A stretch of DNA of 64,000 nucleotides from assembly GCA_963698855.1 (NCBI GenBank), contig CAVOSK010000006.1:80661-144660 (forward strand), in the 5' to 3' direction. The position numbers and the translations under genes were made by a program. Source of the stretch: an uncultured beta proteobacterium. Its GTDB lineage: Bacteria > Pseudomonadota > Gammaproteobacteria > Burkholderiales > Thiobacillaceae. This document shows, one piece after another, positions 1 to 64,000 of the stretch; positions within the stretch are counted from its first letter, which is position 1; every line of letters starts with the position of its first letter. The notes under the pieces are model-generated. The model did not search any database. It was not told where the DNA came from and saw only the letters and a program-made list of their open reading frames with translations.

Positions 1-30
1 TGGAGTAGGTCGCCTGCCGCTTACCTAACC

Positions 31-58
31 ACCGTTCGCCCTGAGCTTGTCGAAGGGC
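31..58 (+). repeat. REP-like palindrome ACCGTTCGCCCTGAGCTTGTCGAAGGGC (CGTC/CGTT class)
   Basis: Recognisable short REP-type motif; inverted copy at 1549-1576. Confidence 0.75.
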
Positions 59-395
59 CTGATCGTTTTAGTTGAAATGTTCGCCAGACCACTGACCGTT
101 GGCCGGGGGTAGCCCGGCAGCAAGTTACTTTCTTTTGTCTCGCCAAAAGAAAGTAACCCAAGAAAAGGCGACCCCGCTCATCCCCGAAATCCCGAAAATC
201 GAACCTGCCGGGTGGGCGGCAAAGAACTCGCCCCGCTTTTGCTGTTTTGAATTGGTTTTTTGTGAGCGGGGCTCAAACACCTTTGCCGCTGATCCACCCG
301 ACAGGCTCAATTTTCGGCGGGACTGAGAGGGGATTAAAGTCAAAACCAGGGCAGTAATAACTGGAGGATTTGTGTACCTGTGTTACGACACCCCA

Positions 396-428
396 GGTGG
401 ATAACGGCCTTCGGCCTCATCCGCCTAC
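396..428 (-). repeat. GTAG-type REP
   Basis: Minus strand GTAGGCGGATGAGGCCGAAGGCCGTTATCCACC: a GTAG tag followed by an imperfect hairpin. Confidence 0.8.
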
Positions 429-445
429 ACGTGCTAAGCATCGAC

Positions 446-1132
446 TTATTTTTCAGGCAATGGCTTCATCGGAAGCGGTGCCTTGAAACTATTTAACTTC
501 CAAGTTGCGCACCATTCATTTGCCAAAGACTCCCGCAGGATGGTTTTGTATTCGGGTTGGGTAAGGCTGCTGTTGATTTGCTGGACGTCTGCCACTGAAA
601 CATAACCCTTCACGCGTGCAGCTCGCTGGATGTCTTCTTCGCGCCCATTGTTGACAATCAGGTTAATTGCCTTGAACTCGGCAGGAAGCTGCAATAAGGG
701 AATGCGCTGCCATGCTTTACCGTCGTATTTGAAGATGACATAAGGTGGGTTCGGCCGTCCCCACTTGTTGTAGGCAAGACATAAATTCGGCTCAGCTACG
801 ATGTAGGGCGTGCCGTTCAACACATTCAGGGCCAGCAGATTAAGGTTGGCGCGTCCGACGTCTTCGCTGTATTCGCTCTTGAAGGCGAGGGTCTTGTTTG
901 AATGGGGTAGGGAGAATGAAATGGTGTGCTCCCTGATCGGCGGTGACTGCCCGATTTCATGCCGCCCGCCATGACTTTGTGACCGCTCCACAATGATCTT
1001 GTTGCCATCGTGCAGCAGCACCTCTTCCTTCCAGCTCGTCTTCCCACCCATCGCGCACGCGCTCATGCCGGCCCCCAGGATGATCAGGGAAATGCCCAGC
1101 AGCCAATTCGTCATTTGAGTTTTATTCTTCAC
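446..1132 (-). CDS. Uncharacterised probable lipoprotein (WKEEVLLHDG family)
   Basis: Clean ORF with GTG start and GGAGG RBS, hydrophobic signal followed by MSAC lipobox-like motif, lower GC than its neighbours. Confidence 0.75.
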   Translation of the reverse strand: MKNKTQMTNWLLGISLIILGAGMSACAMGGKTSWKEEVLLHDGNKIIVERSQSHGGRHEIGQSPPIREHTISFSLPHSNKTLAFKSEYSEDVGRANLNLLALNVLNGTPYIVAEPNLCLAYNKWGRPNPPYVIFKYDGKAWQRIPLLQLPAEFKAINLIVNNGREEDIQRAARVKGYVSVADVQQINSSLTQPEYKTILRESLANEWCATWKLNSFKAPLPMKPLPEK

Positions 1133-1164
1133 GCCTCCAACCTCCATTCAAAACAACAGTCCGC

Positions 1165-1212
1165 GTAGGGCGGACGAGCACCCTGAAGGGCGTAAATTGC
1201 GCGTTATCCGCC
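1165..1212 (+). repeat. GTAG-type REP
   Basis: GTAGGGCGGA...TATCCGCC hairpin. Confidence 0.75.
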
Positions 1213-1576
1213 GGATCTTGATGTAACACAAGCATGCAAACCATCCAGCCCACCGCCCTGGTTTTGACTTTAATCCCCTCTCAGTCCCGCCGAAAATTGG
1301 GCCTGCCGGGTGGATCAGCGGCAAAGGTGTTTGAGCCCCGCTCACAAAAAACCAATTCAAAACAGCAAAAGCGGGGCGAGTTCTTTGCCGCCCACCCGGC
1401 AGGCTCGGTTTTCGGGGTTTCGGGGATGAGCGGGGTCGCCTTTTCTTGGGTTACTTTCTTTTGGCGAGACAAAAGAAAGTAACTAGCTGCCGGGCTACCC
1501 CCGGCCAACGGTCAGCAGTCTGGCGAACACTTCAACTAAAACAACCAGGCCCTTCGACAGGCTCAGGGCGAACGGT
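1165..1576 (+). repeat. Right arm of the ~400-bp inverted repeat
   Basis: Inverted copy of 31-428; contains the perfect 14-bp stem GTTACTTTCTTTTG-gcgaga-CAAAAGAAAGTAAC. Confidence 0.92.
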
Positions 1577-1594
1577 GTGTGGTATGCCATTCAC

Positions 1595-2051
1595 TCAAAG
1601 AGTCTGCACAAACCCCAACACCTCCCCCGCATGCCCCGGCGCCTTCAACCCCCGCCAGCTCTTCACCAGCTTTCCCTTCCACATCAAACACAAACGTGCT
1701 GCGCTCCACCCCGCGCACCTGCTTGCCATACATGTTCTTCAGCTTCATCACCCCGAACAGTTCGCAGACCTTTTCATCGGTGTCGGCAAGCAACTCGAAC
1801 GGAAACTCATGCGTAGCCTTGAAGCCTTCATGCGACTTGATGCTGTCGCGCGAGACGCCCACCACAATCGTGTTGGCCTTGGCGAAATCCTTGTACAGGT
1901 CACGAAACTCCTGACCTTCCAGCGTGCAGCCGGAGGTGTTGTCCTTGGGATAGAAGTAGACGACGACATTCTTGCCGCGATGCTCGGACAGCTTGAATGT
2001 GGTGTCGCCGGTGGAGGGCAGTTCGAAATCCTTGATAACGGGATCGCTCAT
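1595..2051 (-). CDS. bcp: Peroxiredoxin Bcp/PrxQ (one frameshift near 1669)
   Basis: YFYPKDNTSGCT motif. Removing one A restores the C-terminus GKLVKSWRGLKAPGHAGEVLGFVQTL*. Confidence 0.9.
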
Positions 2052-2063
2052 GGTTGGCCTTTC

Positions 2064-2723
2064 TTAACGGGTAGAGGATTTGAGTAAAACGATGACTGCG
2101 CCGGCGCCGCCATCGACGGTGCGGGCCTGGCAGAACGCGAGGACGTCTTCGCGCTGCATCAGCCAGTGGCGCACCTTGTTTTTCAGCACCGGCAGGCGGT
2201 TCTTCGAGCCGTAGCCCTTGCCGTGGATGATGCGAACGCAGCGCCGGTCTTCGAGATGGCAGCGGTTGAGAAAGGCGGCCAGCGCCACGCGGGCTTCGTC
2301 GCCGGTGTGGCCGTGCAGGTCGAGTTCGCCGCGGATGACCCAGCCGCCGCGCCGCAGTTTCCGGAGCGCGGCGGTGGGCACGCCGGGGCGCACGAAGACG
2401 AGCTCCTCGCCGCTTGAAACGGCAGCATCCCAGTCCCACGGATCGGACAGCGCATCGACCATGACCTGCTGCTCGTCGCGCAGGCGCTGGCGGGCGAGGG
2501 GTTTGGGACGCGGGCGTGCGATGTCGGCGCGATTGGACGGCGGCAGCGGGACGGCATCGGCGACCGCGCGACGAAACAGCACCGCACCGTCCGGTTGCGG
2601 TTTCGGCTTGTGCGGCGCCTGGTGCAGGGAGGCGGGGGCGGCAGCTTGCTCGCGCAACGCGCGGCGCACGCGCGACAGCGCCTCGAACGAGGCGGGCGCG
2701 AGCGCGCTGCGGCTGCGCTTCAT
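2064..2723 (-). CDS. Smr/MutS2 domain endonuclease (SmrA-like)
   Basis: LDLHG and IIHGKGYGS...VLK motifs, GGAGAVIVLL. Confidence 0.9.
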   Translation of the reverse strand: MKRSRSALAPASFEALSRVRRALREQAAAPASLHQAPHKPKPQPDGAVLFRRAVADAVPLPPSNRADIARPRPKPLARQRLRDEQQVMVDALSDPWDWDAAVSSGEELVFVRPGVPTAALRKLRRGGWVIRGELDLHGHTGDEARVALAAFLNRCHLEDRRCVRIIHGKGYGSKNRLPVLKNKVRHWLMQREDVLAFCQARTVDGGAGAVIVLLKSSTR

Positions 2724-2729
2724 GGGCTA

Positions 2730-3735
<1,006 letters not shown>

Positions 3736-3927
3736 CTAACCAATCTTGGCGACGGCATTTCCATGCTGTTCGCCCGGTATTCATTTCATGCGATCCATCC
3801 GGCGCTGGATGAAACCCGCCTGTGTCGCCGCCTCGCATCCGGATGGAATATCCGCGATTTATCCCGATCAGTCATAACGATTAAGATATGCGGGATAATT
3901 CACGGCACTTCTGTTCGTAAAGTCTCC

Positions 3928-6196
<2,269 letters not shown>

Positions 6197-6200
<4 letters not shown>

Positions 6201-6899
6201 GCTTTTATGCGCTGATTCCCGCCGCCGGCACGCGGTTCGCGCATGGGCGGGAACATTGAAAAGCAGTACATGCCGCTCAATTCGGTTCCCATGATCGCGC
6301 ACGCGATGATGGTACTGGCGCGCGAGCCGCGCATCGCCAGGCTGTTTATCGTGCTCTCGCCTACCGACAAACGCTGGAACAACTACGCATGGCAGGGCTG
6401 GGAAGAGCGCATCGAAGTGCTGCGCTGTGGCGGCGCCACCCGTGCCGAAACGGTGCTGAATGGCCTCGACGCCATCTCCAAAGTCTGCGCCGCCGATGAC
6501 TGGGTGCTGGTGCACGATGCCGCGCGGCCCTGTTTGCCGGATGAAATGCTGGCGAAGTTGCTGGACGAAGTCGCTGATGACCCGGTCGGCGGCCTGCTTG
6601 CCGTGCCGGTAGCCGACACCCTCAAGCGCGCCGCTGCCGAGTCGGCATCCGGCGTGCGGGCCGAAGCCACCGTGCCGCGAGCCGGCCTGTGGCAGGCGCA
6701 AACCCCGCAGATGTTCCGTCATGGCATGCTGGTCCAGGCGCTGCGCGCGGCCGGCGGCGACATGACCGACGAGGCGTCTGCCATCGAACGAATTGGCCTT
6801 CAGCCCAGGCTGGTCGAGTCCGACAGCCGCAACCTCAAGATCACCTACCCGCAGGACCTCGAACTGGCGAGCCTGATACTGGGGAAGCTGAATGCGTGA
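6197..6899 (+). CDS. ispD: 2-C-methyl-D-erythritol 4-phosphate cytidylyltransferase (frameshift near 6232)
   Basis: ALIPAAG.GSRMG...[28 protein letters not shown]. Confidence 0.95.
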
Positions 6900-7375
6900 C
6901 ATCCGGGTCGGCCACGGCTTCGACGTCCATGCCCTCGTCGAAGGCCGCAAGCTCATCATCGGCGGCGTCGACATTCCACACGAACTGTGGCCTGGCCGGT
7001 CACTCCGACGCCGACGTGCTGCTGCACGCGATCTGCGACGCGCTGCTGGGCGCGGCCGGGCTGGGCGATATCGGCCGGCATTTTCCGGATACCGACGCCG
7101 CGTTTTCCGGCATCGACAGCCGCGTCCTGCTGCGCCGTGTCGCCGAGCAATTGCAGCAGCGCCGCTGGCGGGTCGGCAACGTCGACGCCACGATCATCGC
7201 GCAGGCGCCGAAAATGGCGCCGCATATCGCGCGCATGACCGCGCACATCGCGGACGACCTCGGCGTCGCCATCGACCGCGTCAACGTCAAGGCCACCACC
7301 ACCGAAAAACTCGGCTTCACCGGGCGCGGCGAAGGTATCGCCGCCGAAGCGGTGTGCCTGATCGAGCGTGACTGA
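6892..7375 (+). CDS. ispF: MECDP synthase (frameshift near 6987)
   Basis: [45 protein letters not shown]. Confidence 0.95.
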
Positions 7376-7925
7376 TTCCGGTCTTCCTGAATCCCCGCGG
7401 GCCAGCCCCGATACCCTGCGCCTGTTCTTTGCCCTGTGGCCGGATGCCACCACCCGCGACGCGCTCAACCGGACGGGCAAGTGGCTGCACCAGCACTGGG
7501 GCGGCCGCCGCATGCGCGCCGACACCTTGCACATCACCCTGGCGTTTCTCGGCAGCACGCCGGCCGAGCGGTTGGACGACTTGATCGCCTGTGCCGACAG
7601 CGTCCGGTCGGAGGCGTTCGAACTGGTCCTCGACCAGGCCGGCTACTGGCGCCACAACCGGATCGGCTGGCTGGGGGCGAGCGAGACGTCGCCGCAACAC
7701 GTCGAACTGGTCGGCACATTGAATACGGCTTTGCGGGATGCCGGCTTTGCCATCGACGCCCGCCCGCACGTGCCCCATGTCACGCTGCTGCGCCATTCCA
7801 CTGGCGGCGAAGTGCCTCTATGCATGCCGGTGCGCTGGCCGATCAGCGATTTCGTGCTGGTGAAGTCCATCACCGAGTCCAGCGGTGCACAGTATGATGT
7901 GATCCGACGCTGGCCGCTGGCGTGA
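7368..7925 (+). CDS. thpR: RNA 2',3'-cyclic phosphodiesterase (2H family)
   Basis: RLFFALWP and two HxT motifs (LHITL, PHVTL). Confidence 0.9.
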
Positions 7926-7987
7926 AAAATGCGCGCAGGATAGTCTTGCGGCCTTCTGATACAGCACGATTCTGATCCCTCCTCGAT

Positions 7988-9457
7988 ATGCCGGAATTCA
8001 GTCAAGACCTCAACGCGCTGCTCGATGCGCGCTTCCCGATCCTGGTCAGTGAAACCCATGAGGAATCGCGTTTGCTCGGGCGCGTGCGCGAAATCTGTAC
8101 GGCGCGTGAGGTTCCGCTGTTTGTCTGGAGTCTGGCGGATGGACTCAAACGCAGCACCGAGACAAGCGCTGTGTATAACACCAACGAATTTTCCGATGCT
8201 CTGAAGCATGTCGATGCGACGCCGCAGAACGGTCTGTATGTATTTCTGGACGCCCATCCGTTTTTTTCCAGTCCGCTGAATGTACGGCTGATGCGCGAAA
8301 TTGCCTTCGATCATTACCGCCGCGACCGCACGCTTTTGTTCGTCAGCCCCGGGCTGGACCTGCCGCCGGAACTGGCCCGCATGTCGGCGCGGCTCGCCAT
8401 GCCGGGCATCACGGCCGGCCGGGTGCGCACGCTATTGAAGGAGGAGTTCGATCGCTGGCAGCGCGACACGCGGCGCAGTCTGCGCATCGACCGCGACATC
8501 CTGCCTCTGCTGGTGCATCAACTCGCCGGACTGGGCGAAGATGAAGCGCAGCGCCTGATTCGCCAGGCCATCAACGTGGACGGCGAACTCAACCTTGGCG
8601 ATGTCAAGCGCATTGCGCGATTCAAACAGGACCAGCAGGCCAGCGCGCTGGAAATGGAATTGCCCGACGTCACGCTGGACGATGTCGGCGGATTAGGACG
8701 CCTCAAGACCTGGGTCGGCCAGCGGCAGGCGGTATTTCAGAACCCGGCGCTGGCCCCTGGATTGCCCGCGCCCAAAGGGATCCTGCTGCTCGGTGTGCAG
8801 GGGGCGGGCAAAAGCCTGGTCGCCAAGGCGATAGCCGGAAGCTGGAAGGTGCCGCTGCTGCGGCTGGATTTCGCAGCCCTGTACAACAAGTACATCGGCG
8901 AAACGGAAAAGAATCTTCGGCGGGCCCTCAACGAAGCGTCACGCATGGCACCGTGCCTGCTGTGGATGGATGAGATCGAAAAGGGGCTCTCGGCGGGTGA
9001 CGCCGACGACGGCGTTTCGCAGCGCATTCTCGGTACCCTGCTGACCTGGATGAGCGAGCGCGATCACCCGGTGTTCGTCGTCGCTACCGCCAACGACGTC
9101 AGCAAGCTGCCGCCGGAACTGCTGCGCAAGGGCCGTTTCGACGAGCTCTTTTTCGTCGACCTGCCGACCGCACCGGTGCGCGAGGTCATTTTTGGCCTGC
9201 ACCTGAGAAAGCGCGGTCTCGACCCGGCCGGATTCCAGATGCCCGGCCTGATCGAACTCAGCGAAGGCTATTCGGGCGCGGAAATCGAACAGGCCATCGT
9301 GGCGTCGCAGTATGCGGCCCTGGCTGAAGGCGGGGCACTGATGCATGCGCATGTCGAGCGCGAACTCGGCCAGACACGCCCGCTTTCCGTGATCCGCGCC
9401 GAGGATTTTGAACGCTTGCGTAGCTGGGCGAGCCAGCGCTGCGTCATGGTGGACTGA
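7988..9457 (+). CDS. AAA+ ATPase, Ycf46/SpoVK-like
   Basis: GVQGAGKS Walker A, LWMDEIEK Walker B, ATAN sensor, LRKGRFD arginine finger; degenerate N-terminal AAA-like region. Confidence 0.85.
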   Translation: MPEFSQDLNALLDARFPILVSETHEESRLLGRVREICTAREVPLFVWSLADGLKRSTETSAVYNTNEFSDALKHVDATPQNGLYVFLDAHPFFSSPLNVRLMREIAFDHYRRDRTLLFVSPGLDLPPELARMSARLAMPGITAGRVRTLLKEEFDRWQRDTRRSLRIDRDILPLLVHQLAGLGEDEAQRLIRQAINVDGELNLGDVKRIARFKQDQQASALEMELPDVTLDDVGGLGRLKTWVGQRQAVFQNPALAPGLPAPKGILLLGVQGAGKSLVAKAIAGSWKVPLLRLDFAALYNKYIGETEKNLRRALNEASRMAPCLLWMDEIEKGLSAGDADDGVSQRILGTLLTWMSERDHPVFVVATANDVSKLPPELLRKGRFDELFFVDLPTAPVREVIFGLHLRKRGLDPAGFQMPGLIELSEGYSGAEIEQAIVASQYAALAEGGALMHAHVERELGQTRPLSVIRAEDFERLRSWASQRCVMVD

Positions 9458-9539
9458 CCCGGGGTGGCCAAAAAATCCTGCGCAAGGTGGTTTTTTCTCG
9501 ACAGGAATAAGGCCTTTCGGTTATGATGCGCCCCGCATT

Positions 9540-9616
9540 AGGCGCGTAGCTCAGCTGGTTAGAGCACCACCTTGACATGGTGGGGGTCGTTGGTTCGAGT
9601 CCAATCGCGCCTACCA
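9540..9616 (+). tRNA. tRNA-Val(GAC)
   Basis: Cloverleaf: AGGCGCG/CGCGCCT acceptor stem, CCACC-TTGACAT-GGTGG anticodon arm, GGTTCGAG T-loop, encoded CCA. Confidence 0.97.
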
Positions 9617-9762
9617 ATTTAATTGGTCGGCATCAGCCGGCCTTATTGGGGATGGATCCCTCTGGAGGTTGCGAAATGTCACCGCGAACTAGCAAGGCTG
9701 TCACTGGATAACAACCCGGCGCATAGCTGTTCGCAGAGTTTCTGCAATCTTTACAAGCAACA

Positions 9763-9794
9763 CCTGAAAGCGCGGCCGGTCCGCGCTTTTTTCG
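9763..9794 (+). terminator. Hairpin plus U-tract upstream of thrS
   Basis: AAAGCGCGGCCGGTCCGCGCTTTTTT. Confidence 0.6.
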
Positions 9795-9811
9795 TTTCTG
9801 GAGTTTGAATC

Positions 9812-11719
9812 ATGGTCAACGTTACGCTTCCCGACGGCTCGGTCAGGCAATTCGACGCCCCGGTCACGGTCGCGCAGGTCGCTTCCAGCATCGGCGCCGG
9901 CCTCGCCAAGGCGGCGCTCGCCGGGCGGGTGAACGGCAAACTGGTCGATACCAGCCATCTGATCGACGCCGATGCGCAGCTGTCCATCGTCACCGACAAG
10001 GACGCCGACGGTCTCGACATGATTCGTCATTCCACCGCGCACCTGCTGGCCTACGCGGTGAAGACGCTGTTCCCGGACGCGCAGGTCACCATCGGCCCGG
10101 TGATCGAGGACGGCTTTTACTACGATTTCGCGTACAAGCGCCCGTTTACGCCGGAAGACCTGATCGCCATCGAGAAGAAAATGGTCGAACTGGCCAAACA
10201 GGACATCCCGGTCGAGCGCAGCGTGATGCCGCGCGACAAGGCGGTGACCTTCTTCAAGGAGATGGGCGAGGTCTACAAGGCCGAGATCATCGCGTCGATC
10301 CCGAGCAACGAGGACATCTCGCTGTACCGCGAGGGCGATTTCATCGACCTGTGTCGTGGCCCGCACGTGCCGTCGACCGGCAAGCTCAAGCATTTCAAGC
10401 TGATGAAGCTGGCCGGCGCCTACTGGCGCGGCGACTCGAAGAACGAGATGCTGCAGCGCGTGTACGGCACGGCCTGGACGAAGAAGGACGACCTCGAGGC
10501 CTACCTGTTCCGGCTGGAGGAAGCCGAGAAGCGCGACCATCGCCGGCTGGCGAAGCAGCTCGACCTGCTGCATCTGCAGGACGAGGCGCCGGGCATGGTG
10601 TTCTGGCACCCCAAGGGCTGGATCGTGTGGCAGCAGATCGAGCAGTACATGCGGCAGAAGTTCGTCGAGTACGGCTACCAGGAAGTCCGCACCCCTGCGG
10701 TGATGGACCGCAGCCTGTGGGAGAAGTCCGGCCACTGGGAAAACTACCGCGAGAACATGTTCACCACCGCGTCGGAAAACCGCGACTATGCGGTCAAGCC
10801 GATGAACTGCCCGGGCCACGTGCAGATTTTCAACAGCGGCCTGCATTCGTATCGCGACCTGCCGCTGCGTCTGGCCGAATTTGGCTCGTGCCACCGCAAC
10901 GAACCGTCGGGCGCGCTGCACGGCATCATGCGCGTGCGCGCCTTTACCCAGGACGATGCGCACATTTTCTGCACCGAGGACCAGATCGAAGCGGAAGTGG
11001 CCGACTTCATCGTGATGCTGCAGAAGTGCTATGTCGACTTCGGCTTCAACGACGTGCTGGTCAAGCTGTCGACACGACCGGACAAGCGCGTCGGTTCGGA
11101 CGAGAGCTGGGACAAGGCGGAAACCGCGCTGGCCGCGGCGCTGGACAAGAACGGCCTGGCCTACGACCTGCAGGCGGGCGAGGGCGCGTTCTACGGTCCC
11201 AAGATCGAGTTCACGCTGAAGGACACGCTCGGCCGGCTATGGCAGTGCGGCACGATCCAGCTCGATTTCAACCTGCCGGTGCGCCTGGGCGCCGAGTTCG
11301 TCGACGAGGACAACAGCCGCAAGCCGCCGGTAATGCTGCACCGCGCGATTCTCGGCTCGATGGAGCGCTTCATCGGCATCCTGATCGAGCACCATGCCGG
11401 CAATTTCCCGCTGTGGCTGGCACCGGTGCAGGTGATGGTGATGAATATCAGCGAGCACCAGGCCGCTTATGCGCAAAAAGTCACACAGGCCCTGCGCCAG
11501 GCCGGCATCCGCGCGGTTTCGGACTTGAGTAATAACAAGATTACCTATAAAATTCGGGAACATAGCTTGCAGAAGCTGCCTTATCAGGTGGTCGTCGGCG
11601 ACAAGGAAGTGGAGACCGGAGCGGTTTCCGTCCGTGCCCGCGGCAACCAGGATCTGGGGCAGCTTGGTTTGGATGACTTGATTGCGCGCCTGAAACAAGA
11701 GATCATGGCGCGCCAATAA
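9812..11719 (+). CDS. thrS: Threonyl-tRNA synthetase
   Basis: TGS domain, [43 protein letters not shown]. Confidence 0.99.
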
Positions 11720-11807
11720 AGTGGGTCAGGCAAGGCGCAGGGATCGATCCCGCGCCTTGTTTGCATTTTTACCCCGGTGATCGCGGGGATGTTTTGGAGA
11801 ACAGCTC

Positions 11808-12332
<525 letters not shown>

Positions 12333-12458
12333 CGGTTTACGAGACCGGCGTTTCTCGGCCCGTTCGGGGTCTAATACGCCACACAATACGTGCAGTCGGG
12401 TTGGTGAAGCATTCCATGCCATGGGATCACCTGGCCGCATGAGATAAAAGGAAGCATC

Positions 12459-12656
12459 ATGCCTAAGATGAAGAGCAAGAGCGGCGCCGCCAAGCGGTTC
12501 CGTGCGCTGGGCAGCGGCAAGTTCAAGCGCTCGCACGCGTTCATGCGTCACATTCTCACCAAGAAGAGCACCAAGCGTAAGCGCCAGTTGCGCGGCATGG
12601 AAACTGTCAATGCCAGCGACCACAAAGCGATTGCCCGCATGTTGCCCTACGCTTAA
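12459..12656 (+). CDS. rpmI: 50S ribosomal protein L35
   Basis: [29 protein letters not shown]. Confidence 0.98.
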
Positions 12657-12668
12657 AGGAGAGAATAG

Positions 12669-13028
12669 ATGCCACGCGTCAAACGGGGCGTAACCGCCCG
12701 AGCCAGCCACAAGAGAATCCTCGATGCCGCCAAAGGCTATCGCGGTCGTCGTAAAAACGTATTCCGTGTCGCCAATGAAGCGGTGATGAAGGCCGGTCAG
12801 TACCAGTACCGTGACCGTCGTCAGCGCAAGCGCCAGTTCCGCGCACTGTGGATTGCCCGTATCAATGCCGCTTCACGTCAGCATGGCCTGACCTACAGCG
12901 TGTTCATGAACGGCCTGTCCCGTGCCGAGATCGGGATCGACCGCAAGGTGTTGTCCGACATCGCGATTTTCGACAAAGATGCCTTTGCCAAGATCGTCGA
13001 ACAGGTCAAGGCCAAGCTGGCGGCTTAA
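12669..13028 (+). CDS. rplT: 50S ribosomal protein L20
   Basis: [28 protein letters not shown]. Confidence 0.98.
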
Positions 13029-13041
13029 GCCGTCAAACTGT

Positions 13042-13073
13042 AACAAAAAAAGGCCGCAAGGCCTTTTTTTGTT
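13042..13073 (+). terminator. Rho-independent terminator after rplT
   Basis: AACAAAAAAAGGCCGCAAGGCCTTTTTTTGTT perfect hairpin. Confidence 0.85.
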
Positions 13074-13168
13074 GGTTGTTTCATTTTTCCGGATTCAGAA
13101 TCCGCCTGGCCACTCACCATTGCGAGTTGCTTGATTTGGAAATGAAATAAGCGAAACGAGAACTCGCC

Positions 13169-14193
<1,025 letters not shown>

Positions 14194-14209
14194 ATAGGGC
14201 GCATACATC

Positions 14210-16556
14210 ATGCAATTTCCAGAATCCTGGCTGCGCAATCTCGTCAATCCCGCTCTTGATACCGCACAACTCGCCCATGTCGTGACCATGGCAGGGCTGG
14301 AGGTGGAAGCCATGACGCCGGCTGCGCCGCCATTCAACAATGTGGTGGTGGCCGAGATCCTGTCGGCAGAGAAGCATCCCGATGCCGATCGCCTGCGGGT
14401 GTGCCAGGTGGACGTCGGTGAAGCGGCGCCGGTTACCATCGTGTGCGGGGCGCCGAATGCCGCGGCCGGCCTCAAGGTGCCGTGCGCCCGTCCGGGCGCA
14501 ACGCTGCCCGGATTCGAGATCAAGGTGGCCAAGGTGCGGGGGGTCGAGTCCTTCGGCATGCTGTGTTCGACCAAGGAACTGGGGCTCGAAGGGGCTGCGG
14601 ACGGCCTGATGGTGCTGCCCGACGATGCGCCGGTGGGCGAGGATTTCCGCGGCTGGCTGAATCTGGACGATACCCTCATCACCCTGAAGCTGACGCCGAA
14701 CCGTGCGGACTGCCTGTCGATGCAGGGCCTGGCGCGGGAGATCGGCGCGATCACCGGTGCCGAAGTGCGCTTGCCGCAGATTCACGAAGCGGCAACGCGC
14801 ATTCAGGACTCCGTGCCGGTTCAGGTGCATGCTGGCGAGGCATGCCCGCTCTATCTGGGCCGCGTGGTGCGCGGCATCAATGCGCAGGCGACCACTCCGC
14901 GCTGGATGGCCGAGCGTCTCGAGCGAAGTGGCATCCGGCCCGTGCTGGCGCCGGTCGACATCACCAACTACGTGCTGCTCGAACTGGGCCAGCCGATGCA
15001 CGCCTTCGCGCTGTCGCGTCTCAACGGCGGCATTGAGGTACGTATGGCGCGCGCGGGCGAAAGTCTGGAACTGCTGAACGGCCAGACTGCCGAACTCGCC
15101 CCCGACATGCTGGTGATTGCCGATGCCAGCGGGCCGGTGGCGCTGGCCGGGATCATGGGCGGACTGCCGACCAGCGTGGAACGCGTCACCGTCGATGTTT
15201 TCCTCGAAGCCGCCTTCTTCGCGCCGTCGGCCATCGCCGGCCGGGCGCGCCGGCTCGGCCTGTCCACCGATTCGTCGCATCGCTTCGAGCGCGGCGTCGA
15301 TTTCGGCGCCAGCCGCCGGGCGATGGAACGTGCGACCGAGTTGCTGCTCGACATTTGCGGCGGCCAGGCCGGCCCCATCACCGAGGCCGTGGCGGCGTTG
15401 CCGCAACGGGTGCCGATCACGCTGCGGCTGGCGCGGCTCGAGCGCGTGGCAGGGATCCGACCTCGAGGCGGACCAGGTTGCGCAAGGCCTGAGCGCGCTG
15501 GGTGCGACAGTCGAACGCCGCGACGACAGCCTGATCGTGACGCCGCCGAGCTTCCGCTTCGACCTCGCGATCGAGGAGGACCTGATCGAAGAGGCGGTGC
15601 GTCTGTTCGGCTACGAGAACATCCCGGCGCAGCCGCCTGCCGCGCCCTCGCGCATGCTGCCGCAGGACGAAAGGGTCTTGCCCGACGACAGCCTGCGCCA
15701 GACGCTGGTCGACCTCGATTACCAGGAAGTCATCACCTACAGCTTCGTCGACCCGGCGTGGGAAGCGGCGCTCGATGCCGACGCCCGCCCCATGCCGCTG
15801 GCCAATCCGATCGCCAGCCAGTTGTCGGTCATGCGCACCACCTTGTGGGGTGGGCTGATCGAAACCCTGCGCCATAACCTCAACCGCCAGCAGGAGCGGG
15901 TGCGCATTTTCGAGCTGGGGCGGGTGTATGCGTCGCTGGATGCGCAGCCCATGAAGGTCGGCGGCCTGGTTTACGGCGACGCGCTGCCCGAACAATGGGG
16001 CGCCAAGGCGCGCCGTGTCGATTTCTTCGATCTCAAGGGCGACCTCGAGCGCCTCTGCGGGCATGCGCTCGAGTCGCGCCGTGGTGTCCACCCTGCGCTG
16101 CATCCGGGGCAGTGTGCCGAAGTCTGGGACAACGGCCAGGCCATCGGCTGGGTCGGCGCGCTACATCCGCGTCTGGTGCAGGCGTTCGGCATGCCGGCTG
16201 CGCCGGTACTGTTCGAACTGGATAGCCAGGCGCTTACCCAGCGGCGTCTGCCGCGCCATGCCGGTTTGTCGCGTTTCCCGCTGGTGCGGCGCGATCTGGC
16301 GCTTGTGCTGGATACGCAGACCCCGGCCGGCGAACTGCTGGCTGCCCTGCGCGAGGCGGCGCCGGCCCAGGTACGATCGATCGAGGTTTTCGACGAGTAC
16401 CGTGGAAAAGGCATGGCGGAAAACCAAAAAAGCCTTGCTATACGGGTAGTTATGCAAGATACTGAACGCACATTGACGGATCAGGAAGTGGAGGACGCCA
16501 TGCAAAAGCTGGTCGATACCGCGCTTCGTCAGTGCAATGCCAGTTTGCGTGCGTGA
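14210..16556 (+). CDS. pheT: Phenylalanyl-tRNA synthetase beta subunit (frameshift near 15455)
   Basis: HPDADRL, CGAPN, LTPNRADCLS, RFERGVD, EEAVRLFGY, C-terminal FDX-ACB domain. Confidence 0.95.
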
Positions 16557-16592
16557 CGCTTTTTCTCACGAGCCATCCCTGACAAAACGATC

Positions 16593-16904
16593 ATGACCAC
16601 TCTGACCAAAGCTGATCTTGCCGAACTCCTGTTCGAAAAAGTGGGTTTGAACAAACGCGAAGCCAAGGATGTCGTCGAATCGTTTTTTGACGAAATTCGG
16701 CTGTCGCTCGAAAAGGGCGACATCGTCAAACTGTCCGGTTTCGGCAATTTCCAGTGCCGCGAGAAACCGCAGCGTCCGGGCCGCAACCCCAAAACCGGCG
16801 AAGAAATGCCGATTTCCGCGCGTCGCGTGGTGACCTTCCACGCCAGCCAGAAACTCAAGTCCCAGGTCGAAGGCGCCCAAATTGGAACGCCCCGCACGGA
16901 GTGA
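16593..16904 (+). CDS. ihfA: Integration host factor alpha
   Basis: [26 protein letters not shown]. Confidence 0.97.
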
Positions 16905-17250
16905 ACTCCCGCCGATTCCGGCAAAACGCTATTTCACCATCGGTGAAGTCTCGGAATTGTGCGCCGTCAAGGCGCATGTGCTGCGTTACTGGGAGCAGGA
17001 ATTCACCCAACTGCGTCCGGTCAAGCGGCGCGGCAACCGGCGCTACTACCAGCACCACGAAGTATTGCTGATTCGTCGCATCCGCGAATTGCTGTACGAG
17101 GAGGGATTCACGATCAGCGGGGCACGCCAGCGCCTGGAGCACGATGCCGACCCTGCATCCGATGCCGCTTCCGCCAGCACCGCCCCGACTGCGCTGGATG
17201 TCGGGAAATTGCGTGCGGAAATCACCGCTATTCTGAAAATATTGGGCTGA
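16882..17250 (+). CDS. MerR-family HTH regulator (conserved ihfA neighbour)
   Basis: [37 protein letters not shown]. Confidence 0.9.
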
Positions 17251-17296
17251 CAGGCTTTCGCGCCGCGGCGGTCATCTGTTAGAATCGCTGGCTTCG

Positions 17297-17375
<79 letters not shown>

Positions 17376-17586
17376 TATTCGTTGTGTGTGCAACTGTCCA
17401 GCACGACACAACTTCCATCAGGCAGCATTGTCTGACCCCTTCACAAGCCACTGTCGAAGCCTGATTGCGCACGAACTCGGGTGCTCGCCAGGGGATGTTG
17501 CTTGTTACGTTCGATCCAGGTCCGTCAGACTGTCATGCTTGATCGATACACTATTGATTGCCGTTTGTTCAATTAAGGAGAGAGTA

Positions 17587-18171
<585 letters not shown>

Positions 18172-18196
18172 GCAGCATCTGCTTGAGTGGTGACTG

Positions 18197-18223
18197 AAAC
18201 CGGGGCGTAAAGCCCCGGTTTTT
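18197..18223. terminator. Bidirectional terminator between sodB and the DUF6499-like gene
   Basis: AAACCGGGGCGTAAAGCCCCGGTTTTT. Confidence 0.8.
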
Positions 18224-18226
18224 GTT

Positions 18227-18925
18227 TCAGCGTGCGCTGACGTCCGCCAGCCGCAGGATCTCCAGATACCCGCCGCGCATCATGGCCTGCGCCTCGCGCA
18301 GCGCGCCGGCGTGCTGCGCTGCCACGACTTCACCCACGGCCGCAGCGTCGAGCAGGCGCAACATCTGCGTCCAGAGATCGCGCTGGCTGCCCACGCTCGC
18401 CGGTGCGGCCAGGCCCGCCCGCCGCAGTTCGGCGGCGCGGCCGACGAGGCGGAATTTTGCCGCTTCGAGCTGCGGCGGCAGCGGCAGGGACAAGTCGAAC
18501 GCGATATCCAGCCGGTAGGGATCGTCGGCAGGACGGGGCCCGGGCGCCGGGAGCGGACGCCAGGCGAGTTCGGCGGCGGTGGGCGGGTCAGCGCGATCGG
18601 GATCGAGCGGGAATTTGTAGAAGCCCCATTTCGCGCCCATCCAGCACTCGATCAGCACCCGGTCGCCATCGCCCAGACAGAGTTCGCCGTTCGGCGGGTC
18701 GAGGGCGGCCGCGCCGGAAGGAGGGCCGTAGGCACGCGGGTCGAGCTTCCAGCGAGTGAAATCGCGATTTGGCGGCGCGCCGTATTCGGCCTCCAGCGCC
18801 TGCCACAGGGTGATGAACTGGCGGTAGTCGGCCCGGTAATCCGGATTGCGGCGCAAGAACTCCCATGTCCACTGGTCGCGTGTCAGGCTCGAACAGCAAG
18901 CGTAGGGATACTGCCGCGTGTCCAT
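18227..18925 (-). CDS. DUF6499-like (transcriptional-regulator-domain) protein
   Basis: WTWEFLRRNPDYRADY motif recalled from DUF6499 proteins; C-terminal GGYLEIL. Confidence 0.65.
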   Translation of the reverse strand: MDTRQYPYACCSSLTRDQWTWEFLRRNPDYRADYRQFITLWQALEAEYGAPPNRDFTRWKLDPRAYGPPSGAAALDPPNGELCLGDGDRVLIECWMGAKWGFYKFPLDPDRADPPTAAELAWRPLPAPGPRPADDPYRLDIAFDLSLPLPPQLEAAKFRLVGRAAELRRAGLAAPASVGSQRDLWTQMLRLLDAAAVGEVVAAQHAGALREAQAMMRGGYLEILRLADVSAR

Positions 18926-18926
18926 G

Positions 18927-19649
18927 TCAGATGGGCAGAAAGATCATCTTGGTGACGCTGACCACACCGAAGCGGATTTCGCGATTGGTCTTGTCTTCGA
19001 TGATCAGGGCCAGCGTGTCCTCGATGCCGATGAGCTTGCCGAACTCCCGCTCGAAACTGAGGTTGGCCACGCCGTTTGCATCAAACCCGTTGGAGAGCAG
19101 CAGGGGTTCGCCGCGTGTGTTTCTGGCGTTGGAGACCTTCCAGACGACGGCCTCGGTATTGCGCGCGGCGTTGTAGAACTTCTGGGCACTCACCTCAGTC
19201 AGCAGATAGAACTCGGTCTTGTCGTTGAATGCCGCCATCTGCATGACCAGCAATCCGTTCATCAGGGCTTTCACCCGGTCCCCCGTGTAATCCTCGTTCC
19301 AGGCATTGCTGAGTGTTTCTTTCCAGTTGAGTTTTCTTTGCGGCGCTACATTCCAGTGGGCCAGCGGCTCGAACAGGTCGGCGGTCGCCTCGTCCGCACT
19401 GGCAAAGCCGGACTTGCGCCATTCGTTGGGGTTGCGGCGATAGAACTTGAGCGTCAGTGTTTTGAGGCTGGCGATGATCTGACGCTGGCAGAATTCGGTC
19501 ACATCGTCGATATCGCCCTTGGCCAGATCGGTGACGGTGAAACCCTGCTGGCTGCTGCTGCCGTCCTTGCGCTGGATGGGTTGAGTCGTGCAGGACGAGA
19601 GCAGGGCAACGGTCAACAGGCAGGCGGTCAGGGCAGAGAAGCTGTTCAC
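18927..19649 (-). CDS. Conserved hypothetical lipoprotein
   Basis: LSSC lipobox; GTG start overlaps the selO stop (GTGA). Confidence 0.75.
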   Translation of the reverse strand: MNSFSALTACLLTVALLSSCTTQPIQRKDGSSSQQGFTVTDLAKGDIDDVTEFCQRQIIASLKTLTLKFYRRNPNEWRKSGFASADEATADLFEPLAHWNVAPQRKLNWKETLSNAWNEDYTGDRVKALMNGLLVMQMAAFNDKTEFYLLTEVSAQKFYNAARNTEAVVWKVSNARNTRGEPLLLSNGFDANGVANLSFEREFGKLIGIEDTLALIIEDKTNREIRFGVVSVTKMIFLPI

Positions 19650-21112
19650 GAAGAACAGCTTACCTCAATCTTCTTCGCCCAGTCAGGGGGTTCGGCGGCA
19701 TAGGCTTCGTGTTCGGGTTGCTCGTCGAATGGATGCGCCAACAGGGCGTGCAGGCGCGCGATCTCACTGTAGTCATGATGGTCGGCCGCCCGGCGGATGG
19801 CGACTTCGGCCAGATGGTTGCGCAGAATGTACTTGGGGTTGAGCGCACGCATGGCTACAGCACGTGTGGCATCGATCGATTCCAGTTGGCGCAGGGCCGC
19901 GGCATAGCGCGTCGCCCAGGCGTCGAAGGCGGCGCGGTCGAGGAAGCGGTCGCGCAATGGCGTGTTGGGCGCAGCGGCCGAACTGTCGAAGTCGCACAGG
20001 CGGCGCATGAAGATCGTGTAGTCGACATGGTTCTGCGCCAGCAACTGCAGCGCGTCCATGATGAGCGGCACGGTCTCGCCGCCCGCGGGCAGGCCGAACT
20101 TGGCGGCCATGCGCTCGAGGTAGGCCTGGCCGAACTGCTGCGGGTAGTCGCTGATCGCGGCGGAGGCGGTTTCCACCGACAGCAGCGGCACCAGCGCCTG
20201 TGCCAGCTTGGTGATGTTCCAGGCGGCGACGTCCGGCTGCTGGTCGAAGGCGTAGCGGCCGCCGCTGTCGGAATGGTTGCAGACGAAGCCGGGGTCGAAG
20301 GCGTCGAGAAAGCCGAACGGACCGTAGTCCAGCGTCAGCCCCAGGATCGACATGTTGTCGGTGTTCATCACGCCGTGCGAAAAGCCGACCGCCTGCCATT
20401 GCGCCATCAGCTCCGCAGTGCGGCGGGCGACTTCGCGCAGCAGTTCGGCGTAGGGTTCGGCGCGGGATGCCAGTTCCGGGTAATAGCGCGCGATGACGTA
20501 GTCGGCCAACTGGCGCAGCGGCTCGACCTGGTTGCGGTAATAGAACACCTCGAACGAGCCGAAGCGGACGAAGCTCGGCGCCAGCCGCGTCACCAGCGCG
20601 GCGGTCTCCTCGTCCTCGCGGTAGACCGGGCGGTCGCTGCCGACGATGGCGAGCGCGCGCGTGGTTGGGATGCCGAGCGCGTGCATCGCCTCGGAACAGA
20701 GGAATTCGCGGATGCTGGAGCGCAGCACCGCGCGGCCGTCGCCGCCACGCGAGTAGGGGGTGCGGCCGGCGCCCTTGAGCTGCACCTCCCAGCCTTCGCC
20801 CGCGGCGTTCTTCACTTCGCCGAGCAGGATCGCGCGGCCGTCGCCCAGTTGCGGCACGTAATGGCCGAACTGGTGCCCGGCGTACAGCGCGGCGATCGCA
20901 TCCATGCCCGGCAGCAGCTGGTTGCCGGCCAGGGTTTCGATCATTTCCGGGCGGCTGATTTCGCTTTCGTCGAGATCGAGCAGGCGCAGCGCCTCCTGGC
21001 TATGGCATACCAGATAGGGATCAGGGACCGGGGTCGGGCAGACGCGCGAATAATAGGTCTCGGGCAGGCGCGCGAAGCCGTTGTCGAAGCGCAGCGATTC
21101 AAGTTTGGGCAT
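19646..21112 (-). CDS. selO: Protein adenylyltransferase SelO/YdiU
   Basis: YAGHQFG..QLGDGR, LKGAGRTPYSRGGDGRAVLRS, HGVMNTDN, C-terminal SCSS. Confidence 0.95.
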   Translation of the reverse strand: MPKLESLRFDNGFARLPETYYSRVCPTPVPDPYLVCHSQEALRLLDLDESEISRPEMIETLAGNQLLPGMDAIAALYAGHQFGHYVPQLGDGRAILLGEVKNAAGEGWEVQLKGAGRTPYSRGGDGRAVLRSSIREFLCSEAMHALGIPTTRALAIVGSDRPVYREDEETAALVTRLAPSFVRFGSFEVFYYRNQVEPLRQLADYVIARYYPELASRAEPYAELLREVARRTAELMAQWQAVGFSHGVMNTDNMSILGLTLDYGPFGFLDAFDPGFVCNHSDSGGRYAFDQQPDVAAWNITKLAQALVPLLSVETASAAISDYPQQFGQAYLERMAAKFGLPAGGETVPLIMDALQLLAQNHVDYTIFMRRLCDFDSSAAAPNTPLRDRFLDRAAFDAWATRYAAALRQLESIDATRAVAMRALNPKYILRNHLAEVAIRRAADHHDYSEIARLHALLAHPFDEQPEHEAYAAEPPDWAKKIEVSCSS

Positions 21113-21192
21113 GGCTGAATTCTACGGCCTGGCCCGGCCTTCGCGACCCGTCTGCGGGCAGGGTTACCTGCCGTGTCCGGGGGCAGACCGGA

Positions 21193-21779
21193 TCAGTCCA
21201 GCGGCTTGCGCAAGCGCTCCGGCGCGGGGGTGGCGCAGTGTCCCAGCGCGATCACCAGCGCCGGCGTCTCGCCTGCTGGCAGATTCAGGGCGGCGGCCAG
21301 CGCGGCGGCGTCGAATCCGCCGAGCGGGCAGCTGCCGAGCCCCAGATGCGCCGCCTGCAGCAGCAGGTGCGCTGCGGCAAAGTTGCACTGGCCCTGCGCC
21401 CAGGCCGTGACGGCATCGGCGTGGTAGAGCGCGCGATAGGCGTCGTAAATCGGCGCGGTGTCCGCGCCGCGCGCCTCGACGTAAAGCGTGCGCGCACGTA
21501 ATCCGAATCCGGGTTGAGGTCATCCACCAGCGCCACGATGGCGATGAAGACCGCAGCCGTGGCTGCGGCAGGCTGGTCGAAACAGGCGTGGGCGATGGCG
21601 GCCTTGCCTGGTGCCTCGGTCACGCTGACGAAGCGCCAGGGTTCCAGGCCGAAGGCGGATGGGGCGAGGCGGCCGGCTTCCAGCAATACCACCAGTTCAT
21701 CCGCAGACACCGGACGGTCGGCAATGAATTCACGGCAGGCATAGCGCTGTTGGATGGCGTCGAGCAGGGATGGCTTCAT
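21193..21779 (-). CDS. Nitroreductase family protein (frameshift near 21497)
   Basis: RYACREF, LAPSAFGLEPWRF; shifted frame gives LLLQAAHLGLGSCPLGGFD. Confidence 0.85.
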
Positions 21780-21837
21780 GAGGACCTCCTTCCATGGATG
21801 CTATGAACCATAGCGCATGGAAGGCCGGGGGCAGCGT

Positions 21838-22695
21838 TCAGTGCCCGCGCATCGCTGCGCGGGTTTTCACCAGCGTGCCGTCGCGGTAGTCGGCCATCGC
21901 CTGTTCGATTTCCTCGCGCGTGTTCATCACGAACGGACCGTACTGCACCACCGGTTCGCCGATGGGCTGGCCGGCCACCAGGATGAAGCGCGCGCCGTCG
22001 GCGCCGGCCGCGATCTCCACCGTGTCGCCCGCGCCCAGTACCGCCAGCGTGTGCTTGGCCAGGTCATCGCCGGCGAGCCGGGCGCTGCCTTCGAAGACGT
22101 AGACGAAGGCGTGGCGTGCCGCGTCCAGCGGCAGCGAGAACGCTGCGTGGGCGGGCAGGGCGACGTCGAGGTAGAGCACGTCGGTGGACGGATCCTCGAT
22201 GACGCCGCGGGTGCCGTTGAATTCGCCCGCCAGCACGCGCACCCGGCCGGCATCCTGCGCCACTTCGGGAATCGCCGCCGCCGAGAACTCCTGGTACGCC
22301 GGGTCGGACATCTTCTCGCTGGCCGGCAGGTTGATCCACAGCTGGAAGCCGCGCATCAGGCCGTCGGCCTGGCGCGGCATTTCGGAATGGATGACGCCGC
22401 TGGCCGCCTTCATCCACTGCACGCCGCCGGGCTCGAGGTCGCCCTGGTTGCCCATGCTGTCGCGGTGCTCCATGTGGCCGTCGAGCATGTAGGTGAAGGT
22501 GATGAAGCCGCGATGCGGATGGTCCGGAAAGCCGGCGATGTACTCGTCCGGGTTGTCGCTGCCGAAGTGGTCCAGCATCAGGAACGGGTCGAGGTTGCGC
22601 AGCGCCGGCGTGCCGATGCTGCGGTGGACGGTGACGCCCGCGCCTTCGGTGACCTCGTGGGCGGGAACGCGCTGGCGGATGGTGCGTGTGGTCAT
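21838..22695 (-). CDS. Pirin family protein
   Basis: LDPFLMLDHF, FPDHPHRG, GVQWMKAASGVIHSE, FQLWINLP, YGPFVMNT. Confidence 0.93.
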   Translation of the reverse strand: MTTRTIRQRVPAHEVTEGAGVTVHRSIGTPALRNLDPFLMLDHFGSDNPDEYIAGFPDHPHRGFITFTYMLDGHMEHRDSMGNQGDLEPGGVQWMKAASGVIHSEMPRQADGLMRGFQLWINLPASEKMSDPAYQEFSAAAIPEVAQDAGRVRVLAGEFNGTRGVIEDPSTDVLYLDVALPAHAAFSLPLDAARHAFVYVFEGSARLAGDDLAKHTLAVLGAGDTVEIAAGADGARFILVAGQPIGEPVVQYGPFVMNTREEIEQAMADYRDGTLVKTRAAMRGH

Positions 22696-23282
22696 GTCTG
22701 TCTCCTTGCCGGGTCTTCAATGCTATGGAAGTATGGCTGTCTTTACGCTGCGGCGAGCGCTGGCCAGTCGCGCATCAGCACCTGGACAATGCGCTCGACG
22801 CTCGCTGCCAGCAACGGGGAGTTTCTCATGTGTGCGGCCATAGCTTGCGAAGGCTTGCCGCCGCTGTTCACATTCAAGTCCATGAAATCCTGCTTGCGGG
22901 GCTACTGGTGGCGGTGCTTGAAGATCACGCTCGGCCGGAACGCTTGGCCTACGCGGCCCATTCGCGAACCTGCCATCTTTCGACCTGGGAGCGGACCTTG
23001 ATCGACTTGCTTGCAGATCGCCTGACAGGCGGGCCTGTTCGGGACCGGAATGAGTAAGGGGGCGATATTCAGAACGGGGTTGGTCGGCGGCAGGGTATAT
23101 GTTATCCATCCTCCTGCTTTGCATCCCCGCCATCAACACTTGGGTTGCCCCAGCGTTATGATCGCATGTCCTTTTCTTTCGCCTGCCTTCAGTGAGGCAA
23201 TTCGCGGGATTGAAATTGACGGCTTGCTGGGATTGGATTTCCTATATCCTAGAAATCAGAGCCTAAAAAATGACAAGGAGGA

Positions 23283-23771
23283 ATGATGGCAGCTGACAAT
23301 TGTTTCGAAACCTTACGCAAATCGCCCTTGGCGGTCGAATTGACGGATGAAGCGTGTGACCTGCTGAGCGAGCTTCTCGTGTGCCGCAGACTCAAGGATG
23401 GCGAAATCCTGTTGAGGGAAGGGGATATCGACAACAACCTGCATGTCATTGCGGATGGTAATCTGGCAGTGACCCACGAAACGCCTGAAGGCGAGTGGGT
23501 GGTGCTTCATGTACTGCGATCCCGCGACCTGGCAGGCGAAATGGGTTTCCTGGACGGACAGAAACATACCGCCACCCTGAGATCGGTCGGCCAGACAGAC
23601 TTGATAAGCCTCGAACGCGATGCGCTGGAGAAGCTGCTGGATGCGCATCCCCGGATTGTCTACCAAGTGATGCGCGCCGTGATCCGTTCCGTGCATGGCA
23701 CCCTCAGGCGCATGAATGTCCAGTACGTCGAGATGACGAACTACATTAACAAGCAGCACGGACGTTACTAG
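23283..23771 (+). CDS. Stand-alone cyclic nucleotide-binding domain protein
   Basis: GEILLREGD, LAGEMGFLDG..HTATLR; no C-terminal HTH apparent. Confidence 0.8.
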   Translation: MMAADNCFETLRKSPLAVELTDEACDLLSELLVCRRLKDGEILLREGDIDNNLHVIADGNLAVTHETPEGEWVVLHVLRSRDLAGEMGFLDGQKHTATLRSVGQTDLISLERDALEKLLDAHPRIVYQVMRAVIRSVHGTLRRMNVQYVEMTNYINKQHGRY

Positions 23772-23881
23772 GTTGACAGGTTCAACCGGTCCGATGGCCG
23801 CTGTTGATCAAAATGGCCTATAAAAAGATCCATTCCCCGATCCAAAAAGAGGGAACACCATTCATCCAAGAGGAGGTTTGC

Positions 23882-24682
23882 ATGGCCACACTGCCCGCTT
23901 CTGATTCGCCCAAGTCCCCGGAAAACATGCCCTTCGTGGCACCCTGTCGGACCCTGGGCCTGACTGCTCCCCTGCGCTGGTTGCGCCTGGGCTGGGGCGA
24001 CATGATCCGGGCACCGCGACTGAGCCTGACCTACGGCATCGCGCTGATGGCGCTCAGCATGCTGATCGCCTCACTATCCTGGCGCTACGGCACGATTGCG
24101 CTGTACATCGGGCTGTCCACCGGCTTCGTGTTCATCGGCCCGGTGCTGGCAGTAGGCCTGTATTCCATCAGTCGACAGTTGGGCAGAGGGCAGGAGCCGG
24201 TGATGGGCTATTGCCTGAGGGAGGGCTGGCACCACATTCGGGAGTTGCTGGTGCTGGGTGTCGTGCTGCTGGTGGTGATGCTGGTATGGGCACGGGCAGC
24301 GGCGACGGTGCACGTGTTCTTCCCGGTCGAGTCCAGTCCGAGTCTGGAACAGATGCTGCCCTTCCTTGGGATTGGCAGCCTGATCGGTGCTGTATTCACC
24401 GCCATCGTGTTTGCCGCCAGTGCCTTTTCGCTGCCCATGATCATGGACCGCAAGGTGGATGCCGTCACTTCCGTCGTCACCAGCGTGAATGCCGTGTTGC
24501 GCAACAAACAGCCCATGCTGCTATGGGCGAGCCTGATCGGTCTGTCCGTGTTGCTGGGATTCGCCACCGCTTGCGTGGGATTCGCCGTGCTGCTGCCACT
24601 TATCGGGCACGCCACCTGGCATGCCTATCGGGAAACCATCGACGCCTCGATGTGGCCGCAGAACGAGGCAACTGATAGCTGA
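23882..24682 (+). CDS. DUF2189-like integral membrane protein
   Basis: WLRLGWGD, GFVFIGPVLAVGLYSISR, PLIGHATWHAYRE. Confidence 0.8.
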   Translation: MATLPASDSPKSPENMPFVAPCRTLGLTAPLRWLRLGWGDMIRAPRLSLTYGIALMALSMLIASLSWRYGTIALYIGLSTGFVFIGPVLAVGLYSISRQLGRGQEPVMGYCLREGWHHIRELLVLGVVLLVVMLVWARAAATVHVFFPVESSPSLEQMLPFLGIGSLIGAVFTAIVFAASAFSLPMIMDRKVDAVTSVVTSVNAVLRNKQPMLLWASLIGLSVLLGFATACVGFAVLLPLIGHATWHAYRETIDASMWPQNEATDS

Positions 24683-24839
24683 ATGATGGCGCCTGTCCGC
24701 AGGAGTCCAGGACAGGTAAAGGACCAGTCATCATGATGGAGGAGACGGATGGGATATGCGCCATCCGCTTCCAGAACCTCGAATGACTAGCACCCTGGCA
24801 GAGCCCTGCTACCCCTTGAGTAAAGCCCGCTGACCTGAA

Positions 24840-25331
24840 ATGAACAAGCTTTACCTGTTTGCAGCGCTTGCCGCTGCGGCTTATTTTGCGTTCGCTCCGG
24901 ATGCCGGTACGCCTCCGAGCCAGGAACCTGCTTACGCACCCGGTGTAGTACTTGATATCCAAGGCAGGGCCGCTCCTGCGCAGGAGACACAAGGCAGCGA
25001 TGATGCTGCGCTCGAACACGCTTATGTCAATCGCCTCAGCAATCTGCAGATCGAAGGGCAGGGGTCAGTGGTGAAAGTCCTGCCGGACGACCGGGACGGC
25101 AGCCGGCACCAGCGCTTCATCGTCCGGCTGGATTCCGGGCGCACCCTGCTCGTGGCGCACAACATCGATCTGGCGCAGCGCATCGAGACCCTGCGAGCAG
25201 GCGACAGTGTCGCGTTCTATGGCGAGTACGAATGGAACCCGAAAGGCGGCGTGATTCACTGGACCCACCATGACCCGCAGGGGCGTCACCCGGCCGGCTG
25301 GATCCGCCACGACGGCCAGACCTATCAGTAA
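24840..25331 (+). CDS. DUF3465 domain protein (OB-fold-like, exported)
   Basis: GSRHQRFIVRL, LVAHNIDLA, GEYEWN..GGVIHWTHHDP. Confidence 0.8.
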   Translation: MNKLYLFAALAAAAYFAFAPDAGTPPSQEPAYAPGVVLDIQGRAAPAQETQGSDDAALEHAYVNRLSNLQIEGQGSVVKVLPDDRDGSRHQRFIVRLDSGRTLLVAHNIDLAQRIETLRAGDSVAFYGEYEWNPKGGVIHWTHHDPQGRHPAGWIRHDGQTYQ

Positions 25332-25563
25332 GACCCAGCGGTCACCCCGCCCGGGATGCTGGCATACGCCGAGCCGGTCATCGAGGTGCTGCGCAGGCAT
25401 CTTGCTGTGGTGACCGGCCAAGCAGCCGGTTACATTTCGACACAAGCTGTTACACGGGTGTGCGTTGCGGAAATCCTGGCGATACATCGGTTCTTCAGAA
25501 TGACTTACATGCCGCACCCGTCGTGGGCCGGCTGTTTCGAACAATTCTCTGAAGGAGAGCGCC

Positions 25564-26070
25564 ATGAAATCGATCCAAGCTTCATTCACCAAACGTGCCC
25601 TGATTGCGGGCCTGCTCGCAGGCAGCGGCATCCTCGCGGCATCGTCCTTTGCGATGACGGCCGGCGGGCCAGAAGGCAAGCCTGGCTGCGAAGCCCGCCA
25701 GGGACAGAAAATCCACGCCAAATGGGAAGCCCGCCGGGCCGAGCATCTGGCCGAGCTGAAGCAACAGCTCGAGCTCCGGCCTGAGCAGGAGGCGGCATGG
25801 AACGCCTTTGTCAGCGCCAGCCAGCCGGGCATGCATCCGATAACTGGAGAAAAGCAGGCCATGCGGGCCGCGTTCGAAAAACTGACCACGCCGCAGCGCC
25901 TGGACAGGATGCTGGCCATGTCCGAGGCGCGCAGTGCCCGACTCGCCGCGCGGGCCGAGGCGATCAAGGCTTTCTATGCCCAGTTGACGCCTGAGCAGCA
26001 AGGCGTGTTCGATACCGAGGCGATGCCCGGCCGCCACCGGGGCCATGATCGTTCCCACTTCGAATCCTGA
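25564..26070 (+). CDS. Spy/CpxP family (LTXXQ) periplasmic chaperone-like protein
   Basis: Signal peptide, LELRPEQ, FYAQLTPEQQ. Confidence 0.8.
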   Translation: MKSIQASFTKRALIAGLLAGSGILAASSFAMTAGGPEGKPGCEARQGQKIHAKWEARRAEHLAELKQQLELRPEQEAAWNAFVSASQPGMHPITGEKQAMRAAFEKLTTPQRLDRMLAMSEARSARLAARAEAIKAFYAQLTPEQQGVFDTEAMPGRHRGHDRSHFES

Positions 26071-26095
26071 GTCGCCAGGACAAGACGCCATCTAG

Positions 26096-26125
26096 ACGTG
26101 GGCGGGAGACCGCCCGCGTTTTTTT
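26096..26125 (+). terminator. Rho-independent terminator
   Basis: CGTGGGCGGGAGACCGCCCGCGTTTTTT. Confidence 0.7.
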
Positions 26126-26219
26126 ATGTCAGCACGCGCCGCAAGGCTGGATTCCCGTTGGCGAGGGAACTGACGGCACCCGGGCCGCTCACACATTCAA
26201 GGCGATATGGGAGACAACG

Positions 26220-26744
26220 ATGGCCTACGCGAAAATCATCTGTGCGGCAGGTTGCGTGCTGGGCCTGGCGGGGGCGCCGGGCGCCTTGGCTGCGCCGCCG
26301 GCGCCACAGGAGCGGGCGATACTGAAGGTCGATCCGCATGCCCTTTATCGGGCGGTCTACGATATCCATACCGGCACGACAGCGGCAGGCGTCAGCAGGG
26401 GCCTCTACTACGCGCGCGGCTTGATCGAGGCCTACCGCAAGCAGGGCGTGGCGCCGGGGCAGTTCGATATCCATCTGGTGCTGCATGGCGATGCCGCGAA
26501 GTTCCTGCTGGTCGATGCCGCCTATCAGATGGCCGTCAATGATCTCTTTGCGACCAATCTCAACGCCGGGATCACCCGCGATCTGCTGGACCTGGAGGTC
26601 AGCGTCGAGATCTGCTACAGCACGATGAGGTCGATGGGCTGGACGGCCGCCGACGTATTGCCGGGCGTGACGATCGTGCACGACGGCTACACGCGGCTCA
26701 TTAGTCTGCAGAACGACGGCAACGCGTATATCGGCGGATTCTGA
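26220..26744 (+). CDS. Exported DsrE/DsrF-like family protein
   Basis: Signal peptide; AVYDI, IHLVLHGDA, VEICYSTM, LISLQNDGNAYI. Confidence 0.75.
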   Translation: MAYAKIICAAGCVLGLAGAPGALAAPPAPQERAILKVDPHALYRAVYDIHTGTTAAGVSRGLYYARGLIEAYRKQGVAPGQFDIHLVLHGDAAKFLLVDAAYQMAVNDLFATNLNAGITRDLLDLEVSVEICYSTMRSMGWTAADVLPGVTIVHDGYTRLISLQNDGNAYIGGF

Positions 26745-26829
26745 GCGTTCGGAAGCCGGGCTGGCGCAATCGCGCAGCGTCCCCCCTAGCAGTATGCTCG
26801 CCCGTATTGCCTGAATACGGATACCGCGC

Positions 26830-28064
26830 ATGCTCAACATCATCGCTGCCTGCCTCGTCATCACTGCGCTGCTGGCTTATCTGAATCACAGCTTCCTTGG
26901 CATGCCCACCACGATCGGGGTGATGGCCGCCTCGCTGGCTTTTTCGCTGGCGCTCATCGGACTGGACGCGGTGAACCTGTCGTATGGATTGCGAGAATAC
27001 GAAGAATCGCTGCTGCGCTCGATCGACTTTTCCGATGTGCTCATGCAGGGCATGCTGTCTCTGCTGCTGTTCGCCGGCGCGCTGCACGTCGATCTCAGCG
27101 AACTCAAGGCCTACCGCTGGCAGGTCGGTGCGCTGGCCGTGCTGGGCACGCTGCTGTCGACCGTATTGGTGGGCTGTGGCATGTGGCTCGTGCTGCCATT
27201 GGCGGGCCTTGCTTTGCCGCTGATGTACTGCCTGCTTTTCGGCGCGCTGATTTCCCCGACCGATCCGATCGCGGTGATGGGCATCCTCAAGTCCGCCGGC
27301 GCACCGAAAGAACTGGAACTGGTCATCGCAGGCGAGTCGCTGTTCAACGATGGCGTGGGGGTGGTGTTCTTCTCGCTGCTGCTGGGGATGCTGGCGAGCG
27401 GTCTCACGCCGACGCTGGGGCAGGGCTTTGAATTGCTGCTGCACGAAGCGGGTGGCGGCCTGCTGTTCGGTCTGGCGCTCGGCTATGTCACCTTCCGACT
27501 GCTGAAGAGCGTGGACAACTACCAGGTCGAGGTGCTGTTGACGCTGGCTGCCGTCACCGGGGGCTACGCCCTGGCGAGCCGGCTGCATGTGTCCGGCCCG
27601 CTGGCGATGGTGGTCGCCGGGCTGATGATCGGCAACCACGGCCGTGCGCTGGCCATGTCGGATACGACGCGACGCTACGTCGACATGTTCTGGGAGTTGA
27701 TCGACGAAATCCTCAACGCGACGCTGTTCGTCCTGATCGGCATGGAAGTGCTGCTGGTGGTGTTCTCGCTCCATGAGCTGGCCGCCGCTTCCCTGGCTAT
27801 CGGCGTTACGCTGCTGGCCCGCCTGCTCACGGTCGGCTTGCCGGTGGCGTTGCTGCCGCATTCAATCTGCCGCGTGGGTCCTGGAAGGTGCTGACGTGGG
27901 GCGGGCTGCGCGGCGGCATTTCGGTGGCGCTCGCGCTGTCGCTGTCGGCAGGCCCGGAACGCGACACCCTGGTCGCGCTCACCTACAGCGTGGTCGTGTT
28001 CTCTATCCTGGTGCAGGGGCTTTCCATCGGCTACGTCACACGCCAGGAAGGGCTGCGCCGCTGA
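26830..28064 (+). CDS. CPA1/NhaP Na+/H+ antiporter (frameshift near 27870)
   Basis: ISPTDPIAV, GESLFNDG; shifted frame gives TWGGLRGGISVALALSL. Confidence 0.9.
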
Positions 28065-28143
28065 TCGAATGCCACGCAATCCTTCGGGCCATCACTCGGG
28101 CACCTGACAGGCTGGTCCTATTCAAGACCTGAAGCACAGGGCG

Positions 28144-28578
28144 CTACTTTTCAAAGACGGTTCCCGGCTGGCCCTTGTCATTGATGAGCACGACCAGAGT
28201 CTTCAGCGGCTCGGTCTTGCTGGTGTTCCATGCCGAGTGCCAGGAATCCGGATTCGCCGAGGGTGAGTGGATGTAGTAGGACACGCCGGGACTGAGATGC
28301 AGCGTGGGCTTGTCGTCCCGCTCCACGATGCCCGTGCCTTGCAGGACATAGACGAGGTAGTGCCCGGGATGGCTGTGCCGCGGGGTCATGAGCCCGGGTG
28401 CCAGTTCCATCGTGTACATGTGGGCGGTTTTCCCCGGCATGTCGGCAAGCTCGATGTTCATGAGCTCGGTGCGCGCAATCTGCGGCTTGTCGGAACTGAT
28501 CGCCTGTTGGCCAGCCGCGCCGATGGCGATCCCCAGCGCTGTTGCTAGGGTGAACCTGCCAATTGTCTGATTGAACAT
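28144..28578 (-). CDS. Exported cupin domain protein
   Basis: Signal peptide; PRHSHPG...YVLQG cupin motif. Confidence 0.8.
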   Translation of the reverse strand: MFNQTIGRFTLATALGIAIGAAGQQAISSDKPQIARTELMNIELADMPGKTAHMYTMELAPGLMTPRHSHPGHYLVYVLQGTGIVERDDKPTLHLSPGVSYYIHSPSANPDSWHSAWNTSKTEPLKTLVVLINDKGQPGTVFEK

Positions 28579-28768
28579 CGTGTGGTCCTCGAGTGTGCTT
28601 GAACGCCGGCGTGAACTTTTCTGGCCAGTATAGAAAGAATTGGCGAGCCTAATGATGTTGTTTACAAGAGTTGCAGATTTGTCTACTTAGAATCCGGTTC
28701 AATTGAAGATGCAGCAGGGGGCCTGGGCGATGTTTCTGATTGATACGGGCAAGGCCGTCAGGGTACTA

Positions 28769-29033
28769 GGGCGTGTTTACACTAATTTCACATCCGCGAC
28801 GAGGCCGACTCGGGATGCAGCCTGCGAAGCGGGCCGCGCCGCAGTGTCGTTCACTGCAAGCGGCTCGCGACAAAGGGATGCGCCCGAATCGACCCGTCCC
28901 TTCGGGTTGCCGCGAGAAAACGCGTCTGCGGCGTTGCGCCGCTTGGCAAGGGATGGCCCTTGCCGGCGCGCCGCGCCTTGCATCCATCGCTTTCTCGCGG
29001 CAACGCGGGTGAGAAATTAGTGTAAACACGCCC
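28769..29033. mobile_element. MITE, 265 bp, with terminal inverted repeats and TA duplication
   Basis: TA-GGGCGTGTTTACACTAATTTC ... GAAATTAGTGTAAACACGCCC-TA; internal hairpins; no transposase. Confidence 0.85.
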
Positions 29034-29177
29034 TAAATAATTGACCATCTTTTCTGTGCCAAAGCAAACCCCGGGGATTAGGATGCGGGATGGCGAAGCG
29101 TGCCTTGAGCGTGTGGAGGATAAGACGCGGGCATGCATGGGTCGTCTGAGTATTCTTGTTTTAAAAGGAGAAGGCAA

Positions 29178-29471
29178 ATGATTGCAAGAGGAGTTCTGCT
29201 GTTCAGCGCCAGTTTGATATTGGCGGTCTCATCGGTTCATGCAGGTGACGCCAGTGTGGGCAAGTCAAAATCGGGAGTCTGTGCCAACTGCCATGGCGAC
29301 AACGGCAAGGAGGAGCCTGCGATTGCCGGGATGGATGAAGCCAAGTTCGTCCAGGAAATGAAGGCATATCAGTCGGGTGCGCGCAAGGACAAGAAGATGA
29401 TGAAAGCCACGGCCGGCCTGAGCGACGCGGACATTGCCGATCTGGCAGCCTACTATGCGACGCTGAAATAA
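29178..29471 (+). CDS. Small monoheme class I cytochrome c (c553/c4-like)
   Basis: Signal peptide, CANCH, axial Met region KKMMK, DIADLAAYY. Confidence 0.88.
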   Translation: MIARGVLLFSASLILAVSSVHAGDASVGKSKSGVCANCHGDNGKEEPAIAGMDEAKFVQEMKAYQSGARKDKKMMKATAGLSDADIADLAAYYATLK

Positions 29472-29519
29472 CCCATCTTCAAAATAGCCGAAGCGGAAGA
29501 GGATTGCCTTCTGGTTTTG

Positions 29520-29546
29520 GGCGGGTGCGGTGGTTGCCGCACCCGC
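29520..29546. terminator. GC-rich hairpin between convergent genes
   Basis: GCGGGTGCGG-TGGTTG-CCGCACCCGC. Confidence 0.55.
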
Positions 29547-29609
29547 TTCGATCCGATCTTCACGTCTTGGTGAAGTGGTTTTCAGCTCAATTACAGCCCG
29601 GATGTTCTC

Positions 29610-30962
29610 TCATCCCACCTTCGGCAAGCGCTCGAGCGCGGCCTTGATCGCCTCTTCCGGGTAGGCAAAATCTTCCAGCTTGCCGCTGAAGTAGCTGTCG
29701 TAGGCGGCCATGTCGAAGTGGCCGTGCCCGGAGAGGTTGAAGAACAGCGTCTTCGGCTCGCCGCTTTCCTTGCAGCGCAACGCCTCGTCGATGCAGGCGG
29801 CGATGGCGTGGTTGGATTCCGGGGCCGGGATGATGCCTTCGGCGCGGGCGAAGGTGACGCCGGCCTCGAAGGTGGAGAGCTGGTGCACCGCCACCGCTTC
29901 GATCAGTTTCTCGTGGTAGAGCTGCGACACCAGCGCCGAGTCGCCGTGATAGCGCAGGCCGCCGGCATGGATGCCGGGCGGCATGAAATCGTGGCCGAGG
30001 GTGTACATGAGCATCATCGGCGTGAGCTTGGCGGTGTCGCCGAAATCATAGGCATAGTGGCCGCGCGTCAGAGTGGGGCAGGAGGCGGGCTCGACCGCGA
30101 CCAGGCGCACGTTCTTGCCGGCCGCCTTGTCGGCGAAGAAGGGGAAGGCCGCGCCGCCGAAGTTGGAACCGCCGCCGCAGGGGGCGAAGATCATGTCGGG
30201 GTAATCGCCGGCCTTCTCGAACTGCTTCTTGGCTTCCTGCCCGATCACGGTCTGATGCAGGAGGACATGGTTGAGCACCGAGCCGAGGGCATAGTTGGTG
30301 TCGGCGTGCGTGGCGGCATCTTCCACCGCTTCGGAAATCGCCAGGCCGAGCGAGCCGGGGTTGTCCGGGTCTTCGGCCAGGGCGGCGCGTCCGGAGTTAG
30401 TCTCCATGCTCGGGCTGGCGAACACTTCCGCGCCCCAGGTCTGCATCATCGAGCGGCGGTAGGGTTTCTGGCCGTAGCTGACCTTGACCATGTACACCCG
30501 CACCTCGAGTCCGAACATCTGGCCGGCCAGCGCCATCGAGCAGCCCCATTGCCCGGCGCCAGTCTCGGTGGCGATGCGCTTGATGCCGGCTTCGGCGTTG
30601 TAATAGGCCTGCGCCACCGAAGTGTTGACCTTGTGCGAGCCGGCCGGGGAGACGCCTTCGTACTTGTAGTAGATCTTCGCCGGGGTACCGAGCGCCGCTT
30701 CCAGGCGGTGTGCGCGGATCAGCGGCGAGGGGCGCCACAGCTGGTAAATCTCGCGTACCTTGTCGGGGATCGGGATCCAGCGCTCGGCCGACATTTCCTG
30801 TTCGATCAGGCTCATCGGGAAGATCGCCGTCAGCGCCTCGGGCCCGATCGGCTTGCCGTCCGGGCCCAGCGGCGGTGCCGGCCGGTTGGGCATGTCGGCG
30901 ACCACGTTGTACCAGTGGGTGGGGATCTCGGATTCGTCGAGCAGGAATTTCGTTTGCGGCAC
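29610..30962 (-). CDS. trpB2: TrpB-like PLP enzyme (TrpB2)
   Basis: [50 protein letters not shown]. Confidence 0.9.
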
Positions 30963-31151
30963 GTCAGTCTCCTTGTTGTCGTGTTTGGGGCTCCATTTCG
31001 GACAAGCAAGCCTTGTTTGAAATCATCGGTCAAACGCGTCATGCCGTCAACGGACAGCCCCTCGACCCGATTGCGCGACATCCTGCCCAGGCGCGTAGGC
31101 TGGATGGCAAAGCGGCTGTATGCTGTAGCGGTTGCTGTGCGGGGAGTGCGC

Positions 31152-31406
31152 ATGAAGATCCGGACGATACTGGCGATGAGCCTGATACTGATGCTACTGG
31201 GCTGCAGCAGGCTCACCCTGGAAAACTACGACAAGATCACCGTGGGTATGCCTTACGACGAGGTGACCCGCCTGATCGGCCCACCCGACAAATGCGACGA
31301 TGTGATGGGGGTGCGCAACTGCCTGTGGGGCGATGCGGAACGCTCGATCCAGGTGAGCTTCGTCGGCGGCCAGGCACTGCTTTTCTCGTCCAGCAATCTT
31401 CAGTAG
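31152..31406 (+). CDS. Small lipoprotein (DUF3862/SmpA-like)
   Basis: LLGC lipobox, YDKITVGMPYDEVTRLIG, Cys pair; GGGGAG RBS. Confidence 0.75.
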   Translation: MKIRTILAMSLILMLLGCSRLTLENYDKITVGMPYDEVTRLIGPPDKCDDVMGVRNCLWGDAERSIQVSFVGGQALLFSSSNLQ

Positions 31407-31494
31407 CAACGGTCGATAGGCGAGGGCAGCCGCAGTGTGAAATCGGGCAGGACTGAACCGGCCCTATCCAAAACCTGAATTCAGGCGTGTTTCC

Positions 31495-33357
31495 ATGACA
31501 ACTTCCCAATTCGTCATCATCGCAGTGCTGCTGGCAACCATGGCCATGTTCCTGTGGGGGCGCTGGCGTCACGACATGGTCGCCCTCGGCGCCTTGCTGG
31601 CGTGCGTGTTCGCGGGTCTGGTGCCCGGGCGCGAGGCTTTTTCCGGGTTCGGCCACCCCGCGGTGATCACGGTCGCGTGCGTGCTGGTGCTCGGCTACGG
31701 GCTGCAGATTTCAGGGGCGGTGGATGTGCTGGCGAAGCGCCTGCTGCCCACGGCGGCAGGGCCGACCCTGAGCATTCTGGCGCTCATCAGCCTGGCAGCG
31801 CTGCTGTCGGGCTTCATGAACAACGTGGGGGCGCTGGCCCTGCTGATGCCGATCGCGATCCAGATGGCCGCCAAGCACCAGCTGCCCGTTGGCAAGGTGC
31901 TGATGCCGCTGTCATTCGGTTCGATTCTGGGCGGCATGACTACGCTGATCGGCACGCCGCCCAACCTGATCGTCTCGGGCTACCGGGAGACGACCGGGAT
32001 GGGCGGCTTTGCCATGTTTGACTTTGCGCCGGTGGGTGTCGTGGTGGCGGGCCTCGGCATCCTGTTTGTCGGACTGGTGGGCTGGCGCCTGGTGCCGGCG
32101 CGCCGGCAAAACGATAACGGTAGCTTCGAGTCGGGGGCCTACATCAGCGAGGTCCGGATCGTAGAAGGCAGCAAGGCGGTCAACAAAAGCCTGCGCGAGG
32201 TCGAGCACATGCTCGATGAAACCGATGCCCAGATCATTGGCCTGGTGCGCCGCGAGGTTCGGCTCTCGGCGCCGAATCCGGGGCGGATCCTGCACGACGG
32301 CGACATTCTGGTCATCGAAGTCGAGCCCGAGTCGCTGGCTGCCGCCCTCTCCAGCCTGGGACTCCAACTGGAAGAAGACGTGCCCGCCGATCCGGAAGCG
32401 CCCGTTACGGATGAAGCCGGCGACGTGCAGCCGGACAGCGCCGCCGCAGCGCCCGACAGCGAGGCACCCACGGAAGCGTCGCGAGAGAAAGCCCGGTCCG
32501 ACGAGCCGGTGATACAGGAACTGGTGGTGATGCCGGACGCGGCACTGGTCGACCGCTCGGCCACGGATATCGAGCTGCGCACCCGCTACGGCATCAACCT
32601 GCTGGCGATTTCCCGCCAGGGGCGGCGCACGATCAAGCGCTTGCGGTCGGCGCGTATCCAGGCGGGGGACGTGCTGCTGATGCAGGGGGCGGCCGAAGCC
32701 CTGGCCGGCTTTGCAGCACAGTTTGGCTGCCTGCCGCTGGCCGCGCGTGATATCCGGGTGCCCAAGAAGGGGCATGCGCTCACCGCCTCTCTGGTGATGG
32801 TCGTAGCGGTGGCGGTGACGGCCCTGGGCTGGCTCCCGGTGGCGGTCGCGTTCGCGGCCGGCGCACTCGCCTTCGTCGCGCTGGGGGTGGTGCCGCTGCG
32901 CTCGGTCTACACCGCGGTCGACTGGCCGGTGATCCTGCTGCTGGGGGCGATGCTTCCGGTGGCGGATGCCATGGCGACCACCGGCGCGGCCGACATGATC
33001 GCGCGCCATCTGATGGACAACGTGGCCCAGGGCCATGCCGTCGTCGGCCTGGGAGTGATTCTGGTGGCGACCATGCTGCTGACCGATTTCATGAACAACG
33101 CGGCCACGGCGGCGGTGATGAGCCCGATCGCGATCAGCACCGCCAACCAACTCGGTGTGAATGCCGACGCCTTCCTGATGGCGGTAGCGGTGGGCGCCTC
33201 CTGTGCCTTCCTGACCCCGATCGGCCACCAGAACAACACCCTCATCCTGGGGCCGGGCGGATTCCGCTTTGGCGATTACTGGCGCATGGGCTTGCCCATG
33301 GACATCCTGGTGGTGGCGGTCGGCGTGCCCATGATTCTGTGGGTCTGGCCGCTCTAG
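31495..33357 (+). CDS. SLC13/CitMHS-type permease with TrkA-C domains
   Basis: GFMNNVGA, GGMTTLIGTPPN, two cytoplasmic TrkA-C regions, PIGHQNNTLI.GPGG. Confidence 0.88.
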   Translation: MTTSQFVIIAVLLATMAMFLWGRWRHDMVALGALLACVFAGLVPGREAFSGFGHPAVITVACVLVLGYGLQISGAVDVLAKRLLPTAAGPTLSILALISLAALLSGFMNNVGALALLMPIAIQMAAKHQLPVGKVLMPLSFGSILGGMTTLIGTPPNLIVSGYRETTGMGGFAMFDFAPVGVVVAGLGILFVGLVGWRLVPARRQNDNGSFESGAYISEVRIVEGSKAVNKSLREVEHMLDETDAQIIGLVRREVRLSAPNPGRILHDGDILVIEVEPESLAAALSSLGLQLEEDVPADPEAPVTDEAGDVQPDSAAAAPDSEAPTEASREKARSDEPVIQELVVMPDAALVDRSATDIELRTRYGINLLAISRQGRRTIKRLRSARIQAGDVLLMQGAAEALAGFAAQFGCLPLAARDIRVPKKGHALTASLVMVVAVAVTALGWLPVAVAFAAGALAFVALGVVPLRSVYTAVDWPVILLLGAMLPVADAMATTGAADMIARHLMDNVAQGHAVVGLGVILVATMLLTDFMNNAATAAVMSPIAISTANQLGVNADAFLMAVAVGASCAFLTPIGHQNNTLILGPGGFRFGDYWRMGLPMDILVVAVGVPMILWVWPL

Positions 33358-33441
33358 GGTTCGATCGAAAATTCTCGATCCGGACCGTCAGGCCTATGGC
33401 AGTCGAGGCCTATTCCTAATTCTGGGGGCCGGCAGTGCCCT

Positions 33442-34026
33442 TCATTCACGCAGAATCAGCCTGGACTTGTCGAGTTCGTAGGACCAGGGCAGGCCATCGT
33501 TCTTCCAGCCATTGACCATGCGCCGGCCCTTGTTGGGGCCGTCCTTGGCCATGTCGCCTTCGAAGCCGTCGACCACCGACCAGACGTTGGTGTAGCCCTG
33601 CTTCGCGAGGAAGTCCGCGCCCAGCGCGCTGCGGTCGCCCGAACGGCAGATCAGCAGGATGGGATCACCTTTTTCGATGCCCTTGTCGAGCGACCAGTAT
33701 TCGAAGTTGGATAAAAAATCAGGATTGGGAAAGCGCACGAAGGATTTCTTCTTGTCGTCCCACTTGCTGTAGTTCATGTTGCCGAAGGGGGCGTTGCCAT
33801 CAATGCCCTGAGGCGCGCCGACAAACAGCAGTTCTTCCGGCGTGCGCAAATCAAGAAACAGCACCTTGGGATGGCTCTTCAAAAACGCCGGCACGTCCTT
33901 GGCTTCGATATAGAGGGCGAGCTTCGTTTTCTTGATGTCGGGCAGGCCGGCCGAATCCACCGCAAGAACGGAAATCGGCCACGCAATCAGGGCGGCAAGC
34001 AGGGCAGGCAGCAAAGGAAATGTCAT
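33442..34026 (-). CDS. Exported single-domain rhodanese
   Basis: Signal peptide, LDLRTPEE, active-site loop ICRSGDRS, VVDGFEG. Confidence 0.85.
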   Translation of the reverse strand: MTFPLLPALLAALIAWPISVLAVDSAGLPDIKKTKLALYIEAKDVPAFLKSHPKVLFLDLRTPEELLFVGAPQGIDGNAPFGNMNYSKWDDKKKSFVRFPNPDFLSNFEYWSLDKGIEKGDPILLICRSGDRSALGADFLAKQGYTNVWSVVDGFEGDMAKDGPNKGRRMVNGWKNDGLPWSYELDKSRLILRE

Positions 34027-34158
34027 CGGGGTCTCCTCGGGACATTGAACAATTCGGGCGGGTTTCGTCCTGACTTTGGCAACGCGGGCAAGGAAACCCC
34101 GCTGGCGTGAAATGAATGGAGGTGCGCTTCACCTGACCACGCCAATCCGCGCCATGTC

Positions 34159-34476
34159 CTAGAAATCCAGCTTGAACGTGACGCCCACGCGTTTATCGCG
34201 AGCCATCAATGGGTCATCGGAACGATGACTCACTGCGGGCGGTGGGGCCAGTTCAACCTGCCATTCGGATGTCGTGCCACGACGCATGAGCGGGTCAGGT
34301 GCAGACAGGTGCGCCATCAGCGGGGGTGTCGGACCATCCACCCGAGACAGGTAGGACGACACACCGTAGGAATCCGAAGCGGTGGAATTAACCTTCCCTA
34401 TCCCCTTTGCGCAAACGGCATGAGGCATCCCCGTCATCATGGCCAGACCCAATAGGGCGACTTTGCGTTTCATCAT
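34159..34476 (-). CDS. Small exported hypothetical protein
   Basis: GGAG RBS, signal-like N-terminus, C-terminal VGVTFKLDF. Confidence 0.55.
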   Translation of the reverse strand: MMKRKVALLGLAMMTGMPHAVCAKGIGKVNSTASDSYGVSSYLSRVDGPTPPLMAHLSAPDPLMRRGTTSEWQVELAPPPAVSHRSDDPLMARDKRVGVTFKLDF

Positions 34477-34665
34477 CCTTCTCCACCTTGTTATCCTATT
34501 TTATCTATAGCCCTATCCATCCTGTGGTCAAGCCCGGTACCGCTAGGGCGGCATCTTTCGCGTGATACGGGATCGTTAAATTTTCTTGCCGGGTCGTCAT
34601 GACCCGTCCCGGGTGCTAGATTCTGTATGGGTACGTTGAAACCCCATGAATACCAAGGAGATAAC

Positions 34666-35373
34666 ATGCGCACGATTCTATCCATCGCACTGCTCGGACT
34701 GTCGTTGAACACCTGGGCCGCCCCTGAAACCTACAAGATCGACGACACCCACAGTTTCGCCAACTGGAGCATCCGCCATATCGTCGGCAAGACCACGGGC
34801 ACGTTCACCGGTGTCAAGGGCACGCTGATGCTCGATCCGGCCAACCCCAACACGGGGCGCGCGGACGTGATGATCAGCCTGTATTCACTGGAATCCGGCC
34901 ATCGCGCGCGCGACGTCCATGTCCTCACCAGCGATTATCTGGATGCGAACGCCTATCCGGAAATGCGTTTTGTCGCCGACGGATTCCGTAGTACCAGCAA
35001 GGATGCGGGCGTGATGAGCGGGAAGTTGACGCTGCATGGCGCGACCCGCCAGGTCGAGATTCCCTACAAAATCCTGGGCACGGCGACCGACCCCTGGGGC
35101 AACGTGCGCACTGCGTTCGAAGGCCGCTTAAATCTCAATCGCTCGGATTACGGCATCACCAAGCATGTCGACGGCGGCAGCGGCATGATCGGCAACGAAG
35201 TCGAAGTCACCCTGCTGGTCGAAGCGCTGAAACTCGGACCCGACGGCCAGCCGGTCAACATGAAGGCCAAGCCCGTCGCGCCGCCCGTGGCCGCCCCGGC
35301 GCAGCCGGCAGAACCCGCCAAGAAGGACAGCAAGCCGGATTTGAAGGACATGTTCAAGGGCATCTTCAACTGA
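34666..35373 (+). CDS. YceI family protein
   Basis: YKIDDTHS, RDVHV...YPEMRF, GKLTLHGATR, RSDYGI. Confidence 0.9.
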   Translation: MRTILSIALLGLSLNTWAAPETYKIDDTHSFANWSIRHIVGKTTGTFTGVKGTLMLDPANPNTGRADVMISLYSLESGHRARDVHVLTSDYLDANAYPEMRFVADGFRSTSKDAGVMSGKLTLHGATRQVEIPYKILGTATDPWGNVRTAFEGRLNLNRSDYGITKHVDGGSGMIGNEVEVTLLVEALKLGPDGQPVNMKAKPVAPPVAAPAQPAEPAKKDSKPDLKDMFKGIFN

Positions 35374-35464
35374 GGGCCGGTTCCTGCAGCGACGCATTAC
35401 CGAACAGCGGCTTGAGCGACCCCCATACCCGGCCTATGTCCGGTGCTTGGCGGCCGGACCGGCT

Positions 35465-35836
35465 TCAGGCGACGCTGCCGAAGCTGGAGTCGGTGGCGAT
35501 GTAGGGCGCCTTCAATCCGGCCAGACGGCAGCTTTGCGCGATCGGGCCGCCCGGGAACAGGGTATACAGGTATTTCACCCCCCCCTTGGCGTGAAAGTGT
35601 TCATCCAGCGCATCGTGCAGTTCACGCAGGTTGATAGTGGTTTCGTCCTCGTGCTGGGCGAAATAGGCTTGTAGGGCGCGAATGGTTTCCCAATGGTCCT
35701 CGGCGAGCGCGAGTTCTTCCTCGCGGGCGAGGGCCATTGCCTCTTCCCGGGTCCACTCTGGCGGGGCATGGGGAAAATCGGGATCGATGACCGGTTCGCG
35801 GGTCAACTGATTGATGTCGGTGGAAACGTGAAGCAT
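35465..35836 (-). CDS. DsrC/TusE-like protein lacking the C-terminal Cys (RspA type)
   Basis: EWTREEAMALA, DHWETIR, YLYTLFPGGPIAQSCRLAGL. Confidence 0.8.
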   Translation of the reverse strand: MLHVSTDINQLTREPVIDPDFPHAPPEWTREEAMALAREEELALAEDHWETIRALQAYFAQHEDETTINLRELHDALDEHFHAKGGVKYLYTLFPGGPIAQSCRLAGLKAPYIATDSSFGSVA

Positions 35837-35970
35837 GTGGATTCTCCTTTAGAAAATCAGGGATAGCGTAAGCGTAGGTCAGTCGCCCCCGGATTCAAGT
35901 CTGGATGCAGCAGGAAATGGCCGGGCGTGACAGGCCGGGAACCGGGACAGCTACGGAGGAGGCCGCAGTG

Positions 35971-36504
35971 ATGAAAAAGGATTTCCCGCTGGGCAAGGTT
36001 TACGGCCTGCTGGAGCCGGGGCCGGTGGTGCTGGTCACCACGACCCACAAAGGCAAGGCCAACATCATGACGCTGTCCTGGCACACCATGATGGAGTTCG
36101 AGCCGCCGCAGCTCGGGTGCGTGATCAGCGGCCGCAATGCCTCGTTCAACATGTTGCGCAAGTCGAGGGAATGCGTGATCAACATCCCGACGCAGGAACT
36201 GGCGAAGCAGGTGGTGGGCATCGGAAATAGCAGCGGCCGGACGATCGACAAGTTCTCCCGCTTCGGTCTTATGGCGGTCGACGCCGCCCGGGTGGGCGCG
36301 CCGCTGATCGCAGAATGCTATGCCAGCCTGGAATGCCGGGTGGCCGATACGCGGCTGGTGAACCGCTACAATTTCTTCATCCTCGAGGTGGTGCAGGCCT
36401 GGGTCGACCGCACGGTCAAAAAACCGCAGACCCTGCACCATCGCGGCAACGGCGAGTTCGTGGTGGCCGGCGAGACGATCCGGCTGCGCTCTGCGATGAA
36501 ATAG
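35971..36504 (+). CDS. Flavin reductase-like FMN-binding protein
   Basis: LEPGPVVLVTT, NIMTLSWH, APLIAECYASLECRV. Confidence 0.88.
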   Translation: MKKDFPLGKVYGLLEPGPVVLVTTTHKGKANIMTLSWHTMMEFEPPQLGCVISGRNASFNMLRKSRECVINIPTQELAKQVVGIGNSSGRTIDKFSRFGLMAVDAARVGAPLIAECYASLECRVADTRLVNRYNFFILEVVQAWVDRTVKKPQTLHHRGNGEFVVAGETIRLRSAMK

Positions 36505-36561
36505 CGCGACACGCTGCCTTGATGCGTCGGTCCGGCGCCAAGCTCGGGGATAATGCGCTGC

Positions 36562-37725
36562 ATGCATGCGGTTCCCTACTGGCGCTTGTCCGGCTTCTAT
36601 TTTTTCTACTTTGCCTTCGTCGGCGCGATGGCGCCGTTCTGGGGGCTGTACCTGCAGTCGCTGGCCTTTGACGCGTTTCAGATCGGCGTGCTGATGTCGC
36701 TGCTGCAGGTGATGCGGATATTCGCGCCCAATATCTGGGGGCATATTGCCGACCGTACCGGGCGCCGTACGGCGATCGTGCAGATTGCGGCGCTGGGCAG
36801 CGTGCTGGTGTTCGCCGGGGTTTTCGTCAGCGACGGTTTCTGGTGGCTGTTCGCGGTGATGGCGGCGCTGAGCTTTTTCTGGAGCGCCTCGTTGCCCTTG
36901 GTCGAGGCGATGACGCTGTCGCATCTGGGCGAGCGCACCGATACCTACGGCCGTATCCGCCTGTGGGGCTCGATCGGCTTCATCCTGGTGGTGGTGGGGC
37001 TGGGCTATGCCTTCGACCATGTGTCGATCGCCTGGCTGCCGTGGGCAGTGCTGGTGGTGATGCTGGGCATCGTCGCATTCGCCCGTGTGATTCCCGAGTC
37101 GGAGATCCTGCCGCACCCGACCGATCATCATTCGGTGTGGGAAATCGTCAAGCGGCCCGAGGTGGCCTCGCTGCTCGCCGCCTGCCTGCTGATGCAGGTG
37201 ACGCACGGGCCGTACTACACCTTTTATTCGATCTACCTGGTCGACCACGGCTACGACAAGTCCACCGTGGGCTGGCTGTGGGCGCTCGGCGTGCTGTGCG
37301 AAATCGGGATTTTCCTGATCATTCCGCGGATTTTCGCCCGGGTGACGCCGCGCCGACTGATCCTGGCGAGTTTCGCGCTGGCGGCGTTGCGCTTTCTGCT
37401 GATCGGATGGGGGGTGGAGCAGGCCTGGCTGGTGTGGGGGGCGCAGGCCTTGCATGCGTTCAGCTTCGGCACTTATCACGCCGCCGCGGTGGCGCTGATC
37501 CATCTGCATTTCCGCGGTCGCCACCAGGCGCGCGGGCAGGGGCTCTATACCAGCCTCTCCTACGGGATGGGCGGCACCATCGGCGGGCTTGCCAGCGGCA
37601 TGACCTGGGAGTCGCCCGGTCCGGCGTGGACGTTCACCCTGGCCGCCGTGAGCGCTGCGCTGGCGTGGGCGGTGTATGCCGTATGGGGGAATACAAAATC
37701 CGTGCCTGCACCCGGCAAGCTATGA
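36562..37725 (+). CDS. MFS transporter (MFS_1-like)
   Basis: About 12 TM segments; YGRIRLWGSIGF, GPYYTFYSIYL. Confidence 0.88.
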   Translation: MHAVPYWRLSGFYFFYFAFVGAMAPFWGLYLQSLAFDAFQIGVLMSLLQVMRIFAPNIWGHIADRTGRRTAIVQIAALGSVLVFAGVFVSDGFWWLFAVMAALSFFWSASLPLVEAMTLSHLGERTDTYGRIRLWGSIGFILVVVGLGYAFDHVSIAWLPWAVLVVMLGIVAFARVIPESEILPHPTDHHSVWEIVKRPEVASLLAACLLMQVTHGPYYTFYSIYLVDHGYDKSTVGWLWALGVLCEIGIFLIIPRIFARVTPRRLILASFALAALRFLLIGWGVEQAWLVWGAQALHAFSFGTYHAAAVALIHLHFRGRHQARGQGLYTSLSYGMGGTIGGLASGMTWESPGPAWTFTLAAVSAALAWAVYAVWGNTKSVPAPGKL

Positions 37726-37759
37726 AATAATTGTGTTTTCGCACTGATTGCCTGTTTGT

Positions 37760-39163
37760 ATGTCCGGCCAGACCTTATTCCAGAAATTGTGGGACGCCCA
37801 CGTCGTGCACGTCGAGGACGACGGCACCACGCTGCTCTACATCGACCGCCACCTGGTGCACGAAGTTACCAGCCCGCAGGCGTTCGAAGGGCTGAAGCTG
37901 GCCCACCGCACCCCGCGCCGGGTCGATGCCGCGATTGCCGTGCCCGACCACAACGTGCCGACCACCGACCGCTCGCAGGGCATCGCCGACCCGGTGTCTC
38001 GCCTGCAGGTGGAAACGCTCGACGCCAACTGCGCCGAATTCGGCATCACCGAATTCAAGATGGACGACATCCGCCAGGGCATCGTCCACGTCATCGGCCC
38101 CGAAGAGGGGCTGACGCTGCCCGGCATGACGGTTGTGTGCGGCGATTCGCATACCTCGACCCACGGCGCGTTCGGCGCGCTGGCGTTCGGCATCGGTACC
38201 TCCGAGGTCGAGCATGTGCTGGCCACGCAATGCCTGTGGCAGAAGCCGTCGAAGACCCTGCTGGTGAAAGTCGAGGGCGAACTCGGCAAAGGCGTGACGG
38301 CCAAGGACATCGCGCTCGCGATCATCTGCGAGATCGGCACCGCCGGCGGCACCGGCTATGCGCTCGAATTCGGTGGCTCGGCGATCCGCGCGCTGACGAT
38401 GGAAGGTCGCATGACGCTGTGCAACATGGCGATCGAGGCCGGCGCGCGCGCTGGCATGGTGGCGGTCGACCAGATCACCCTCGACTACGTCAAGGGCCGT
38501 CCTTACGCCCCCAAAGGCGCTGACTGGGACAAGGCGGTTGCGTGGTGGCGCACCCTGCATTCGGACCCTGACGCGGCGTTCGACCGCGTGGTCGAACTCG
38601 AAGCCGCGAAGATCGAGCCGCAAGTCACCTGGGGCACATCACCCGAGATGGTGACGACTGTTGGCGGCCGGGTGCCGGACCCGGCCGAGGCGCCGAATCA
38701 AGTCAAGCGGCACGACTGGACGCGCGCGCTGGAGTACATGGGGCTGCAGGGCGGCACGCCGATCACCGGGATCGCGGTGGACAAGGTATTCATTGGTTCC
38801 TGCACCAATTCGCGGATCGAGGACCTGCGCGAAGCCGCCAGCGTGGCGAAGGGACGCAAGGTCGCCCCCAATGTGAAGCTGGCACTGGTGGTGCCCGGCT
38901 CCGGGCTGGTCAAGCAGCAGGCCGAGGCCGAAGGGCTGGACAGGATTTTCACCGCGGCAGGCTTCGAATGGCGCGAACCGGGGTGCTCGATGTGCCTGGC
39001 GATGAACGCCGACCGGCTGGAGCCGGGCGAGCGCTGTGCCTCCACTTCCAACCGCAATTTCGAAGGCCGCCAAGGGCAGGGCGGGCGCACGCATCTGGTC
39101 AGCCCGGCGATGGCCGCTGCCGCCGCGTGTGCAGGACATTTTGTCGATGTACGGAATTTTTAG
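37760..39163 (+). CDS. leuC: 3-isopropylmalate dehydratase large subunit
   Basis: [50 protein letters not shown]. Confidence 0.98.
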
Positions 39164-39172
39164 GAGAACGCC

Positions 39173-39295
39173 ATGAAACTACTGATAGCTCTTCTTCTGG
39201 CCTCGGCCTTTGCGCTCGCCGGTTGCAATACCGTGCAGGGCATGGGCAAGGATATCGAAAAGGCTGGTGAAACCATCCAGAAAGCCGGTAACTAG
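39173..39295 (+). CDS. Entericidin A/B family lipoprotein (40 aa; missing from the ORF track)
   Basis: [40 protein letters not shown] with AGGAG RBS. Confidence 0.9.
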
Positions 39296-39296
39296 C

Positions 39297-39935
39297 GTGC
39301 TGGCGTTCACCACCCTCGACGGGCTGGCGGTGCCGCTCGACCGTGCCAACGTCGACACGGACGCCATCATCCCCAAACAGTTTCTGAAGTCGATCAAGCG
39401 CGCCGGCTTCGGCCCCAACCTGTTCGACGAATGGCGTTACCTCGACCACGGCGAGCCGGGCAAGCCGAATCACGACCGTCCGCTGAACCCGGATTTCGTG
39501 CTCAACCAGCCACGCTACCAGGACGCATCGGTGCTGCTGGCGCGCGAGAACTTCGGCTGTGGTTCCAGCCGGGAACACGCGCCGTGGGCGCTGGAGGATT
39601 ACGGGTTTCGTGCCATCATCGCACCGAGCTTTGCCGACATCTTCTACAACAATTGTTTCAAGAACGGCATCCTGCCGATCGTTCTCGACGCGGCACTGGT
39701 CGATCGCCTGTTCCGCGAGTGCGGCGCAATCGAGGGCTATGCCCTGACGGTAAATCTGGCCAAGCAGACGGTGACGACGCCCACCGGCGAAGAGATTCCT
39801 TTTGAAGTCGATGCGGGGCGCAAGCACCGCCTGCTGAACGGGCTGGACGATATCGGCCTTACCCTGCTGCAGGGCGACAAGATCAAGGCGTACGAGGAAC
39901 GGCGCAAGATCGAGGCGCCGTGGTTGTTTGCATGA
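39297..39935 (+). CDS. leuD: 3-isopropylmalate dehydratase small subunit
   Basis: [32 protein letters not shown]; GTG start. Confidence 0.97.
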
Positions 39936-40027
39936 ATTTTAGATTCACAAAGTACACGTCCGGGCTTGTTTTGGGTAATCCGATTGTGAGCTTGGTGTCG
40001 ATTGTGGAAAGTTAAGGTTTCAAGAAC

Positions 40028-41089
40028 ATGAAAATTGCAGTCTTGCCGGGTGACGGCATCGGTCCGGAAATTGTTGCGCAGGCGCTCAAGATGCTGGAGG
40101 CGCTGCGTGCTGACGGCGCGAAAATCGAAATGGAAACCGCACCCATTGGCGGCGCCGGCTACGATGCGGCAGGCGATCCGTTGCCGGAAGCGACGCTCGC
40201 GCTCGCGCGTGAAGCCGATGCCGTATTGCTCGGCGCCGTCGGCGGTCCGCAATACGATGCACTCGATCGCCCGTTGCGTCCCGAACGCGGCCTCTTGCGT
40301 ATCCGCAAGGAACTCAATCTGTTCGCCAATCTGCGGCCGGCGCTGTTGTACCCTGAACTCGCGGGTGCGTCGTCGCTGAAGCCGGACGTGGTGTCCGGAC
40401 TGGATCTGATGATCGTGCGCGAATTGACCGGCGACGTGTATTTCGGCCAGCCGCGCGGCATCGAGATCAGGAACGGCGAGCGTGTCGGTTTCAACACCAT
40501 GCTGTATGCCGAATCCGAGGTGCGCCGGGTGGCGCATGTGGCGTTCGGCATCGCGATGAAGCGCGGCAGGAAGCTATGCTCGGTCGAAAAGGCCAACGTG
40601 CTGGAGTGCTCGGAACTGTGGAAGGAAGTGATGATCGAGGTGTCGAAGGACTACCCCGAGGTCGAACTCTCCCACATGTACGTCGACAACGCCGCGATGC
40701 AGTTGATCCGTGCGCCCAAGCAGTTCGACACCATCGTCACCGGCAACATCTTCGGCGACATCCTGTCGGACGCGGCGTCGATGCTGTCGGGCTCGATCGG
40801 CATGCTGCCGTCGGCCTCGCTCGACGAGCACAACAAGGGCATGTACGAGCCGATCCACGGCTCGGCACCCGACATCGCCGGCAAGAATCTGGCCAATCCG
40901 CTGGCGACGATCCTGTCAGTGGCAATGATGTACCGCTATACCCTGGCCGACCTGGCGACAGCCGACCGCATCGAGACCGCGGTGAAGAAGGTGATCGCGC
41001 AGGGCCTGCGTACCAGCGATATCTGGACCGAGGGTACGCAGAAAGTGTCCTGCAGCGAGATGGGCGATGCTGTGGTGAAGGCTTTGTGA
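40028..41089 (+). CDS. leuB: 3-isopropylmalate dehydrogenase
   Basis: [36 protein letters not shown]. Confidence 0.98.
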
Positions 41090-41095
41090 TTTTCT

Positions 41096-41159
41096 CCGCG
41101 AAGGACGCGAAGGCACGCGAAAGCGAAATTCGACTTCGTACACTTCGCATTCTTCGCGG
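41096..41159. repeat. Intergenic imperfect palindrome built from 9-nt CGCGAAG(GA) units
   Basis: CCGCGAAGGACGCGAAGGCACGCGAA ... TTCGTACACTTCGCATTCTTCGCGG. Confidence 0.65.
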
Positions 41160-41176
41160 ATAACGTTTTTCTGGAG

Positions 41177-42298
41177 ATGAACATGATGAAGGTAGGGTTG
41201 ATCGGCTGGCGCGGCATGGTGGGTTCCGTGCTGATGGGGCGCATGAAGGACGAGCGCGATTTCGACCACATCGAGCCGGTGTTCTTCACCACCTCGAACG
41301 TCGGCGGCAAGGGACCCGACATCGGCCGCGACGTGCCGCCGCTGAAGGATGCCAACAGCATCGACGACCTCAGGCTGTGCGACACCATCATCACCTGCCA
41401 GGGCGGCGACTACACCAAGGAGGTGTACCCGAAGCTGCGCGCGGCCGGCTGGAACGGCTACTGGATCGACGCCGCCTCGGCGCTGCGCATGAAGGACGAC
41501 GCCATCATCATCCTCGACCCGGTCAACAAGCAGGTGATCGAGGACGGCATCGCCAACGGCGTCAAGACCTACGTCGGCGGCAACTGCACGGTGTCGCTGA
41601 TGCTGATGGCGATGGGCGGGCTGTTCGACGCCGGGCTGGTCGAATGGGTGTCGCCGATGACCTACCAGGCCGCCTCCGGTGCCGGTGCGCGCAACATGCG
41701 CGAACTGATTGCCCAGATGGGCGCGGTGCATGCCGAGGTCATGGACCTGATCGCCGATCCAGCGTCGGCGATTCTCGAAATCGACCGCAAGGTGGCCGAT
41801 TTCATCCGCTCCGACCGCTATCCGGTCGACGCCTGGCCGGTGCCGCTGGCCGGCAACCTGATTCCATGGATCGACGTCGCGCTCGAATCCGGGCAGTCGA
41901 AGGAAGAATGGAAGGCACAGGTCGAGGCCAACAAGATCATGCGCCGCAGCGACAAGCCGATCCCCATCGACGGCCTGTGCGTGCGCGTCGGCGCGATGCG
42001 CTGCCACTCGCAGGCGCTCACCATCAAGCTGACGAAGGATGTGCCGCTCGCCGACATCCACAGCCTGATCGCCGCCCACAACCAGTGGGTGAAAGTGGTG
42101 CCGAACGACCGTGAGATCACCATGCGCGAACTGACCCCGGCGGCGGTGACCGGCACCCTCACGGTGCCGATCGGCCGCATGCGCAAGCTCAACATGGGGC
42201 CCGAGTATCTGACCGCGTTCACGGTGGGCGACCAGCTGCTGTGGGGGGCAGCCGAACCCTTGCGCCGGATGCTGCGGATATTGCTGGAAGCCGCATGA
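41177..42298 (+). CDS. asd: Aspartate-semialdehyde dehydrogenase
   Basis: [41 protein letters not shown]. Confidence 0.98.
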
Positions 42299-42428
42299 AC
42301 GCTTGGATGTGAAGGATAAAACCGCGGCTGGTGCGATTGTTGCTCTAAAGATTGCGCCCGGCGAGCCGTCAATAGTCACGTCAAGGATTCAACAGCCCCG
42401 CAAGACGGGGCAAACAGGGAGAAACGGG

Positions 42429-44846
42429 ATGAAATTGAAGCGCTTCACCATCCAACTGGTGGCTGCTGGTCTGATCGCCGTGCCGCTGACGGCGAACGCC
42501 GCAGGACTGGGCAAGCTGTCGGTTACCTCGGCGCTGGGCCAGCCGCTTGCAGCCGAGATCGAGCTGTTTGCGGCAGACAAGGCCGAGCTCGACAGCCTGA
42601 CGGCCAGTCTGGCCGCCGATCAGGCTTTTCGTGATGCGCGCGTCGATTACGCTCCGGTTCTGACTTCCCTGCGCTTTACGGTCGAGAAGAAACCGGATGG
42701 CAAGGCTGTGCTGAAAGTGACCTCCAGCCGGCCGATCAACGATCCCTTCATCGACATGCTGGTCGAGCTGAGTTGGGCGTCGGGACGGCTGGTTCGCGAA
42801 TATACGATGCTGCTTGATCCGCCTGGCATGGCCACATCGCAAACTGTAACGCCGGTGGCGGTCGTATTGCCGCCTCAAGCAGCCGTTGCCAAACCGACGA
42901 CCGCTGCCAAGCCTGTCGCGGCCGCCCAAGCGCCAATGACGTCTGCGCCCGCAGCGCCCAAATCCCCGACCCCCGCACGCACGCAGCCGTCTGCTTCGAA
43001 GATGGACGCCGCGCCGGACAGCATTACGGTCAAACGCGGTGACACTTTGGTCGGCATCGCCAATCGTGTGAAAACTGAAGGCGTCAGCCTGGAACAGACT
43101 CTGCTCGGACTGTATCGGGATAATGCCCAGGCTTTTAATGGCAACATGAACCGCCTGAAAGCTGGCAAGACCCTCAGCCTGCCGTCGGCAGAGCAATTGG
43201 CGGCTATTACGCAGAAAGAAGCCTTGCGTGAAATCAAGCTGCAGGCGGAAGACTGGCGCGCCTATCGACAGAAATTGGCCGCGGCCGTGAGTACTGCGCC
43301 TGACGCCAAGGCTGCTCCGGATCAGGCCAGCAGCGGCAAGATCACCCCCAAGGTGGAAGATCGCGCCAAGCCGGCACCCGATGCACAGAAGGATGTGCTG
43401 AAACTCTCCAAGTCCACTTCGTCCTCTGCCGAGGCTGCAGCCAAGGCAGGCGAGGCACGCGCCCTGCAAGAGAAATTGCGCGCCCAGGAAGAAGACGCAA
43501 CCGCACGTGAAAAGGCGCTTAAGGAATCGGATCAGCGCGTGGCCATGCTGGAAAAGCAGGTTCAGGACATGCAGCAGCTGGTCGAGATGAAGGAAAAGGC
43601 ACAACTCGAGGCCCCGGTTGCCCCGCTTCCTTCCGAAGCAAAACAGGCCCCTCCGATTGCCCCGGTGGTCAAGGCGCCAGCAGCCAGCACCGAAACCGCA
43701 GAAAGCTGGTTTGCACCTCTGTTGGCCAACCCTATGTATTGGGGTGGCGGTCTTGCCGCACTCGGGCTGGGAGGCGTGCTGTGGTGGATGATGGCAGGTG
43801 GTGGTCGCCGCCGCAAAGGCAGCGGTGCATCGCTCGATGACAGCATCATGAGCGGTGGTGACGTTCGTCCGAATACCGTTATCGGTGCTGCATCAGGTGG
43901 CAGTGTCAACACTGGCGATACCTCATTCCTCACCGATTTCAGTCAGGCAGGATTGGGCAGCATCGACACGCATGACGTCGATCCCATTGCCGAAGCCGAG
44001 GTCTACATGGCCTACGGGCGTGATGCTCAGGCCGAGGAAATTCTCAAGGAGGCGGTCGGCAAGAATCCGGACCGCCACGAGATTCGCGTCAAGCTGCTCG
44101 AAATCTACGCTGCACGGCGCAACACCGCGGCGTTCGAATCAGTTGCCGGCGAACTTTACGCCGCGCTTGGCAGCAAGCAAAGCCCGCTATGGGACAAGGC
44201 CTGTGAAATGGGCCGCAGCATTGATCCGACCAACCCACTGTATGGCGGGGTGCAGTCCGGCGCGGCTACGGCTGCCACAGCGGCAGCAACGGTGGCTGCC
44301 ACCGATGCGGTTGCTGGCGGGGCGATGGCGTTTGCGGACGAACAGGCCGCAGCCCCGACCGAATTCGCACCCATGGACGCTCCCGTGTCTGAACCCGAGC
44401 CCGAGACCGAGCAGAACCCCATGACAGCCGGGGCACCGCTGGAGTTCGAGTCGGCAGGCCATGTGCTCAATTTCGACACACAACCCGAGGTGGCGGCAAC
44501 GCCCGCTTCGGGCTACGTGGAAATGGACACCCAGGGGCTCGATTTCGACTTGCCTGACCTGGAACTGCCGTCTACTCAGGACGACACGCTGAAGCTCGAC
44601 CTGGGTCTGGAGGAAGACAACGGCCCGGACAGCAAATTCGATTTCAGCGGCCTCGACCTCGACCTCGGCGATACCGGCGGCAACGATCTCGAACTCGACG
44701 AAGTCGGCACCAAGCTCGACCTCGCGCGCGCCTATGTCGAAATGGGCGACAAGGAAGGCGCGCGTGAAATTCTCAACGAAGTGCTGGCCGAGGGCGGCGA
44801 GAGGCAGAAGGCCGACGCGAAGGGCATGTTGAGTTCGCTTGGCTGA
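42429..44846 (+). CDS. fimV: FimV/HubP polar landmark protein
   Basis: GLGKLSVTSALGQPL, LysM (VKRGDTL), VDPIAEAEVYMAYGR, KLDLARAYVEMGDKEGARE. Confidence 0.93.
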   Translation: MKLKRFTIQLVAAGLIAVPLTANAAGLGKLSVTSALGQPLAAEIELFAADKAELDSLTASLAADQAFRDARVDYAPVLTSLRFTVEKKPDGKAVLKVTSSRPINDPFIDMLVELSWASGRLVREYTMLLDPPGMATSQTVTPVAVVLPPQAAVAKPTTAAKPVAAAQAPMTSAPAAPKSPTPARTQPSASKMDAAPDSITVKRGDTLVGIANRVKTEGVSLEQTLLGLYRDNAQAFNGNMNRLKAGKTLSLPSAEQLAAITQKEALREIKLQAEDWRAYRQKLAAAVSTAPDAKAAPDQASSGKITPKVEDRAKPAPDAQKDVLKLSKSTSSSAEAAAKAGEARALQEKLRAQEEDATAREKALKESDQRVAMLEKQVQDMQQLVEMKEKAQLEAPVAPLPSEAKQAPPIAPVVKAPAASTETAESWFAPLLANPMYWGGGLAALGLGGVLWWMMAGGGRRRKGSGASLDDSIMSGGDVRPNTVIGAASGGSVNTGDTSFLTDFSQAGLGSIDTHDVDPIAEAEVYMAYGRDAQAEEILKEAVGKNPDRHEIRVKLLEIYAARRNTAAFESVAGELYAALGSKQSPLWDKACEMGRSIDPTNPLYGGVQSGAATAATAAATVAATDAVAGGAMAFADEQAAAPTEFAPMDAPVSEPEPETEQNPMTAGAPLEFESAGHVLNFDTQPEVAATPASGYVEMDTQGLDFDLPDLELPSTQDDTLKLDLGLEEDNGPDSKFDFSGLDLDLGDTGGNDLELDEVGTKLDLARAYVEMGDKEGAREILNEVLAEGGERQKADAKGMLSSLG

Positions 44847-45453
44847 GTTTCCCCATCCGGCTGCCCGCATCCTGTTGTGGTGCGGGTGGGCTGTGGCGGT
44901 GGAACGCGCCGCCTTGCCCCTGCTTCCCATCCTGGCCGTCGCATCCGCGACGGCCTTTCTGTTTGCGTCTGCACGTATCCAGTTGCTGATATTGCTGCGC
45001 CGGACGCGCTGGCTGATGGTCGTGCTGTTGTTGACCTATGCCTATGTCCTGCCGGGAACCCTAGTTTGGCCGTCACTGGAATGGGCCAGTCCGTCCGCCG
45101 TAGGTTTGTGGCAGGGCACACTGCGTGTCGGACGGCTGCTGCTGATGCTGGCCGGGCTGGCGGTGCTGCTGGCGTACACGCCGCGCCCGCGACTGATCTA
45201 CGGCCTGTATGTGCTGGCCAGGCCGCTGACCTGGATCGGCTTTGACCGGCGCGCCTTCGCGGTGCGCCTGGGGCTGACGCTGGACTATGTCGAACACGCG
45301 CCGAAACCGGTGCGCTGGCTGGATGCCCTGCACGCGCCGCTACCGGACGACGCGGAACCTGACAGCTACACGCTGCATGCCGAGCGCTGGCAAGCACGCG
45401 ACAGCGCCGTCATACTCGCGGCCGTGCTCCTGGTGGGTATCGTACTGGCATGA
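44839..45453 (+). CDS. EcfT/CbiQ-like membrane protein (orphan)
   Basis: Hydrophobic protein with LLRRTRWL and RAFAVRLGLTLDY motifs. Confidence 0.6.
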   Translation: MAEFPHPAARILLWCGWAVAVERAALPLLPILAVASATAFLFASARIQLLILLRRTRWLMVVLLLTYAYVLPGTLVWPSLEWASPSAVGLWQGTLRVGRLLLMLAGLAVLLAYTPRPRLIYGLYVLARPLTWIGFDRRAFAVRLGLTLDYVEHAPKPVRWLDALHAPLPDDAEPDSYTLHAERWQARDSAVILAAVLLVGIVLA

Positions 45454-45481
45454 GGCCGGGTTGAAATGAGGCCAAGTTGAA

Positions 45482-46261
45482 ATGAGAGTCGTGGTGGGTC
45501 TGGAATACCGTGGCGTCGGATTTTGCGGCTGGCAGTCGCAGCCGCAGGGCTGCGGCGTGCAGGACGCGCTGCAAACGGCGCTGGCGGCGATTGCCGGCGA
45601 ACGGATCGTCGTCACCGCAGCCGGGCGCACCGACACCGGGGTGCACGCGGCGTTCCAGGTGGCGCATTTCGATACCCATGTGAAGCGTCCGCTCAGCGCC
45701 TGGGTGCGAGGCGTCAACAGCCATCTGCCGCCGAGCGTGGCGGTGCTGTGGGCTCGCGAGGTGGACGAGGATTTCCACGCCCGCTTTGCCGCTACCCAGC
45801 GCGGTTACCGCTACGTCCTGCTGAATCATCCGGTGCGGCCGGGGCTCGATCAGGGCCTGATCGGCTGGCACCACCGTCCGCTCGATGCCGATGCGATGAA
45901 CCGGGCGGCGGCGCACCTGATCGGACAGCATGACTTCTCCGCGTTCCGCGCCGCCGAATGCCAGGCCAGGTCGCCGGTCAAGGAACTCCGCCTAGCCCGG
46001 ATCGAGCGGCGCGGCGATTATCTGCTATGCGATTTTCGCGCCGACGGTTTCCTGCACCACATGGTGCGCAACCTGATGGGCTGCCTCGTCCACATCGGCA
46101 ACGGCGCGCAGCCGCCCGAGTGGATGAACGAGATCCTGGCCGGCCGCGACCGCACCCGCGCCGCACCGACCTTCGACGCCGCCGGCCTGTATCTCAGCCA
46201 CATCCGGTATCCTGCGCACTTTGCCTTGCCGGAAACCTCTGAAAGATGGCTGTACGCGTAA
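45482..46261 (+). CDS. truA: tRNA pseudouridine(38-40) synthase
   Basis: [23 protein letters not shown]. Confidence 0.97.
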
Positions 46262-46866
46262 AAATCTGCGGCATCACCCGGGAACAGGATCTGCACGCCG
46301 CCTGCGACGCTGGCGCGGATGCGCTGGGTTTTGTGTTCTTTGAAACAAGCCCGCGCAACGTGACAACCATGGCCGCAGCCGCGCTGGTGCGCCAACTGCC
46401 GCCCTTCGTGCAATCGGTCGGCCTGTTCGTCAATGCCGCCCCGGCGTTCATCGAAGCCGTGCTGAGGGCCGTCCCGCTCGATCTGCTGCAGTTCCATGGC
46501 GACGAGACAGCGGCCGACTGCGCGCGCCATGGCCGGCCCTATATCAAGGCGGTGCGCGTCAATCGGGACACGGATTTGCTAAAATGCGCGGCTGACTTTG
46601 CAAATGCACGCGGCCTGCTGCTCGATGCCTATGTGCCGGGCGTGCCGGGCGGCACCGGTGAACGCTTCGACTGGAGCCTGATCCCGGACGGCTTGCCCAT
46701 GCCGATCGTCCTGTCCGGCGGGCTCGCGCCGGACAACGTCAGCGAGGCGGTCGAGCAGGTTAAGCCATGGGCGGTAGACGTGTCTTCCGGCGTCGAAATG
46801 GCAAAAGGCATCAAGGACGCGCACAAGATTGCGCAATTCATTGCGAAAGCGAAAAAAGCATCATGA
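46246..46866 (+). CDS. trpF: Phosphoribosylanthranilate isomerase
   Basis: [30 protein letters not shown]. Confidence 0.97.
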
Positions 46867-48062
46867 AGCTGACTGATCTCCCGGATTCTCACGGCCACTT
46901 CGGCCCCTACGGCGGCATCTTCGTCGCCGAAACGCTGATGGCCGCGCTGGAGGAACTGCGCGTCGAGTACGACAAGGCACGCCAGGATCCCGCCTTCATG
47001 GCCGAGTTCGAATACGAACTCAAACATTATGTCGGCCGTCCGAGCCCGATCTACCATGCCAGGCGGCTGTCCGAACAATATGGCGGCGCGCAGATCTACC
47101 TCAAGCGCGAAGACCTCAACCACACCGGCGCGCACAAGATCAACAACACCATCGGCCAGGCGCTGCTGGCGCGGCGCATGGGCAAGAAGCGCGTCATCGC
47201 CGAAACCGGCGCCGGCCAGCACGGCGTCGCCTCGGCCACGGTGGCCGCGCGCTACGGCATGGAGTGCGTGGTCTACATGGGCGCCGAAGACGTCGAGCGC
47301 CAGGCGCCCAACGTCTTTCGCATGAAGCTGCTGGGCGCGACAGTCGTGCCGGTGTCGTCGGGCTCGAAGACGCTGAAGGATGCGCTCAACGAGGCGATGC
47401 GCGACTGGGTGACCAACGTCGAATCCACCTTCTACATCCTCGGCACCGCCGCCGGCCCGCATCCGTATCCCATGCTGGTGCGCGACTTCCAGTGCGTGAT
47501 CGGCCGCGAATGCCTCGTCCAGATGCCCGAGCTGACCGGTCGCCAGCCGGATGCCGTGATCGCCTGCGTCGGCGGCGGTTCCAACGCCATTGGCATCTTC
47601 CACCCCTATATTCCGGATGAGAGCGTGCGACTGATCGGCGTCGAAGCCGGCGGTTCCGGCATCGCCAGCGGCAAGCACGCCGCGCCGCTGTCGGCGGGAA
47701 CCCCGGGCGTGCTCCACGGCTTCCGCAGCTACCTGATGCAGGACGACAATGGCCAGATCATCGAAACCCATTCGGTTTCAGCGGGCCTCGACTATCCAGG
47801 CGTCGGCCCCGAGCACAGTTACCTGAAGGACAGCGGGCGCGCCGAATACGTCGCCATCGACGATGACGAGGCCATGGCCGCTTTCCACGACCTGTGCCGT
47901 CTCGAAGGCATCATTCCAGCGCTCGAATCCAGCCATGCCGTCGCTCATGCCAAAAAACTCGCGCCGACGCTAGGCAAGGACCAGATCATCCTGGTCAACC
48001 TGTCCGGGCGCGGCGACAAGGACATCAATACCGTGGCCAAGGTGTCCGGGATTACGCTCTAA
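46863..48062 (+). CDS. trpB: Tryptophan synthase beta chain
   Basis: [41 protein letters not shown]. Confidence 0.98.
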
Positions 48063-48106
48063 ACCCTGTCGTCAGCCTATTTGAATCGTTTCCAGAAGAC
48101 AAAATC

Positions 48107-48913
48107 ATGAGCCGCATTGGCCAGACCTTTATCGCGCTCAAGGCGCACAATAAAAAAGCCCTGATCCCCTTCATCACTGCCGGTGACCCGGGCAGAGGGC
48201 TGACGGTACCGCTGATGCATGCCTTGGTCGAGGCGGGGGCCGACATCATCGAGCTGGGGGTGCCGTTTTCCGATCCAATGGCCGATGGCCCGGTCATCCA
48301 GCGCGCGTCCGAACGGGCGCTGGCGAACAAGGTCGGGCTGAAGGATGTGCTGGCGATGACGGCGGAGTTCCGCAAGTCCAACCAGACAACGCCGGTGGTG
48401 CTGATGGGCTACGCCAATCCGGTCGAGCGCATGGGCTACGAGACCTTCGCCCTGGCGGCGAAGGCCGCCGGGGTGGACGGCGTGCTGACGGTTGACATTC
48501 CGCCCGAGGAATCGCATGGCGTGGCGGATGTTTTCAAGGCAGCCGGACTCGACCCGATCTTCCTGCTATCACCGACCACGCCCGAGTCCCGGGTGGAGCA
48601 GGTGGCCGCGGTTGCTGGCGGGTTCATCTACTACGTGTCGCTGAAGGGCGTGACAGGTTCGGCGAACCTCGATACAGCCGAAGTCGCGCGCAAACTGGAT
48701 ATGGTGCGCAGGCATTGCAGTCTGCCGGTCGGTGTCGGCTTCGGCATCCGCGACGCGGCGACTGCCGAAGCCGTGGCTCGCATTGCCGATGCAGTGGTAG
48801 TGGGCAGTCGCATCGTCAACGAGATTGAAACCGCACCCGAGGGTGGGTGCGTCGAGCGCGTCAAGGCACTGGTGCAGGACTTGCGCCGCGGTGTCGATGC
48901 GGCATCGAAATAA
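48107..48913 (+). CDS. trpA: Tryptophan synthase alpha chain
   Basis: [32 protein letters not shown]. Confidence 0.98.
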
Positions 48914-48925
48914 AGGGAGAAGACC

Positions 48926-49795
48926 ATGAGTTGGTTCCAGAAAATTCTGCCGCCCAAAATCAAGCGTCGCGCGCTGGCCGACAAAAAATCCATGCCCGAG
49001 GGGTTGTGGTCAAAATGCCCGGCCTGCAACGAGGTGCTCTACCGTGCCGACCTGGAAAGCAATCTTGAGGTATGTCCGAAGTGCGGTCATCACCATCGCA
49101 TCGGTGCACGGCAGCGTTTGGCGATGCTGCTGGACGCGGAGGGGCAGCACGAGATCGGCGCCCAGGTGACACCGCTCGATCCGCTCAAGTTCAAAGACAG
49201 CAAGAAATATCCCGACCGTCTAAAGGAAGCCCAGTCCGGCACATCGGAAACCGACGCGCTGGTGGTGCTCGGCGGCAGCGTCAAGCGCGTGCCGGTGGTG
49301 GCAGCGGCCTTCGAATTCAAGTTCATGGGCGGGTCGATGGGCTCGGTGGTGGGCGAGCGTTTCGTCCTGGGCGTGGAGGCGGCGATCGAGTCGAATTCCG
49401 CCTTCATCTGTTTTTCAGCCAGCGGCGGCGCACGCATGCAGGAAGGTCTGTTCTCGCTGATGCAGATGGCGAAAACTTCGGCAGCGCTGACGCTGTTGTC
49501 GCGCCATCATCTGCCCTTCGTTTCGGTGCTGACCGATCCCACCATGGGAGGGGTGTCGGCGAGCTTTGCCATGCTGGGTGATCTGATCGTGGCAGAGCCC
49601 AACGCCCTGATCGGTTTTGCCGGCCCGCGCGTGATCGAGCAGACGGTGCGCGAGACGCTGCCGGAGGGTTTTCAGCGTGCCGAATTCCTGCTCGAGAAGG
49701 GTGCCGTCGACCGCATCATCGACCGCCGCCAGATGCGCGATGAGCTTGCCACCACACTGTCGATGATGATGGGCAGGTCAGCCATTGCAGCTTGA
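48926..49795 (+). CDS. accD: Acetyl-CoA carboxylase carboxyltransferase beta
   Basis: C4 zinc ribbon, [28 protein letters not shown]. Confidence 0.98.
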
Positions 49796-51087
49796 TCGCC
49801 AGTGGTGACTTGATCTCGCAGCCTTTGACTACGCTGGAAGCATGGCTGGCGCGACTGGAACAGTTGCACCCCAACACCATCGAGCTGGGCCTCGAACGAG
49901 TTCGCCGAGTCTGGGACGCGTTTGGCCTGGAACCGGCCTTCCCGCTCATCATGGTTGGCGGTACCAACGGCAAGGGATCCACCAGCGCCTATCTGGAAGC
50001 CATTCTGCTTGCCGAGGGTTATAAAACGGGTCTCTACACCTCGCCACACTTGCTGCGTTACAACGAGCGGGTGCGGATTGGCGGACGAGAAACCACCGAT
50101 ACTGGACTGGTGCGCGCATTCGAAAGGGTCGATGCTGCACGCGGCGACACCTCTCTGACCTATTTCGAATTCGGCACACTGGGTGCGATGCTGCAGTTCA
50201 TCGATGCCGGCGTCGACGTGGCCATTCTCGAGGTGGGCCTTGGCGGGCGGCTCGATGCGGTGAATGTATTCGATGCCGATGCCGCAATCGTCACCAGCAT
50301 CGATCTGGATCACATGGACTATCTGGGCGACACCCGTGAAGAGATAGGCTTCGAAAAGGCGGGCATTTACCGTGCCGGCTGCCCTGCCATCTGCAACGAT
50401 CCTGACCCGCCTGTCAGTCTGCTCGAGCACGCGCGACAGATCGGCACCGATTTGCGTCGCATCAACCGGGATTTTTCCGCCCTGAGCGCCAAGGGGCAGT
50501 GGACCTATCAGGGCACTGTTATGAAAAGGCCAGCATTGCCCCTGCCTGCCATGGTTGGCACTTTTCAACTGCGTAACGCAACGGGCGCGCTGGCCATCCT
50601 GGAAGCATTGCACGGCAGGCTTCCGGTGAGCGAGACAGCGATTCGCAAGGGACTCTTAACGGCACACATGCCGGGACGGTTTCAGCGCATTGCAGAGGCG
50701 CCCGAAGTAATTCTGGATGTGGCACACAATCCCGAAGCGGCACGGGCGCTGGCCGCCACGCTGCATGCGCAGCCCGTGTCAGGACGCACGATCGCAGTGG
50801 TAGGGATGCTGGCAGACAAGGATGCCGACAGTGTGGGGGCTGCATTGTCCGGCGAGATCGATGAGTGGTGGGTTTGCACGCCTGCAACGCCGCGCGCCCT
50901 CGACGCAGCGGAACTGGCCGCCATTCTGCGTCCCCATGCGGGCAGTTCGCCGGTCAGGGTTGAGCCGGATGTGGCCTTGGCGCTTGCCAAGGCACGAAGC
51001 GATGCGGATGAAGGTGATAGAATTCTCGTCTTCGGTTCGTTCTATACCGTTGCCGCCGCGCTAGACCATGCCGCCACCAAGCACTGA
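49792..51087 (+). CDS. folC: Dihydrofolate/folylpolyglutamate synthase
   Basis: [32 protein letters not shown]; exact start uncertain. Confidence 0.96.
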
Positions 51088-51748
51088 AAATGACCTCAAA
51101 CGCAGAGCCAGACGCCGCCTGATTGGTGCGGTCGCACTGACCCTGCTGGCGGTGATCGTATTGCCCCTGCTGCTGGAAGACGAACCGCCGCCTGCCAGTA
51201 CGCTGGCGGTGAAAATGGTAGCGTCTTCCGCACCTGAACCCCGCGAAGCAGCATTGCCCAGCGAATCCGAATCCCTCAATGCGCCCATCGTTGCTGACGC
51301 GACGCGGCTTCCGCCCCCGCAACCCGAGGTGACGGAGCCTGCGCATGCGGAGCCCGCGCCAGTCGCCTCCGCCCCCAAGCCTGAACCGTCCAAGCCTGCT
51401 CCAGCCAAACCCGAACCACCCGTCAAGCCGGCGCCCAAGCTGGCACCCAGAGCTGCGCCCAAGCCGGCACCCAGAGCGGCAGCCAAACCGGTTGAAGCAC
51501 CTGCACTCCAGACCAAGCCTGCCGCAGACAGCGAGGTCTACGTGGTACAACTGGCCGCCCTGTCCGATGCTTCCAAGGCCAACGCACTCAGAGCACGTGC
51601 AGCCAAAGCCGGCCTGCCGGCCTACACCGACAAAGTGGGCACCCTGACACGGGTGCGTGTGGGACCCTTCGCCACGCGTGAAGAAGCCGTGGAAGCCGCG
51701 GTGAAACTGGCCGAGAAGGGAATGGGCGGGCAAATTCTTACACGATGA
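51068..51748 (+). CDS. dedD: SPOR domain cell-division protein DedD
   Basis: RARRRLIGAV plus TM, Pro-rich linker, VQLAAL...RVRVGPF. Confidence 0.88.
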   Translation: MPPPSTENDLKRRARRRLIGAVALTLLAVIVLPLLLEDEPPPASTLAVKMVASSAPEPREAALPSESESLNAPIVADATRLPPPQPEVTEPAHAEPAPVASAPKPEPSKPAPAKPEPPVKPAPKLAPRAAPKPAPRAAAKPVEAPALQTKPAADSEVYVVQLAALSDASKANALRARAAKAGLPAYTDKVGTLTRVRVGPFATREEAVEAAVKLAEKGMGGQILTR

Positions 51749-52236
51749 GCATGCTCGATATCATCGTGTTGCTGGTCTTGGTTCTGACCGTGGTTCGCGG
51801 CCTGATGCGTGGCATGATCGAGACTCTGTTCTCGTTGGCAGCCTGGATACTGGCGTTCGTGCTGGGAAGATGGGGCGCGTTGCTGGTGGCGCCGCTGTTG
51901 CCCATTGGAATTGAAAACCAGGGAATACGGTATTTTGCGGGTTTTGCAGTGATCTTTCTGGTGGTGCTGATCGGTGTGCTGTTGTTGGGGCACGCACTGG
52001 CTTCGCTGGTCAAGGCGGTCGGACTGGGCAGTGCCGACAAGGTGCTCGGCGGGGTGCTGGGGCTCGCCAAGGGGCTGGTTATCCTGGTCGGTTTTACGCT
52101 GGCAGCCGGGCTGACCTCGCTGCCCCGCACAGACTTCTGGAAACAGGCGCTGCTGTCTGACAGCCTGCAGGCGATGGCCATGCGCACCTTGCCGTTGGTG
52201 CCGAAAGACGTCGCGAAATACGTTCGTTTTGAATAA
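51745..52236 (+). CDS. cvpA: CvpA family membrane protein
   Basis: LDIIVL..RGLMRGMIE, DKVLGGVLGLAKG; located upstream of purF. Confidence 0.92.
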   Translation: MSMLDIIVLLVLVLTVVRGLMRGMIETLFSLAAWILAFVLGRWGALLVAPLLPIGIENQGIRYFAGFAVIFLVVLIGVLLLGHALASLVKAVGLGSADKVLGGVLGLAKGLVILVGFTLAAGLTSLPRTDFWKQALLSDSLQAMAMRTLPLVPKDVAKYVRFE

Positions 52237-52257
52237 TTTTATGCATAGGTGCATTGC

Positions 52258-53778
52258 ATGTGCGGGGTAATCGGAGTCGTAGCCAATTCGGCGGTCAATC
52301 AGCTTTTGTACGACGGGCTGATGGTGTTGCAGCATCGCGGCCAGGACGCGGCTGGAATCGTGACGGCCGAAGAAAGCCGCTTTCACATGCACAAGGAACC
52401 GGGGCTGGCACGTGACGTGTTCCGTACCCGCGACATGCGCAACCTGCTGGGGGACATGGGGGTGGCGCATGTGCGCTACCCGACTGCCGGCAGCGCGTCT
52501 TCGTCGGCCGAGGCGCAGCCGTTCTACGTGAATTCGCCCTATGGCATCGTGCTGGGCCACAACGGCAACCTCACCAATACCCATGAATTGCAGGAGTCGC
52601 TGTTCCGTGCCGATCTGCGCCACGTGAATACCAATTCGGATTCAGAAGTGTTGCTGAACGTGCTGGCGCACGAACTGCAGGTGCGTGCCTCCGGCCGCCA
52701 GTTGAGCCTGGACACGATCTTTGGCGCGGTGGCGGGTGTCCATGCGCGCTGCAAGGGCGCGTATGCCGTGACGGCTTTCATCGCAGGCTACGGCCTGCTG
52801 GCGTTTCGCGATCCGCATGGCATTCGTCCGCTGGTGATCGGCGTCAACGACCAGGTTCTGCCGCACGAATACATCGTCGCCTCTGAAAGCGTGGCGATCG
52901 ACACGCTGGGCTTCCGACTGTTGCGCGATGTGGCGCCGGGCGAAGCCGTGTTTATCGATTATCAGCGCCAGTTGCACAGCCGGGTATGCAGCGACAAGGC
53001 CGTGCTCAACCCCTGCATTTTCGAGTACGTGTATCTCGCCCGCCCGGATTCGGTGATGGACGGCATCTCGGTCTACAGTACCCGGCTGGCCATGGGCGTG
53101 TCGCTGGCCGAAAAAATCCGCCGCGAGTTTTCCCATCTCAAGATCGATGTGGTGATCCCGATTCCCGACACCAGCCGCCCCTCTGCGCTGCAGCTGGCGA
53201 ACCATCTCAACGTGCCGTATCGCGAAGGTTTCATCAAGAATCGATACATCGGCCGCACCTTCATCATGCCGGGGCAGGCCCTGCGCAAGAAATCGGTCCG
53301 GCAGAAGCTCAACGCCGTTTCCGAGGAGTTCAAGGACCGTAACGTGCTCCTGGTCGACGACTCGATCGTGCGCGGCACCACCAGCCGTGAAATCGTCCAG
53401 ATGGCGCGCGACGCCGGTGCTGCACAGGTGTACTTTGCCTCGGCCTCGCCGCCGGTCCGCTTCTCCAACGTCTATGGTATCGACATGCCGACGCGCAACG
53501 AACTGATCGCCAACGGCCGCACCGACGAGGAAATCGCGCGCGAAATCGGCTGTGACGCATTGATCTATCAGGATATCGACGCCATGGTGGAGGTGGTCCG
53601 TGCCGGCAATCCTGCGATCCAGGATTTCGACACCTCGTGTTTCGACGGCCGCTACATCACCGGTGATGTCACGCCGGAATACCTGAATTACATCGAGGCG
53701 GTTCGCAACGGGGAGACGCCGCCATCGGCCCTGTCATCCCAGCAACTCGACCTGAATCTGGCGACGGGGAGTGATTGA
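52258..53778 (+). CDS. purF: Amidophosphoribosyltransferase
   Basis: MCG N-terminal nucleophile, QHRGQDAAG, HVRYPTAG, VDDSIVRGTT. Confidence 0.98.
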   Translation: MCGVIGVVANSAVNQLLYDGLMVLQHRGQDAAGIVTAEESRFHMHKEPGLARDVFRTRDMRNLLGDMGVAHVRYPTAGSASSSAEAQPFYVNSPYGIVLGHNGNLTNTHELQESLFRADLRHVNTNSDSEVLLNVLAHELQVRASGRQLSLDTIFGAVAGVHARCKGAYAVTAFIAGYGLLAFRDPHGIRPLVIGVNDQVLPHEYIVASESVAIDTLGFRLLRDVAPGEAVFIDYQRQLHSRVCSDKAVLNPCIFEYVYLARPDSVMDGISVYSTRLAMGVSLAEKIRREFSHLKIDVVIPIPDTSRPSALQLANHLNVPYREGFIKNRYIGRTFIMPGQALRKKSVRQKLNAVSEEFKDRNVLLVDDSIVRGTTSREIVQMARDAGAAQVYFASASPPVRFSNVYGIDMPTRNELIANGRTDEEIAREIGCDALIYQDIDAMVEVVRAGNPAIQDFDTSCFDGRYITGDVTPEYLNYIEAVRNGETPPSALSSQQLDLNLATGSD

Positions 53779-53807
53779 CGGTGTCCGGCGCCGGGCGTAC
53801 ATTTTCC

Positions 53808-53861
53808 CCAGCGCCGATTTGAAACCCAGCTTGCGGGCGCTTGATAAATCCGGCTAAAGCG
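53808..53861 (+). ncRNA. SAM-II riboswitch
   Basis: GCGCCGATTTG..TTGCGGGCGCTTGATAAATCCGGCTAAA matches the SAM-II consensus (GCGCnGAUUU...UUGC..GCGCnUGAUAAAU..GCUAAA) and lies upstream of metZ. Confidence 0.9.
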
Positions 53862-53870
53862 TTGCAAGGG

Positions 53871-53910
53871 AAACCCCGACACGCGCTTGCCGTTCGGGGT
53901 TTTTTTATTT
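53871..53910 (+). terminator. Terminator-like hairpin between SAM-II and metZ
   Basis: AAACCCCGA...TCGGGGTTT followed by a long T tract. Confidence 0.7.
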
Positions 53911-53921
53911 TGGACGGAAAA

Positions 53922-55091
53922 ATGAACGACGAATACGACATTGAAACGCTCGCTGTGAGAGCAGGAACGGTGCGCAGCCAGTTCAACGAACACTCGGAGG
54001 CGATGTTCCTGACCTCCAGTTTCGTGTTCAGCAGTGCGGCGGAGGCTGCGGCGCGCTTCAAGGGCGAGCAACCCGGGCCGATCTACGCGCGGTTCACCAA
54101 TCCCACCGTCAGCATGATGGAAGCGCGGCTGGCCGCGCTTGAGGGCGCTGAACGCTGCGTGGCATTTTCCTCCGGCATGGCCGCGATCCTGGCGACCGTC
54201 ATGGGCCTGATGAAGGCGGGCGAGCACATCGTCGCCTCGCGTTCGATCTTCGGCTCCACGGTGCAGTTGTTCAGCAACATTCTCGGCCGCTTCGGCATCG
54301 AGACGACCTATGTTTCGCCGACCGATCCGGCAGAGTGGCGTGCCGCATTGAAGCCGAACACGAAGCTGTTTTTCGTCGAATCGCCGTCCAATCCGCTGAC
54401 CGAAGTGAGCGATATTCGCGCCCTGGCATCGATTGCCCGCGAAGCAGGTGCGTGGCTGGCGGTCGACAACTGCTTCTGTTCGCCGGCTCTGCAGAAGCCG
54501 CTCGAATTGGGCGCCGATATAGTGATTCATTCGGCCACCAAATATCTCGACGGCCAGGGCAGGGTACTGGGGGGCGCCGTGCTGGGCAGTCAGGCCTTGA
54601 TGGAAGGCGTTTACACCTTCTTGCGTACCGCGGGGCCGACCTTGTCCGCATTCAATGCCTGGGTGATCCTGAAAGGGATGGAGACGCTTTCAATCCGGAT
54701 GGACGCGCATTCGAGAAATGCGCTGGAACTGGCGCAATGGCTGGAGGCCCAGCCGCAGGTGGCGCGCGTTCTGTATCCGGGCTTGCCATCGCATCCACAA
54801 CACGCACTGGCGATGGCGCAGCAGAAATCCGGGGGCGGCATCGTCGCCTTCGATCTCAAGGGCGGCCAGGATGCGGCTTGGAAACTGATCGACGCGACGA
54901 AGCTGTTGTCGATCACCGCCAACCTGGGCGATACCAAATCCACCATCACCCATCCGTCTTCCACCACCCACAGTCGCATGACGGCTGAGCAGCGTGATGC
55001 GGCAGGCATCGGCGACGGCCTGGTGCGGATTGCGGTGGGACTGGAATCGGTGTCCGACATCAAGGCCGATCTGGCGCGCGGGCTGGCATGA
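53922..55091 (+). CDS. metZ: O-succinylhomoserine sulfhydrylase
   Basis: EHSEAMFLTSSF, YARFTNPTV, HSATKYLDGQGR, ITANLGD. Confidence 0.95.
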   Translation: MNDEYDIETLAVRAGTVRSQFNEHSEAMFLTSSFVFSSAAEAAARFKGEQPGPIYARFTNPTVSMMEARLAALEGAERCVAFSSGMAAILATVMGLMKAGEHIVASRSIFGSTVQLFSNILGRFGIETTYVSPTDPAEWRAALKPNTKLFFVESPSNPLTEVSDIRALASIAREAGAWLAVDNCFCSPALQKPLELGADIVIHSATKYLDGQGRVLGGAVLGSQALMEGVYTFLRTAGPTLSAFNAWVILKGMETLSIRMDAHSRNALELAQWLEAQPQVARVLYPGLPSHPQHALAMAQQKSGGGIVAFDLKGGQDAAWKLIDATKLLSITANLGDTKSTITHPSSTTHSRMTAEQRDAAGIGDGLVRIAVGLESVSDIKADLARGLA

Positions 55092-55744
55092 TGATGCGAT
55101 GGCTCATGCTGTGCCTGCTCGGGATGGGAGGGGCCCACGCAGCGGACATGACCGTGCTGCGCTATGTCGACCAGGATCCGGGAGGGGAGCCGTATCTGAC
55201 CCGCATCCTGGTCACGCCAGATTACTTGCGCATGGACAGCGGCAGGGATGAGGACGATTTTTTTCTGTTGGACCGGCGCCAGCGCAAGTTGACCAACGTC
55301 ATGCGTGAAAGGGGCCTGGCGATGGTGTTCCTGCCCGAAACGCTGCCCCCCCGACCCGTTGACTGGAGTCCCAAGCTCGAAACCCGCCCGGCCGCACCCG
55401 GCACCGAGCGCTTCAGCCTCAGCATGAAGGGCGTGGTGTGCAGCGAAGGCATCGCGGCGCTTCGTGCTGCGCCGGATGCAGCGCGCGCGATGGCCGAGAT
55501 GAAATCGGTGCTGGCTTCGATGCAGTACCGGATGTGGAAGGAGTCGCCCCCGGAACTGCAGCATGACTGCGATCTGGTGAACCTGGTATGGGAGTCGGGA
55601 ACGACGCTGAAACTCGGATTGCCGCTGGAGGAACGTGAATTCACGGGACGGTCGCGCAGCTTCGAAGGCGAAACCCTGCAGCCGCTTCAACCCGGTCTGT
55701 TTCGCCTGCCGGACGGCATGGCGACGATCAACGCGCCCTCATAA
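55088..55744 (+). CDS. Exported hypothetical protein (DUF4412-like by impression)
   Basis: Signal peptide (AHA), two Cys; ATGA overlap with metZ. Confidence 0.65.
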
Positions 55745-56488
55745 GTCCTCTACCTTGAGCGCGCAGCCCGACGCGTCGCACACGACATAGCCCCAGCGGA
55801 CATACCAGTCCGGCACGACCCAGCGCTCGCAGGCATGGCCCCCGACCGCATGCACATGCCGTGCCGGGCGATGGGTGTGGCCGTGGATCAGCCGTGCAGC
55901 CTGTTGTTCGCCGAGGACGCGCACAACTTCATCGACATTCACATCCATGATCGCGGCCGCCTTCGCCGCCTTGGCGGATTCGCTGCCGGCCCGCGCCCGG
56001 CGTGCCACATGGCGGCGCATGGCCAGGGGCAGCTGGCGCAGCAGCGCCCGCGTCAGCGGATGGCGTGCGCGGCGGCGAAAGGTCTGGTAGGCGGTGTCAT
56101 CGGTGCACAGGGTGTCGCCGTGCATCAACAGGGTCGGTGTGCCGTACAGGTCGACCCGCGTGGGGTCGCTCAGCAGGGTCATGCCGGATAAGGCTGCGTA
56201 GCGTTCGGCCAGCATGAAGTCGCGGTTGCCATGCATGAAATACACCGGCGTGCCTGCATCCACCAGAGTTTTGAGTTGGTGCGCCGCATCGTGCGCAAGC
56301 TGCCCGTCGTCGTCGTCACCCACCCAGGCCTCGAACAGATCGCCCAGGATGTAGAGCGCATCCGCGCCTGCGGCCTCCTCGTTCAGAAAGCGAAAAAAAC
56401 GCCCGGTCGCAACCGGGCGTTCGTCAGCGAGATGCAGGTCGGCAATAAAGAAAGTACGCCCGGTTTTTGCAGACGAGATCAGATTCAC
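55739..56488 (-). CDS. lpxH: UDP-2,3-diacylglucosamine hydrolase
   Basis: [42 protein letters not shown]. Confidence 0.95.
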
Positions 56489-56495
56489 CGAAAAT

Positions 56496-56987
56496 TCAGA
56501 CGATTTCCGCCTGGGTGATGACAACATCTTCCTGCGGCACGTCCTGATGGCCGGCGCGGTTGTCGGTCTTGACCTTCTTGATCTTGTCGACCACGTCCAT
56601 GCCCTCGACCACCTTGCCGAATACGGCGTAGCCGTAGCCTTGCGGGGTCGGCGAGGTGAAGTTGAGGAAGCTGTTGTTGGCGACGTTGATGAAGAACTGC
56701 GCAGTCGCCGAATTGGGATTGGGGGTGCGCGCCATGGCAACGTGTAAGCCTCGTTCTTCAGACCGTTGGACGCCTCGTTCTCGATCGTGTCGCGGGTGGG
56801 TTTCTGCGTCATGCCGGGTTCAAAACCGCCGCCCTGGATCATGAAGCCATCGATGACGCGGTGGAATATCGTGCCGTCGAAAAAACCCGTCGCGCACGTA
56901 TTGCAGGAAATTCTCCACCGTTTTCGGCGCTTTCTCGGCATCGAGTTCGAGGGTGATGATGCCGTGATTGGTGTGCAGCTTGACCAT
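56496..56987 (-). CDS. ppiB: Cyclophilin-type PPIase (frameshifts near 56890 and 56745)
   Basis: [52 protein letters not shown]. Confidence 0.93.
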
Positions 56988-56996
56988 GGTGTCGTC

Positions 56997-58153
56997 CTAT
57001 AGAGAGGTTTCGTGAATGATTTTCCAGCGGCCGTTTTCGCGGCTCCAGAATTGGCGTTTGAGGGTGCGGTCGCTGAGGTTGCTGCTCTGGTAATCCTGCA
57101 CGAAGCTGACCAGGGCGAAGTCGGGACGCTCAGGGTAGAGCATCAGGCTGATCTTGCTGAGTCCTACCTTGATCCATGACTTGCTGGCGTTGACCTTGTG
57201 CTTGCTGGCACCAAAGGCCTGCAGATCCTGCGAACCGGTGCGGAACGATGCGCTGTAGTGGCCAAGCAGGCGGGCGGTGTCGCGGCTTTCCCAGTCCTGC
57301 CGCCACTGGTCGAGCGCCGCAGCGAGGTCGTTGCGGCGCGTATCGAGCGCGTCGTAGGCCACCCATTCGACCTGTTCGGCGATGACGACGGGCGTCTTGC
57401 CTGTCTTGACGTACTGGCCGAGCCGGGTCAGATCGTCGTTGGCCAGCACCACGCAGCCTTCGCTGGCGCGGGGTGTGCGGCTGTAGGTATTGCTGCGGGC
57501 TGCCATGGATCCAGATGCCATGGCCGTTGCGGCCCTGTCGGGTATCCCATTCGTTGGGGTAGGACAGGGTGAAGGCGCCGCTGCCGTAGAAATCGGCGAG
57601 TTCGCGCGGTGACTTGAAACCCGAAATCGTGTAGATGCCGATCGGAGTGCGGTTGTCGCCTTCCTTCTGCTTGCCGGCGCCCGCCTTGCCGATGGTGACG
57701 TAGAAATCGGCCACGCGGAACGGCAAGCCAGAACGATTCTCGTAGACATACAGGCGCGAGCGGCTGGCATCGACCACCAGTGCATGCCGATAACTTTCGT
57801 CCAGATCCAGCAGGTAGACGGGGATCTTGTCATCGGGCGGCGAATCGGTCGCAGCGCGCACGCGCTGGCGCGCTTCATCGCGCAGTTGCTCCAGATCGGC
57901 ATTACGGGAATTGCCGGTGTTGCCCAGGGTGTGCAGACGGCTGCGCACGCGCGAGCAACAGGTCGCCCTTGATCAGCTGCGCCAGCCTGAAATTCGAATG
58001 CTGCTGCGTCAACTGGTCGACGGCAGTGAGCGCCTCCGGCATGCGGCCCTGCGAAACGGCCAGCAGGCTGTCGACCAACTGGCGGTCGGCATCCGGCCCG
58101 GCTGCGTGGAGCGCCGGGGTCGCAAGCAGGAGCGCGAGCAGCAGGTGGCGCAT
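56997..58153 (-). CDS. L,D-transpeptidase family protein with C-terminal NTF2-like domain (frameshifts near 57955 and 57495)
   Basis: [27 protein letters not shown]...ASEGCVVL catalytic His/Cys. Confidence 0.85.
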
Positions 58154-58155
58154 GA

Positions 58156-59106
58156 TTACCGGGTCGATTCTTTAACGATGCGCCACTGGCCGTTCTGCAT
58201 GGCCAACTCCAGCGTCTTCGTGACGGTGGAACGGTGGCGGTCGGAACGGTAAGCCTGGCGGAAGGTGGCTTTGGCGGTGTCGCCCTGCGGGTCGATCTTG
58301 AGGTCACTGATCTTGACCTCGATCGTCTTGGGGCTGGTGATGCGCGCGCGACGCTGCGCTTCCCACTGGCTGCGGGTCATGCCATCCGCCGCGTAGTCGT
58401 CGGCATAGGCCGCAAGGTAGGCGTCGACGTCCTTTGCCGACCAGGCTTTCGCCCACGCGGTGATCGCGGCATCGATCGCGCTTTCTGGCGAGGCAGTAGC
58501 GGGCGTGCCCGGTTTCGCGGCAGCAGGGTTGGCGGCGGCCATCTTGGCTTCGGTCTTCGGCGCGGTGCTCGCGGGTTTGGTCGCCGCCGGCTTGCGGGGC
58601 TGCCCTTGGATCATCTCCTGGATCAGCGCCAGTTTGGTTTGCGCCGTGGCATTCTTGCTGTCCAGTTCGAGCGCCTTGTCGTAGGCGATCGACGCCATCT
58701 TGGCGTAGATGTCGCCTAGGTTTTCGTGCGCGGTGGCGTAGCTCGGATGCGTGCGGATGGCCATTTCGAGTGCGTTCTTCGCCGCATCGTACTTGCCTTG
58801 CGAGGCGTAGAGCACGGCAAGATTGTTGTAGGGCTCGGGCAGTTCGGGGTAGTCCTCGGTCAGTCCGCTAAACACGGCGATGGCATCGTTGGTCTTGCCC
58901 TGATCGGCAAGGATCAGGCCCTTGAGAAAGCGTGCCTGGGCATCTTTCGGGTTTTTCGCAAGATAGCGGTCGGCGCGTTCGAGCGCGCCAGGCAAGTCCC
59001 CTTTGCGAAATTGCTGGTTGATTTCCTGAACTTCGTTGGCCAGAACGGGTGCGCTGATAAGTATGGCGCAGGTGGCAAGGGCGGCGAAGAAACGGGACAG
59101 GACCAT
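58156..59106 (-). CDS. Exported TPR protein with C-terminal NTF2-like domain
   Basis: TPR motifs (YPELPEPYNNLAVLY, AHENLGDIY); WAKAWSAKDVDAYL. Confidence 0.85.
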   Translation of the reverse strand: MVLSRFFAALATCAILISAPVLANEVQEINQQFRKGDLPGALERADRYLAKNPKDAQARFLKGLILADQGKTNDAIAVFSGLTEDYPELPEPYNNLAVLYASQGKYDAAKNALEMAIRTHPSYATAHENLGDIYAKMASIAYDKALELDSKNATAQTKLALIQEMIQGQPRKPAATKPASTAPKTEAKMAAANPAAAKPGTPATASPESAIDAAITAWAKAWSAKDVDAYLAAYADDYAADGMTRSQWEAQRRARITSPKTIEVKISDLKIDPQGDTAKATFRQAYRSDRHRSTVTKTLELAMQNGQWRIVKESTR

Positions 59107-59225
59107 GTGATATGCTCGGATCATCTTGGGAGTCTGGCATTCTAACAACATCGACCCGACTGAGACAGTCGCCGCCCTGCTTGATTCCCGTGTGTCCCCA
59201 TTTCCGTCCGTAGCCTGCTTGCACC

Positions 59226-60593
59226 ATGTTGCACATCACCAATACCCTTACCCGCACCAAGGAAGCGTTCGTCCCCATCACTCCGGGCCAGATACGCATG
59301 TACGTGTGCGGCATGACCGTATACGACTTGTGCCATCTGGGGCACGCTCGGGTATTCGTGGTCTTCGACATGGTGACGCGCTGGCTGCGCGCCAGCGGGT
59401 ATCGCGTCGAGTACGTAAGGAACATAACGGACATCGACGACAAGATCATTAGGCGCGCGCAGGAAAATGGCGAAACGCCGGCCGCGCTGACCGAACGCTT
59501 CATTGCCGCAATGCACGAGGATGAGCGTGCGCTTGGCGTGCTGCCACCCGACCACGAGCCGCGGGCCACCGCCTATGTGGCGCAGATGTTGGCCCTGATC
59601 GCGCAACTGGAAAAAAATGGCCTGGCCTATCCGGCGCCTAATGGCGACGTCTATTACAGTGTGCGCGGATTTTCCGCCTATGGCCGCCTCTCCGGCAAGA
59701 GTCTGGACGAGTTGCGTGCCGGCGAGCGCGTGGAAGTGGATCCCAACAAGCGCGACCCCATGGATTTCGTGCTGTGGAAAGCTGCCAAGCAGGGTGAACC
59801 GGCCTGGGATTCGCCCTGGGGGCCGGGCCGCCCCGGTTGGCATATCGAATGCTCGGCGATGAGCGCGGACCTGCTCGGCAACCAGTTCGACATCCATGGT
59901 GGCGGTCAGGACCTGCAGTTTCCGCACCATGAAAACGAGATCGCCCAGTCAGAAGGCGCGCATGGCTGCCGCTTCGTGAACTACTGGATGCACAACGGCT
60001 TCGTGCGGGTGGACAACGAAAAGATGTCCAAATCGCTGGGCAACTTCTTCACCATCCGTGAAGTGCTGGGAAAGTACGATGCCGAAGTTGTGCGTTTCTT
60101 CATCCTGCGCGCACACTACCGCAGTCCGTTGAACTATTCGGACGCCCACCTGGACGATGCCAGGGGGGCGCTGACCCGCCTGTACACCGCGTTGAAAAAT
60201 GCCCCTCTGACAACGTCTGCACCCGACTGGAGCCAGCCGGTGGCACAGCGCTTCAGGGCGGCGATGAATGATGATTTCAATACTCCGGAAGCCTTCGCGG
60301 TGCTGTTCGAGTTGGCCGGCGAAGCGAATCGGGGTGACGCTGCTGCGGCGCAGACACTGCGCAGCCTGGGTGGGGTGCTGGGTCTGCTGCAGCGAGATAC
60401 AGCTGATTTCATGCAGGCTGGTGGATCCAGCGATGGCATGAGCGAGGCGGAAATCGAGGTGCTGATTGCGGCACGTCAGACTGCGCGCAAGGAAAAGGAC
60501 TTTGCCGAATCCGACCGTATTCGGGATAAGTTGATTGCGTCGGGAATCGTGCTGGAAGATGGCGCTGGCGGGACGACCTGGCGACGCGCTTGA
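59226..60593 (+). CDS. cysS: Cysteinyl-tRNA synthetase
   Basis: [33 protein letters not shown]. Confidence 0.99.
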
Positions 60594-60605
60594 AACGGCG
60601 TGCAA

Positions 60606-60638
60606 GAAAAAGGGGACGGCGCTGCCGTCCCCTTTTTT
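60606..60638. terminator. Bidirectional terminator
   Basis: AAAAAGGGGACGGC-GCT-GCCGTCCCCTTTTT. Confidence 0.88.
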
Positions 60639-60658
60639 TGGCTTTACGCTACCAGTAA

Positions 60659-61450
60659 TTACTGGGCGGGTGCGGCCGGTGCTGCTGTGGGTGCCGGCAT
60701 GAAGGCAGCCGGGTTGAACATCTGCAGCAATACGTTCGGGTCGAACGGGTTCGGGTAGGCGGCAGGTGCGCCCGCAGCCGGAGCGGCAACCGGAGCAGCC
60801 ATTGCGCCATAGGTGGCCGGATTCAACCAGGTGCCCCAGGTGCCATAGGTGGCGGGATTCATCGAGGCGCCCATCCAGCTGGTGTACAGAGCGGGGTTCA
60901 GGGGCTGCATCGACAACTGCATCAGACGCGGGTCCATTGGAGCCATCATCCACTTCATGTACATCGCGGGATTCAGGGTCTGCATGGCCATGTTGAGCGT
61001 TTGCGGATCCAGCGGCGACATCATCCAGCGCATGTATTTGCCGGGATCGAGCATCGGGGCCATCATCGCAGTGTAGAAGTTGGGATCCATCGAAGCGGCC
61101 ATCCACTTCATGTACATGTCGGGGTCGGCAAACTGCATGTAGTTGGCCAGCGAGCGCGGATCCATCATCGAACCCATCATCTTGTACCAGTTGCCTGGCT
61201 CCATCATGTTGATGCCCATCTGCGAGTAGAAGCTGGGCTCGGTCACGGCGTTGAACCAGGGCACGAACACCTTGGGGTCACGGTAGGCCGACGCATTGCG
61301 GGTAAAGTCGGTCATGCGCTCCAGCCACTGGGCACTGGTTTGCGGCGTGGCGGGGGCTGCGGCAGGGGCTGCAGCGGGTGCGGTACCATTGGCGAAAGCA
61401 GCGGAAACGGAAACCATTCCAAGGGCGAGAACAAGGGATTTCATTTTCAT
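60659..61450 (-). CDS. Secreted Met-rich repeat protein of unknown function
   Basis: GAAGGAG RBS, Sec signal ending AFA, 12 tandem 12-13-aa [DNE]P repeats, Ala/Pro tails, own terminator. Confidence 0.88.
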   Translation of the reverse strand: MKMKSLVLALGMVSVSAAFANGTAPAAAPAAAPATPQTSAQWLERMTDFTRNASAYRDPKVFVPWFNAVTEPSFYSQMGINMMEPGNWYKMMGSMMDPRSLANYMQFADPDMYMKWMAASMDPNFYTAMMAPMLDPGKYMRWMMSPLDPQTLNMAMQTLNPAMYMKWMMAPMDPRLMQLSMQPLNPALYTSWMGASMNPATYGTWGTWLNPATYGAMAAPVAAPAAGAPAAYPNPFDPNVLLQMFNPAAFMPAPTAAPAAPAQ

Positions 61451-61488
61451 GGACGACTCCTTCGGGGTTGATCAAACAAACAAGACAC

Positions 61489-61519
61489 AAACAAGATACG
61501 TAGATCCAGTATCTTGTTT
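61489..61519. promoter_or_regulatory. Perfect 11-bp inverted repeat in the predicted 5' UTR
   Basis: AAACAAGATAC-N9-GTATCTTGTTT. Confidence 0.6.
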
Positions 61520-61540
61520 ATATCAGCATATTGTCAATGC

Positions 61541-61581
61541 CTTATATTGGAGTTTGTTTATACTTGATTGATAATAATCAA
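61541..61581 (-). promoter_or_regulatory. FNR-type class II promoter for the Met-rich gene
   Basis: Perfect TTGAT-AATA-ATCAA at 61568-61581 and a minus-strand -10 TATAAG at 61546-61541, placing the box near -41.5. Confidence 0.75.
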
Positions 61582-61582
61582 T

Positions 61583-62038
61583 ATGAAATTCAACCAACTT
61601 GTCTACATCGGCGCGGTCAACTGGTTGCATCCCGCATGGAATGGTGCTTTTTACCCAGATGACCTGCCGGATGACTGGCTGTTGTCGTATTACAACACTC
61701 AATTTAATACAGTCTACCTGCCCGAATCGATCTGGCAGACCGTTCCGGGGTCCACCTGGGCGGTATGGTTGAACGAGACACAGGAAAGCTTCGTATTCGT
61801 GCTGGGGCCGGGTGCCTCGGAGTGCGCCGAGCCCGCATCGGAGCGCGTGTTGCTGGCGACTCAATCTTGGATGGCCGAGCACGTCTGGTGGCTGGATGAA
61901 CTCCCCGACTTGCGTGCTCTGACCCATCGTATCTCCCAACACGCGGTAACGGGGGAGCCTCTGTTTGTGTTCAGCCGCAGCGGGAATCTCGCCTTGATGG
62001 AAGAAGCAGATACCCTGAGACAGGTGATGGGTTACTAG
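61583..62038 (+). CDS. Short DUF72-like protein
   Basis: W.HPAWNGAFYPDDLPDDWLLSYYNTQFNTV resembles the DUF72 N-terminus. Confidence 0.6.
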   Translation: MKFNQLVYIGAVNWLHPAWNGAFYPDDLPDDWLLSYYNTQFNTVYLPESIWQTVPGSTWAVWLNETQESFVFVLGPGASECAEPASERVLLATQSWMAEHVWWLDELPDLRALTHRISQHAVTGEPLFVFSRSGNLALMEEADTLRQVMGY

Positions 62039-62091
62039 AATCCGCGATAAAACTGGTCAAGCCATGCTGGCCACGGGGTGCCTCCGTTAAA

Positions 62092-62940
62092 ATGGGCATT
62101 CACTTACAAGTAATTGGGTGCGTTTTCTTGCAAAACGACAATCTGGTCGAAATCGAAGATGTCGCATTTGGCTATGGAGATCGGCAGGTTCTGAAGGGAA
62201 TCAATCTGACTGCCAAACGCGGGCAGGTTATCGCTATCATGGGTAGCAGCGGTTGCGGAAAAACCACACTCCTGCGGCTGATTGGTGGGCAGATCAAGCC
62301 CCGCCAGGGAGAAGTGCGCGTGGCAGGCGAGTCGCTTGGCCATCTCAACCAGAATGGCCTTTACCGGTTGCGTCGCAAGATGGGCATGCTGTTCCAGTTC
62401 GGCGCGCTGTTTACCGACATGTCGGTATTCGACAACGTCGCATTCCAGTTGCGCGAGCATACCGACCTGCCCGAAGACGCCATTCGTGACCTGGTCCTGA
62501 TGAAATTGCATGCGGTGGGCTTGCGCGGCGCAGCGCAGTTGATGCCTGCTGAACTGTCCGGGGGCATGGCGCGGCGCGTGGCGCTGGCACGTGCGATAGC
62601 TCTGGAGCCCGCACTGGTGATGTTCGACGAGCCGTTCGCAGGGCTTGACCCCATTTCGCTTGGCGTGACCGGCAACTTGATTCGCCGACTCACCGATACT
62701 CTGGGGCTAACGTCACTGGTAGTGACCCATGACGTGCATGAATCGCTGAAAATCGTCGATTACGTCTATTTCGTTTCTGAAGGCGTGGTCGTGGCCGAGG
62801 GGACGGCGGATGAGATCCGTGCCTCCGACTTGCCTTATGTCCATCAATTCGTGCATGGCGAGGCCGATGGCCCGGTGCCTTTCCACTATTCGGCACCATC
62901 CTATGCAGATGACCTGCGTCTGGGCGTCCGGCATGCTTAG
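62092..62940 (+). CDS. mlaF: Mla ABC transporter ATPase (exact start uncertain)
   Basis: [43 protein letters not shown]. Confidence 0.93.
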
Positions 62941-63721
62941 GCAGGCCATTGAAAACCTGGGAAACCGCACCCTGGAGGGGGTGTGGCGCATCGGTTATGC
63001 AACCCGCTTCTTTGTGGCGATTCTGCTGCATTCGGGTACGGCATTTCGCCGCTTCGGCCTCACCATCCGCGAAATGTATTTCAGTGGCGTGCTTTCGCTC
63101 GTCATCATTCTGGTCTCCGGCTTGTTCGTCGGCATGGTGCTGGGTTTACAGGGCTACGAAACCCTGCAAACCTATGGCTCGGAAGAGGCCCTCGGCATAC
63201 TGGTGGCGTTGTCGCTGGTACGGGAGTTGGGGCCGGTAGTGGCTGCCTTGCTGTTTGCCAGTCGTGCCGGCAGTGCAATCACGGCGGAAATCGGCCTGAT
63301 GAAGGCAACCGAGCAACTGTCGGCGATGGAGATGATGGCGGTGGATCCGATCGCCCGCGTGGTGGCGCCGCGCTTCTGGGCTGGCGTCATTTCGATGCCG
63401 TTGCTGGCAGCGCTGTTTTCGGCGATGGGGATTTTCGGCGGCTATCTGGTAGGGGTGCAACTGATCGGCGTGGATGAAGGTTCATTCTGGTCGCAAATGC
63501 AAAGTGCGGTCGATTTCGAGCAGGACATCATGAATGGCGTCATCAAGAGCGTGGTGTTCGGCGTCGCCATCACTGCCATTGCGTTGTACGAAGGCTACGA
63601 TGCCCCCCCGACTGCCGAGGGGGTATCAGGTGCCACTACCCGGACCGTGGTGGCCTCCAGCCTGGCCGTGCTCGCACTGGATTTTGTTTTGACTGCATTC
63701 ATGTTCCGGGGACTCAACTGA
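62933..63721 (+). CDS. mlaE: Mla ABC transporter permease
   Basis: [34 protein letters not shown]. Confidence 0.95.
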
Positions 63722-63725
63722 AATC

Positions 63726-64000
63726 ATGAACAAGACCGTACTTGATCTCTGGGTGGGATTATTTGTCATCGCGGGCATCGCCGCGCTGCTGTTTCTGGCA
63801 CTCAAGGTCGGAAGCATGAACGCCGTAAACACTTCGGACAGCTATGAAGTCGTCGCACGTTTCGAAAACATAGGCGGCCTGAAGTCGCGGGCGCCGGTCA
63901 AGAGCGCGGGCGTGGTGGTGGGTCGGGTAACGGATGTCCACTTTGACAATGAATCCTACGAAGCCGCGGTTACGCTTCGACTGGACAAGCGCTATGCTTT
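63726..64000 (+). CDS. mlaD: MCE domain protein MlaD (truncated by window end)
   Basis: DLWVGLFV, FENIGGLKSRAPVKSAGVVVGRV. Confidence 0.93.
   Translation, partial: MNKTVLDLWVGLFVIAGIAALLFLALKVGSMNAVNTSDSYEVVARFENIGGLKSRAPVKSAGVVVGRVTDVHFDNESYEAAVTLRLDKRYA

What the first reader, a model, noticed from the sequence alone, without database searches (positions are those of the whole stretch)
31..1576. Single lipoprotein gene boxed by ~400-bp inverted composite arms: candidate non-autonomous REP-type gene cassette
Seen: 31-352 and 1256-1576 are inverted copies (12 mismatches in 322 bp), and weaker similarity continues inward (GTAACACA...TCCAG...GCCCTGG) to two GTAG REPs that sit 17 and ~32 bp from the ends of one lower-GC gene. 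Each arm reads, outward from the gene: GTAG REP, spacer, ~290-bp multi-hairpin element, CGTT-type REP. There is no transposase and no obvious target duplication, and the unit ends 18 bp from the bcp stop codon. Established: GTAG REPs are substrates of HUH RAYT transposases, and CGTC-class REPs are reported near GIY-YIG nucleases. Inference: a trans-mobilised or exchangeable gene cassette using two REP classes plus a large structured spacer.
Basis: partly seen in the sequence, partly recalled or inferred. Interest (0 to 1): 0.75.

Follow-up and report, generated by a model that had tools for sequence, protein, structure and literature searches.

The report
Palindrome-boxed single-gene cassettes in Thiobacillus
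A foreign lipoprotein gene sits between two inverted, hairpin-rich repeats of about 400 bp, and the same repeat pair recurs at about a dozen fixed sites across the genus Thiobacillus, each time holding a different single gene or none, which looks like an undescribed way of docking, expressing and swapping acquired genes.

Summary
Window 30-355 and 1252-1577 are inverted copies (326 nt, 13 mismatches), and weaker homology runs inward through a ~40-nt extension and a GTAG REP to one lower-GC gene.

This is not a local oddity. The ~260-bp arm core is a Thiobacillus-specific repeat with three hairpins kept by compensatory changes. In genomes and metagenomes I found 113 unique arm pairs. All are convergent, none divergent, and two arm neighbours are tandem.
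- 34 pairs are empty (68-130 bp between arms).
- 74 pairs hold 0.3-2.0 kb of low-GC DNA, normally one ORF. Ninety such ORFs fall into 75 unrelated families.
- No transposase or integrase turned up in the 35 Pfam-scanned ORFs.

The 56 mapped pairs sit at about 13 conserved intergenic hot spots. The dinG|bcp site is bare in distant species, empty-armed in others, and holds different genes in others.

The cargo's 5' side usually carries a -10-like TACTAT variant of the inner arm. Segments of 93% identity or more shared between units are almost all arm sequence, across loci and species.

Mobilisation by RAYT or GIY-YIG is not. My best reading is resident docking arms with recombinational cargo exchange and inversion. 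The enzyme is unknown.

The parts
1..63 (+). 3' end of the DinG-like helicase ORF (it starts about 2 kb upstream of the window). The reading frame runs into the outer REP and stops inside it.
   Evidence: a 686-aa ORF from -1997 to 63 with DinG-like sequence; its 3' end is the left border of the hot spot in all relatives.
30..59 (+). It forms the outermost layer of the left arm.
   Evidence: about 20 copies in this genome; some other pairs carry a different module (REP-b, GTCATTGCGAGC..GCGAAGCAATCCAG) or none in this position.
60..96 (+). Left arm, moderately conserved outer spacer (..GTAGTTGAAnnnTTCGCCAGACCACTGAC).
   Evidence: alignment of the outer flanks of 17 pairs.
97..355 (+). Left arm core, the ~260-bp family repeat. 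Hairpin 1 is at about w100-121 and hairpin 2 at w124-157 (14-bp stem). The long, bulged hairpin 3 is at about w172-332. The inner end reads GGGGAnnAAAGTCAAAACCAGGGC.
   Evidence: RNAalifold predicts 59 pairs, and 18 of them show compensatory double changes.
356..390 (+). Left inner extension, form A (..TTTGTGTACCTGTGTTACGAC). It lies on the 3' side of the cargo gene.
391..428 (-). Left GTAG-tagged REP (GTAGGCGGATGAGGCCGAAGGCCGTTATCCACCTGGGG on the minus strand). Its GTAG end faces the gene.
   Evidence: unique in this genome; the same kind of REP brackets the cargo in many other pairs.
446..1147 (-). Cargo: a lipoprotein-like ORF of 233 aa. The likely start is at w1114 (MTNWLL..), and a lipobox-like LGAGMSAC follows. 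It matches no Pfam, NCBIfam or PADLOC family. Homologues elsewhere sit next to RTX or phospholipase-like giant proteins.
   Evidence: DNA homology to the nearest unboxed relative covers only w531-1149.
1165..1217 (+). Right GTAG-tagged REP (GTAGGGCGGACGAGCACCC..GCGTTATCCGCCGGATC). Its GTAG end faces the gene's 5' end.
   Evidence: unique in this genome..
1218..1251 (-). Right inner extension. It is also form-A-like, which is atypical: most family members have the TACTAT-bearing form B on the 5' side of the cargo.
1252..1510 (-). Right arm core, an inverted copy of w97-355.
   Evidence: 97% identical to the left core..
1511..1577 (-). Right arm outer spacer plus REP-a (w1548-1577).
1595..2051 (-). 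bcp (peroxiredoxin), the right border of the hot spot. The conserved stop is at w1595-1597. A 1-nt insertion near w1692 shifts the frame in this assembly.
   Evidence: AhpC-TSA, E = 2.6e-32; alignment with two relatives.

Best explanation
The unit is one member of a Thiobacillus-wide family of nested-palindrome 'cassette holders'.

What it is (shown):
- Two inverted, hairpin-rich arms of about 350-400 bp each.
- Each arm reads, from outside to inside: outer short REP, spacer, ~260-bp three-hairpin core, ~40-nt extension, often a GTAG REP.
- The pairs that could be mapped sit at about 13 conserved intergenic hot spots.
- Each pair encloses either a conserved ~80-bp spacer (empty) or one horizontally acquired, low-GC gene taken without its own upstream region.

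How I think it works (inferred):
- The arms are resident docking and expression modules, not the ends of a self-moving transposon.
- The inner arm on the gene's 5' side supplies a promoter-like -10 element.
- The hairpins insulate the insert from the convergent neighbours.
- The conserved arms act as portable homology. Recombination between arms, within a pair, between loci and with incoming DNA, would invert the cargo, homogenise arms, delete between palindromic hairpins, and replace one cargo by another.
- No enzyme is encoded in the unit. Host recombination functions, or an unlinked enzyme that recognises hairpins, must act in trans.

In this window the cargo is probably an orphan immunity-type lipoprotein. 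The arms were recently homogenised (97% identical).
For: Shown:
1. The inverted repeat is 326 nt at 96%.
2. The arm core is found only in Thiobacillus and Hydrogenophilales assemblies and is absent from the plasmid and phage collections.
3. There are 113 unique convergent pairs, 0 divergent and 2 tandem. The gaps are bimodal: 34 under 130 bp and 74 of at least 300 bp, with a maximum of 1997 bp.
4. Cargo is low in GC (mostly 0.40-0.54 against 0.63 for the genome). It is usually one ORF, and 90 ORFs fall into 75 families.
5. Pairs cluster at about 13 conserved sites. At C7:942.5k, 15 species carry about 9 different cargo families or an empty pair. The dinG|bcp site holds arm pairs in more than a dozen assemblies.
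6. The dinG|bcp site shows every state: bare, REP only, short palindromes centred on hairpin 1 or on hairpin 2, an empty pair, and different cargos.
7. A -10-like TAnnAT lies in the inner extension on the 5' side in 32 of 68 units, against 4 of 68 on the 3' side (Fisher p = 4e-8; sequences).
8. DNA homology of the window's cargo to its nearest unboxed relative starts 2 nt upstream of the ATG.
9. The hairpins are kept by compensatory substitutions and paired indels: 18 of 59 predicted pairs.
10. Segments of at least 93% identity shared between units are, with four exceptions, arm sequence. They link different loci and genomes (up to 98%), while flanking genes are typically about 77-91% identical.
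11. The two arms of cargo pairs are more alike than those of empty pairs (median 90.3% against 86.0%, Mann-Whitney p = 1.4e-6).
12. In metagenome contig L299 the homologous cassette sits next to bcp in the opposite orientation.

Inferred: homologous recombination as the engine of exchange, the promoter function, and insulation.
Against: - No exchange event has been caught between near-identical strains, so crossover points inside arms are not demonstrated.
- Mean arm identity is about 85% whether the arms share a locus, a genome or neither. This does not separate vertical descent with constraint from repeated copying.
- The initial spread of arms to about 13 sites, and the entry of unrelated genes between arms that share no homology with the donor context, are not explained by homologous recombination alone. 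The window's cargo relatives are not boxed.
- The tight bracketing of many cargos by inverted GTAG REPs, and the strict conservation of folded structure, hint at an enzyme that acts on hairpins.
- The consensus sigma-70 scan finds no promoter in w1-1700, and this window's unit lacks the TACTAT form.
- Whether Thiobacillus is naturally competent was not examined.
Confidence: 0.5

Rival explanations
1. It is a trans-mobilised non-autonomous transposon of the MIC, REPtron or TIRtron type. On this view the whole unit (arm, cargo, arm) is cut or copied and inserted. An unlinked transposase, for example a Y1/HUH enzyme of the RAYT/TIRYT kind, would recognise the hairpins or GTAG REPs.
For: - The arms are long terminal inverted repeats with conserved folded structure.
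- Inverted GTAG REPs bracket many cargos.
- Arms at different loci of one genome are up to 97-98% identical, as after recent copying.
- Published TIRtrons are single Y1-transposase genes boxed by long TIRs whose copies are dispersed as dimers (PMC3733652).
- The same cassette occurs in both orientations at one site.
Against: - Segments shared at high identity between units are, with four exceptions, arm sequence. None spans arm plus cargo plus arm.
- Apart from probable orthologues at one locus, no cargo family was seen at two different mapped hot spots. Loci of the metagenome pairs were not mapped.
- The outermost layer differs between pairs (REP-a, REP-b or none), so there is no fixed terminus.
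- No target duplication is visible.
- None of the 35 Pfam-scanned cargo ORFs has a transposase or integrase domain.
- The GTAG REPs here are single-copy in this genome.
- A motif scan found no RAYT-like ORF in the genome. This is a weak test.
Confidence: 0.22
2. It works by integron-like site-specific capture. On this view an unlinked recombinase acts on the folded arms and inserts or excises promoterless single-gene cassettes at the centre of a resident palindrome.
For: - The cargo profile resembles that of chromosomal integron cassettes: single, small, mostly orphan ORFs with tight boundaries and extreme diversity, expressed from a promoter in the platform.
- Structure is conserved more than sequence in the hairpins.
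- Empty pairs share a conserved central spacer that could be the unoccupied site.
Against: - No attC-type R''/R' (GTTRRRY) boxes are present.
- The arms are 3-5 times longer than attC sites and come as an inverted pair per cassette, not one site per cassette.
- Cassettes never form tandem arrays: there are 2 tandem arm neighbours against 113 pairs.
- No integrase was seen next to the hot spots examined.
- The inner junctions are variable in sequence and length.
Confidence: 0.13
3. Each arm is an independent ~290-bp MITE-like element that inserts in a fixed orientation next to REP-bounded foreign DNA. It could derive, for example, from a REP-targeting insertion sequence. On this view pairs arise from two separate insertions and the 'cassette' is a by-product.
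For: - The unit of high similarity is the single arm.
- Solo arms with adjacent low-GC ORFs exist: 20 solos with at least 2.5 kb of inner room, including two in this genome.
- REP-targeting IS110/IS1111 elements with structured non-coding regions are known (PMC11187229 and PMC11208160, abstracts listed).
Against: - Empty pairs lack GTAG REPs yet are still strictly convergent.
- The layers outside and inside the core are also palindromic.
- No autonomous parent was found.
- Rfam 15 has no match for the arm at E up to 1.
Confidence: 0.1
4. It is a local inverted duplication or an assembly artefact peculiar to this genome.
For: The two arms here are unusually alike (97%), and the unit has the form-A extension on both sides.
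Against: - There are 13 mismatches between the arms.
- The same architecture occurs in more than 100 independent assemblies and in an isolate genome.
Confidence: 0.01

Closest known systems
REPtrons / TIRtrons (Y1-transposase genes boxed by inverted REPs or long TIRs; Di Nocera et al. 2013, PMC3733652) and REPIN-RAYT systems (Bertels & Rainey 2011, PMC3116915)
   Same: A single gene is enclosed by inverted palindromic repeats. The repeats also occur elsewhere as head-to-head dimers. GTAG-tagged REPs are part of the structure. The elements are non-autonomous and largely vertically inherited.
   Different: The boxed gene is never a transposase here: none among the 35 Pfam-scanned cargo ORFs. Instead there are about 75 unrelated cargo families. 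The arms are 350-400 bp and multi-layered. Copy number is about 4-15 per genome rather than hundreds. The GTAG REPs of this unit are single-copy in the genome.
Mobile insertion cassettes (MICs; IS- or Tn3-type inverted repeats around passenger genes without a transposase, e.g. PMC4337579, PMC5444012)
   Same: A passenger gene without a transposase lies between inverted repeats, presumably served in trans.
   Different: MIC repeats are the short ends (tens of bp) of a known IS or Tn and make target duplications. Here there is no parent element, no duplication, arms ten times longer with conserved secondary structure, and fixed hot spots.
Chromosomal integron gene cassettes
   Same: Promoterless, small, hyperdiverse, mostly orphan single ORFs are expressed from the platform. 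The recombination sites are structured.
   Different: There is no intI, no attI, no attC signature and no arrays. Each cassette has two inverted arms, and cassettes are scattered at about a dozen loci.
Neisseria minimal mobile elements and Correia repeat-enclosed elements (my own knowledge for MMEs; CREE: PMC2649163)
   Same: Conserved neighbouring genes flank a site whose content differs between strains and is thought to be exchanged by homologous recombination. Correia elements are inverted-repeat units that can create promoters.
   Different: In MMEs the flanking genes themselves are the homology. Here a dedicated repeat pair is shared by all sites, so cargo could in principle move between sites. 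Correia elements carry no genes.

Membership tests
REPIN / RAYT system | GTAG-tagged REPs arranged as inverted doublets | tested here: met
   Inverted GTAG REPs lie at w391-428 and w1165-1217 with the GTAG ends facing the gene. A strict CCCTAC-type tag was found on the 5' side in 18 of 68 units and on the 3' side in 26 of 68.
REPIN / RAYT system | The REP is a multi-copy population in the same genome | tested here: not met
   Both GTAG REPs of this unit, and two family consensus REPs, have no other copy in the 3.0-Mb assembly (blastn-short).
REPIN / RAYT system | A cognate Y1/HUH transposase (RAYT) gene flanked by the same repeats | tested here: inconclusive
   None of the 35 Pfam-scanned cargo ORFs matches Y1_Tnp. 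A regex scan for HUH plus downstream motifs in six frames found nothing (low sensitivity).
MITE / mobile insertion cassette | Terminal inverted repeats enclosing non-transposase DNA | tested here: met
MITE / mobile insertion cassette | Target-site duplication and fixed termini | tested here: not met
   There is no direct repeat at the borders. The outermost module varies (REP-a, REP-b or none) between pairs.
MITE / mobile insertion cassette | Ends identical to those of an autonomous IS or Tn | tested here: inconclusive
   No match in 72,556 plasmids or 50,697 phages. No larger arm-bounded element turned up among 113 pairs (maximum gap 2.0 kb). An IS reference database was not available.
Integron gene cassette | One attC site per cassette with R''/L''-L'/R' boxes, in tandem arrays next to intI/attI | tested here: not met
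   Each cassette has two inverted 350-400-bp arms. Only 2 tandem arm neighbours were seen against 113 pairs. No GTTRRRY box appears at the junctions. No integrase ORF lies in the inspected flanks.
Integron gene cassette | Promoterless, small, highly diverse cargo | tested here: met
TIRtron (Di Nocera 2013) | The gene between the long TIRs encodes a tyrosine (Y1) transposase | tested here: not met
Any Rfam 15 RNA family | Covariance-model match of the arm | tested here: not met
   cmscan of w1-3000 at E up to 1 gave only an unrelated weak hit at w2907-2983.

The most novel reading that the evidence does not exclude
The arm pair is the attachment platform of a previously undescribed bacterial gene-capture system. 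About a dozen chromosomal palindromic docking sites per genome would accept, express from an arm promoter, flip and exchange single promoterless genes. These include defence-type and immunity-type genes. The process would depend on folded hairpins and on an as yet unidentified trans-acting enzyme. It would be functionally parallel to integrons but mechanistically unrelated.
Probability: 0.3. Interest if true: 0.9.

Novelty: new variant of a known kind. Interest (0 to 1): 0.78.

Why it matters
If the arms are dedicated docking and expression sites, Thiobacillus would have a cheap way of sampling single foreign genes at fixed, insulated chromosomal positions without carrying a transposase or integrase in the unit. 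The sampled genes include TIR, NYN, HSDR_N, RelA/SpoT-like and HNH-type candidates, immunity-like lipoproteins and small membrane proteins.

That would add a new architecture to the short list of gene-cassette systems. It would also give a concrete, testable case of repeats acting as portable recombination handles.

Practically, the conserved arm sequence is a ready probe. It can harvest a very diverse pool of accessory and candidate defence genes from metagenomes, and it can map hot spots.

The finding also explains many contig breaks and 'junk' ORF calls (..FLLSRQKKVTQEKATP..) in Thiobacillus assemblies.

Tried and rejected
- Known RNA family: the Rfam scan of w1-3000 found nothing relevant.
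- Arm as a protein-coding gene: rejected. The hairpin variants differ by paired 1-nt indels and compensatory changes that would break any frame.
- Same cargo elsewhere boxed by arms in the family's genomes: the 12 best homologue loci of the lipoprotein have no arms. Neither does the 87%-identical full-length homologue P0002. Only one metagenome contig (L299) has the homologous cassette, at the same hot spot and inverted.
- RAYT in the genome by regex: no hit. This is a weak test.
- A perfect-stem GTAG REP finder was uninformative.
- Exact insertion borders and target duplication from the empty C7:1286.2k site of this genome against L029: the intergenic DNA is too diverged.
- Strand-specific G-U bias, which would indicate an RNA or one-strand function: 94 G-U against 52 A-C pairs, with 29 of the G-U from one pair. 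This is not decisive.
- Sigma-70 consensus promoter in this unit: none found.
- The Pseudomonas REP literature as an analogue: there, strain-specific genes lie in REP deserts, which is the opposite pattern.
- Large dinG-bcp gap in G023: it holds an ordinary periplasmic-binding protein and a diguanylate-cyclase/EAL-like sensor gene, not a recombinase.
As a result no family-wide Pfam search for recombinases and no read-level test for inversion or excision could be run.
Full report
**Observation.** The repeat finder reports arms 30-355 and 1252-1577: 326 nt, 96% complementary, 896 nt apart. A direct count gives 13 mismatches. The only real ORF between them is w446-1147 on the minus strand, 233 aa, with a signal-peptide and lipobox-like N-terminus. 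It matches nothing in Pfam, NCBIfam or PADLOC. The left neighbour is a DinG-like helicase whose frame runs into the outer repeat. The right neighbour is bcp (AhpC-TSA).

**Anatomy of an arm.** Alignment of the two arms with other copies shows layers. From outside to inside they are:
- A short outer repeat. This is REP-a (CACCGTTCGCCCTGAGCTTGTCGAAGGGC) here, with about 20 copies in this genome. Other pairs have REP-b or none.
- A ~35-nt spacer.
- A ~260-bp core with hairpin 1 (GCCGGGGGTAGCCCGGC), hairpin 2 (GTTACTTTCTTTTG..CAAAAGAAAGTAAC) and a long bulged hairpin 3.
- The motif GGGGAnnAAAGTCAAAACCAGGGC.
- A ~40-nt inner extension.
- Often a GTAG-tagged REP whose GTAG end faces the gene.

RNAalifold on 48 arms predicts 59 pairs, and 18 of them have compensatory double changes. 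Hairpin 2 exists in three length variants that stay perfectly complementary through paired indels. The fold is therefore maintained and the arm is not coding. G-U against A-C counts (94 against 52) give no clear strand bias. Rfam has no match.

**A genus-wide family of pairs.**
- In this genome the core has two more copies, at C7:6990-7246 and C7:1297750-1298006. Each abuts a low-GC ORF (180 aa and 99 aa).
- Among 24 congeneric genomes searched, almost all have the core, very often as (+)(-) pairs.
- A 22-nt arm pattern hits only Thiobacillus and Hydrogenophilales assemblies among one genome per species of 185,579 species. The hits include T. thioparus DSM 505.
- Pooling everything gives 113 unique convergent pairs, 0 divergent and 2 tandem.
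- The inter-arm distance is bimodal: 34 pairs under 130 bp, 5 intermediate, and 74 from 300 to 1997 bp.
- The 'empty' pairs share a conserved, asymmetric central spacer.

**Cargo.**
- The filled pairs hold DNA of GC mostly 0.40-0.54, against 0.63 for the genome. They usually hold one ORF of 47-428 aa.
- Ninety such ORFs fall into 75 BLASTP clusters. The only larger cluster (7 members) contains three mapped members, all at one locus, so they are probably orthologues.
- Domain hits are sparse and miscellaneous:
  - CAP12/Pycsar-type TIR (PDC-S35, E = 4e-75)
  - NYN plus OST-HTH
  - HSDR_N
  - Adhesin_E
  - Sel1
  - RDD
  - DUF3251
  - Lcl_C
  - DnaJ plus a transmembrane segment
  - DUF5640
  - a weak trypsin/LmuA-like match
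- By eye, a RelA/SpoT-like protein and an HNH protein appear among the metagenome cargos.
- No transposase or integrase domain was found in the 35 ORFs scanned.

**The window's cargo.** It belongs to a family of more than 4,000 'hypothetical' proteins. Members often occur as tandem paralogues. In two unboxed loci they lie between giant RTX or phospholipase-like proteins. An immunity-type lipoprotein is a reasonable inference. DNA homology to the nearest unboxed relative covers only w531-1149, from inside the 3' end to 2 nt upstream of the ATG. The gene was therefore taken without its own upstream region.

**Hot spots.** Mapping the flanks of 56 pairs onto this genome shows that they cluster at about 13 conserved intergenic sites. 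At C7:942.5k, 15 species carry about 9 different cargo families or an empty pair. The dinG|bcp site occurs in every state:
- The two genes abut in the most distant species (G063, G042, G059, G068).
- Only REPs are present in some genomes.
- Some genomes have short palindromes made of the outer arm parts, centred on hairpin 1 or on the loop of hairpin 2.
- G020, G007, G074 and G024 have full empty pairs.
- This genome, G023, G076 and others have different cargos.

Hairpins 1 and 2 are themselves palindromes, so they are direct as well as inverted repeats in the two arms (D1). The short forms are most simply deletions between them.

**Polarity.** I oriented 68 units by their ORF. The inner extension on the 5' side carries a -10-like TAnnAT, typically ..GTTTGTGGTTACTATTTGGGCTTCACAC.., in 32 of them. 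The 3' side carries one in only 4 (Fisher p = 4e-8). The 3' side tends to carry the alternative form ..TGCTTGTGTTACGAC... This fits a promoter supplied by the arm, but that is an inference. The consensus scan finds no sigma-70 promoter in this window's unit, and this unit atypically has the second form on both sides.

**Dynamics of the arms.**
- Mean pairwise identity of arm cores is about 85% whether they share a locus, a genome or neither. It is slightly higher within a genome (87%, n = 20).
- Megablast at 93% or more between whole units finds shared segments that, with four exceptions, are arm sequence. They link different loci and different genomes. Examples are 98% and 97% between loci of one genome, and 95-97% between genomes. 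The flanking genes are typically about 77-91% identical. Arms are therefore copied or converted independently of both flanks and cargo.
- The two arms of a pair are more alike when cargo is present (median 90.3%, up to 97.3% here) than in empty pairs (86.0%, never above 88.1%). Mann-Whitney p = 1.4e-6 and Spearman rho = 0.59 with spacer length.
- I read this through established knowledge of palindrome instability: hairpin cleavage by SbcCD selects against long, near-perfect palindromes with short loops. A long spacer would relieve that constraint and let gene conversion homogenise the arms. This is inference.
- In metagenome contig L299 the homologous lipoprotein cassette lies next to bcp, but the whole unit is in the opposite orientation. 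This is expected from recombination between inverted arms, or from orientation-free insertion.

**Enzymes.**
- Nothing in the unit can move it.
- The two GTAG REPs are unique in this genome.
- A crude HUH-motif scan found no RAYT-like ORF.
- The arm does not occur in the plasmid or phage collections.
- The paper defining GTAG and CGTC REPs states that CGTC REPs lack a dedicated transposase and never mentions GIY-YIG. It also describes REPtrons and TIRtrons, which are the closest published architecture (PMC3733652).

**Interpretation.**
- Shown: this is a real, genus-specific, structured repeat. It forms convergent pairs at fixed hot spots and encloses single, foreign, extremely diverse genes with a consistent 5'/3' polarity.
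- Shown: arms are copied independently of cargo, and the site here is bare in outgroup species.
- Most likely (about 0.5): the arms are resident docking and expression modules. Recombination between arms, using host functions or an unlinked enzyme, inverts, deletes, homogenises and exchanges what lies between them.
- Rivals: whole-unit transposition in trans (about 0.22), integron-like site-specific capture at the palindrome centre (about 0.13), and independent orientation-specific insertion of single arms beside REP-bounded foreign DNA (about 0.1).
- None of these explains how a gene with no arm homology first gets in. That is the main open point.

**Comparison and novelty.** The unit works most like a mobile insertion cassette or an integron cassette, and looks most like a TIRtron without its transposase. 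It fails a defining feature of each: target duplication and IS-derived ends, attC with intI and arrays, and a boxed Y1 transposase. I found no description of such a system in four full-text searches. I file it conservatively as a new variant of a known kind, a non-autonomous inverted-repeat gene cassette. I give about 0.3 probability that it is a mechanistically new capture platform.

**Limits.** Most data come from MAGs and metagenome contigs. Contig ends often fall inside arms, so 'solo' counts are uncertain. The largest ORF was taken as the cargo without gene-calling evidence. No expression or read-level data were available.

Noticed in passing
window 1595-2051 (-), near w1692: bcp has one extra base relative to two congeners (GATGTGGAAGGG against GACGT-GAACGG). 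The long ORF therefore ends in an aberrant tail inside the arm (stop at w1563). The conserved C-terminus (..KLVKSWRGLKAPGHAGEVLGFVQTL*) is in another frame and ends at w1595. This is either a sequencing error or a recent pseudogene.
   Followed up: yes
window 1-63 and upstream (C6:78664-80723): The DinG-like helicase ORF reads through into the outer REP and terminates there (..SPAAYLTTVRPELVEGP*). In species with a bare site the dinG and bcp 3' ends abut or overlap. The element has therefore remodelled the C-terminus of the neighbour.
   Followed up: partly
genome contig C1:60916-61459 and C1:649701-650243: A second repeat family of about 550 bp (two copies, 87% identical) uses the hairpin-2 module (GTCACTTTCTTTTG..CAAAAGAAAGTAAC CAAAGAAAAGGCGACCCC) as its own inverted termini. 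The first ~80 nt of the arm (hairpins 1 and 2) also occur alone in other genera of the order.
   Followed up: partly
genome contig C7:6990-7862 and C7:1297750-1298350: Two 'solo' arms in this genome each abut a low-GC ORF: 180 aa next to tldD, and 99 aa between trpC and a DUF853-like ATPase. In other species the same two sites carry full pairs with other cargos or empty pairs.
   Followed up: partly
L191:41-6684 and L061:3-3590 (homologues of the window's lipoprotein): The lipoprotein family sits between giant RTX proteins with Phospholipase-like and HemolysinCabind domains, or next to a GHSLGG lipase-like protein, often as tandem paralogues. This is the pattern of toxin-immunity loci.
   Followed up: partly
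L143:3644-4034 and L285:11212-12101: These are the only departures from the convergent-pair rule. One is an arm with an internal tandem duplication. The other is a pair of same-strand arms about 340 bp apart.
   Followed up: no
L041 (G012:C13:6000-6400): Two N characters sit exactly at the junction of a REP-b half and a REP-a half in the shortest occupied form of the dinG|bcp site. This may be a masked or scaffolded join rather than a true deletion end.
   Followed up: no
many loci, e.g. L003, L015, L036, L088, L146: Contigs of Thiobacillus MAGs very often end inside an arm. The repeat is a frequent cause of assembly breaks, and some 'solo' arms are artefacts of that.
   Followed up: no

Follow-up and report, generated by a model that had tools for sequence, protein, structure and literature searches.

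Recognition of a folded DNA strand is a feature of integron attC sites and of HUH/Y1 transposase ends. Integron cassettes lie in direct arrays beside intI/attI, and attC sites share the consensus frame RYYYAAC...GTTRRRY. In the REP, BIME, and REPIN systems, the RAYT acts strand specifically on single-stranded hairpins. ERIC, Correia, and BOX elements, which are MITE-like repeats known from enterobacteria, Neisseria, and pneumococci, measure 100 to 150 nt and form one hairpin from their two ends. The passages of one source that treat ERIC, Correia, and BOX describe them as noncoding, multicopy, palindromic, and intergenic repeats that form hairpins when transcribed and affect mRNA processing in an orientation-dependent manner, and those passages give no strand test of G·U against A·C (PMC10969869). 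Finally, mobile insertion cassettes (MICs) and mosaics of Tn3-derived inverted-repeat miniature elements (TIMEs) are described in two sources as inverted terminal repeats around passenger genes, with no internal transposase (PMC4133298, PMC5444012).

Here, we analyze a 64,000-nt stretch of DNA (the window) from an uncultured betaproteobacterium. A preliminary description had read positions 1256 to 1510 as an element whose fold is under selection on one strand, either as a noncoding RNA or as a single-stranded DNA transposition substrate. We find that these 255 bases are the core of a modular repeat of about 265 nt, which we call the arm, and that arms occur as inverted pairs around low-GC accessory genes. 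We suggest that the family represents an RNA (or single-stranded DNA) device, not described before, that is tied to gene acquisition.

RESULTS

An inverted pair of arms encloses a single gene

The window contains an inverted repeat of 326 nt, the two arms of which are 96% complementary, and the flagged bases are the core portion of the right arm. The arms are separated by 896 nt that hold a single open reading frame (ORF), referred to below as the cargo. The arm-cargo-arm unit is bounded by the 3' ends of two genes, one encoding a DinG-like helicase (ending at about window position 8) and the other bcp. Its features, in window coordinates, are as follows.

30 to 355, minus strand: left arm, the right-arm unit reversed, with 13 positions that differ
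446 to 1147, minus strand: cargo gene of 233 amino acids, with a signal peptide, a lipobox-like ...GAGMSAC, and no Pfam match
1165 to 1212, no strand assigned: REP-C-like hairpin in the interval between the cargo and the right arm, with a counterpart at 397 to 425 between the cargo and the left arm
1205 to 1251, plus strand: inner linker of the right arm, with weaker family conservation; its left-arm mirror is 356 to 402
1252 to 1577, plus strand: right arm, made of the core (1252 to 1516) followed by an outer linker and a REP-like end
1275 to 1435, plus strand: long composite hairpin domain of the right arm, an outer CCCC/GGGG helix plus the long, middle, and apical helices
1292 to 1313 with 1392 to 1413, plus strand: long stem
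1318 to 1326 with 1383 to 1391, plus strand: middle helix, GCGGCAAAG with CTTTGCCGC
1335 to 1341 with 1371 to 1377, plus strand: apical helix, GCCCCGC with GCGGGGC
about 1343 to 1369, plus strand: variable A-rich loop of the long hairpin domain
1450 to 1463 with 1470 to 1483, plus strand: perfect 14-bp hairpin with a 6-nt loop, GTTACTTTCTTTTG with CAAAAGAAAGTAAC
1489 to 1494 with 1500 to 1505, plus strand: small G+C hairpin, GCCGGG with CCCGGC
1548 to 1577, plus strand: outer REP-like motif REP-A, with its inverted partner at 30 to 59

Every stem named in the preliminary description was recovered in the right arm. The description had also counted 12 differences between the arms, 11 of them transitions. 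The excess of transitions stands, but position 1254 had been missed, which raises the count to 13 differences (12 transitions and 1 transversion), 6 of which fall within 1256 to 1510. As had been claimed, the four differences in the long stem, at pairs 1297/1408, 1300/1405, 1301/1404, and 1306/1399, exchange Watson-Crick and G·T pairs on the outward-reading strand, and all four would be A·C mismatches on the opposite strand. By chance, all four differences would favor the same strand about 1 time in 8, so the two copies alone are weak evidence. Moreover, when the single sequence from the window was compared to shuffled sequences, both strands folded far better than the shuffles and nearly to the same extent (z of -7.2 outward and -6.9 inward). 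The window pair is also the most alike of 13 pairs compared, with cores 97% identical versus 72 to 89% in the other 12.

Irregularities were seen elsewhere in the window. The bcp ORF (1563 to 2051) has an apparent frameshift near its 3' end, either an assembly indel or a real lesion: its open frame gives 166 amino acids compared to about 155 in most relatives, and the conserved C terminus (…GKLVKSWRGLKAPGHAGEVLGFVQTL) is found in another frame at 1595 to 1729. A thioredoxin-reductase-like ORF (2740 to 3699) has a translation that is garbled in the middle, which suggests two compensating frameshifts at about 3000 to 3170. Positions 60855 to 61123 hold a set of four direct repeats (about 41 nt each, at a spacing of 75 to 78 nt), probably in a repeat-containing coding region.

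The arm family appears restricted to one genus

The genome from which the window comes (3.0 Mb in 7 contigs) has four long arm copies, as well as separate copies of two submodules, namely, arm positions 178 to 260 and the 27-nt REP-like end. REP-A also stands alone at 19 places in that genome. When 36 additional genomes from the genus were searched, 34 had arm matches, mostly several per genome. By contrast, 200 genomes from elsewhere in the order gave a single match to the long-stem core, which was weak and lay in a sister genus of the same family. A 23-nt arm motif was found in more than 151 metagenome stretches and had no matches among viral contigs. The collection totals about 130 diverged arm copies. 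Thus, the arm family appears restricted to one betaproteobacterial genus, probably Thiobacillus. The small REP-A repeat ranges further. Copies of 26 to 27 nt, 96 to 100% identical, were seen in loci titled Gallionella, Nitrosomonadales, and Sulfuritalea, indicating a small repeat common to several families, and contigs from RNA libraries contain REP-A halves joined with 20 to 30 nt between them at other loci.

Selection keeps the fold on the outward-reading strand

To the extent that selection acts on a fold, it should be seen across copies, and the preliminary description had named covariation and strand bias in a larger alignment as the tests of its reading. We aligned 61 arm cores from genome loci over 265 nt in the inner-to-outer sense. 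The RNAalifold model had 66 pairs, and compensatory changes were present at 22. One U·G-rich inner helix of that model (columns 79 to 83 with 127 to 131) contained 0 compensatory pairs versus 3 for the alternative GCCCCGC/GCGGGGC helix and was rejected in favor of the latter. The mended model has 67 pairs, 25 of which show compensatory changes, and 98.1% of cells pair across the 61 arms. Shuffled controls gave 13.8 ± 1.7 compensatory pairs, with none of 500 shuffles reaching 25 or the observed level of pairing, and controls in which the 3' partners were slid gave 3 to 9 compensatory pairs and 37 to 55% pairing. In the long stem, 15 of 23 pairs had compensatory changes, as did 4 of 12 aligned pairs in the 14-bp hairpin. 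The pairs of the small G+C hairpin are almost invariant and therefore neutral, neither for nor against pairing. Overall, the arm fold consists of a long, irregular hairpin (about 45 pairs, with a tip that is A rich and variable), a 12- to 14-bp hairpin, and the small G+C hairpin, and its invariant unpaired motifs include CTGGTTTTGAC, GGATCAGCGG, and GGGGTCGCC.

The fold is strongly asymmetric between strands. The consensus energy from RNAalifold was -87 kcal/mol for the outward strand versus -40 kcal/mol for its reverse complement. Across all cells of the 67 pairs, G·U occurred 270 times and A·C 17 times, where the arms were gathered by similarity to the window arm, many are orthologous, and cells count sequences, not events. 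When only pairs with a Watson-Crick consensus were considered, the cells were 178 G·U versus 17 A·C, and pairs with at least three such cells numbered 16 for G·U and 0 for A·C. Some G·U states are frequent: UG is present at one pair in 24 of 61 arms, and G·U is present at another in 59 of 61. Helices of RNA typically show such frequent G·U states. The count was repeated on 68 distinct arms from metagenomes. This second set, which does not overlap the first 61 and has a median identity of 91% to the nearest first-set arm, gave 312 G·U versus 29 A·C cells and 18 versus 0 pairs.

Mutation bias does not account for the asymmetry. In unpaired columns, changes of the G·U-making kind (C to T and A to G) outnumbered those of the A·C-making kind by 298 to 202, or 1.5:1, and a bias linked to replication cancels because arms occur in both chromosomal orientations. 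Moreover, transversions occupied 88 cells in paired columns and 555 in unpaired columns. The family alignment, the second arm set, and the mutation-bias control all support the central inference of the preliminary description, namely, that a fold of one strand is under selection. We conclude that every copy, even an old and diverged one at a fixed site, is under purifying selection for the fold and that this selection concerns the outward strand only.

No Rfam family matches the fold. An Rfam 15 scan of positions 1 to 2100 with E values up to 10 returned noise only (best hits of 12 to 21 bits against cutoffs of 52 to 117, with E values of at least 0.8), and Acido-Lenti-1 and Flavo-1, which the preliminary description had proposed to include in such a scan, were absent from the matches.

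Arms pair head to head around a short center or one gene

At the genome loci, arms form 21 pairs, always a minus-strand arm followed by a plus-strand arm with the inner ends facing, and all 37 adjacent arm pairs in metagenomes are likewise head to head. Single arms also occur at 31 genome loci, some of them truncated by contig ends. Seven of the 21 genome pairs enclose 64 to 102 nt, and the other 14 enclose 347 to 1,187 nt of 41 to 53% G+C. Among 34 distinct metagenome pairs, 11 enclose 79 to 126 nt and 23 enclose 387 to 2,000 nt. Thus, arm pairs bound either about 64 to 126 nt or one low-GC accessory gene. Empty pairs combine two arm subtypes and have in common a conserved asymmetric center. 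Conservation continues past the core, inward for about 45 nt, often reaching a REP-C-like hairpin (a module found at the inner side of many other arms as well), and outward into one of two REP-like ends, such that the cargo lies within several nested layers of inverted repeats. A single arm was also considered as a small MITE with short terminal repeats of its own, but the mean z was 0.03, z exceeded 2 in only 2 of 57 arms, and the idea was rejected.

Genes outside the arms have a preferred direction. Among 109 nonindependent cases, the gene at the outer end of the arm points toward it in 81 and away from it in 21, with 7 unclear. Because flanking genes are mostly aimed at the arm, read-through from core genes carries the nonfavored strand, which argues against the arm as a 3' untranslated region (UTR) of core genes. 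Outward transcripts leaving the cargo would have the favored strand and would be antisense to the flanking genes. In single-arm loci, a hand count found the cargo directed toward the arm in 10 and away in 6, and thus the arm is not simply a 3' UTR of cargo genes either.

Cargo genes are diverse, and related cargos occupy orthologous sites

The inner segment of the window locus has 53% G+C compared to 62 to 63% for the genome contigs. We scanned 53 cargo proteins with Pfam, comprising 29 of the 34 genome-locus ORFs and 24 from metagenome pairs. Seven exceeded the cutoff (DUF5640, DUF2971, DnaJ, SHOCT, RelA_SpoT, HSDR_N, and a zinc ribbon), and none of the 53 matched a transposase, integrase, or recombinase family. 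Indeed, none of the 21 genome and 34 metagenome pairs examined had a transposase or an interior larger than 2 kb. PADLOC matched 3 of 52 cargo proteins, one of them strongly as PDC-S33, a RelA/SpoT protein. That cargo (L246, 1073 to 2110) matches the candidate defense protein over its full length with an E value of 1e-125 and has a RelA/SpoT domain.

The 53 proteins fall into 48 clusters, and all three multimember clusters (8 proteins) are found at orthologous sites with homologous flanks (8 locus pairs compared). Within these clusters, cargo proteins are 46 to 56% identical, while arms and flanks are about 79 to 85% identical in DNA. Comparison of locus L033 with L065, L247, and L259 at one orthologous site points to a lipoprotein cargo that may be diverging fast or whose allele may have been replaced.

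Relatives of the window cargo were found in 241 stretches from many phyla. Travel of the cargo together with its arms was considered and rejected: the 76 relative loci that were kept contained no arm, and 3 contained the REP-A motif only. The closest relative is 87% identical in DNA over 619 nt in a different context, and the similarity stops 85 nt before the stop codon of the window ORF. That relative (L124, 2500 to 4100) is flanked by an RTX-repeat ORF and a lipase-like ORF. Speculatively, the window cargo may derive from an immunity-type lipoprotein.

The same sites vary in content across species

We compared the dinG-bcp site, downstream of bcp, in 40 further genomes of the genus. The two genes overlap with no spacer in 4 genomes, and some genomes have short spacers bearing REP-like motifs. 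A 170-nt palindrome (REP-A, linker, and small hairpin) is present in 3 genomes, a palindrome centered on the 14-bp hairpin is present in 1, and empty arm pairs are present in 4, including L043. Where arm pairs hold cargo, the cargos differ, being 233 amino acids (the window), 359 amino acids, another 233 amino acids, and a remnant. Other genomes have unrelated larger inserts or changed gene order. Arms at this site also fall into different subfamilies. Four loci (L085, L087, L092, and L099) form a graded series of ever smaller palindromes. Since the hairpin modules are their own reverse complements, two arms also offer direct repeats, and deletions between such modules of the two arms may have produced the smaller palindromes.

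At the tldD/pmbA site, 4 species have single arms that all belong to the same subfamily, but the neighboring cargo differs in each of them, and the variable DNA begins immediately at the stop codon. Selection on the arm thus probably acts in place, as is supported by the single tldD/pmbA subfamily, by related cargos at orthologous sites only, and by the deficit of transversions in paired columns.

Signals for transcription and candidate partner enzymes

No sigma-70-like promoter was found in positions 1 to 2100, and no conserved promoter was visible by eye in the inner linker. A terminator scan returned 9 terminator-like sites, all of which were either pieces of arm stems or located in or beside the cargo gene. 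The arm hairpins have no clear U-tract and therefore are not classical terminators. Four RNA libraries from three studies yielded contigs that contain arm-like sequence and bcp, but not the cargo; such contigs give no strand, ends, or level, may reflect DNA carryover, and have a depth that mixes copies and organisms.

The source genome (93% complete) had no match to TnpB (PF07282), the IS110 transposase (PF01548), or a reverse transcriptase. It has two Y1/RAYT genes, neither of which has an arm module within 1.5 kb. A RAYT was considered as the partner enzyme and rejected, as its GTAG-type REPs differ from the arm modules. We conclude that the GTAG REP/RAYT system is separate from the arm family. 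One RAYT-like Y1 gene, of 159 amino acids (G000:C7:458110; L077, 1405 to 1884), lies amid many GTAG-type REPs.

DISCUSSION

How a fold on one strand serves a pair of arms may be explained in several ways, and we favor a cis-acting RNA over single-stranded DNA. Specifically, the arm may work as RNA in cis on transcripts that leave the insert, a tentative reading to which we assign a probability of roughly 0.45. Transcripts would start in the AT-richer foreign insert, run outward, and meet the arm in its folding sense. The fold would then have them stopped, processed, or degraded before they turn antisense to the flanking core genes, which are mostly aimed at the arm. The asymmetry by itself does not dictate RNA, because G·T is the best-tolerated mismatch in a DNA hairpin and single-stranded DNA is compatible with the same counts. 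The arm might instead be a folded single-stranded DNA end or recombination site, and the pair a nonautonomous mobile element or cassette dock whose enzyme is encoded elsewhere. The strand specificity of the fold fits such a site, as does the head-to-head order, which puts the 3' end of the folding strand at each outer boundary. The dinG-bcp site, moreover, varies in presence and form, from REP only to cargo-bearing pairs, with arms from different subfamilies, and the cargo is as diverse as that of cassettes (48 clusters from 53 proteins, with a Pfam family in 7 of 53). Several observations, however, speak against it. Transposases, integrases, and recombinases are absent from the 53 cargo proteins, the source genome (93% complete) is without TnpB, IS110 transposase, and reverse transcriptase, and the REPs around its two Y1/RAYT genes are of a different, GTAG type. 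No direct repeat that would mark a target-site duplication is visible at the outer ends of the window locus, where the true ends are masked by nested, inverted REP-like layers. Single arms (57 examined) have no short terminal repeats of their own, related cargos sit at orthologous sites only, and viral contigs had no match. Finally, stems are intact in arms that have diverged by 25 to 30%, and constraint in place fits this better than does a transposon that bursts and decays. We therefore regard the single-stranded DNA explanation as possible but on the improbable side. Alternatively, and somewhat more doubtfully, the host lineage might keep several arm pairs at fixed chromosomal sites as docks dedicated to single foreign genes, with the cargo swapped over time. 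Each arm would then quarantine the insert, either by insulating it as RNA in cis or by serving as a recombination site formed by a folded single strand. If so, the family would be a cassette system that lacks an integron-type integrase and whose boundary element is a structured sequence of 265 nt.

Two further explanations appear less likely. Perhaps the arm is a gene for a structured RNA that acts in trans, as a small RNA, an RNP component, or a protein sponge, and merely sits beside insertion hot spots. A complex fold conserved over 265 nt with invariant unpaired motifs would be in keeping with such a gene, several copies are present per genome, and the variable A-rich apical loop might bind proteins such as Hfq. 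The unit, however, is not bounded by a promoter or terminator, its orientation is tied to the cargo and not to neighboring genes, it has no Rfam relative, and the family is confined to one genus; we consider a trans-acting RNA quite unlikely. The arm might even have no function of its own if template switching within quasi-palindromes or gene conversion between copies maintained the palindromes and the apparent covariation were a by-product. Indeed, the locus consists of nested palindromes, the dinG-bcp series resembles deletions between modules, and the window arms are 97% alike in the core, which suggests recent conversion or duplication. Removal of mismatches, however, is blind to their kind and cannot yield an excess of G·U of at least 10-fold that tracks the orientation of the arm, and the bias in unpaired columns is 1.5:1. 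We give this explanation hardly any credence.

Each of the leading interpretations would have its own significance. If the arm acts as RNA, the family would be a clear example of bacterial repeats that are selected for a large fold on one strand and that bound genes acquired horizontally, and it would provide a testable handle on how genomes tolerate transcription from foreign DNA. If the arm acts as single-stranded DNA, the family would mark a cassette-type gene-capture system without a known enzyme. In either case, the number of diverged copies, the abundant covariation, and the defined geometry make the arms ready for a covariance model, stranded RNA-seq, and reporters.

A full-text literature search (listings, abstracts, and some passages) found no such repeat in this genus, and the arms share traits with several systems described elsewhere. 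Like ERIC, Correia, and BOX, arms are noncoding, multicopy, palindromic, intergenic, and hairpin forming. Unlike those elements, each 265-nt arm forms three hairpin domains by itself, and a facing pair of arms can hold a gene between them. Arm pairs resemble MICs and TIMEs in having inverted ends around a passenger gene with no transposase inside. The ends of MICs and TIMEs, however, are short IS or Tn3 repeats read as duplex DNA by a known transposase, whereas arm ends are about 300 nt long and evolve through compensatory substitutions on one strand, and we found no IS or transposase related to them. Furthermore, transposition of the kind that defines MICs is not seen, as related cargos are confined to orthologous sites. 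Terminal inverted repeats, the absence of transposase coding, and many copies are shared with MITEs, but a related autonomous IS, another MITE hallmark, was not found in the 21 and 34 pairs examined.

The systems that read folded strands are similar in some respects and different in others. Like REP, BIME, and REPIN elements, arms are intergenic mosaics of small palindromes, and inverted pairs make larger hairpins. Unlike in REP/REPIN-RAYT systems, the RAYT of the source genome is flanked by unrelated GTAG-type REPs, and the arm is 10 times the length of a REP. The closest parallel to attC is a strand-specific folded site beside a single, usually unannotatable low-GC gene, with very diverse cargo. 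Arms nevertheless depart from integron cassettes, as 37 of 37 adjacent pairs are inverted, there are no arrays, and at most one gene region lies inside. The arm is also 2 to 4 times the length of attC, and no RYYYAAC...GTTRRRY frame was seen in it by eye. In IS200/IS605 elements with a TnpB omega-RNA, TnpB or IscB is present and the RNA lies at the right end of the transposon only, whereas arms lie on both sides of the cargo, and the source genome (93% complete) had no PF07282 match. The IS110 bridge RNA differs as well, as the genome is without the IS110 (DEDD) recombinase, PF01548. Ultimately, the arms are a family of structured, MITE-like intergenic repeats that fail a defining feature of each system to which they were compared.

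What the first reader, a model, noticed from the sequence alone, without database searches (positions are those of the whole stretch)
60659..61450. Secreted Met-rich solenoid-like repeat protein: candidate copper store or sulfur-globule/inclusion protein
Seen: after a Sec signal and an Ala/Pro linker come 12 tandem units of 12-13 aa, each opening with D/N/E-P (DPKVFVPWFNAVT, EPSFYSQMGINMM, EPGNWYKMMGSMM, DPRSLANYMQFA, DPDMYMKWMAASM, DPNFYTAMMAPML, DPGKYMRWMMSPL, DPQTLNMAMQTL, NPAMYMKWMMAPM, DPRLMQLSMQPL, NPALYTSWMGASM, NPATYGTWGTWL). By hand count there are ~36 Met in 263 aa, regular Tyr/Trp at positions 5 and 8, and no Cys or His. It is monocistronic with a strong RBS and terminator. Established: Met clusters bind Cu(I)/Ag(I) in the periplasm; Allochromatium sulfur-globule envelope proteins are secreted, repetitive and Cys-free; surface Met scavenges oxidants. 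Inference: an abundant periplasmic Met-lined helical-repeat protein for Cu supply to anaerobic respiratory enzymes or for coating hydrophobic sulfur. I do not recognise it as a named family.
Basis: partly seen in the sequence, partly recalled or inferred. Interest (0 to 1): 0.8.

Follow-up and report, generated by a model that had tools for sequence, protein, structure and literature searches.

The report
Secreted methionine-rich helical repeat protein
A Thiobacillus genome encodes a heavily transcribed, exported protein built of short methionine- and aromatic-rich helices; it belongs to an undescribed multi-copy family whose relatives sit inside sulfur-oxidation gene clusters, so it most likely handles greasy elemental sulfur in the periplasm rather than copper.

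Summary
The ORF is on the minus strand, 263 aa, with 36 Met and no Cys or His. It has a Sec signal and 12 consecutive D/N/E-P units of 12-13 aa (0 of 20,000 shuffles). It also has its own promoter, an AAGGAG ribosome-binding site and a strong hairpin terminator.

No Pfam, NCBIfam, PDB-sequence or Foldseek match exists. AlphaFold2 confidently predicts a stack of about 17 short Pro-capped helices.

The family is centred on the Thiobacillaceae, where 76 of 121 genomes carry 1-12 copies; this genome has six. About half of the homologues carry a C-terminal OmpA-like peptidoglycan-binding domain, and a few carry BON. Distant relatives keep the motifs but are Met-poor.

In four metatranscriptomes, contig depth on this gene is 5-95, against about 0-3 on its neighbours.

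No homologue context examined contains copper or Msr genes. The Mla adjacency is incidental. In two or more other genomes, clear family members (47-53% identical) lie between the sulfide dehydrogenase flavoprotein gene (fccB) and soxYZ.

My best reading (about 0.4) is an abundant periplasmic binder or matrix for zero-valent sulfur. This is indirect and untested.

The parts
60659..61450 (-). CDS of the 263-aa Met-rich repeat protein (stop codon at 60659-60661)
61391..61450 (-). Sec signal peptide, residues 1-20, with predicted cleavage AFA|NG
   Evidence: Read from the sequence. The AF2 model has helix 3-20. No lipobox.
61337..61390 (-). Ala/Pro-rich linker, residues 21-38
   Evidence: Sequence; low pLDDT
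61280..61336 (-). Conserved N-terminal cap motif WLxRMTDFTxNASAxxDP, residues 39-57. It is kept even in Met-poor distant relatives.
60785..61279 (-). Repeat array, residues 58-222: 13 Pro-capped short helices in alternating 13- and 12-residue units. Consensus [D/N]-P-x-h-Y-(M/T)-x-W-M-x-A-(M/P)-M.
60662..60784 (-). Ala/Pro-rich C-terminal tail carrying the conserved motif NPFDPNVLLQMFNPAAF (60701-60751). The tail ends in Gln here and in Lys in 34 of 51 stand-alone homologues. In about half of the family an OmpA_C domain follows at this point.
61457..61462 (-). Shine-Dalgarno AAGGAG, conserved in orthologues
61508..61537 (-). Sigma-70-type promoter: -35 TTGACA (61532-61537), 18-nt spacer, -10 GATACT (61508-61513). 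The -35 is invariant in 19 orthologous loci.
61520..61547 (.). Conserved palindrome ATATCAG-N13-CTGATAT (ATATAAG in this genome) bracketing the -35. Candidate regulator site.
61568..61581 (.). Perfect FNR/CRP-type box TTGAT-N4-ATCAA, 125 nt upstream of the start codon. It is one of only 5 in the 3.0-Mb genome and is kept only in the closest orthologues.
60612..60632 (.). Bidirectional intrinsic terminator hairpin between the convergent cysS and this gene

Best explanation
The gene encodes an abundant, Sec-exported periplasmic protein of an undescribed family centred on the Thiobacillaceae.

Structure and family.
- Residues about 40-220 form a stack (solenoid) of short Pro-capped alpha-helices. 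Their packing face is a ladder of Tyr/Trp and Met (thioether) side chains, and the protein carries very little charge.
- The domain occurs alone, as here, with an Ala/Pro tail. In about half of the family it is tethered by an Ala/Pro linker to an OmpA-like peptidoglycan-binding domain, or to BON. I therefore place its action in the periplasm, at or near the cell wall.

Proposed function. I propose that this large, soft, uncharged thioether/aromatic surface binds hydrophobic zero-valent sulfur (S8 or polysulfane) non-covalently. Flavocytochrome c sulfide dehydrogenase and the Sox system make this sulfur in the periplasm. The protein would keep it dispersed and pass it on to SoxYZ, rhodanese or DsrE-type carriers. 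It would be a carrier or matrix, not an enzyme.

Shown:
- export signal and repeat anatomy;
- predicted fold;
- family distribution, paralogy and fusions;
- high transcription;
- sox/fcc linkage of paralogous family members.

Inferred:
- periplasmic retention;
- the ligand;
- that this cysS-adjacent paralogue shares the function of the sox-linked ones.
For: (1) Family members lie inside sulfur-oxidation clusters. They are 53% identical to the query over 171 aa (E 3e-45) and 47% over 199 aa (E 2e-56). The order is cytochrome c, fccB, [family member], soxY, soxZ, rhodanese, Met-rich DUF302, hyper-Met proteins. This was seen in at least two genomes, with 15 similar places not shown.

(2) The Met-rich DUF302 plus hyper-Met pair recurs beside SoxB-like, DsrE, SoxA/TsdA and nap genes.

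(3) In this genome, two of the three Met-rich DUF302 genes lie directly upstream of fccAB, confirmed with PF21706 and PF09242. The third lies next to a hyper-Met NP-repeat protein that ends ...AAAPAK, the ending common in the query's stand-alone homologues. It matches the family profile weakly (probability 79%, E 1.5e-5). Related hyper-Met proteins in L107/L109 also carry the query's C-terminal NPFDP motif.

(4) The family is essentially confined to sulfur- and iron-oxidising Betaproteobacteria: Thiobacillaceae, Hydrogenophilales-labelled and Gallionellaceae MAGs, and Parasulfuritortus. It was found in 76 of 121 genomes of the family but only 4 of 251 genomes sampled across the order.

(5) Expression and copy number are high. 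There are 3-12 paralogues in most carrier genomes. Metatranscriptome depth from sediment and estuary runs far exceeds that of neighbours, for this gene (15-95 in three runs, up to 5 in a fourth) and for paralogue 3 (up to 68).

(6) The composition suits a hydrophobic, polarisable ligand. It is Cys- and His-free and 9.9% charged (59th lowest of 2109 ORFs), and Met and aromatic residues share one helix face.

(7) Met enrichment covers core-like, small-residue and some polar columns. This suggests selection for Met content as such.
Against: - The query's own paralogue group has no sulfur genes nearby. It sits between cysS and the mla operon, and that position is only a presence/absence cassette site.
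- Many genomes of the same genus lack every family member. If, as their taxonomy suggests (not checked here), they still oxidise sulfur, the family is accessory.
- Met-poor relatives share the motifs and presumably the fold, so the fold itself does not need Met.
- Peptidoglycan tethering is not specifically predicted by a sulfur-carrier role.
- Thiobacillaceae are not known for periplasmic sulfur globules (own knowledge).
- No binding data exist.
- The RNA runs were chosen because they contain words of this gene, and contig depth is a poor measure of expression.
Confidence: 0.4

Rival explanations
1. Rechargeable methionine redox buffer. The abundant periplasmic Met residues would be sacrificially oxidised by reactive oxygen, chlorine or nitrogen species and re-reduced by MsrPQ, as for MrpX.
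For: - High Met content.
- The genome has two msrPQ pairs.
- It also has a separate (GMSGM)n protein in front of a Tat molybdo-oxidoreductase operon.
- Enrichment looks like selection for Met as such.
Against: - No family gene is adjacent to msrPQ or to SigF/NrsF-type regulators. One OmpA-fusion homologue follows an ECF sigma gene.
- The composition is unlike MrpX, which has 20% Met plus 44% charged residues (PMC4436054). This protein has 9.9% charged residues and a confident fold.
- Most Met lie on the packing face.
- A perfect FNR-type box suggests anaerobic expression.
Confidence: 0.15
2. Periplasmic Cu(I)/Ag(I) sponge or chaperone. Met clusters, capped by Trp, would bind soft metal ions.
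For: - Met-only and Met/Trp Cu(I) sites are established in CusF, CusB and Ctr1 (own knowledge).
- W-M pairs recur in every 13-mer.
- The location is periplasmic, and expression is high with possible anaerobic control.
Against: - No cop/cus/pco/sil/nos neighbour occurs in about 12 contexts.
- There is no His or Cys.
- There are no metal-domain fusions.
- Trp and Tyr are conserved in Met-poor relatives, so they are structural.
- Same-genus genomes lack the family entirely.
Confidence: 0.08
3. Met-lined 'helical hand' holdase for hydrophobic peptides or lipids: unfolded outer-membrane proteins, lipoprotein acyl chains, phospholipid or hopanoid. This would be analogous to STI1/DP domains, Sgt2-C and the SRP54 M domain.
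For: - D-P-capped short amphipathic helices with a Met-rich hydrophobic face, as described for STI1/Sgt2-C (PMC8010706).
- Fused or paralogous members lie near envelope-lipid genes: MMPL, AsmA and Mla.
- OmpA_C and BON fusions.
Against: - No sequence or fold similarity to STI1 or SRP54-M.
- The Mla adjacency is incidental.
- 3-12 paralogues and a narrow taxonomic range are unusual for a general chaperone.
- The model is a long, confident solenoid, not a flexible five-helix hand.
Confidence: 0.12
4. Purely structural periplasmic or cell-wall protein (spacer, tether or matrix). Met enrichment would be a lineage quirk with no ligand function.
For: - OmpA_C or BON fusions in about half of the family.
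- Ala/Pro linkers.
- A C-terminal Lys in 34 of 51 stand-alone members, reminiscent of Lpp's peptidoglycan-linking Lys.
- Very high expression.
- Met-poor relatives keep the same motifs.
Against: - The query ends in Gln, not Lys.
- There is no lipid anchor.
- The polar C-terminal residue may only protect against tail-specific protease (inference).
- This does not explain 8-18% Met, or the co-occurrence with other hyper-Met proteins and sox/fcc genes.
Confidence: 0.15

Closest known systems
Sulfur globule proteins SgpA-D of Allochromatium vinosum
   Same: Both are Sec-exported, Cys-free, repetitive, abundant and multi-paralogue. Both are lineage-restricted proteins of a sulfur oxidiser that lacks SoxCD-type complete periplasmic oxidation. 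Both have a proposed non-enzymatic role around hydrophobic S0.
   Different: No homology was established (no Sgp sequence was compared here). This family is a confidently predicted alpha-solenoid with a Met/aromatic ladder. It is often fused to peptidoglycan-binding domains. Thiobacillaceae are not known to store globules.
MrpX with YedYZ/MsrPQ (Azospira suillum; PMC4436054)
   Same: Exported, Met-rich, Cys-free periplasmic protein. MsrPQ is present in the genome.
   Different: MrpX is small, with 20% Met and 44% charged residues, and is co-operonic with msrPQ under SigF/NrsF. This protein is 263 aa, 9.9% charged and predicted to fold, and it is unlinked to msrPQ.
Periplasmic Met-rich Cu(I)/Ag(I) binders (CusF, CopC/PcoC, PcoE/SilE, CopK)
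   Same: Periplasmic location. Met, with Trp, as potential soft ligands.
   Different: No sequence or fold similarity, no His, no metal-resistance gene context and a different architecture.
STI1/DP domains, Sgt2/SGTA C-domain and the SRP54 M domain (Met-rich helical hands; PMC8010706)
   Same: Short amphipathic helices opened by Asp-Pro. A Met-rich hydrophobic face thought to give a malleable binding surface.
   Different: Those domains are cytosolic, five-helix and about 60 aa. No detectable homology. This protein is a 17-helix periplasmic array.
OmpA_C-type peptidoglycan-associated proteins (PF00691) and BON-domain proteins (PF04972)
   Same: About half of the family, including paralogue C7:1467982-1469373 of this genome, carries these C-terminal domains after an Ala/Pro hinge.
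   Different: The query itself lacks them. The N-terminal Met-rich domain is unrelated to the OmpA beta-barrel.
DUF302 (PF03625) genes noted in sox operons (PMC5248467)
   Same: Function unknown but repeatedly linked to sulfur-oxidation loci. In this lineage the DUF302 proteins carry Met-rich N-terminal halves and sit beside hyper-Met proteins and family members.
   Different: A different fold and family. It is a neighbour or partner, not a homologue.

Membership tests
MrpX-type methionine-rich peptide | Small exported peptide, about 20% Met plus about 44% charged residues, little structure | tested here: not met
   13.7% Met, 9.9% charged, 263 aa. AF2 pLDDT is above 90 over residues 40-190. 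MrpX features come from PMC4436054.
MrpX-type methionine-rich peptide | Co-operonic with yedYZ/msrPQ under SigF/NrsF | tested here: not met
   msrPQ lies at two unlinked loci. No msr genes occur in about 12 homologue contexts.
MrpX-type methionine-rich peptide | Met oxidised by HOCl and re-reduced by MsrP | not testable with these tools
   Needs biochemistry.
Periplasmic Cu(I)/Ag(I) binders (CusF, CopC, PcoE/SilE, CopK) | Sequence or fold membership | tested here: not met
   No Pfam or NCBIfam hit. No PDB sequence hit to the repeat domain. No Foldseek hit; best E 3.6.
Periplasmic Cu(I)/Ag(I) binders (CusF, CopC, PcoE/SilE, CopK) | Location in cop/cus/pco/sil operons or next to metal regulators | tested here: not met
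Periplasmic Cu(I)/Ag(I) binders (CusF, CopC, PcoE/SilE, CopK) | Measured Cu(I)/Ag(I) binding | not testable with these tools
   Needs BCA/BCS competition assays and ICP-MS.
Sulfur globule proteins (Sgp) | Sec-exported, Cys-free, repetitive, abundant, several paralogues | tested here: met
Sulfur globule proteins (Sgp) | Sequence homology to SgpA-D | not tested
No family library matched.
Sulfur globule proteins (Sgp) | Physical association with S0 deposits | not testable with these tools
   Needs fractionation and proteomics.
STI1/DP and SRP54-M type Met-rich helical hands | Asp-Pro-capped short amphipathic helices with a Met-rich hydrophobic face | tested here: met
   description in PMC8010706
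STI1/DP and SRP54-M type Met-rich helical hands | Detectable sequence or fold homology | tested here: not met
OmpA_C peptidoglycan-binding proteins (PF00691) | Presence of the OmpA_C domain | tested here: not met
   Absent from the query. Present in paralogue C7:1467982-1469373 and in about half of the homologues.
Lpp-type covalent peptidoglycan linkage | C-terminal Lys and N-terminal lipid anchor | tested here: not met
   The query ends in Gln. 34 of 51 stand-alone homologues end in Lys. No lipobox in 263 sequences.

The most novel reading that the evidence does not exclude
The family would found a class of cysteine-free 'thioether/aromatic ladder' alpha-solenoid proteins. These would hold zero-valent sulfur (S8 or polysulfane) non-covalently in the periplasm and would be partly tethered to peptidoglycan. 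Together with Met-rich DUF302 proteins and hyper-Met NP-repeat proteins, they would form the missing hand-over step. That step links sulfide dehydrogenase/Sox, which produce S0, to the SoxYZ/rhodanese/DsrE-type carriers that feed the cytoplasmic rDsr pathway, in sulfur oxidisers that show no globules.
Probability: 0.3. Interest if true: 0.85.

Novelty: new variant of a known kind. Interest (0 to 1): 0.66.

Why it matters
Thiobacillus-type bacteria drive sulfur-dependent denitrification in sediments, aquifers and wastewater. How they keep hydrophobic zero-valent sulfur soluble and mobile in the periplasm is unresolved.

This family is undescribed, strongly transcribed in situ and multi-copy, and it has a predicted fold with no solved relative. 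It also shows physical gene linkage to fccAB and soxYZ. That makes it a concrete, expressible candidate for the missing step.

If the ligand turns out to be an oxidant or a metal instead, the protein would still be one of the most strongly transcribed periplasmic components detected here for an environmentally important clade, and it has never been studied.

Tried and rejected
- Library and structure searches found nothing for the repeat domain: Pfam and NCBIfam, PDB sequence profile (only the OmpA_C part of fusions) and Foldseek against PDB.
- MrpX membership is rejected on composition and context.
- A functional link to the Mla operon or orf156 is rejected. Synteny holds in about 70 of 80 loci. 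But same-genus genomes without the family have cysS abutting orf156-mlaFED, and orf156 is present in 16 of 16 genomes.
- The neighbourhoods of the five other paralogues in this genome are heterogeneous: ATP-grasp/alpha-E genes, PBP4/DUF3313, glycogen genes and panD, CDF.
- A 5'-UTR hairpin idea is rejected (fold z +1.6).
- The class-level search with alignment A1 was contaminated by its OmpA_C columns. Only hits to profile positions 1-230 count.
- The P0105 'YceI fusion' sits on a 1.2-kb contig and the P0104 'ABC ATPase fusion' also looks wrong. They look like a chimera and a gene-call merge.
- Literature searches for 'methionine-rich' with Thiobacillus, Gallionellaceae or Sideroxydans found no description.
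- Cluster look-ups of distant homologues gave no names.
As a result I could not run the planned NosZ and DUF302 phyletic comparison between carrier and non-carrier genomes. I also could not calibrate RNA depth against rplT and infC in the window.
Full report
**The observation**

The finding's coordinates are exact, but the gene is on the minus strand. The 263-aa product has 36 Met (13.7%), 47 Ala, 33 Pro, 12 Tyr and 9 Trp, and no Cys or His.

It opens with a Sec/SPase-I signal (MKMKSLVLALGMVSVSAAFA|NG) and an Ala/Pro linker. Thirteen D/N/E-P starts then follow at spacings of 13, 13, 13, 12, 13, 13, 13, 12, 13, 12, 13, 12. Twelve consecutive 12/13 spacings never occurred in 20,000 shuffles (maximum 2). 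BLOSUM autocorrelation peaks at lags 13, 25, 38 and 51, with z up to 9, so the true unit is a 13+12 helix pair.

In its own genome (3.0 Mb, 7 contigs, 63% G+C) the protein ranks 5th of 2109 ORFs for Met content and is among the 3% least charged.

The gene has its own expression signals:
- An AAGGAG ribosome-binding site.
- A promoter with a perfect -35 that is invariant in 19 orthologous loci.
- A -29.9 kcal/mol hairpin terminator shared with the convergent cysS.

**What it is structurally**

Pfam and NCBIfam give nothing.

AlphaFold2 was run with a 58-sequence alignment. It gives mean pLDDT 81.8 and pTM 0.62, with pLDDT above 90 over residues 40-190. The model is about 17 helices of 4-12 residues, each beginning at a D/N-P.

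Foldseek finds no PDB relative; the best E is 3.6. A profile search of PDB sequences matches only the OmpA_C part of fused homologues.

I stacked 609 13-mers and 250 12-mers from Met-rich family members. The consensus is [D/N]-P-x-h-Y-(M/T)-x-W-M-x-A-(M/P)-M. Met at positions 9, 12 and 13 lies on the same helical face as the near-invariant Tyr5 and Trp8. The opposite face is small or polar. So most Met form a Met/aromatic ladder on the packing or groove face.

**The family**

- Size. There are 110 homologues among 5.8 billion clustered proteins, and 181 representatives at E<=1e-3 among 1.84 billion.
- Taxa. Named sources are Thiobacillaceae, Thiobacillus, Hydrogenophilales, Gallionellaceae and Parasulfuritortus. 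The closest locus (94% identity) is a Thiobacillus MAG, and the best DNA holder of this stretch is a marine-sediment metagenome run.
- Prevalence. Only 4 of 251 genomes sampled across the order carry it. Within the family, 76 of 121 genomes (12 of 15 genera) carry 1-12 copies, mostly 3-12. Many genomes of the same genus have none at all.
- Paralogues. This genome has six, one of them an OmpA_C fusion.
- Fusions. About half of all homologues have the architecture signal, repeat domain, Ala/Pro linker, OmpA_C. A few carry BON instead. A profile search found no other fusion.
- C-terminus. Stand-alone members end in an Ala/Pro tail whose last residue is Lys in 34 of 51 (Gln 7, Arg 4). The query ends in Gln.
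- Met-poor relatives. Distant homologues (23-35% identity) keep the N-terminal cap motif, the Pro positions and the Tyr/Trp positions, but have only 2-5% Met. At the query's Met columns they carry 54% large hydrophobic, 35% small and 12% polar residues.

Met enrichment is therefore a derived trait of the Thiobacillaceae branch. It is laid over a pre-existing set of fold motifs and spreads over several kinds of position.

**Expression**

Twenty-four metatranscriptome runs hold exact 31-mers of the gene. In four of them I laid contigs at 90% identity or better:
- This gene is covered at summed depth 15-95 in three runs and up to 5 in the fourth.
- cysS, the TPR gene, orf156 and mlaFED get about 0-3.
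- Paralogue 3 behaves the same way, with depth up to 68, while its Met-poor tandem partner does not.

Caveats:
- The runs were selected through this gene's words.
- Logan contig depth is crude.

One point makes the contrast conservative. cysS is more conserved among relatives than this gene, so cross-recruitment of reads should favour cysS.

**Genomic context of this copy**

The arrangement mlaE<-mlaF<-orf156 <> Met-rich gene -> <-cysS holds in about 70 of 80 related loci. In same-genus genomes lacking the family, however, cysS directly abuts orf156-mlaFED on one strand. orf156 is present in 16 of 16 genomes whether or not they carry the family.

The gene is thus a presence/absence cassette of about 0.97 kb, and the Mla adjacency carries no functional message.

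Two candidate regulatory sites lie upstream:
- A perfect FNR-type box at 61568-61581. It is one of five in the genome. One-mismatch boxes precede the genome's Crp/Fnr-family gene and napD.
- A conserved palindrome bracketing the -35.

*Copper.* About 12 distinct contexts of homologues contain no cop, cus, pco, sil or nos genes. There is no His or Cys and no metal-domain fusion.

*Met redox sink.* The genome has two msrPQ pairs, but they are unlinked to the family. The composition is unlike MrpX.

*Helical-hand chaperone.* The Asp-Pro-capped, Met-faced helices resemble the description of STI1/Sgt2-C, but no homology is detectable.

*Sulfur.* A proteome-wide Met ranking exposed further Met-rich secreted proteins in this genome:
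- Three DUF302 proteins with Met-rich N-terminal halves.
- A roughly 35%-Met NP-repeat protein that ends ...AAAPAK, the ending common in the query's stand-alone homologues, and has weak profile similarity.
- A (GMSGM)n ORF in front of a Tat molybdoenzyme operon.

Two of the DUF302 genes lie directly upstream of fccAB sulfide dehydrogenase.

Following DUF302 orthologues into other genomes gave the decisive observation. The cluster order is cytochrome c, fccB, X, soxY, soxZ, rhodanese, Met-rich DUF302, hyper-Met proteins. X is an unmistakable member of the query's family:
- 53% identity over 171 aa, E 3e-45, in L107.
- 47% identity over 199 aa, E 2e-56, in L109.

These comparisons are. A third, more distant locus has the DUF302/hyper-Met pair beside SoxB-like, DsrE, SoxA/TsdA and nap genes.

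**Interpretation**

Solid:
- An exported protein, probably periplasmic, that is strongly transcribed.
- An alpha-helical repeat protein of an undescribed, lineage-restricted, multi-copy family.
- A domain that is frequently tethered to peptidoglycan.

Most likely function (about 0.4): non-covalent binding, dispersal and hand-over of hydrophobic zero-valent sulfur made by FCSD and Sox. This rests on gene linkage of paralogous members, on the taxonomic range and on composition. It does not rest on this copy's own neighbourhood or on any binding data.

Rivals, none excluded:
- Rechargeable Met redox buffer: 0.15.
- Purely structural wall protein: 0.15.
- Holdase for hydrophobic peptides or lipids: 0.12.
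- Cu(I)/Ag(I) sponge: 0.08.

The complete absence of the family from many same-genus genomes shows that it is accessory and that its copies are gained or lost together.

**Earlier notes of this scan**

Earlier notes of this scan described look-alike proteins elsewhere and proposed similar sulfur or STI1-like readings. I treated them as leads only. The fcc/sox linkage, the FNR box and the (GMSGM)n/molybdoenzyme arrangement were checked here on sequence.

**Novelty**

There is no literature description, no family model and no structural relative. Functionally the protein is probably a new variant of known non-enzymatic periplasmic binder or coat proteins, with a new fold.

Noticed in passing
window 61568-61581: A perfect FNR/CRP-type box TTGATAATAATCAA lies in the 117-bp divergent intergenic region. 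It overlaps the first possible start (TTG 61568) of orf156. It is one of 5 perfect boxes in the genome. One-mismatch boxes precede the genome's Crp/Fnr-family gene and napD.
   Followed up: partly
window 61489-61519 and 61520-61547: An 11-bp perfect inverted repeat AAACAAGATAC-N9-GTATCTTGTTT overlaps the -10 and the transcription start. A palindrome ATATCAG-N13-CTGATAT, conserved in orthologues, brackets the -35. No regulator is assigned to either.
   Followed up: partly
window 61568/61583-62038 (+): A 151-156-aa ORF heads the mlaFEDCB operon. It has only a weak N-terminal DUF72 match (E 3.5e-5, below the cut-off). It is present in 16 of 16 same-genus genomes and diverges fast (31-75% identity).
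   Followed up: partly
window 56997-59151 (-): A TPR protein with a Cds6_C NTF2-like C-terminal domain lies next to a probable YkuD L,D-transpeptidase that also has an NTF2-like tail. The pair is conserved beside cysS in relatives.
   Followed up: no
genome C7:827317-829951 (outside the window): An operon of c-type dihaem cytochrome, DUF302 protein with a Met-rich N-terminal half, and a roughly 210-aa secreted protein of about 35% Met (QMMNPAM units, ending ...AAAPAK). The pair recurs in sox/fcc/dsrE loci of other genomes (L107-L110).
   Followed up: partly
genome C1:154191-157062 and C6:62501-65823 (outside the window): Two further Met-rich DUF302 genes lie directly upstream of fccA/fccB sulfide dehydrogenase pairs. 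The first follows the napDAGHB operon.
   Followed up: partly
genome C7:1357053-1367421 (outside the window): A 239-aa ORF made of (GMSGM)n repeats (25% Met) follows a sigma-54 two-component pair. It precedes a Tat molybdopterin oxidoreductase (859 aa), an FeS subunit and a TorD-like gene. This is the arrangement that earlier notes of the scan described in other genomes.
   Followed up: no
L003:3597-3711 (genome C7, about 707306-707420): Very high RNA contig depth (142 in run X25) lies just beyond the 5-formyl-THF cyclo-ligase gene and near a ZapA/ZapB-like gene. This is the classical position of 6S RNA (ssrS).
   Followed up: no
genome C7:705941-706693 (L003/L006): A Met-poor family member (6.8% Met, ending ...PPQRY) lies in tandem directly after Met-rich paralogue 3. 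Distant Met-poor homologues share a C-terminal (P)RY(RY) ending of unknown meaning.
   Followed up: no
P0185: A 1360-aa 'C2 domain-containing protein' of the stick insect Dryococelus australis matches the repeat domain (E 1.5e-14, 26% identity). This is possibly bacterial contamination or a chance repeat similarity in that assembly.
   Followed up: no

What the first reader, a model, noticed from the sequence alone, without database searches (positions are those of the whole stretch)
61533..61585. Perfect FNR box positioned to activate the Met-rich gene and block the divergent gene
Seen: TTGAT-AATA-ATCAA at 61568-61581 (centre 61574.5) and a minus-strand TATAAG at 61546-61541, implying a TSS near 61533 and the box near -41.5. 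The box ends 1 bp before the ATG of the DUF72-like gene, which lacks an obvious RBS. Established: the FNR/Anr/Dnr consensus is TTGAT-N4-ATCAA, and class II activation is centred at -41.5. Inference: anoxia or NO induces the Met-rich protein while repressing the opposite gene, tying the novel protein to anaerobic metabolism.
Basis: partly seen in the sequence, partly recalled or inferred. Interest (0 to 1): 0.65.

Follow-up and report, generated by a model that had tools for sequence, protein, structure and literature searches.

The report
Lineage-specific FNR-type operator on divergent promoters
The perfect FNR-type palindrome is real and looks like a genuine regulator-binding site that evolved recently in one Thiobacillus sub-lineage. 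It sits on the core promoter of the neighbouring DUF72-like/mla operon and about 73 bases upstream of the Met-rich gene's conserved promoter, so the proposed -41.5 activation is not supported.

Summary
TTGATAATAATCAA at 61568-61581 is exact. It is the only such box in the window (0.03 expected) and one of five in the 3.0-Mb genome (4 in non-coding DNA vs 0.6 expected).

The genome encodes two CRP/FNR regulators with the E--SR recognition helix: one Cys-bearing and FNR-like, one DNR-like.

The box is absent from most of about 70 syntenic orthologous loci. In the close sub-lineage (11 loci) the core TTGA-N6-TCAA is invariant, while the inner bases and flanks vary. Orthologues of the FNR-like regulator were found only in the two box-bearing genomes among 13 tested.

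The -41.5/TATAAG reading is not supported:
- All orthologues share a strong promoter for the Met-rich gene (TTGACA 61537-61532, -10 61513-61508), which puts the box near -73.
- TATAAG is part of a conserved block just upstream of that -35.
- One relative has an 11-bp deletion that breaks -41.5 but keeps the helical phase.

The box does cover the -10 (GATAAT 61570-61575) and start of a conserved, apparently leaderless promoter of the DUF72-like/mlaFED operon. The best-supported action is therefore repression of that operon.

This is a new member of a known kind, of modest interest.

The parts
61568..61581 (.). Exact CRP/FNR-family palindrome TTGATAATAATCAA, flanked by A...T
   Evidence: The core TTGA-N6-TCAA is invariant in 10 aligned sub-lineage loci, while the inner 6 nt (1/6 invariant) and the adjacent 21-nt spacer (5/21 invariant) vary.
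61570..61575 (+). GATAAT, predicted -10 hexamer of the DUF72-like/mla promoter. It lies inside the box, 7 nt before the ATG.
   Evidence: A [G/T/C]ATAAT hexamer lies 6-7 nt upstream of the DUF72-like ATG, with no Shine-Dalgarno, in dozens of orthologous loci. A leaderless transcript is an inference.
61547..61552 (+). TTGGAG, possible weak -35 for the DUF72-like promoter (17-nt spacer to GATAAT)
   Evidence: Read directly from the sequence. Weak and inferred.
61583..62038 (+). DUF72-like gene (151 aa), first gene of the probable DUF72-like/mlaFED operon
   Evidence: Synteny with mlaF holds in about 70 of 80 loci. No promoter or terminator consensus lies between it and mlaF.
62092..62940 (+). 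mlaF-like ABC ATPase, followed by mlaE-like (62810-63721) and mlaD-like (63726 onward) genes
   Evidence: PF00005. The mlaE/D names come from order and sequence and rest on my own knowledge.
61532..61537 (-). TTGACA, consensus -35 of the conserved Met-rich gene promoter (P1)
   Evidence: Invariant in nearly all syntenic orthologues.
61508..61513 (-). GATACT, -10 of P1 (18-nt spacer). Predicted TSS about 61501, which puts the box centre near -73.
   Evidence: The aligned hexamer in relatives is GAATAT/AATATT. The TSS is inferred, not measured.
61541..61546 (-). It is part of the conserved block AATATAAGGCATTGACA just upstream of the P1 -35.
   Evidence: It reads TATCAG/TATTAG in box-less orthologues and TATAAG in the sub-lineage, including L092/L093/L099, whose boxes are degenerate.
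61457..61462 (-). AAGGAG Shine-Dalgarno of the Met-rich gene
   Evidence: invariant.
60659..61450 (-). Met-rich secreted repeat protein gene (263 aa)
   Evidence: No Pfam family.

Best explanation
The palindrome is a genuine, evolutionarily young operator for a CRP/FNR-family regulator with an E--SR recognition helix.

Likely regulator: the sub-lineage-specific, Cys-bearing FNR-like protein at genome C7:1231747-1232460. The DNR-like protein at C1:147841-148530 is the alternative.

Origin: it arose in one Thiobacillus sub-lineage by adding a right half-site TCAA next to the conserved -10 hexamer (TT-GATAAT) of the DUF72-like/mlaFED promoter.

Main action: it spans about -15 to -2 of that apparently leaderless promoter, with its centre near -8.5. 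A bound dimer should therefore exclude RNA polymerase and repress the DUF72-like/mla operon when the regulator is active.

The Met-rich gene: it is driven by its own near-consensus sigma-70 promoter, which all orthologues have. The box lies near -73 (about -62 in L004), so any effect there would be upstream, class I-type stimulation, not class II activation at -41.5.

Shown:
- the sequence and its statistics;
- the regulators' recognition helices;
- the conservation pattern;
- co-occurrence of the box with the regulator;
- the conserved promoter elements.

Inferred:
- both TSSs;
- binding;
- the direction of regulation;
- the signal (O2, redox or NO).
For: 1. Exact box: 1 in the window vs 0.03 expected. 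Genome non-coding DNA holds 4 vs 0.6 expected; the core occurs 20 times vs 9.2.
2. Two regulators carry the E--SR helix. One is ETASR, with best PDB match Aliivibrio fischeri FNR at 3e-17 and Cys aligned to FNR C20, C23 and C122. The other is PETFSR, identical to Pseudomonas aeruginosa DNR, at 9e-29.
3. Footprint: in 10 aligned sub-lineage loci the core is 8/8 invariant, the inner bases 1/6 and the flanking spacer 5/21. L098 adds another variant with an intact core. The -10 itself decays in some loci (GAGAAC, GACGAA) while TTGA/TCAA persist.
4. Orthologues of the FNR-like regulator (93% and 87% identity) occur only in the genomes of L001 and L004. These are the only box-bearing genomes among 13 tested.
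5. Other FNR-type boxes in the genome lie at expected targets: dnr/napD, a PdsA-like dihaem cytochrome c, ccoN and cydA.
6. A [G/T]ATAAT hexamer 6-7 nt before the DUF72-like ATG, with no SD, recurs across orthologues.
7. The P1 elements are conserved in all orthologues.
8. L004's 11-bp deletion keeps the box fixed relative to the DUF72-like start and in helical phase with P1, but breaks the -41.5 geometry.
Against:
- The sub-lineage is shallow, so invariance and regulator co-occurrence are partly confounded by shared ancestry.
- Two of the eight core bases (the GA of TTGA) are also the first bases of the -10 hexamer.
- The FNR-like protein lacks the C29-equivalent ligand and sits beside arsS, so it may be a local regulator with another target set.
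- -73 is 1-2 nt off the textbook class I positions.
- None of the five paralogues of the Met-rich gene in this genome has a box.
- The closest relative, L001, has a 1-mismatch box.
Confidence: 0.5

Rival explanations
1. FNR/Anr/Dnr bound at -41.5 activates a class II promoter whose -10 is TATAAG (61546-61541, TSS about 61533). This induces the Met-rich protein under anoxia or NO while blocking the divergent gene.
For: - The geometry fits within 1 nt in the window and in 10 sub-lineage loci: 21 nt lie between the box and TATAAG.
- TATAAG (5/6 match to TATAAT) replaces the TATCAG/TATTAG of box-less orthologues, so it is a sub-lineage change that co-occurs with the box.
Against: - TATAAG lacks the conserved final T.
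- It belongs to an invariant block abutting the consensus -35 of P1, and it also occurs in L092/L093/L099, whose boxes are degenerate.
- L004 keeps a perfect box with an 11-bp shorter gap, which puts the box near -30 relative to TATAAG.
- A near-consensus promoter immediately downstream makes an activator-dependent promoter unnecessary, and the two would overlap.
Confidence: 0.12
2. The palindrome is a fortuitous by-product of an AT-rich leaderless promoter. TT+GATAAT already gives a left half-site. No CRP/FNR protein binds it, and its conservation reflects shallow divergence or promoter constraints.
For: - More distant orthologues show TTGATAAT-like half-sites without the right half (L006/L096).
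- At one mismatch allowed, the window shows no enrichment (1 vs 1.05 expected).
- The box is absent from most orthologues.
- About 0.6 exact boxes are expected by chance in the genome's non-coding DNA.
Against: - TCAA in the discriminator region has no promoter role, yet it is invariant across 9 distinct variants while neighbouring bases vary.
- The -10 decays in some loci while the core does not.
- An exact box in this region occurs in 0.11% of shuffles.
- The box co-occurs with the FNR-like regulator.
Confidence: 0.25
3. The site is read by the NO-sensing DNR-like regulator and belongs to a nitrogen-oxide response, as the reader's 'NO' option suggests.
For: - The DNR-like protein has the same PETFSR helix as P. 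aeruginosa DNR.
- DNR-like orthologues are present in both box-bearing genomes tested.
Against: - The three clearest DNR-type sites in this genome (dnr/napD, PdsA-like cytochrome c, C7:214372) have the extended CTTGA-N6-TCAAG form. This matches the published DNR consensus CTTGATnnnnATCAAG (PMC1274295). This box has A...T flanks.
- DNR-like orthologues also occur in genomes without the box (G054, G063).
- No nirS was found.
Confidence: 0.1

Closest known systems
FNR/Anr operators of Escherichia coli and Pseudomonas (TTGAT-N4-ATCAA)
   Same: The half-sites and spacing are identical to the consensus. The flanks are A/T-rich. The genome encodes a Cys-bearing regulator with the E--SR helix. Similar boxes lie upstream of ccoN and cydA in this genome.
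   Different: The candidate regulator lacks the C29-equivalent cluster ligand and is encoded next to arsS. The site is confined to one Thiobacillus sub-lineage. O2 dependence is untested.
Repression by an FNR site overlapping the core promoter (e.g. E. coli fnr autoregulation, with a site over the TSS; own knowledge)
   Same: The box covers the predicted -10 and +1 of the DUF72-like/mla promoter, with its centre at about -8.5.
   Different: The target promoter appears leaderless, and its TSS is inferred only from conserved -10-to-ATG spacing.
Class I (upstream) activation by CRP/FNR at -61.5/-71.5
   Same: The box lies at about -73 (window and most relatives) or about -62 (L004) from the conserved P1 promoter. 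The difference is one helical turn.
   Different: The positions are 1-2 nt off the canonical ones. P1 is near-consensus and needs no activator. FNR class I promoters are rare (own knowledge).
DNR/NnrR boxes of denitrifying beta-proteobacteria (CTTGATnnnnATCAAG; Rodionov et al. 2005, PMC1274295)
   Same: The core palindrome is the same, and a DNR-like regulator is present.
   Different: The C...G flanks seen at the genome's other DNR-type sites are missing. The neighbouring genes are not nitrogen-oxide genes.

Membership tests
FNR/Anr/DNR-type operator | 14-bp palindrome TTGAT-N4-ATCAA | tested here: met
   Exact match at 61568-61581.
FNR/Anr/DNR-type operator | The same genome encodes a cognate CRP/FNR regulator with the E--SR recognition helix | tested here: met
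   Two of four CRP-family ORFs carry it: ETASR and ETFSR.
FNR/Anr/DNR-type operator | Conservation of the site upstream of orthologous genes | tested here: inconclusive
   Absent from most of about 70 syntenic loci. The core is invariant in the close sub-lineage of 11 loci, which is also where the FNR-like regulator occurs.
FNR/Anr/DNR-type operator | Regulator binding and O2- or NO-dependent expression of the flanking genes | not testable with these tools
No binding assay is possible.
Class II FNR-dependent promoter | Box centred at -41.5 from a real TSS, with a functional -10 and no need for a -35 | tested here: not met
   The geometry to TATAAG fits. However, TATAAG lacks the final T, sits in a block conserved without the box, and lies 11 bp closer in L004. 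The conserved promoter P1 puts the box near -73. The TSS was not measured.
Canonical FNR ([4Fe-4S] O2 sensor) for the candidate regulator | Four cluster ligands equivalent to C20, C23, C29 and C122 | tested here: inconclusive
   The C20, C23 and C122 equivalents align. C29 is Val. An extra Cys lies at residue 5. NCBIfam Fnr scores 70.9 bits, below the cut-off of 228.
DNR-type site | Extended consensus CTTGATnnnnATCAAG | tested here: not met
   The flanks are A and T. Three other sites in the genome do have the C...G flanks (PMC1274295).
Leaderless promoter (DUF72-like/mla) | -10 hexamer 6-7 nt upstream of the start codon, no Shine-Dalgarno, TSS at the A of ATG | tested here: inconclusive
   The spacing and the lack of an SD are conserved in dozens of orthologues. 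The TSS itself was not measured.

The most novel reading that the evidence does not exclude
A recently acquired FNR-like regulator with a non-canonical Cys pattern, encoded beside arsS, has recruited new operators in one Thiobacillus sub-lineage. It did so by completing half-sites that pre-existed in -10 hexamers. This would wire the outer-membrane lipid-asymmetry (Mla) operon, and possibly the abundant Met-rich periplasmic protein and a prepilin/histidine-kinase pair, to a redox or O2 signal. It would be a traceable case of de novo regulon growth on a leaderless promoter.
Probability: 0.3. Interest if true: 0.45.

Novelty: new member of a known kind. Interest (0 to 1): 0.3.

Why it matters
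If confirmed, this would be a clean natural example of how a transcription-factor site is born: a -10 hexamer supplies one half-site and four more bases complete the palindrome. The birth would coincide with the regulator's arrival in the lineage.

It would also link Mla-dependent outer-membrane maintenance in a sulfur oxidiser to oxygen or redox status.

For the Met-rich protein, the result mainly removes an argument. The box does not tie that protein specifically to anaerobic metabolism. Its promoter is a strong, conserved, apparently constitutive one that most orthologues use without any FNR box.

Tried and rejected
- DNA search for the dnr/napD intergenic region in 25 relatives, to calibrate site conservation: only one partial hit, so uninformative.
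- DNA search of 40 genus genomes with the window's intergenic region: only the DUF72-like coding part matched. The sampled species are outside the close sub-lineage.
- Paralogues of the Met-rich gene in the same genome (5): none has a box within 2 mismatches.
- RNA fold of the Met-rich 5' leader: no better than shuffles (z = 0.64), so an RNA-structure explanation was dropped.
- Genome-wide search for the conserved promoter block/inverted repeat, to find a regulon: it is unique to this locus.
- Activation of the + strand from the box (a TSS about 41 nt downstream, inside the DUF72-like gene): no usable -10 there, so rejected.
- Literature: no paper links Thiobacillus Met-rich proteins or mla to FNR.

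Full report
**Observation**

The window reads ...cttgaTTGATAATAATCAAtATGaaa....
- The exact palindrome TTGAT-AATA-ATCAA lies at 61568-61581.
- The ATG of a 151-aa ORF is at 61583.
- cttata at 61541-61546 reads TATAAG on the minus strand.

No Shine-Dalgarno precedes the ATG at 61583. The Met-rich gene (60659-61450, minus strand), by contrast, has AAGGAG.

The box is the only exact match in the window (0.03 expected). With one mismatch allowed there is no enrichment (1 vs 1.05).

The assembly is 3.0 Mb, 63% G+C, in 7 contigs. It holds five exact boxes.
- Four lie in crudely defined non-coding DNA, against 0.6 in dinucleotide shuffles (P about 0.01).
- The core TTGA-N6-TCAA occurs there 20 times against 9.2 +/- 2.9.
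- Shuffles of the local 135-bp, 34% G+C intergenic region give an exact box in 0.11% of cases.

**The neighbourhood**

- The minus-strand gene encodes a 263-aa signal-peptide protein made of Met/aromatic repeats, with no Pfam family. Its family is widespread in Thiobacillaceae and Hydrogenophilales and is often fused to OmpA-C or BON domains.
- The plus-strand gene is a short protein with a sub-threshold match to the N-terminus of DUF72.
- It is followed by mlaF-, mlaE- and mlaD-like genes, with no promoter or terminator consensus in between.
- The order mlaF <- DUF72-like <- | -> Met-rich ... <- cysS is kept in about 70 of 80 genome loci. The intergenic regions are therefore orthologous and can be compared.

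**Can anything read the box?**

The genome has four CRP/FNR-family ORFs. Two carry the E--SR recognition helix that reads TTGA.
- One is at C7:1231747-1232460 (ETASR).
  - Its best solved relative is Aliivibrio fischeri FNR.
  - Cys residues align with FNR C20, C23 and C122, but Val replaces C29 and there is an extra Cys at residue 5.
  - It scores far below the NCBIfam Fnr cut-off.
  - It lies directly upstream of arsS (TIGR04167, 450 bits) and an FAD-dependent oxidoreductase.
- The other is at C1:147841-148530. It is closest to Pseudomonas aeruginosa DNR and has the same PETFSR helix.

FNR-type boxes with at most one mismatch lie upstream of:
- the DNR-like gene and a divergent napD;
- a PdsA-like dihaem cytochrome c;
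- ccoN;
- cydA.

The motif is therefore in use in this organism.

The dnr/napD site, the cytochrome c site and a third site at C7:214372 share the extended form CTTGA-N6-TCAAG. This is the DNR consensus of Rodionov et al. 2005 (PMC1274295). The box under study has A...T flanks. So does a nearly identical box, ATTGATAAAAATCAAT, between a prepilin-type gene and a histidine kinase at C1:54448.

**Conservation**

Within 350 nt upstream of the Met-rich orthologues, most loci have no box even at two mismatches. Only L004 has an exact box, and L001 has one mismatch.

Metagenome contigs added the close sub-lineage.
- WIN, L001, L004, L085-L090, L098, L102/L105 and L128 all carry TTGA-N6-TCAA immediately next to the DUF72-like start.
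- There are nine distinct variants of the inner and flanking bases.
- In the alignment of ten of them, the eight core columns are invariant. Only 1 of 6 inner columns and 5 of 21 adjacent spacer columns are invariant.
- In some loci the overlapping -10 hexamer has decayed (GAGAAC, GACGAA), yet TTGA and TCAA persist.
- TCAA lies in the discriminator region, where box-less orthologues are G+C-rich and variable.

This is the usual footprint of a CRP/FNR-type site.

More distant orthologues (L006, L096) have only the left half, TTGATAAT. That is TT plus the -10 hexamer. The site therefore seems to have been completed by gain of the right half.

**Co-occurrence with the regulator**

Thirteen genomes were reached through the loci.
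- Clear orthologues of the FNR-like protein (93% and 87% identity) exist only in the genomes of L001 and L004. These are the only two with the box. The best hit in the other eleven is 40%.
- DNR-like orthologues occur in those two genomes but also in two box-less ones.
- The second A/T-flanked box at C1:54448 is exact in the L001 genome and has two mismatches in the L004 genome.

This explains why most orthologues lack the box. The signal is confounded by shared ancestry and MAG incompleteness.

**Which promoter?**

All orthologues, with or without the box, share these elements upstream of the Met-rich gene:
- the block AATAT[C/T/A]AGGCATTGACAATAT[A/G]CTGATAT;
- a -10 17-18 nt after the TTGACA (GAATAT/AATATT; GATACT in the window);
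- a small inverted repeat;
- AAGGAG.

In the window this is TTGACA 61537-61532 and GATACT 61513-61508. The predicted TSS is about 61501, which puts the box centre near -73.

- It lacks the final T of a -10.
- It is also present in L092/L093/L099, whose boxes are degenerate.
- In L004 an 11-bp deletion between the box and TATAAG would put the box near -30 for the proposed promoter.
- That same deletion leaves the box unchanged relative to the DUF72-like start and one helical turn closer (about -62) to the conserved promoter.

The -41.5 coincidence is real in the window. The comparative evidence is nonetheless against class II activation. At most it is compatible with class I-type stimulation of a promoter that looks strong on its own.

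**The divergent gene**

Across dozens of orthologues, a GATAAT/TATAAT/CATAAT hexamer lies 6-7 nt upstream of the DUF72-like ATG with no Shine-Dalgarno. Examples are gggATAATcgcgccATG and cccTATAATcgggcggATG.

This points to a leaderless transcript starting at the ATG.

In the window:
- the hexamer is GATAAT at 61570-61575, inside the box;
- TTGGAG lies 17 nt upstream;
- the box spans about -15 to -2.

A bound dimer would therefore occlude RNA polymerase. It would extend to the mla genes if they are co-transcribed, as the conserved order and the lack of signals suggest.

**Verdict**

| Reading | Probability |
|---|---|
| Functional CRP/FNR-family operator (any action) | about 0.65 |
| Specific reading: repression of the DUF72-like/mla operon, at most class I influence on the Met-rich gene | about 0.5 |
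| Fortuitous palindrome | about 0.25 |

The signal is open. It could be O2 or redox through the non-canonical FNR-like protein, or NO through the DNR-like one.

That fits a strong constitutive promoter, but I did not test it.

This is a new member of a well-known kind of element. What is modestly interesting is its recent birth on a -10 hexamer together with its probable regulator.

Noticed in passing
window 61516-61549: A block conserved across Thiobacillaceae surrounds the -35 of the Met-rich gene promoter: AATATCAG-gcaTTGACAatata-CTGATAT, an inverted repeat of about 7 nt with arms 15 nt apart. It could be an operator for an unknown regulator or an UP-like element. The block is unique in this genome.
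   Followed up: partly
window 61466-61492 (5' leader of the Met-rich gene): A tract of TTGTTTG-like repeats varies greatly in length among close relatives. It is short in the window and tens of nt longer in L088/L128/L001. This may be slippage-prone DNA in the leader. Its significance is unknown.
   Followed up: no
genome C1:54448-54461 (outside the window): A second exact A/T-flanked box, ATTGATAAAAATCAAT, matches the studied box at 15 of 16 bases. It lies between a prepilin-type gene and a histidine-kinase gene. It is exact in the L001 genome and has 2 mismatches in the L004 genome.
   Followed up: partly
genome C1:148588, C1:155088, C7:214372: Three boxes have the extended DNR form CTTGA-N6-TCAAG(G). 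They lie between the DNR-like gene and napD, upstream of a PdsA-like dihaem cytochrome c, and at an unannotated site. No nirS (PF02239) was found in the 93%-complete assembly.
   Followed up: partly
genome C7:1228867-1232460: The FNR-like regulator gene is followed by arsS (arsenosugar radical SAM protein, TIGR04167) and a pyridine-nucleotide-disulfide oxidoreductase. A small rhodanese-like ORF lies between the regulator gene and arsS.
   Followed up: partly
genome C1:191574-192871: The ccoN-like COX1 match is split over two adjacent frames: profile positions 1-102 and 110-436. This suggests a frameshift or an assembly error.
   Followed up: no
window 61583-62038 and orthologues: The DUF72-like protein (about 150 aa, only the N-terminal part of DUF72) is a conserved first gene ahead of mlaF throughout Thiobacillaceae and Hydrogenophilales. 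It appears to be translated from a leaderless mRNA.
   Followed up: partly
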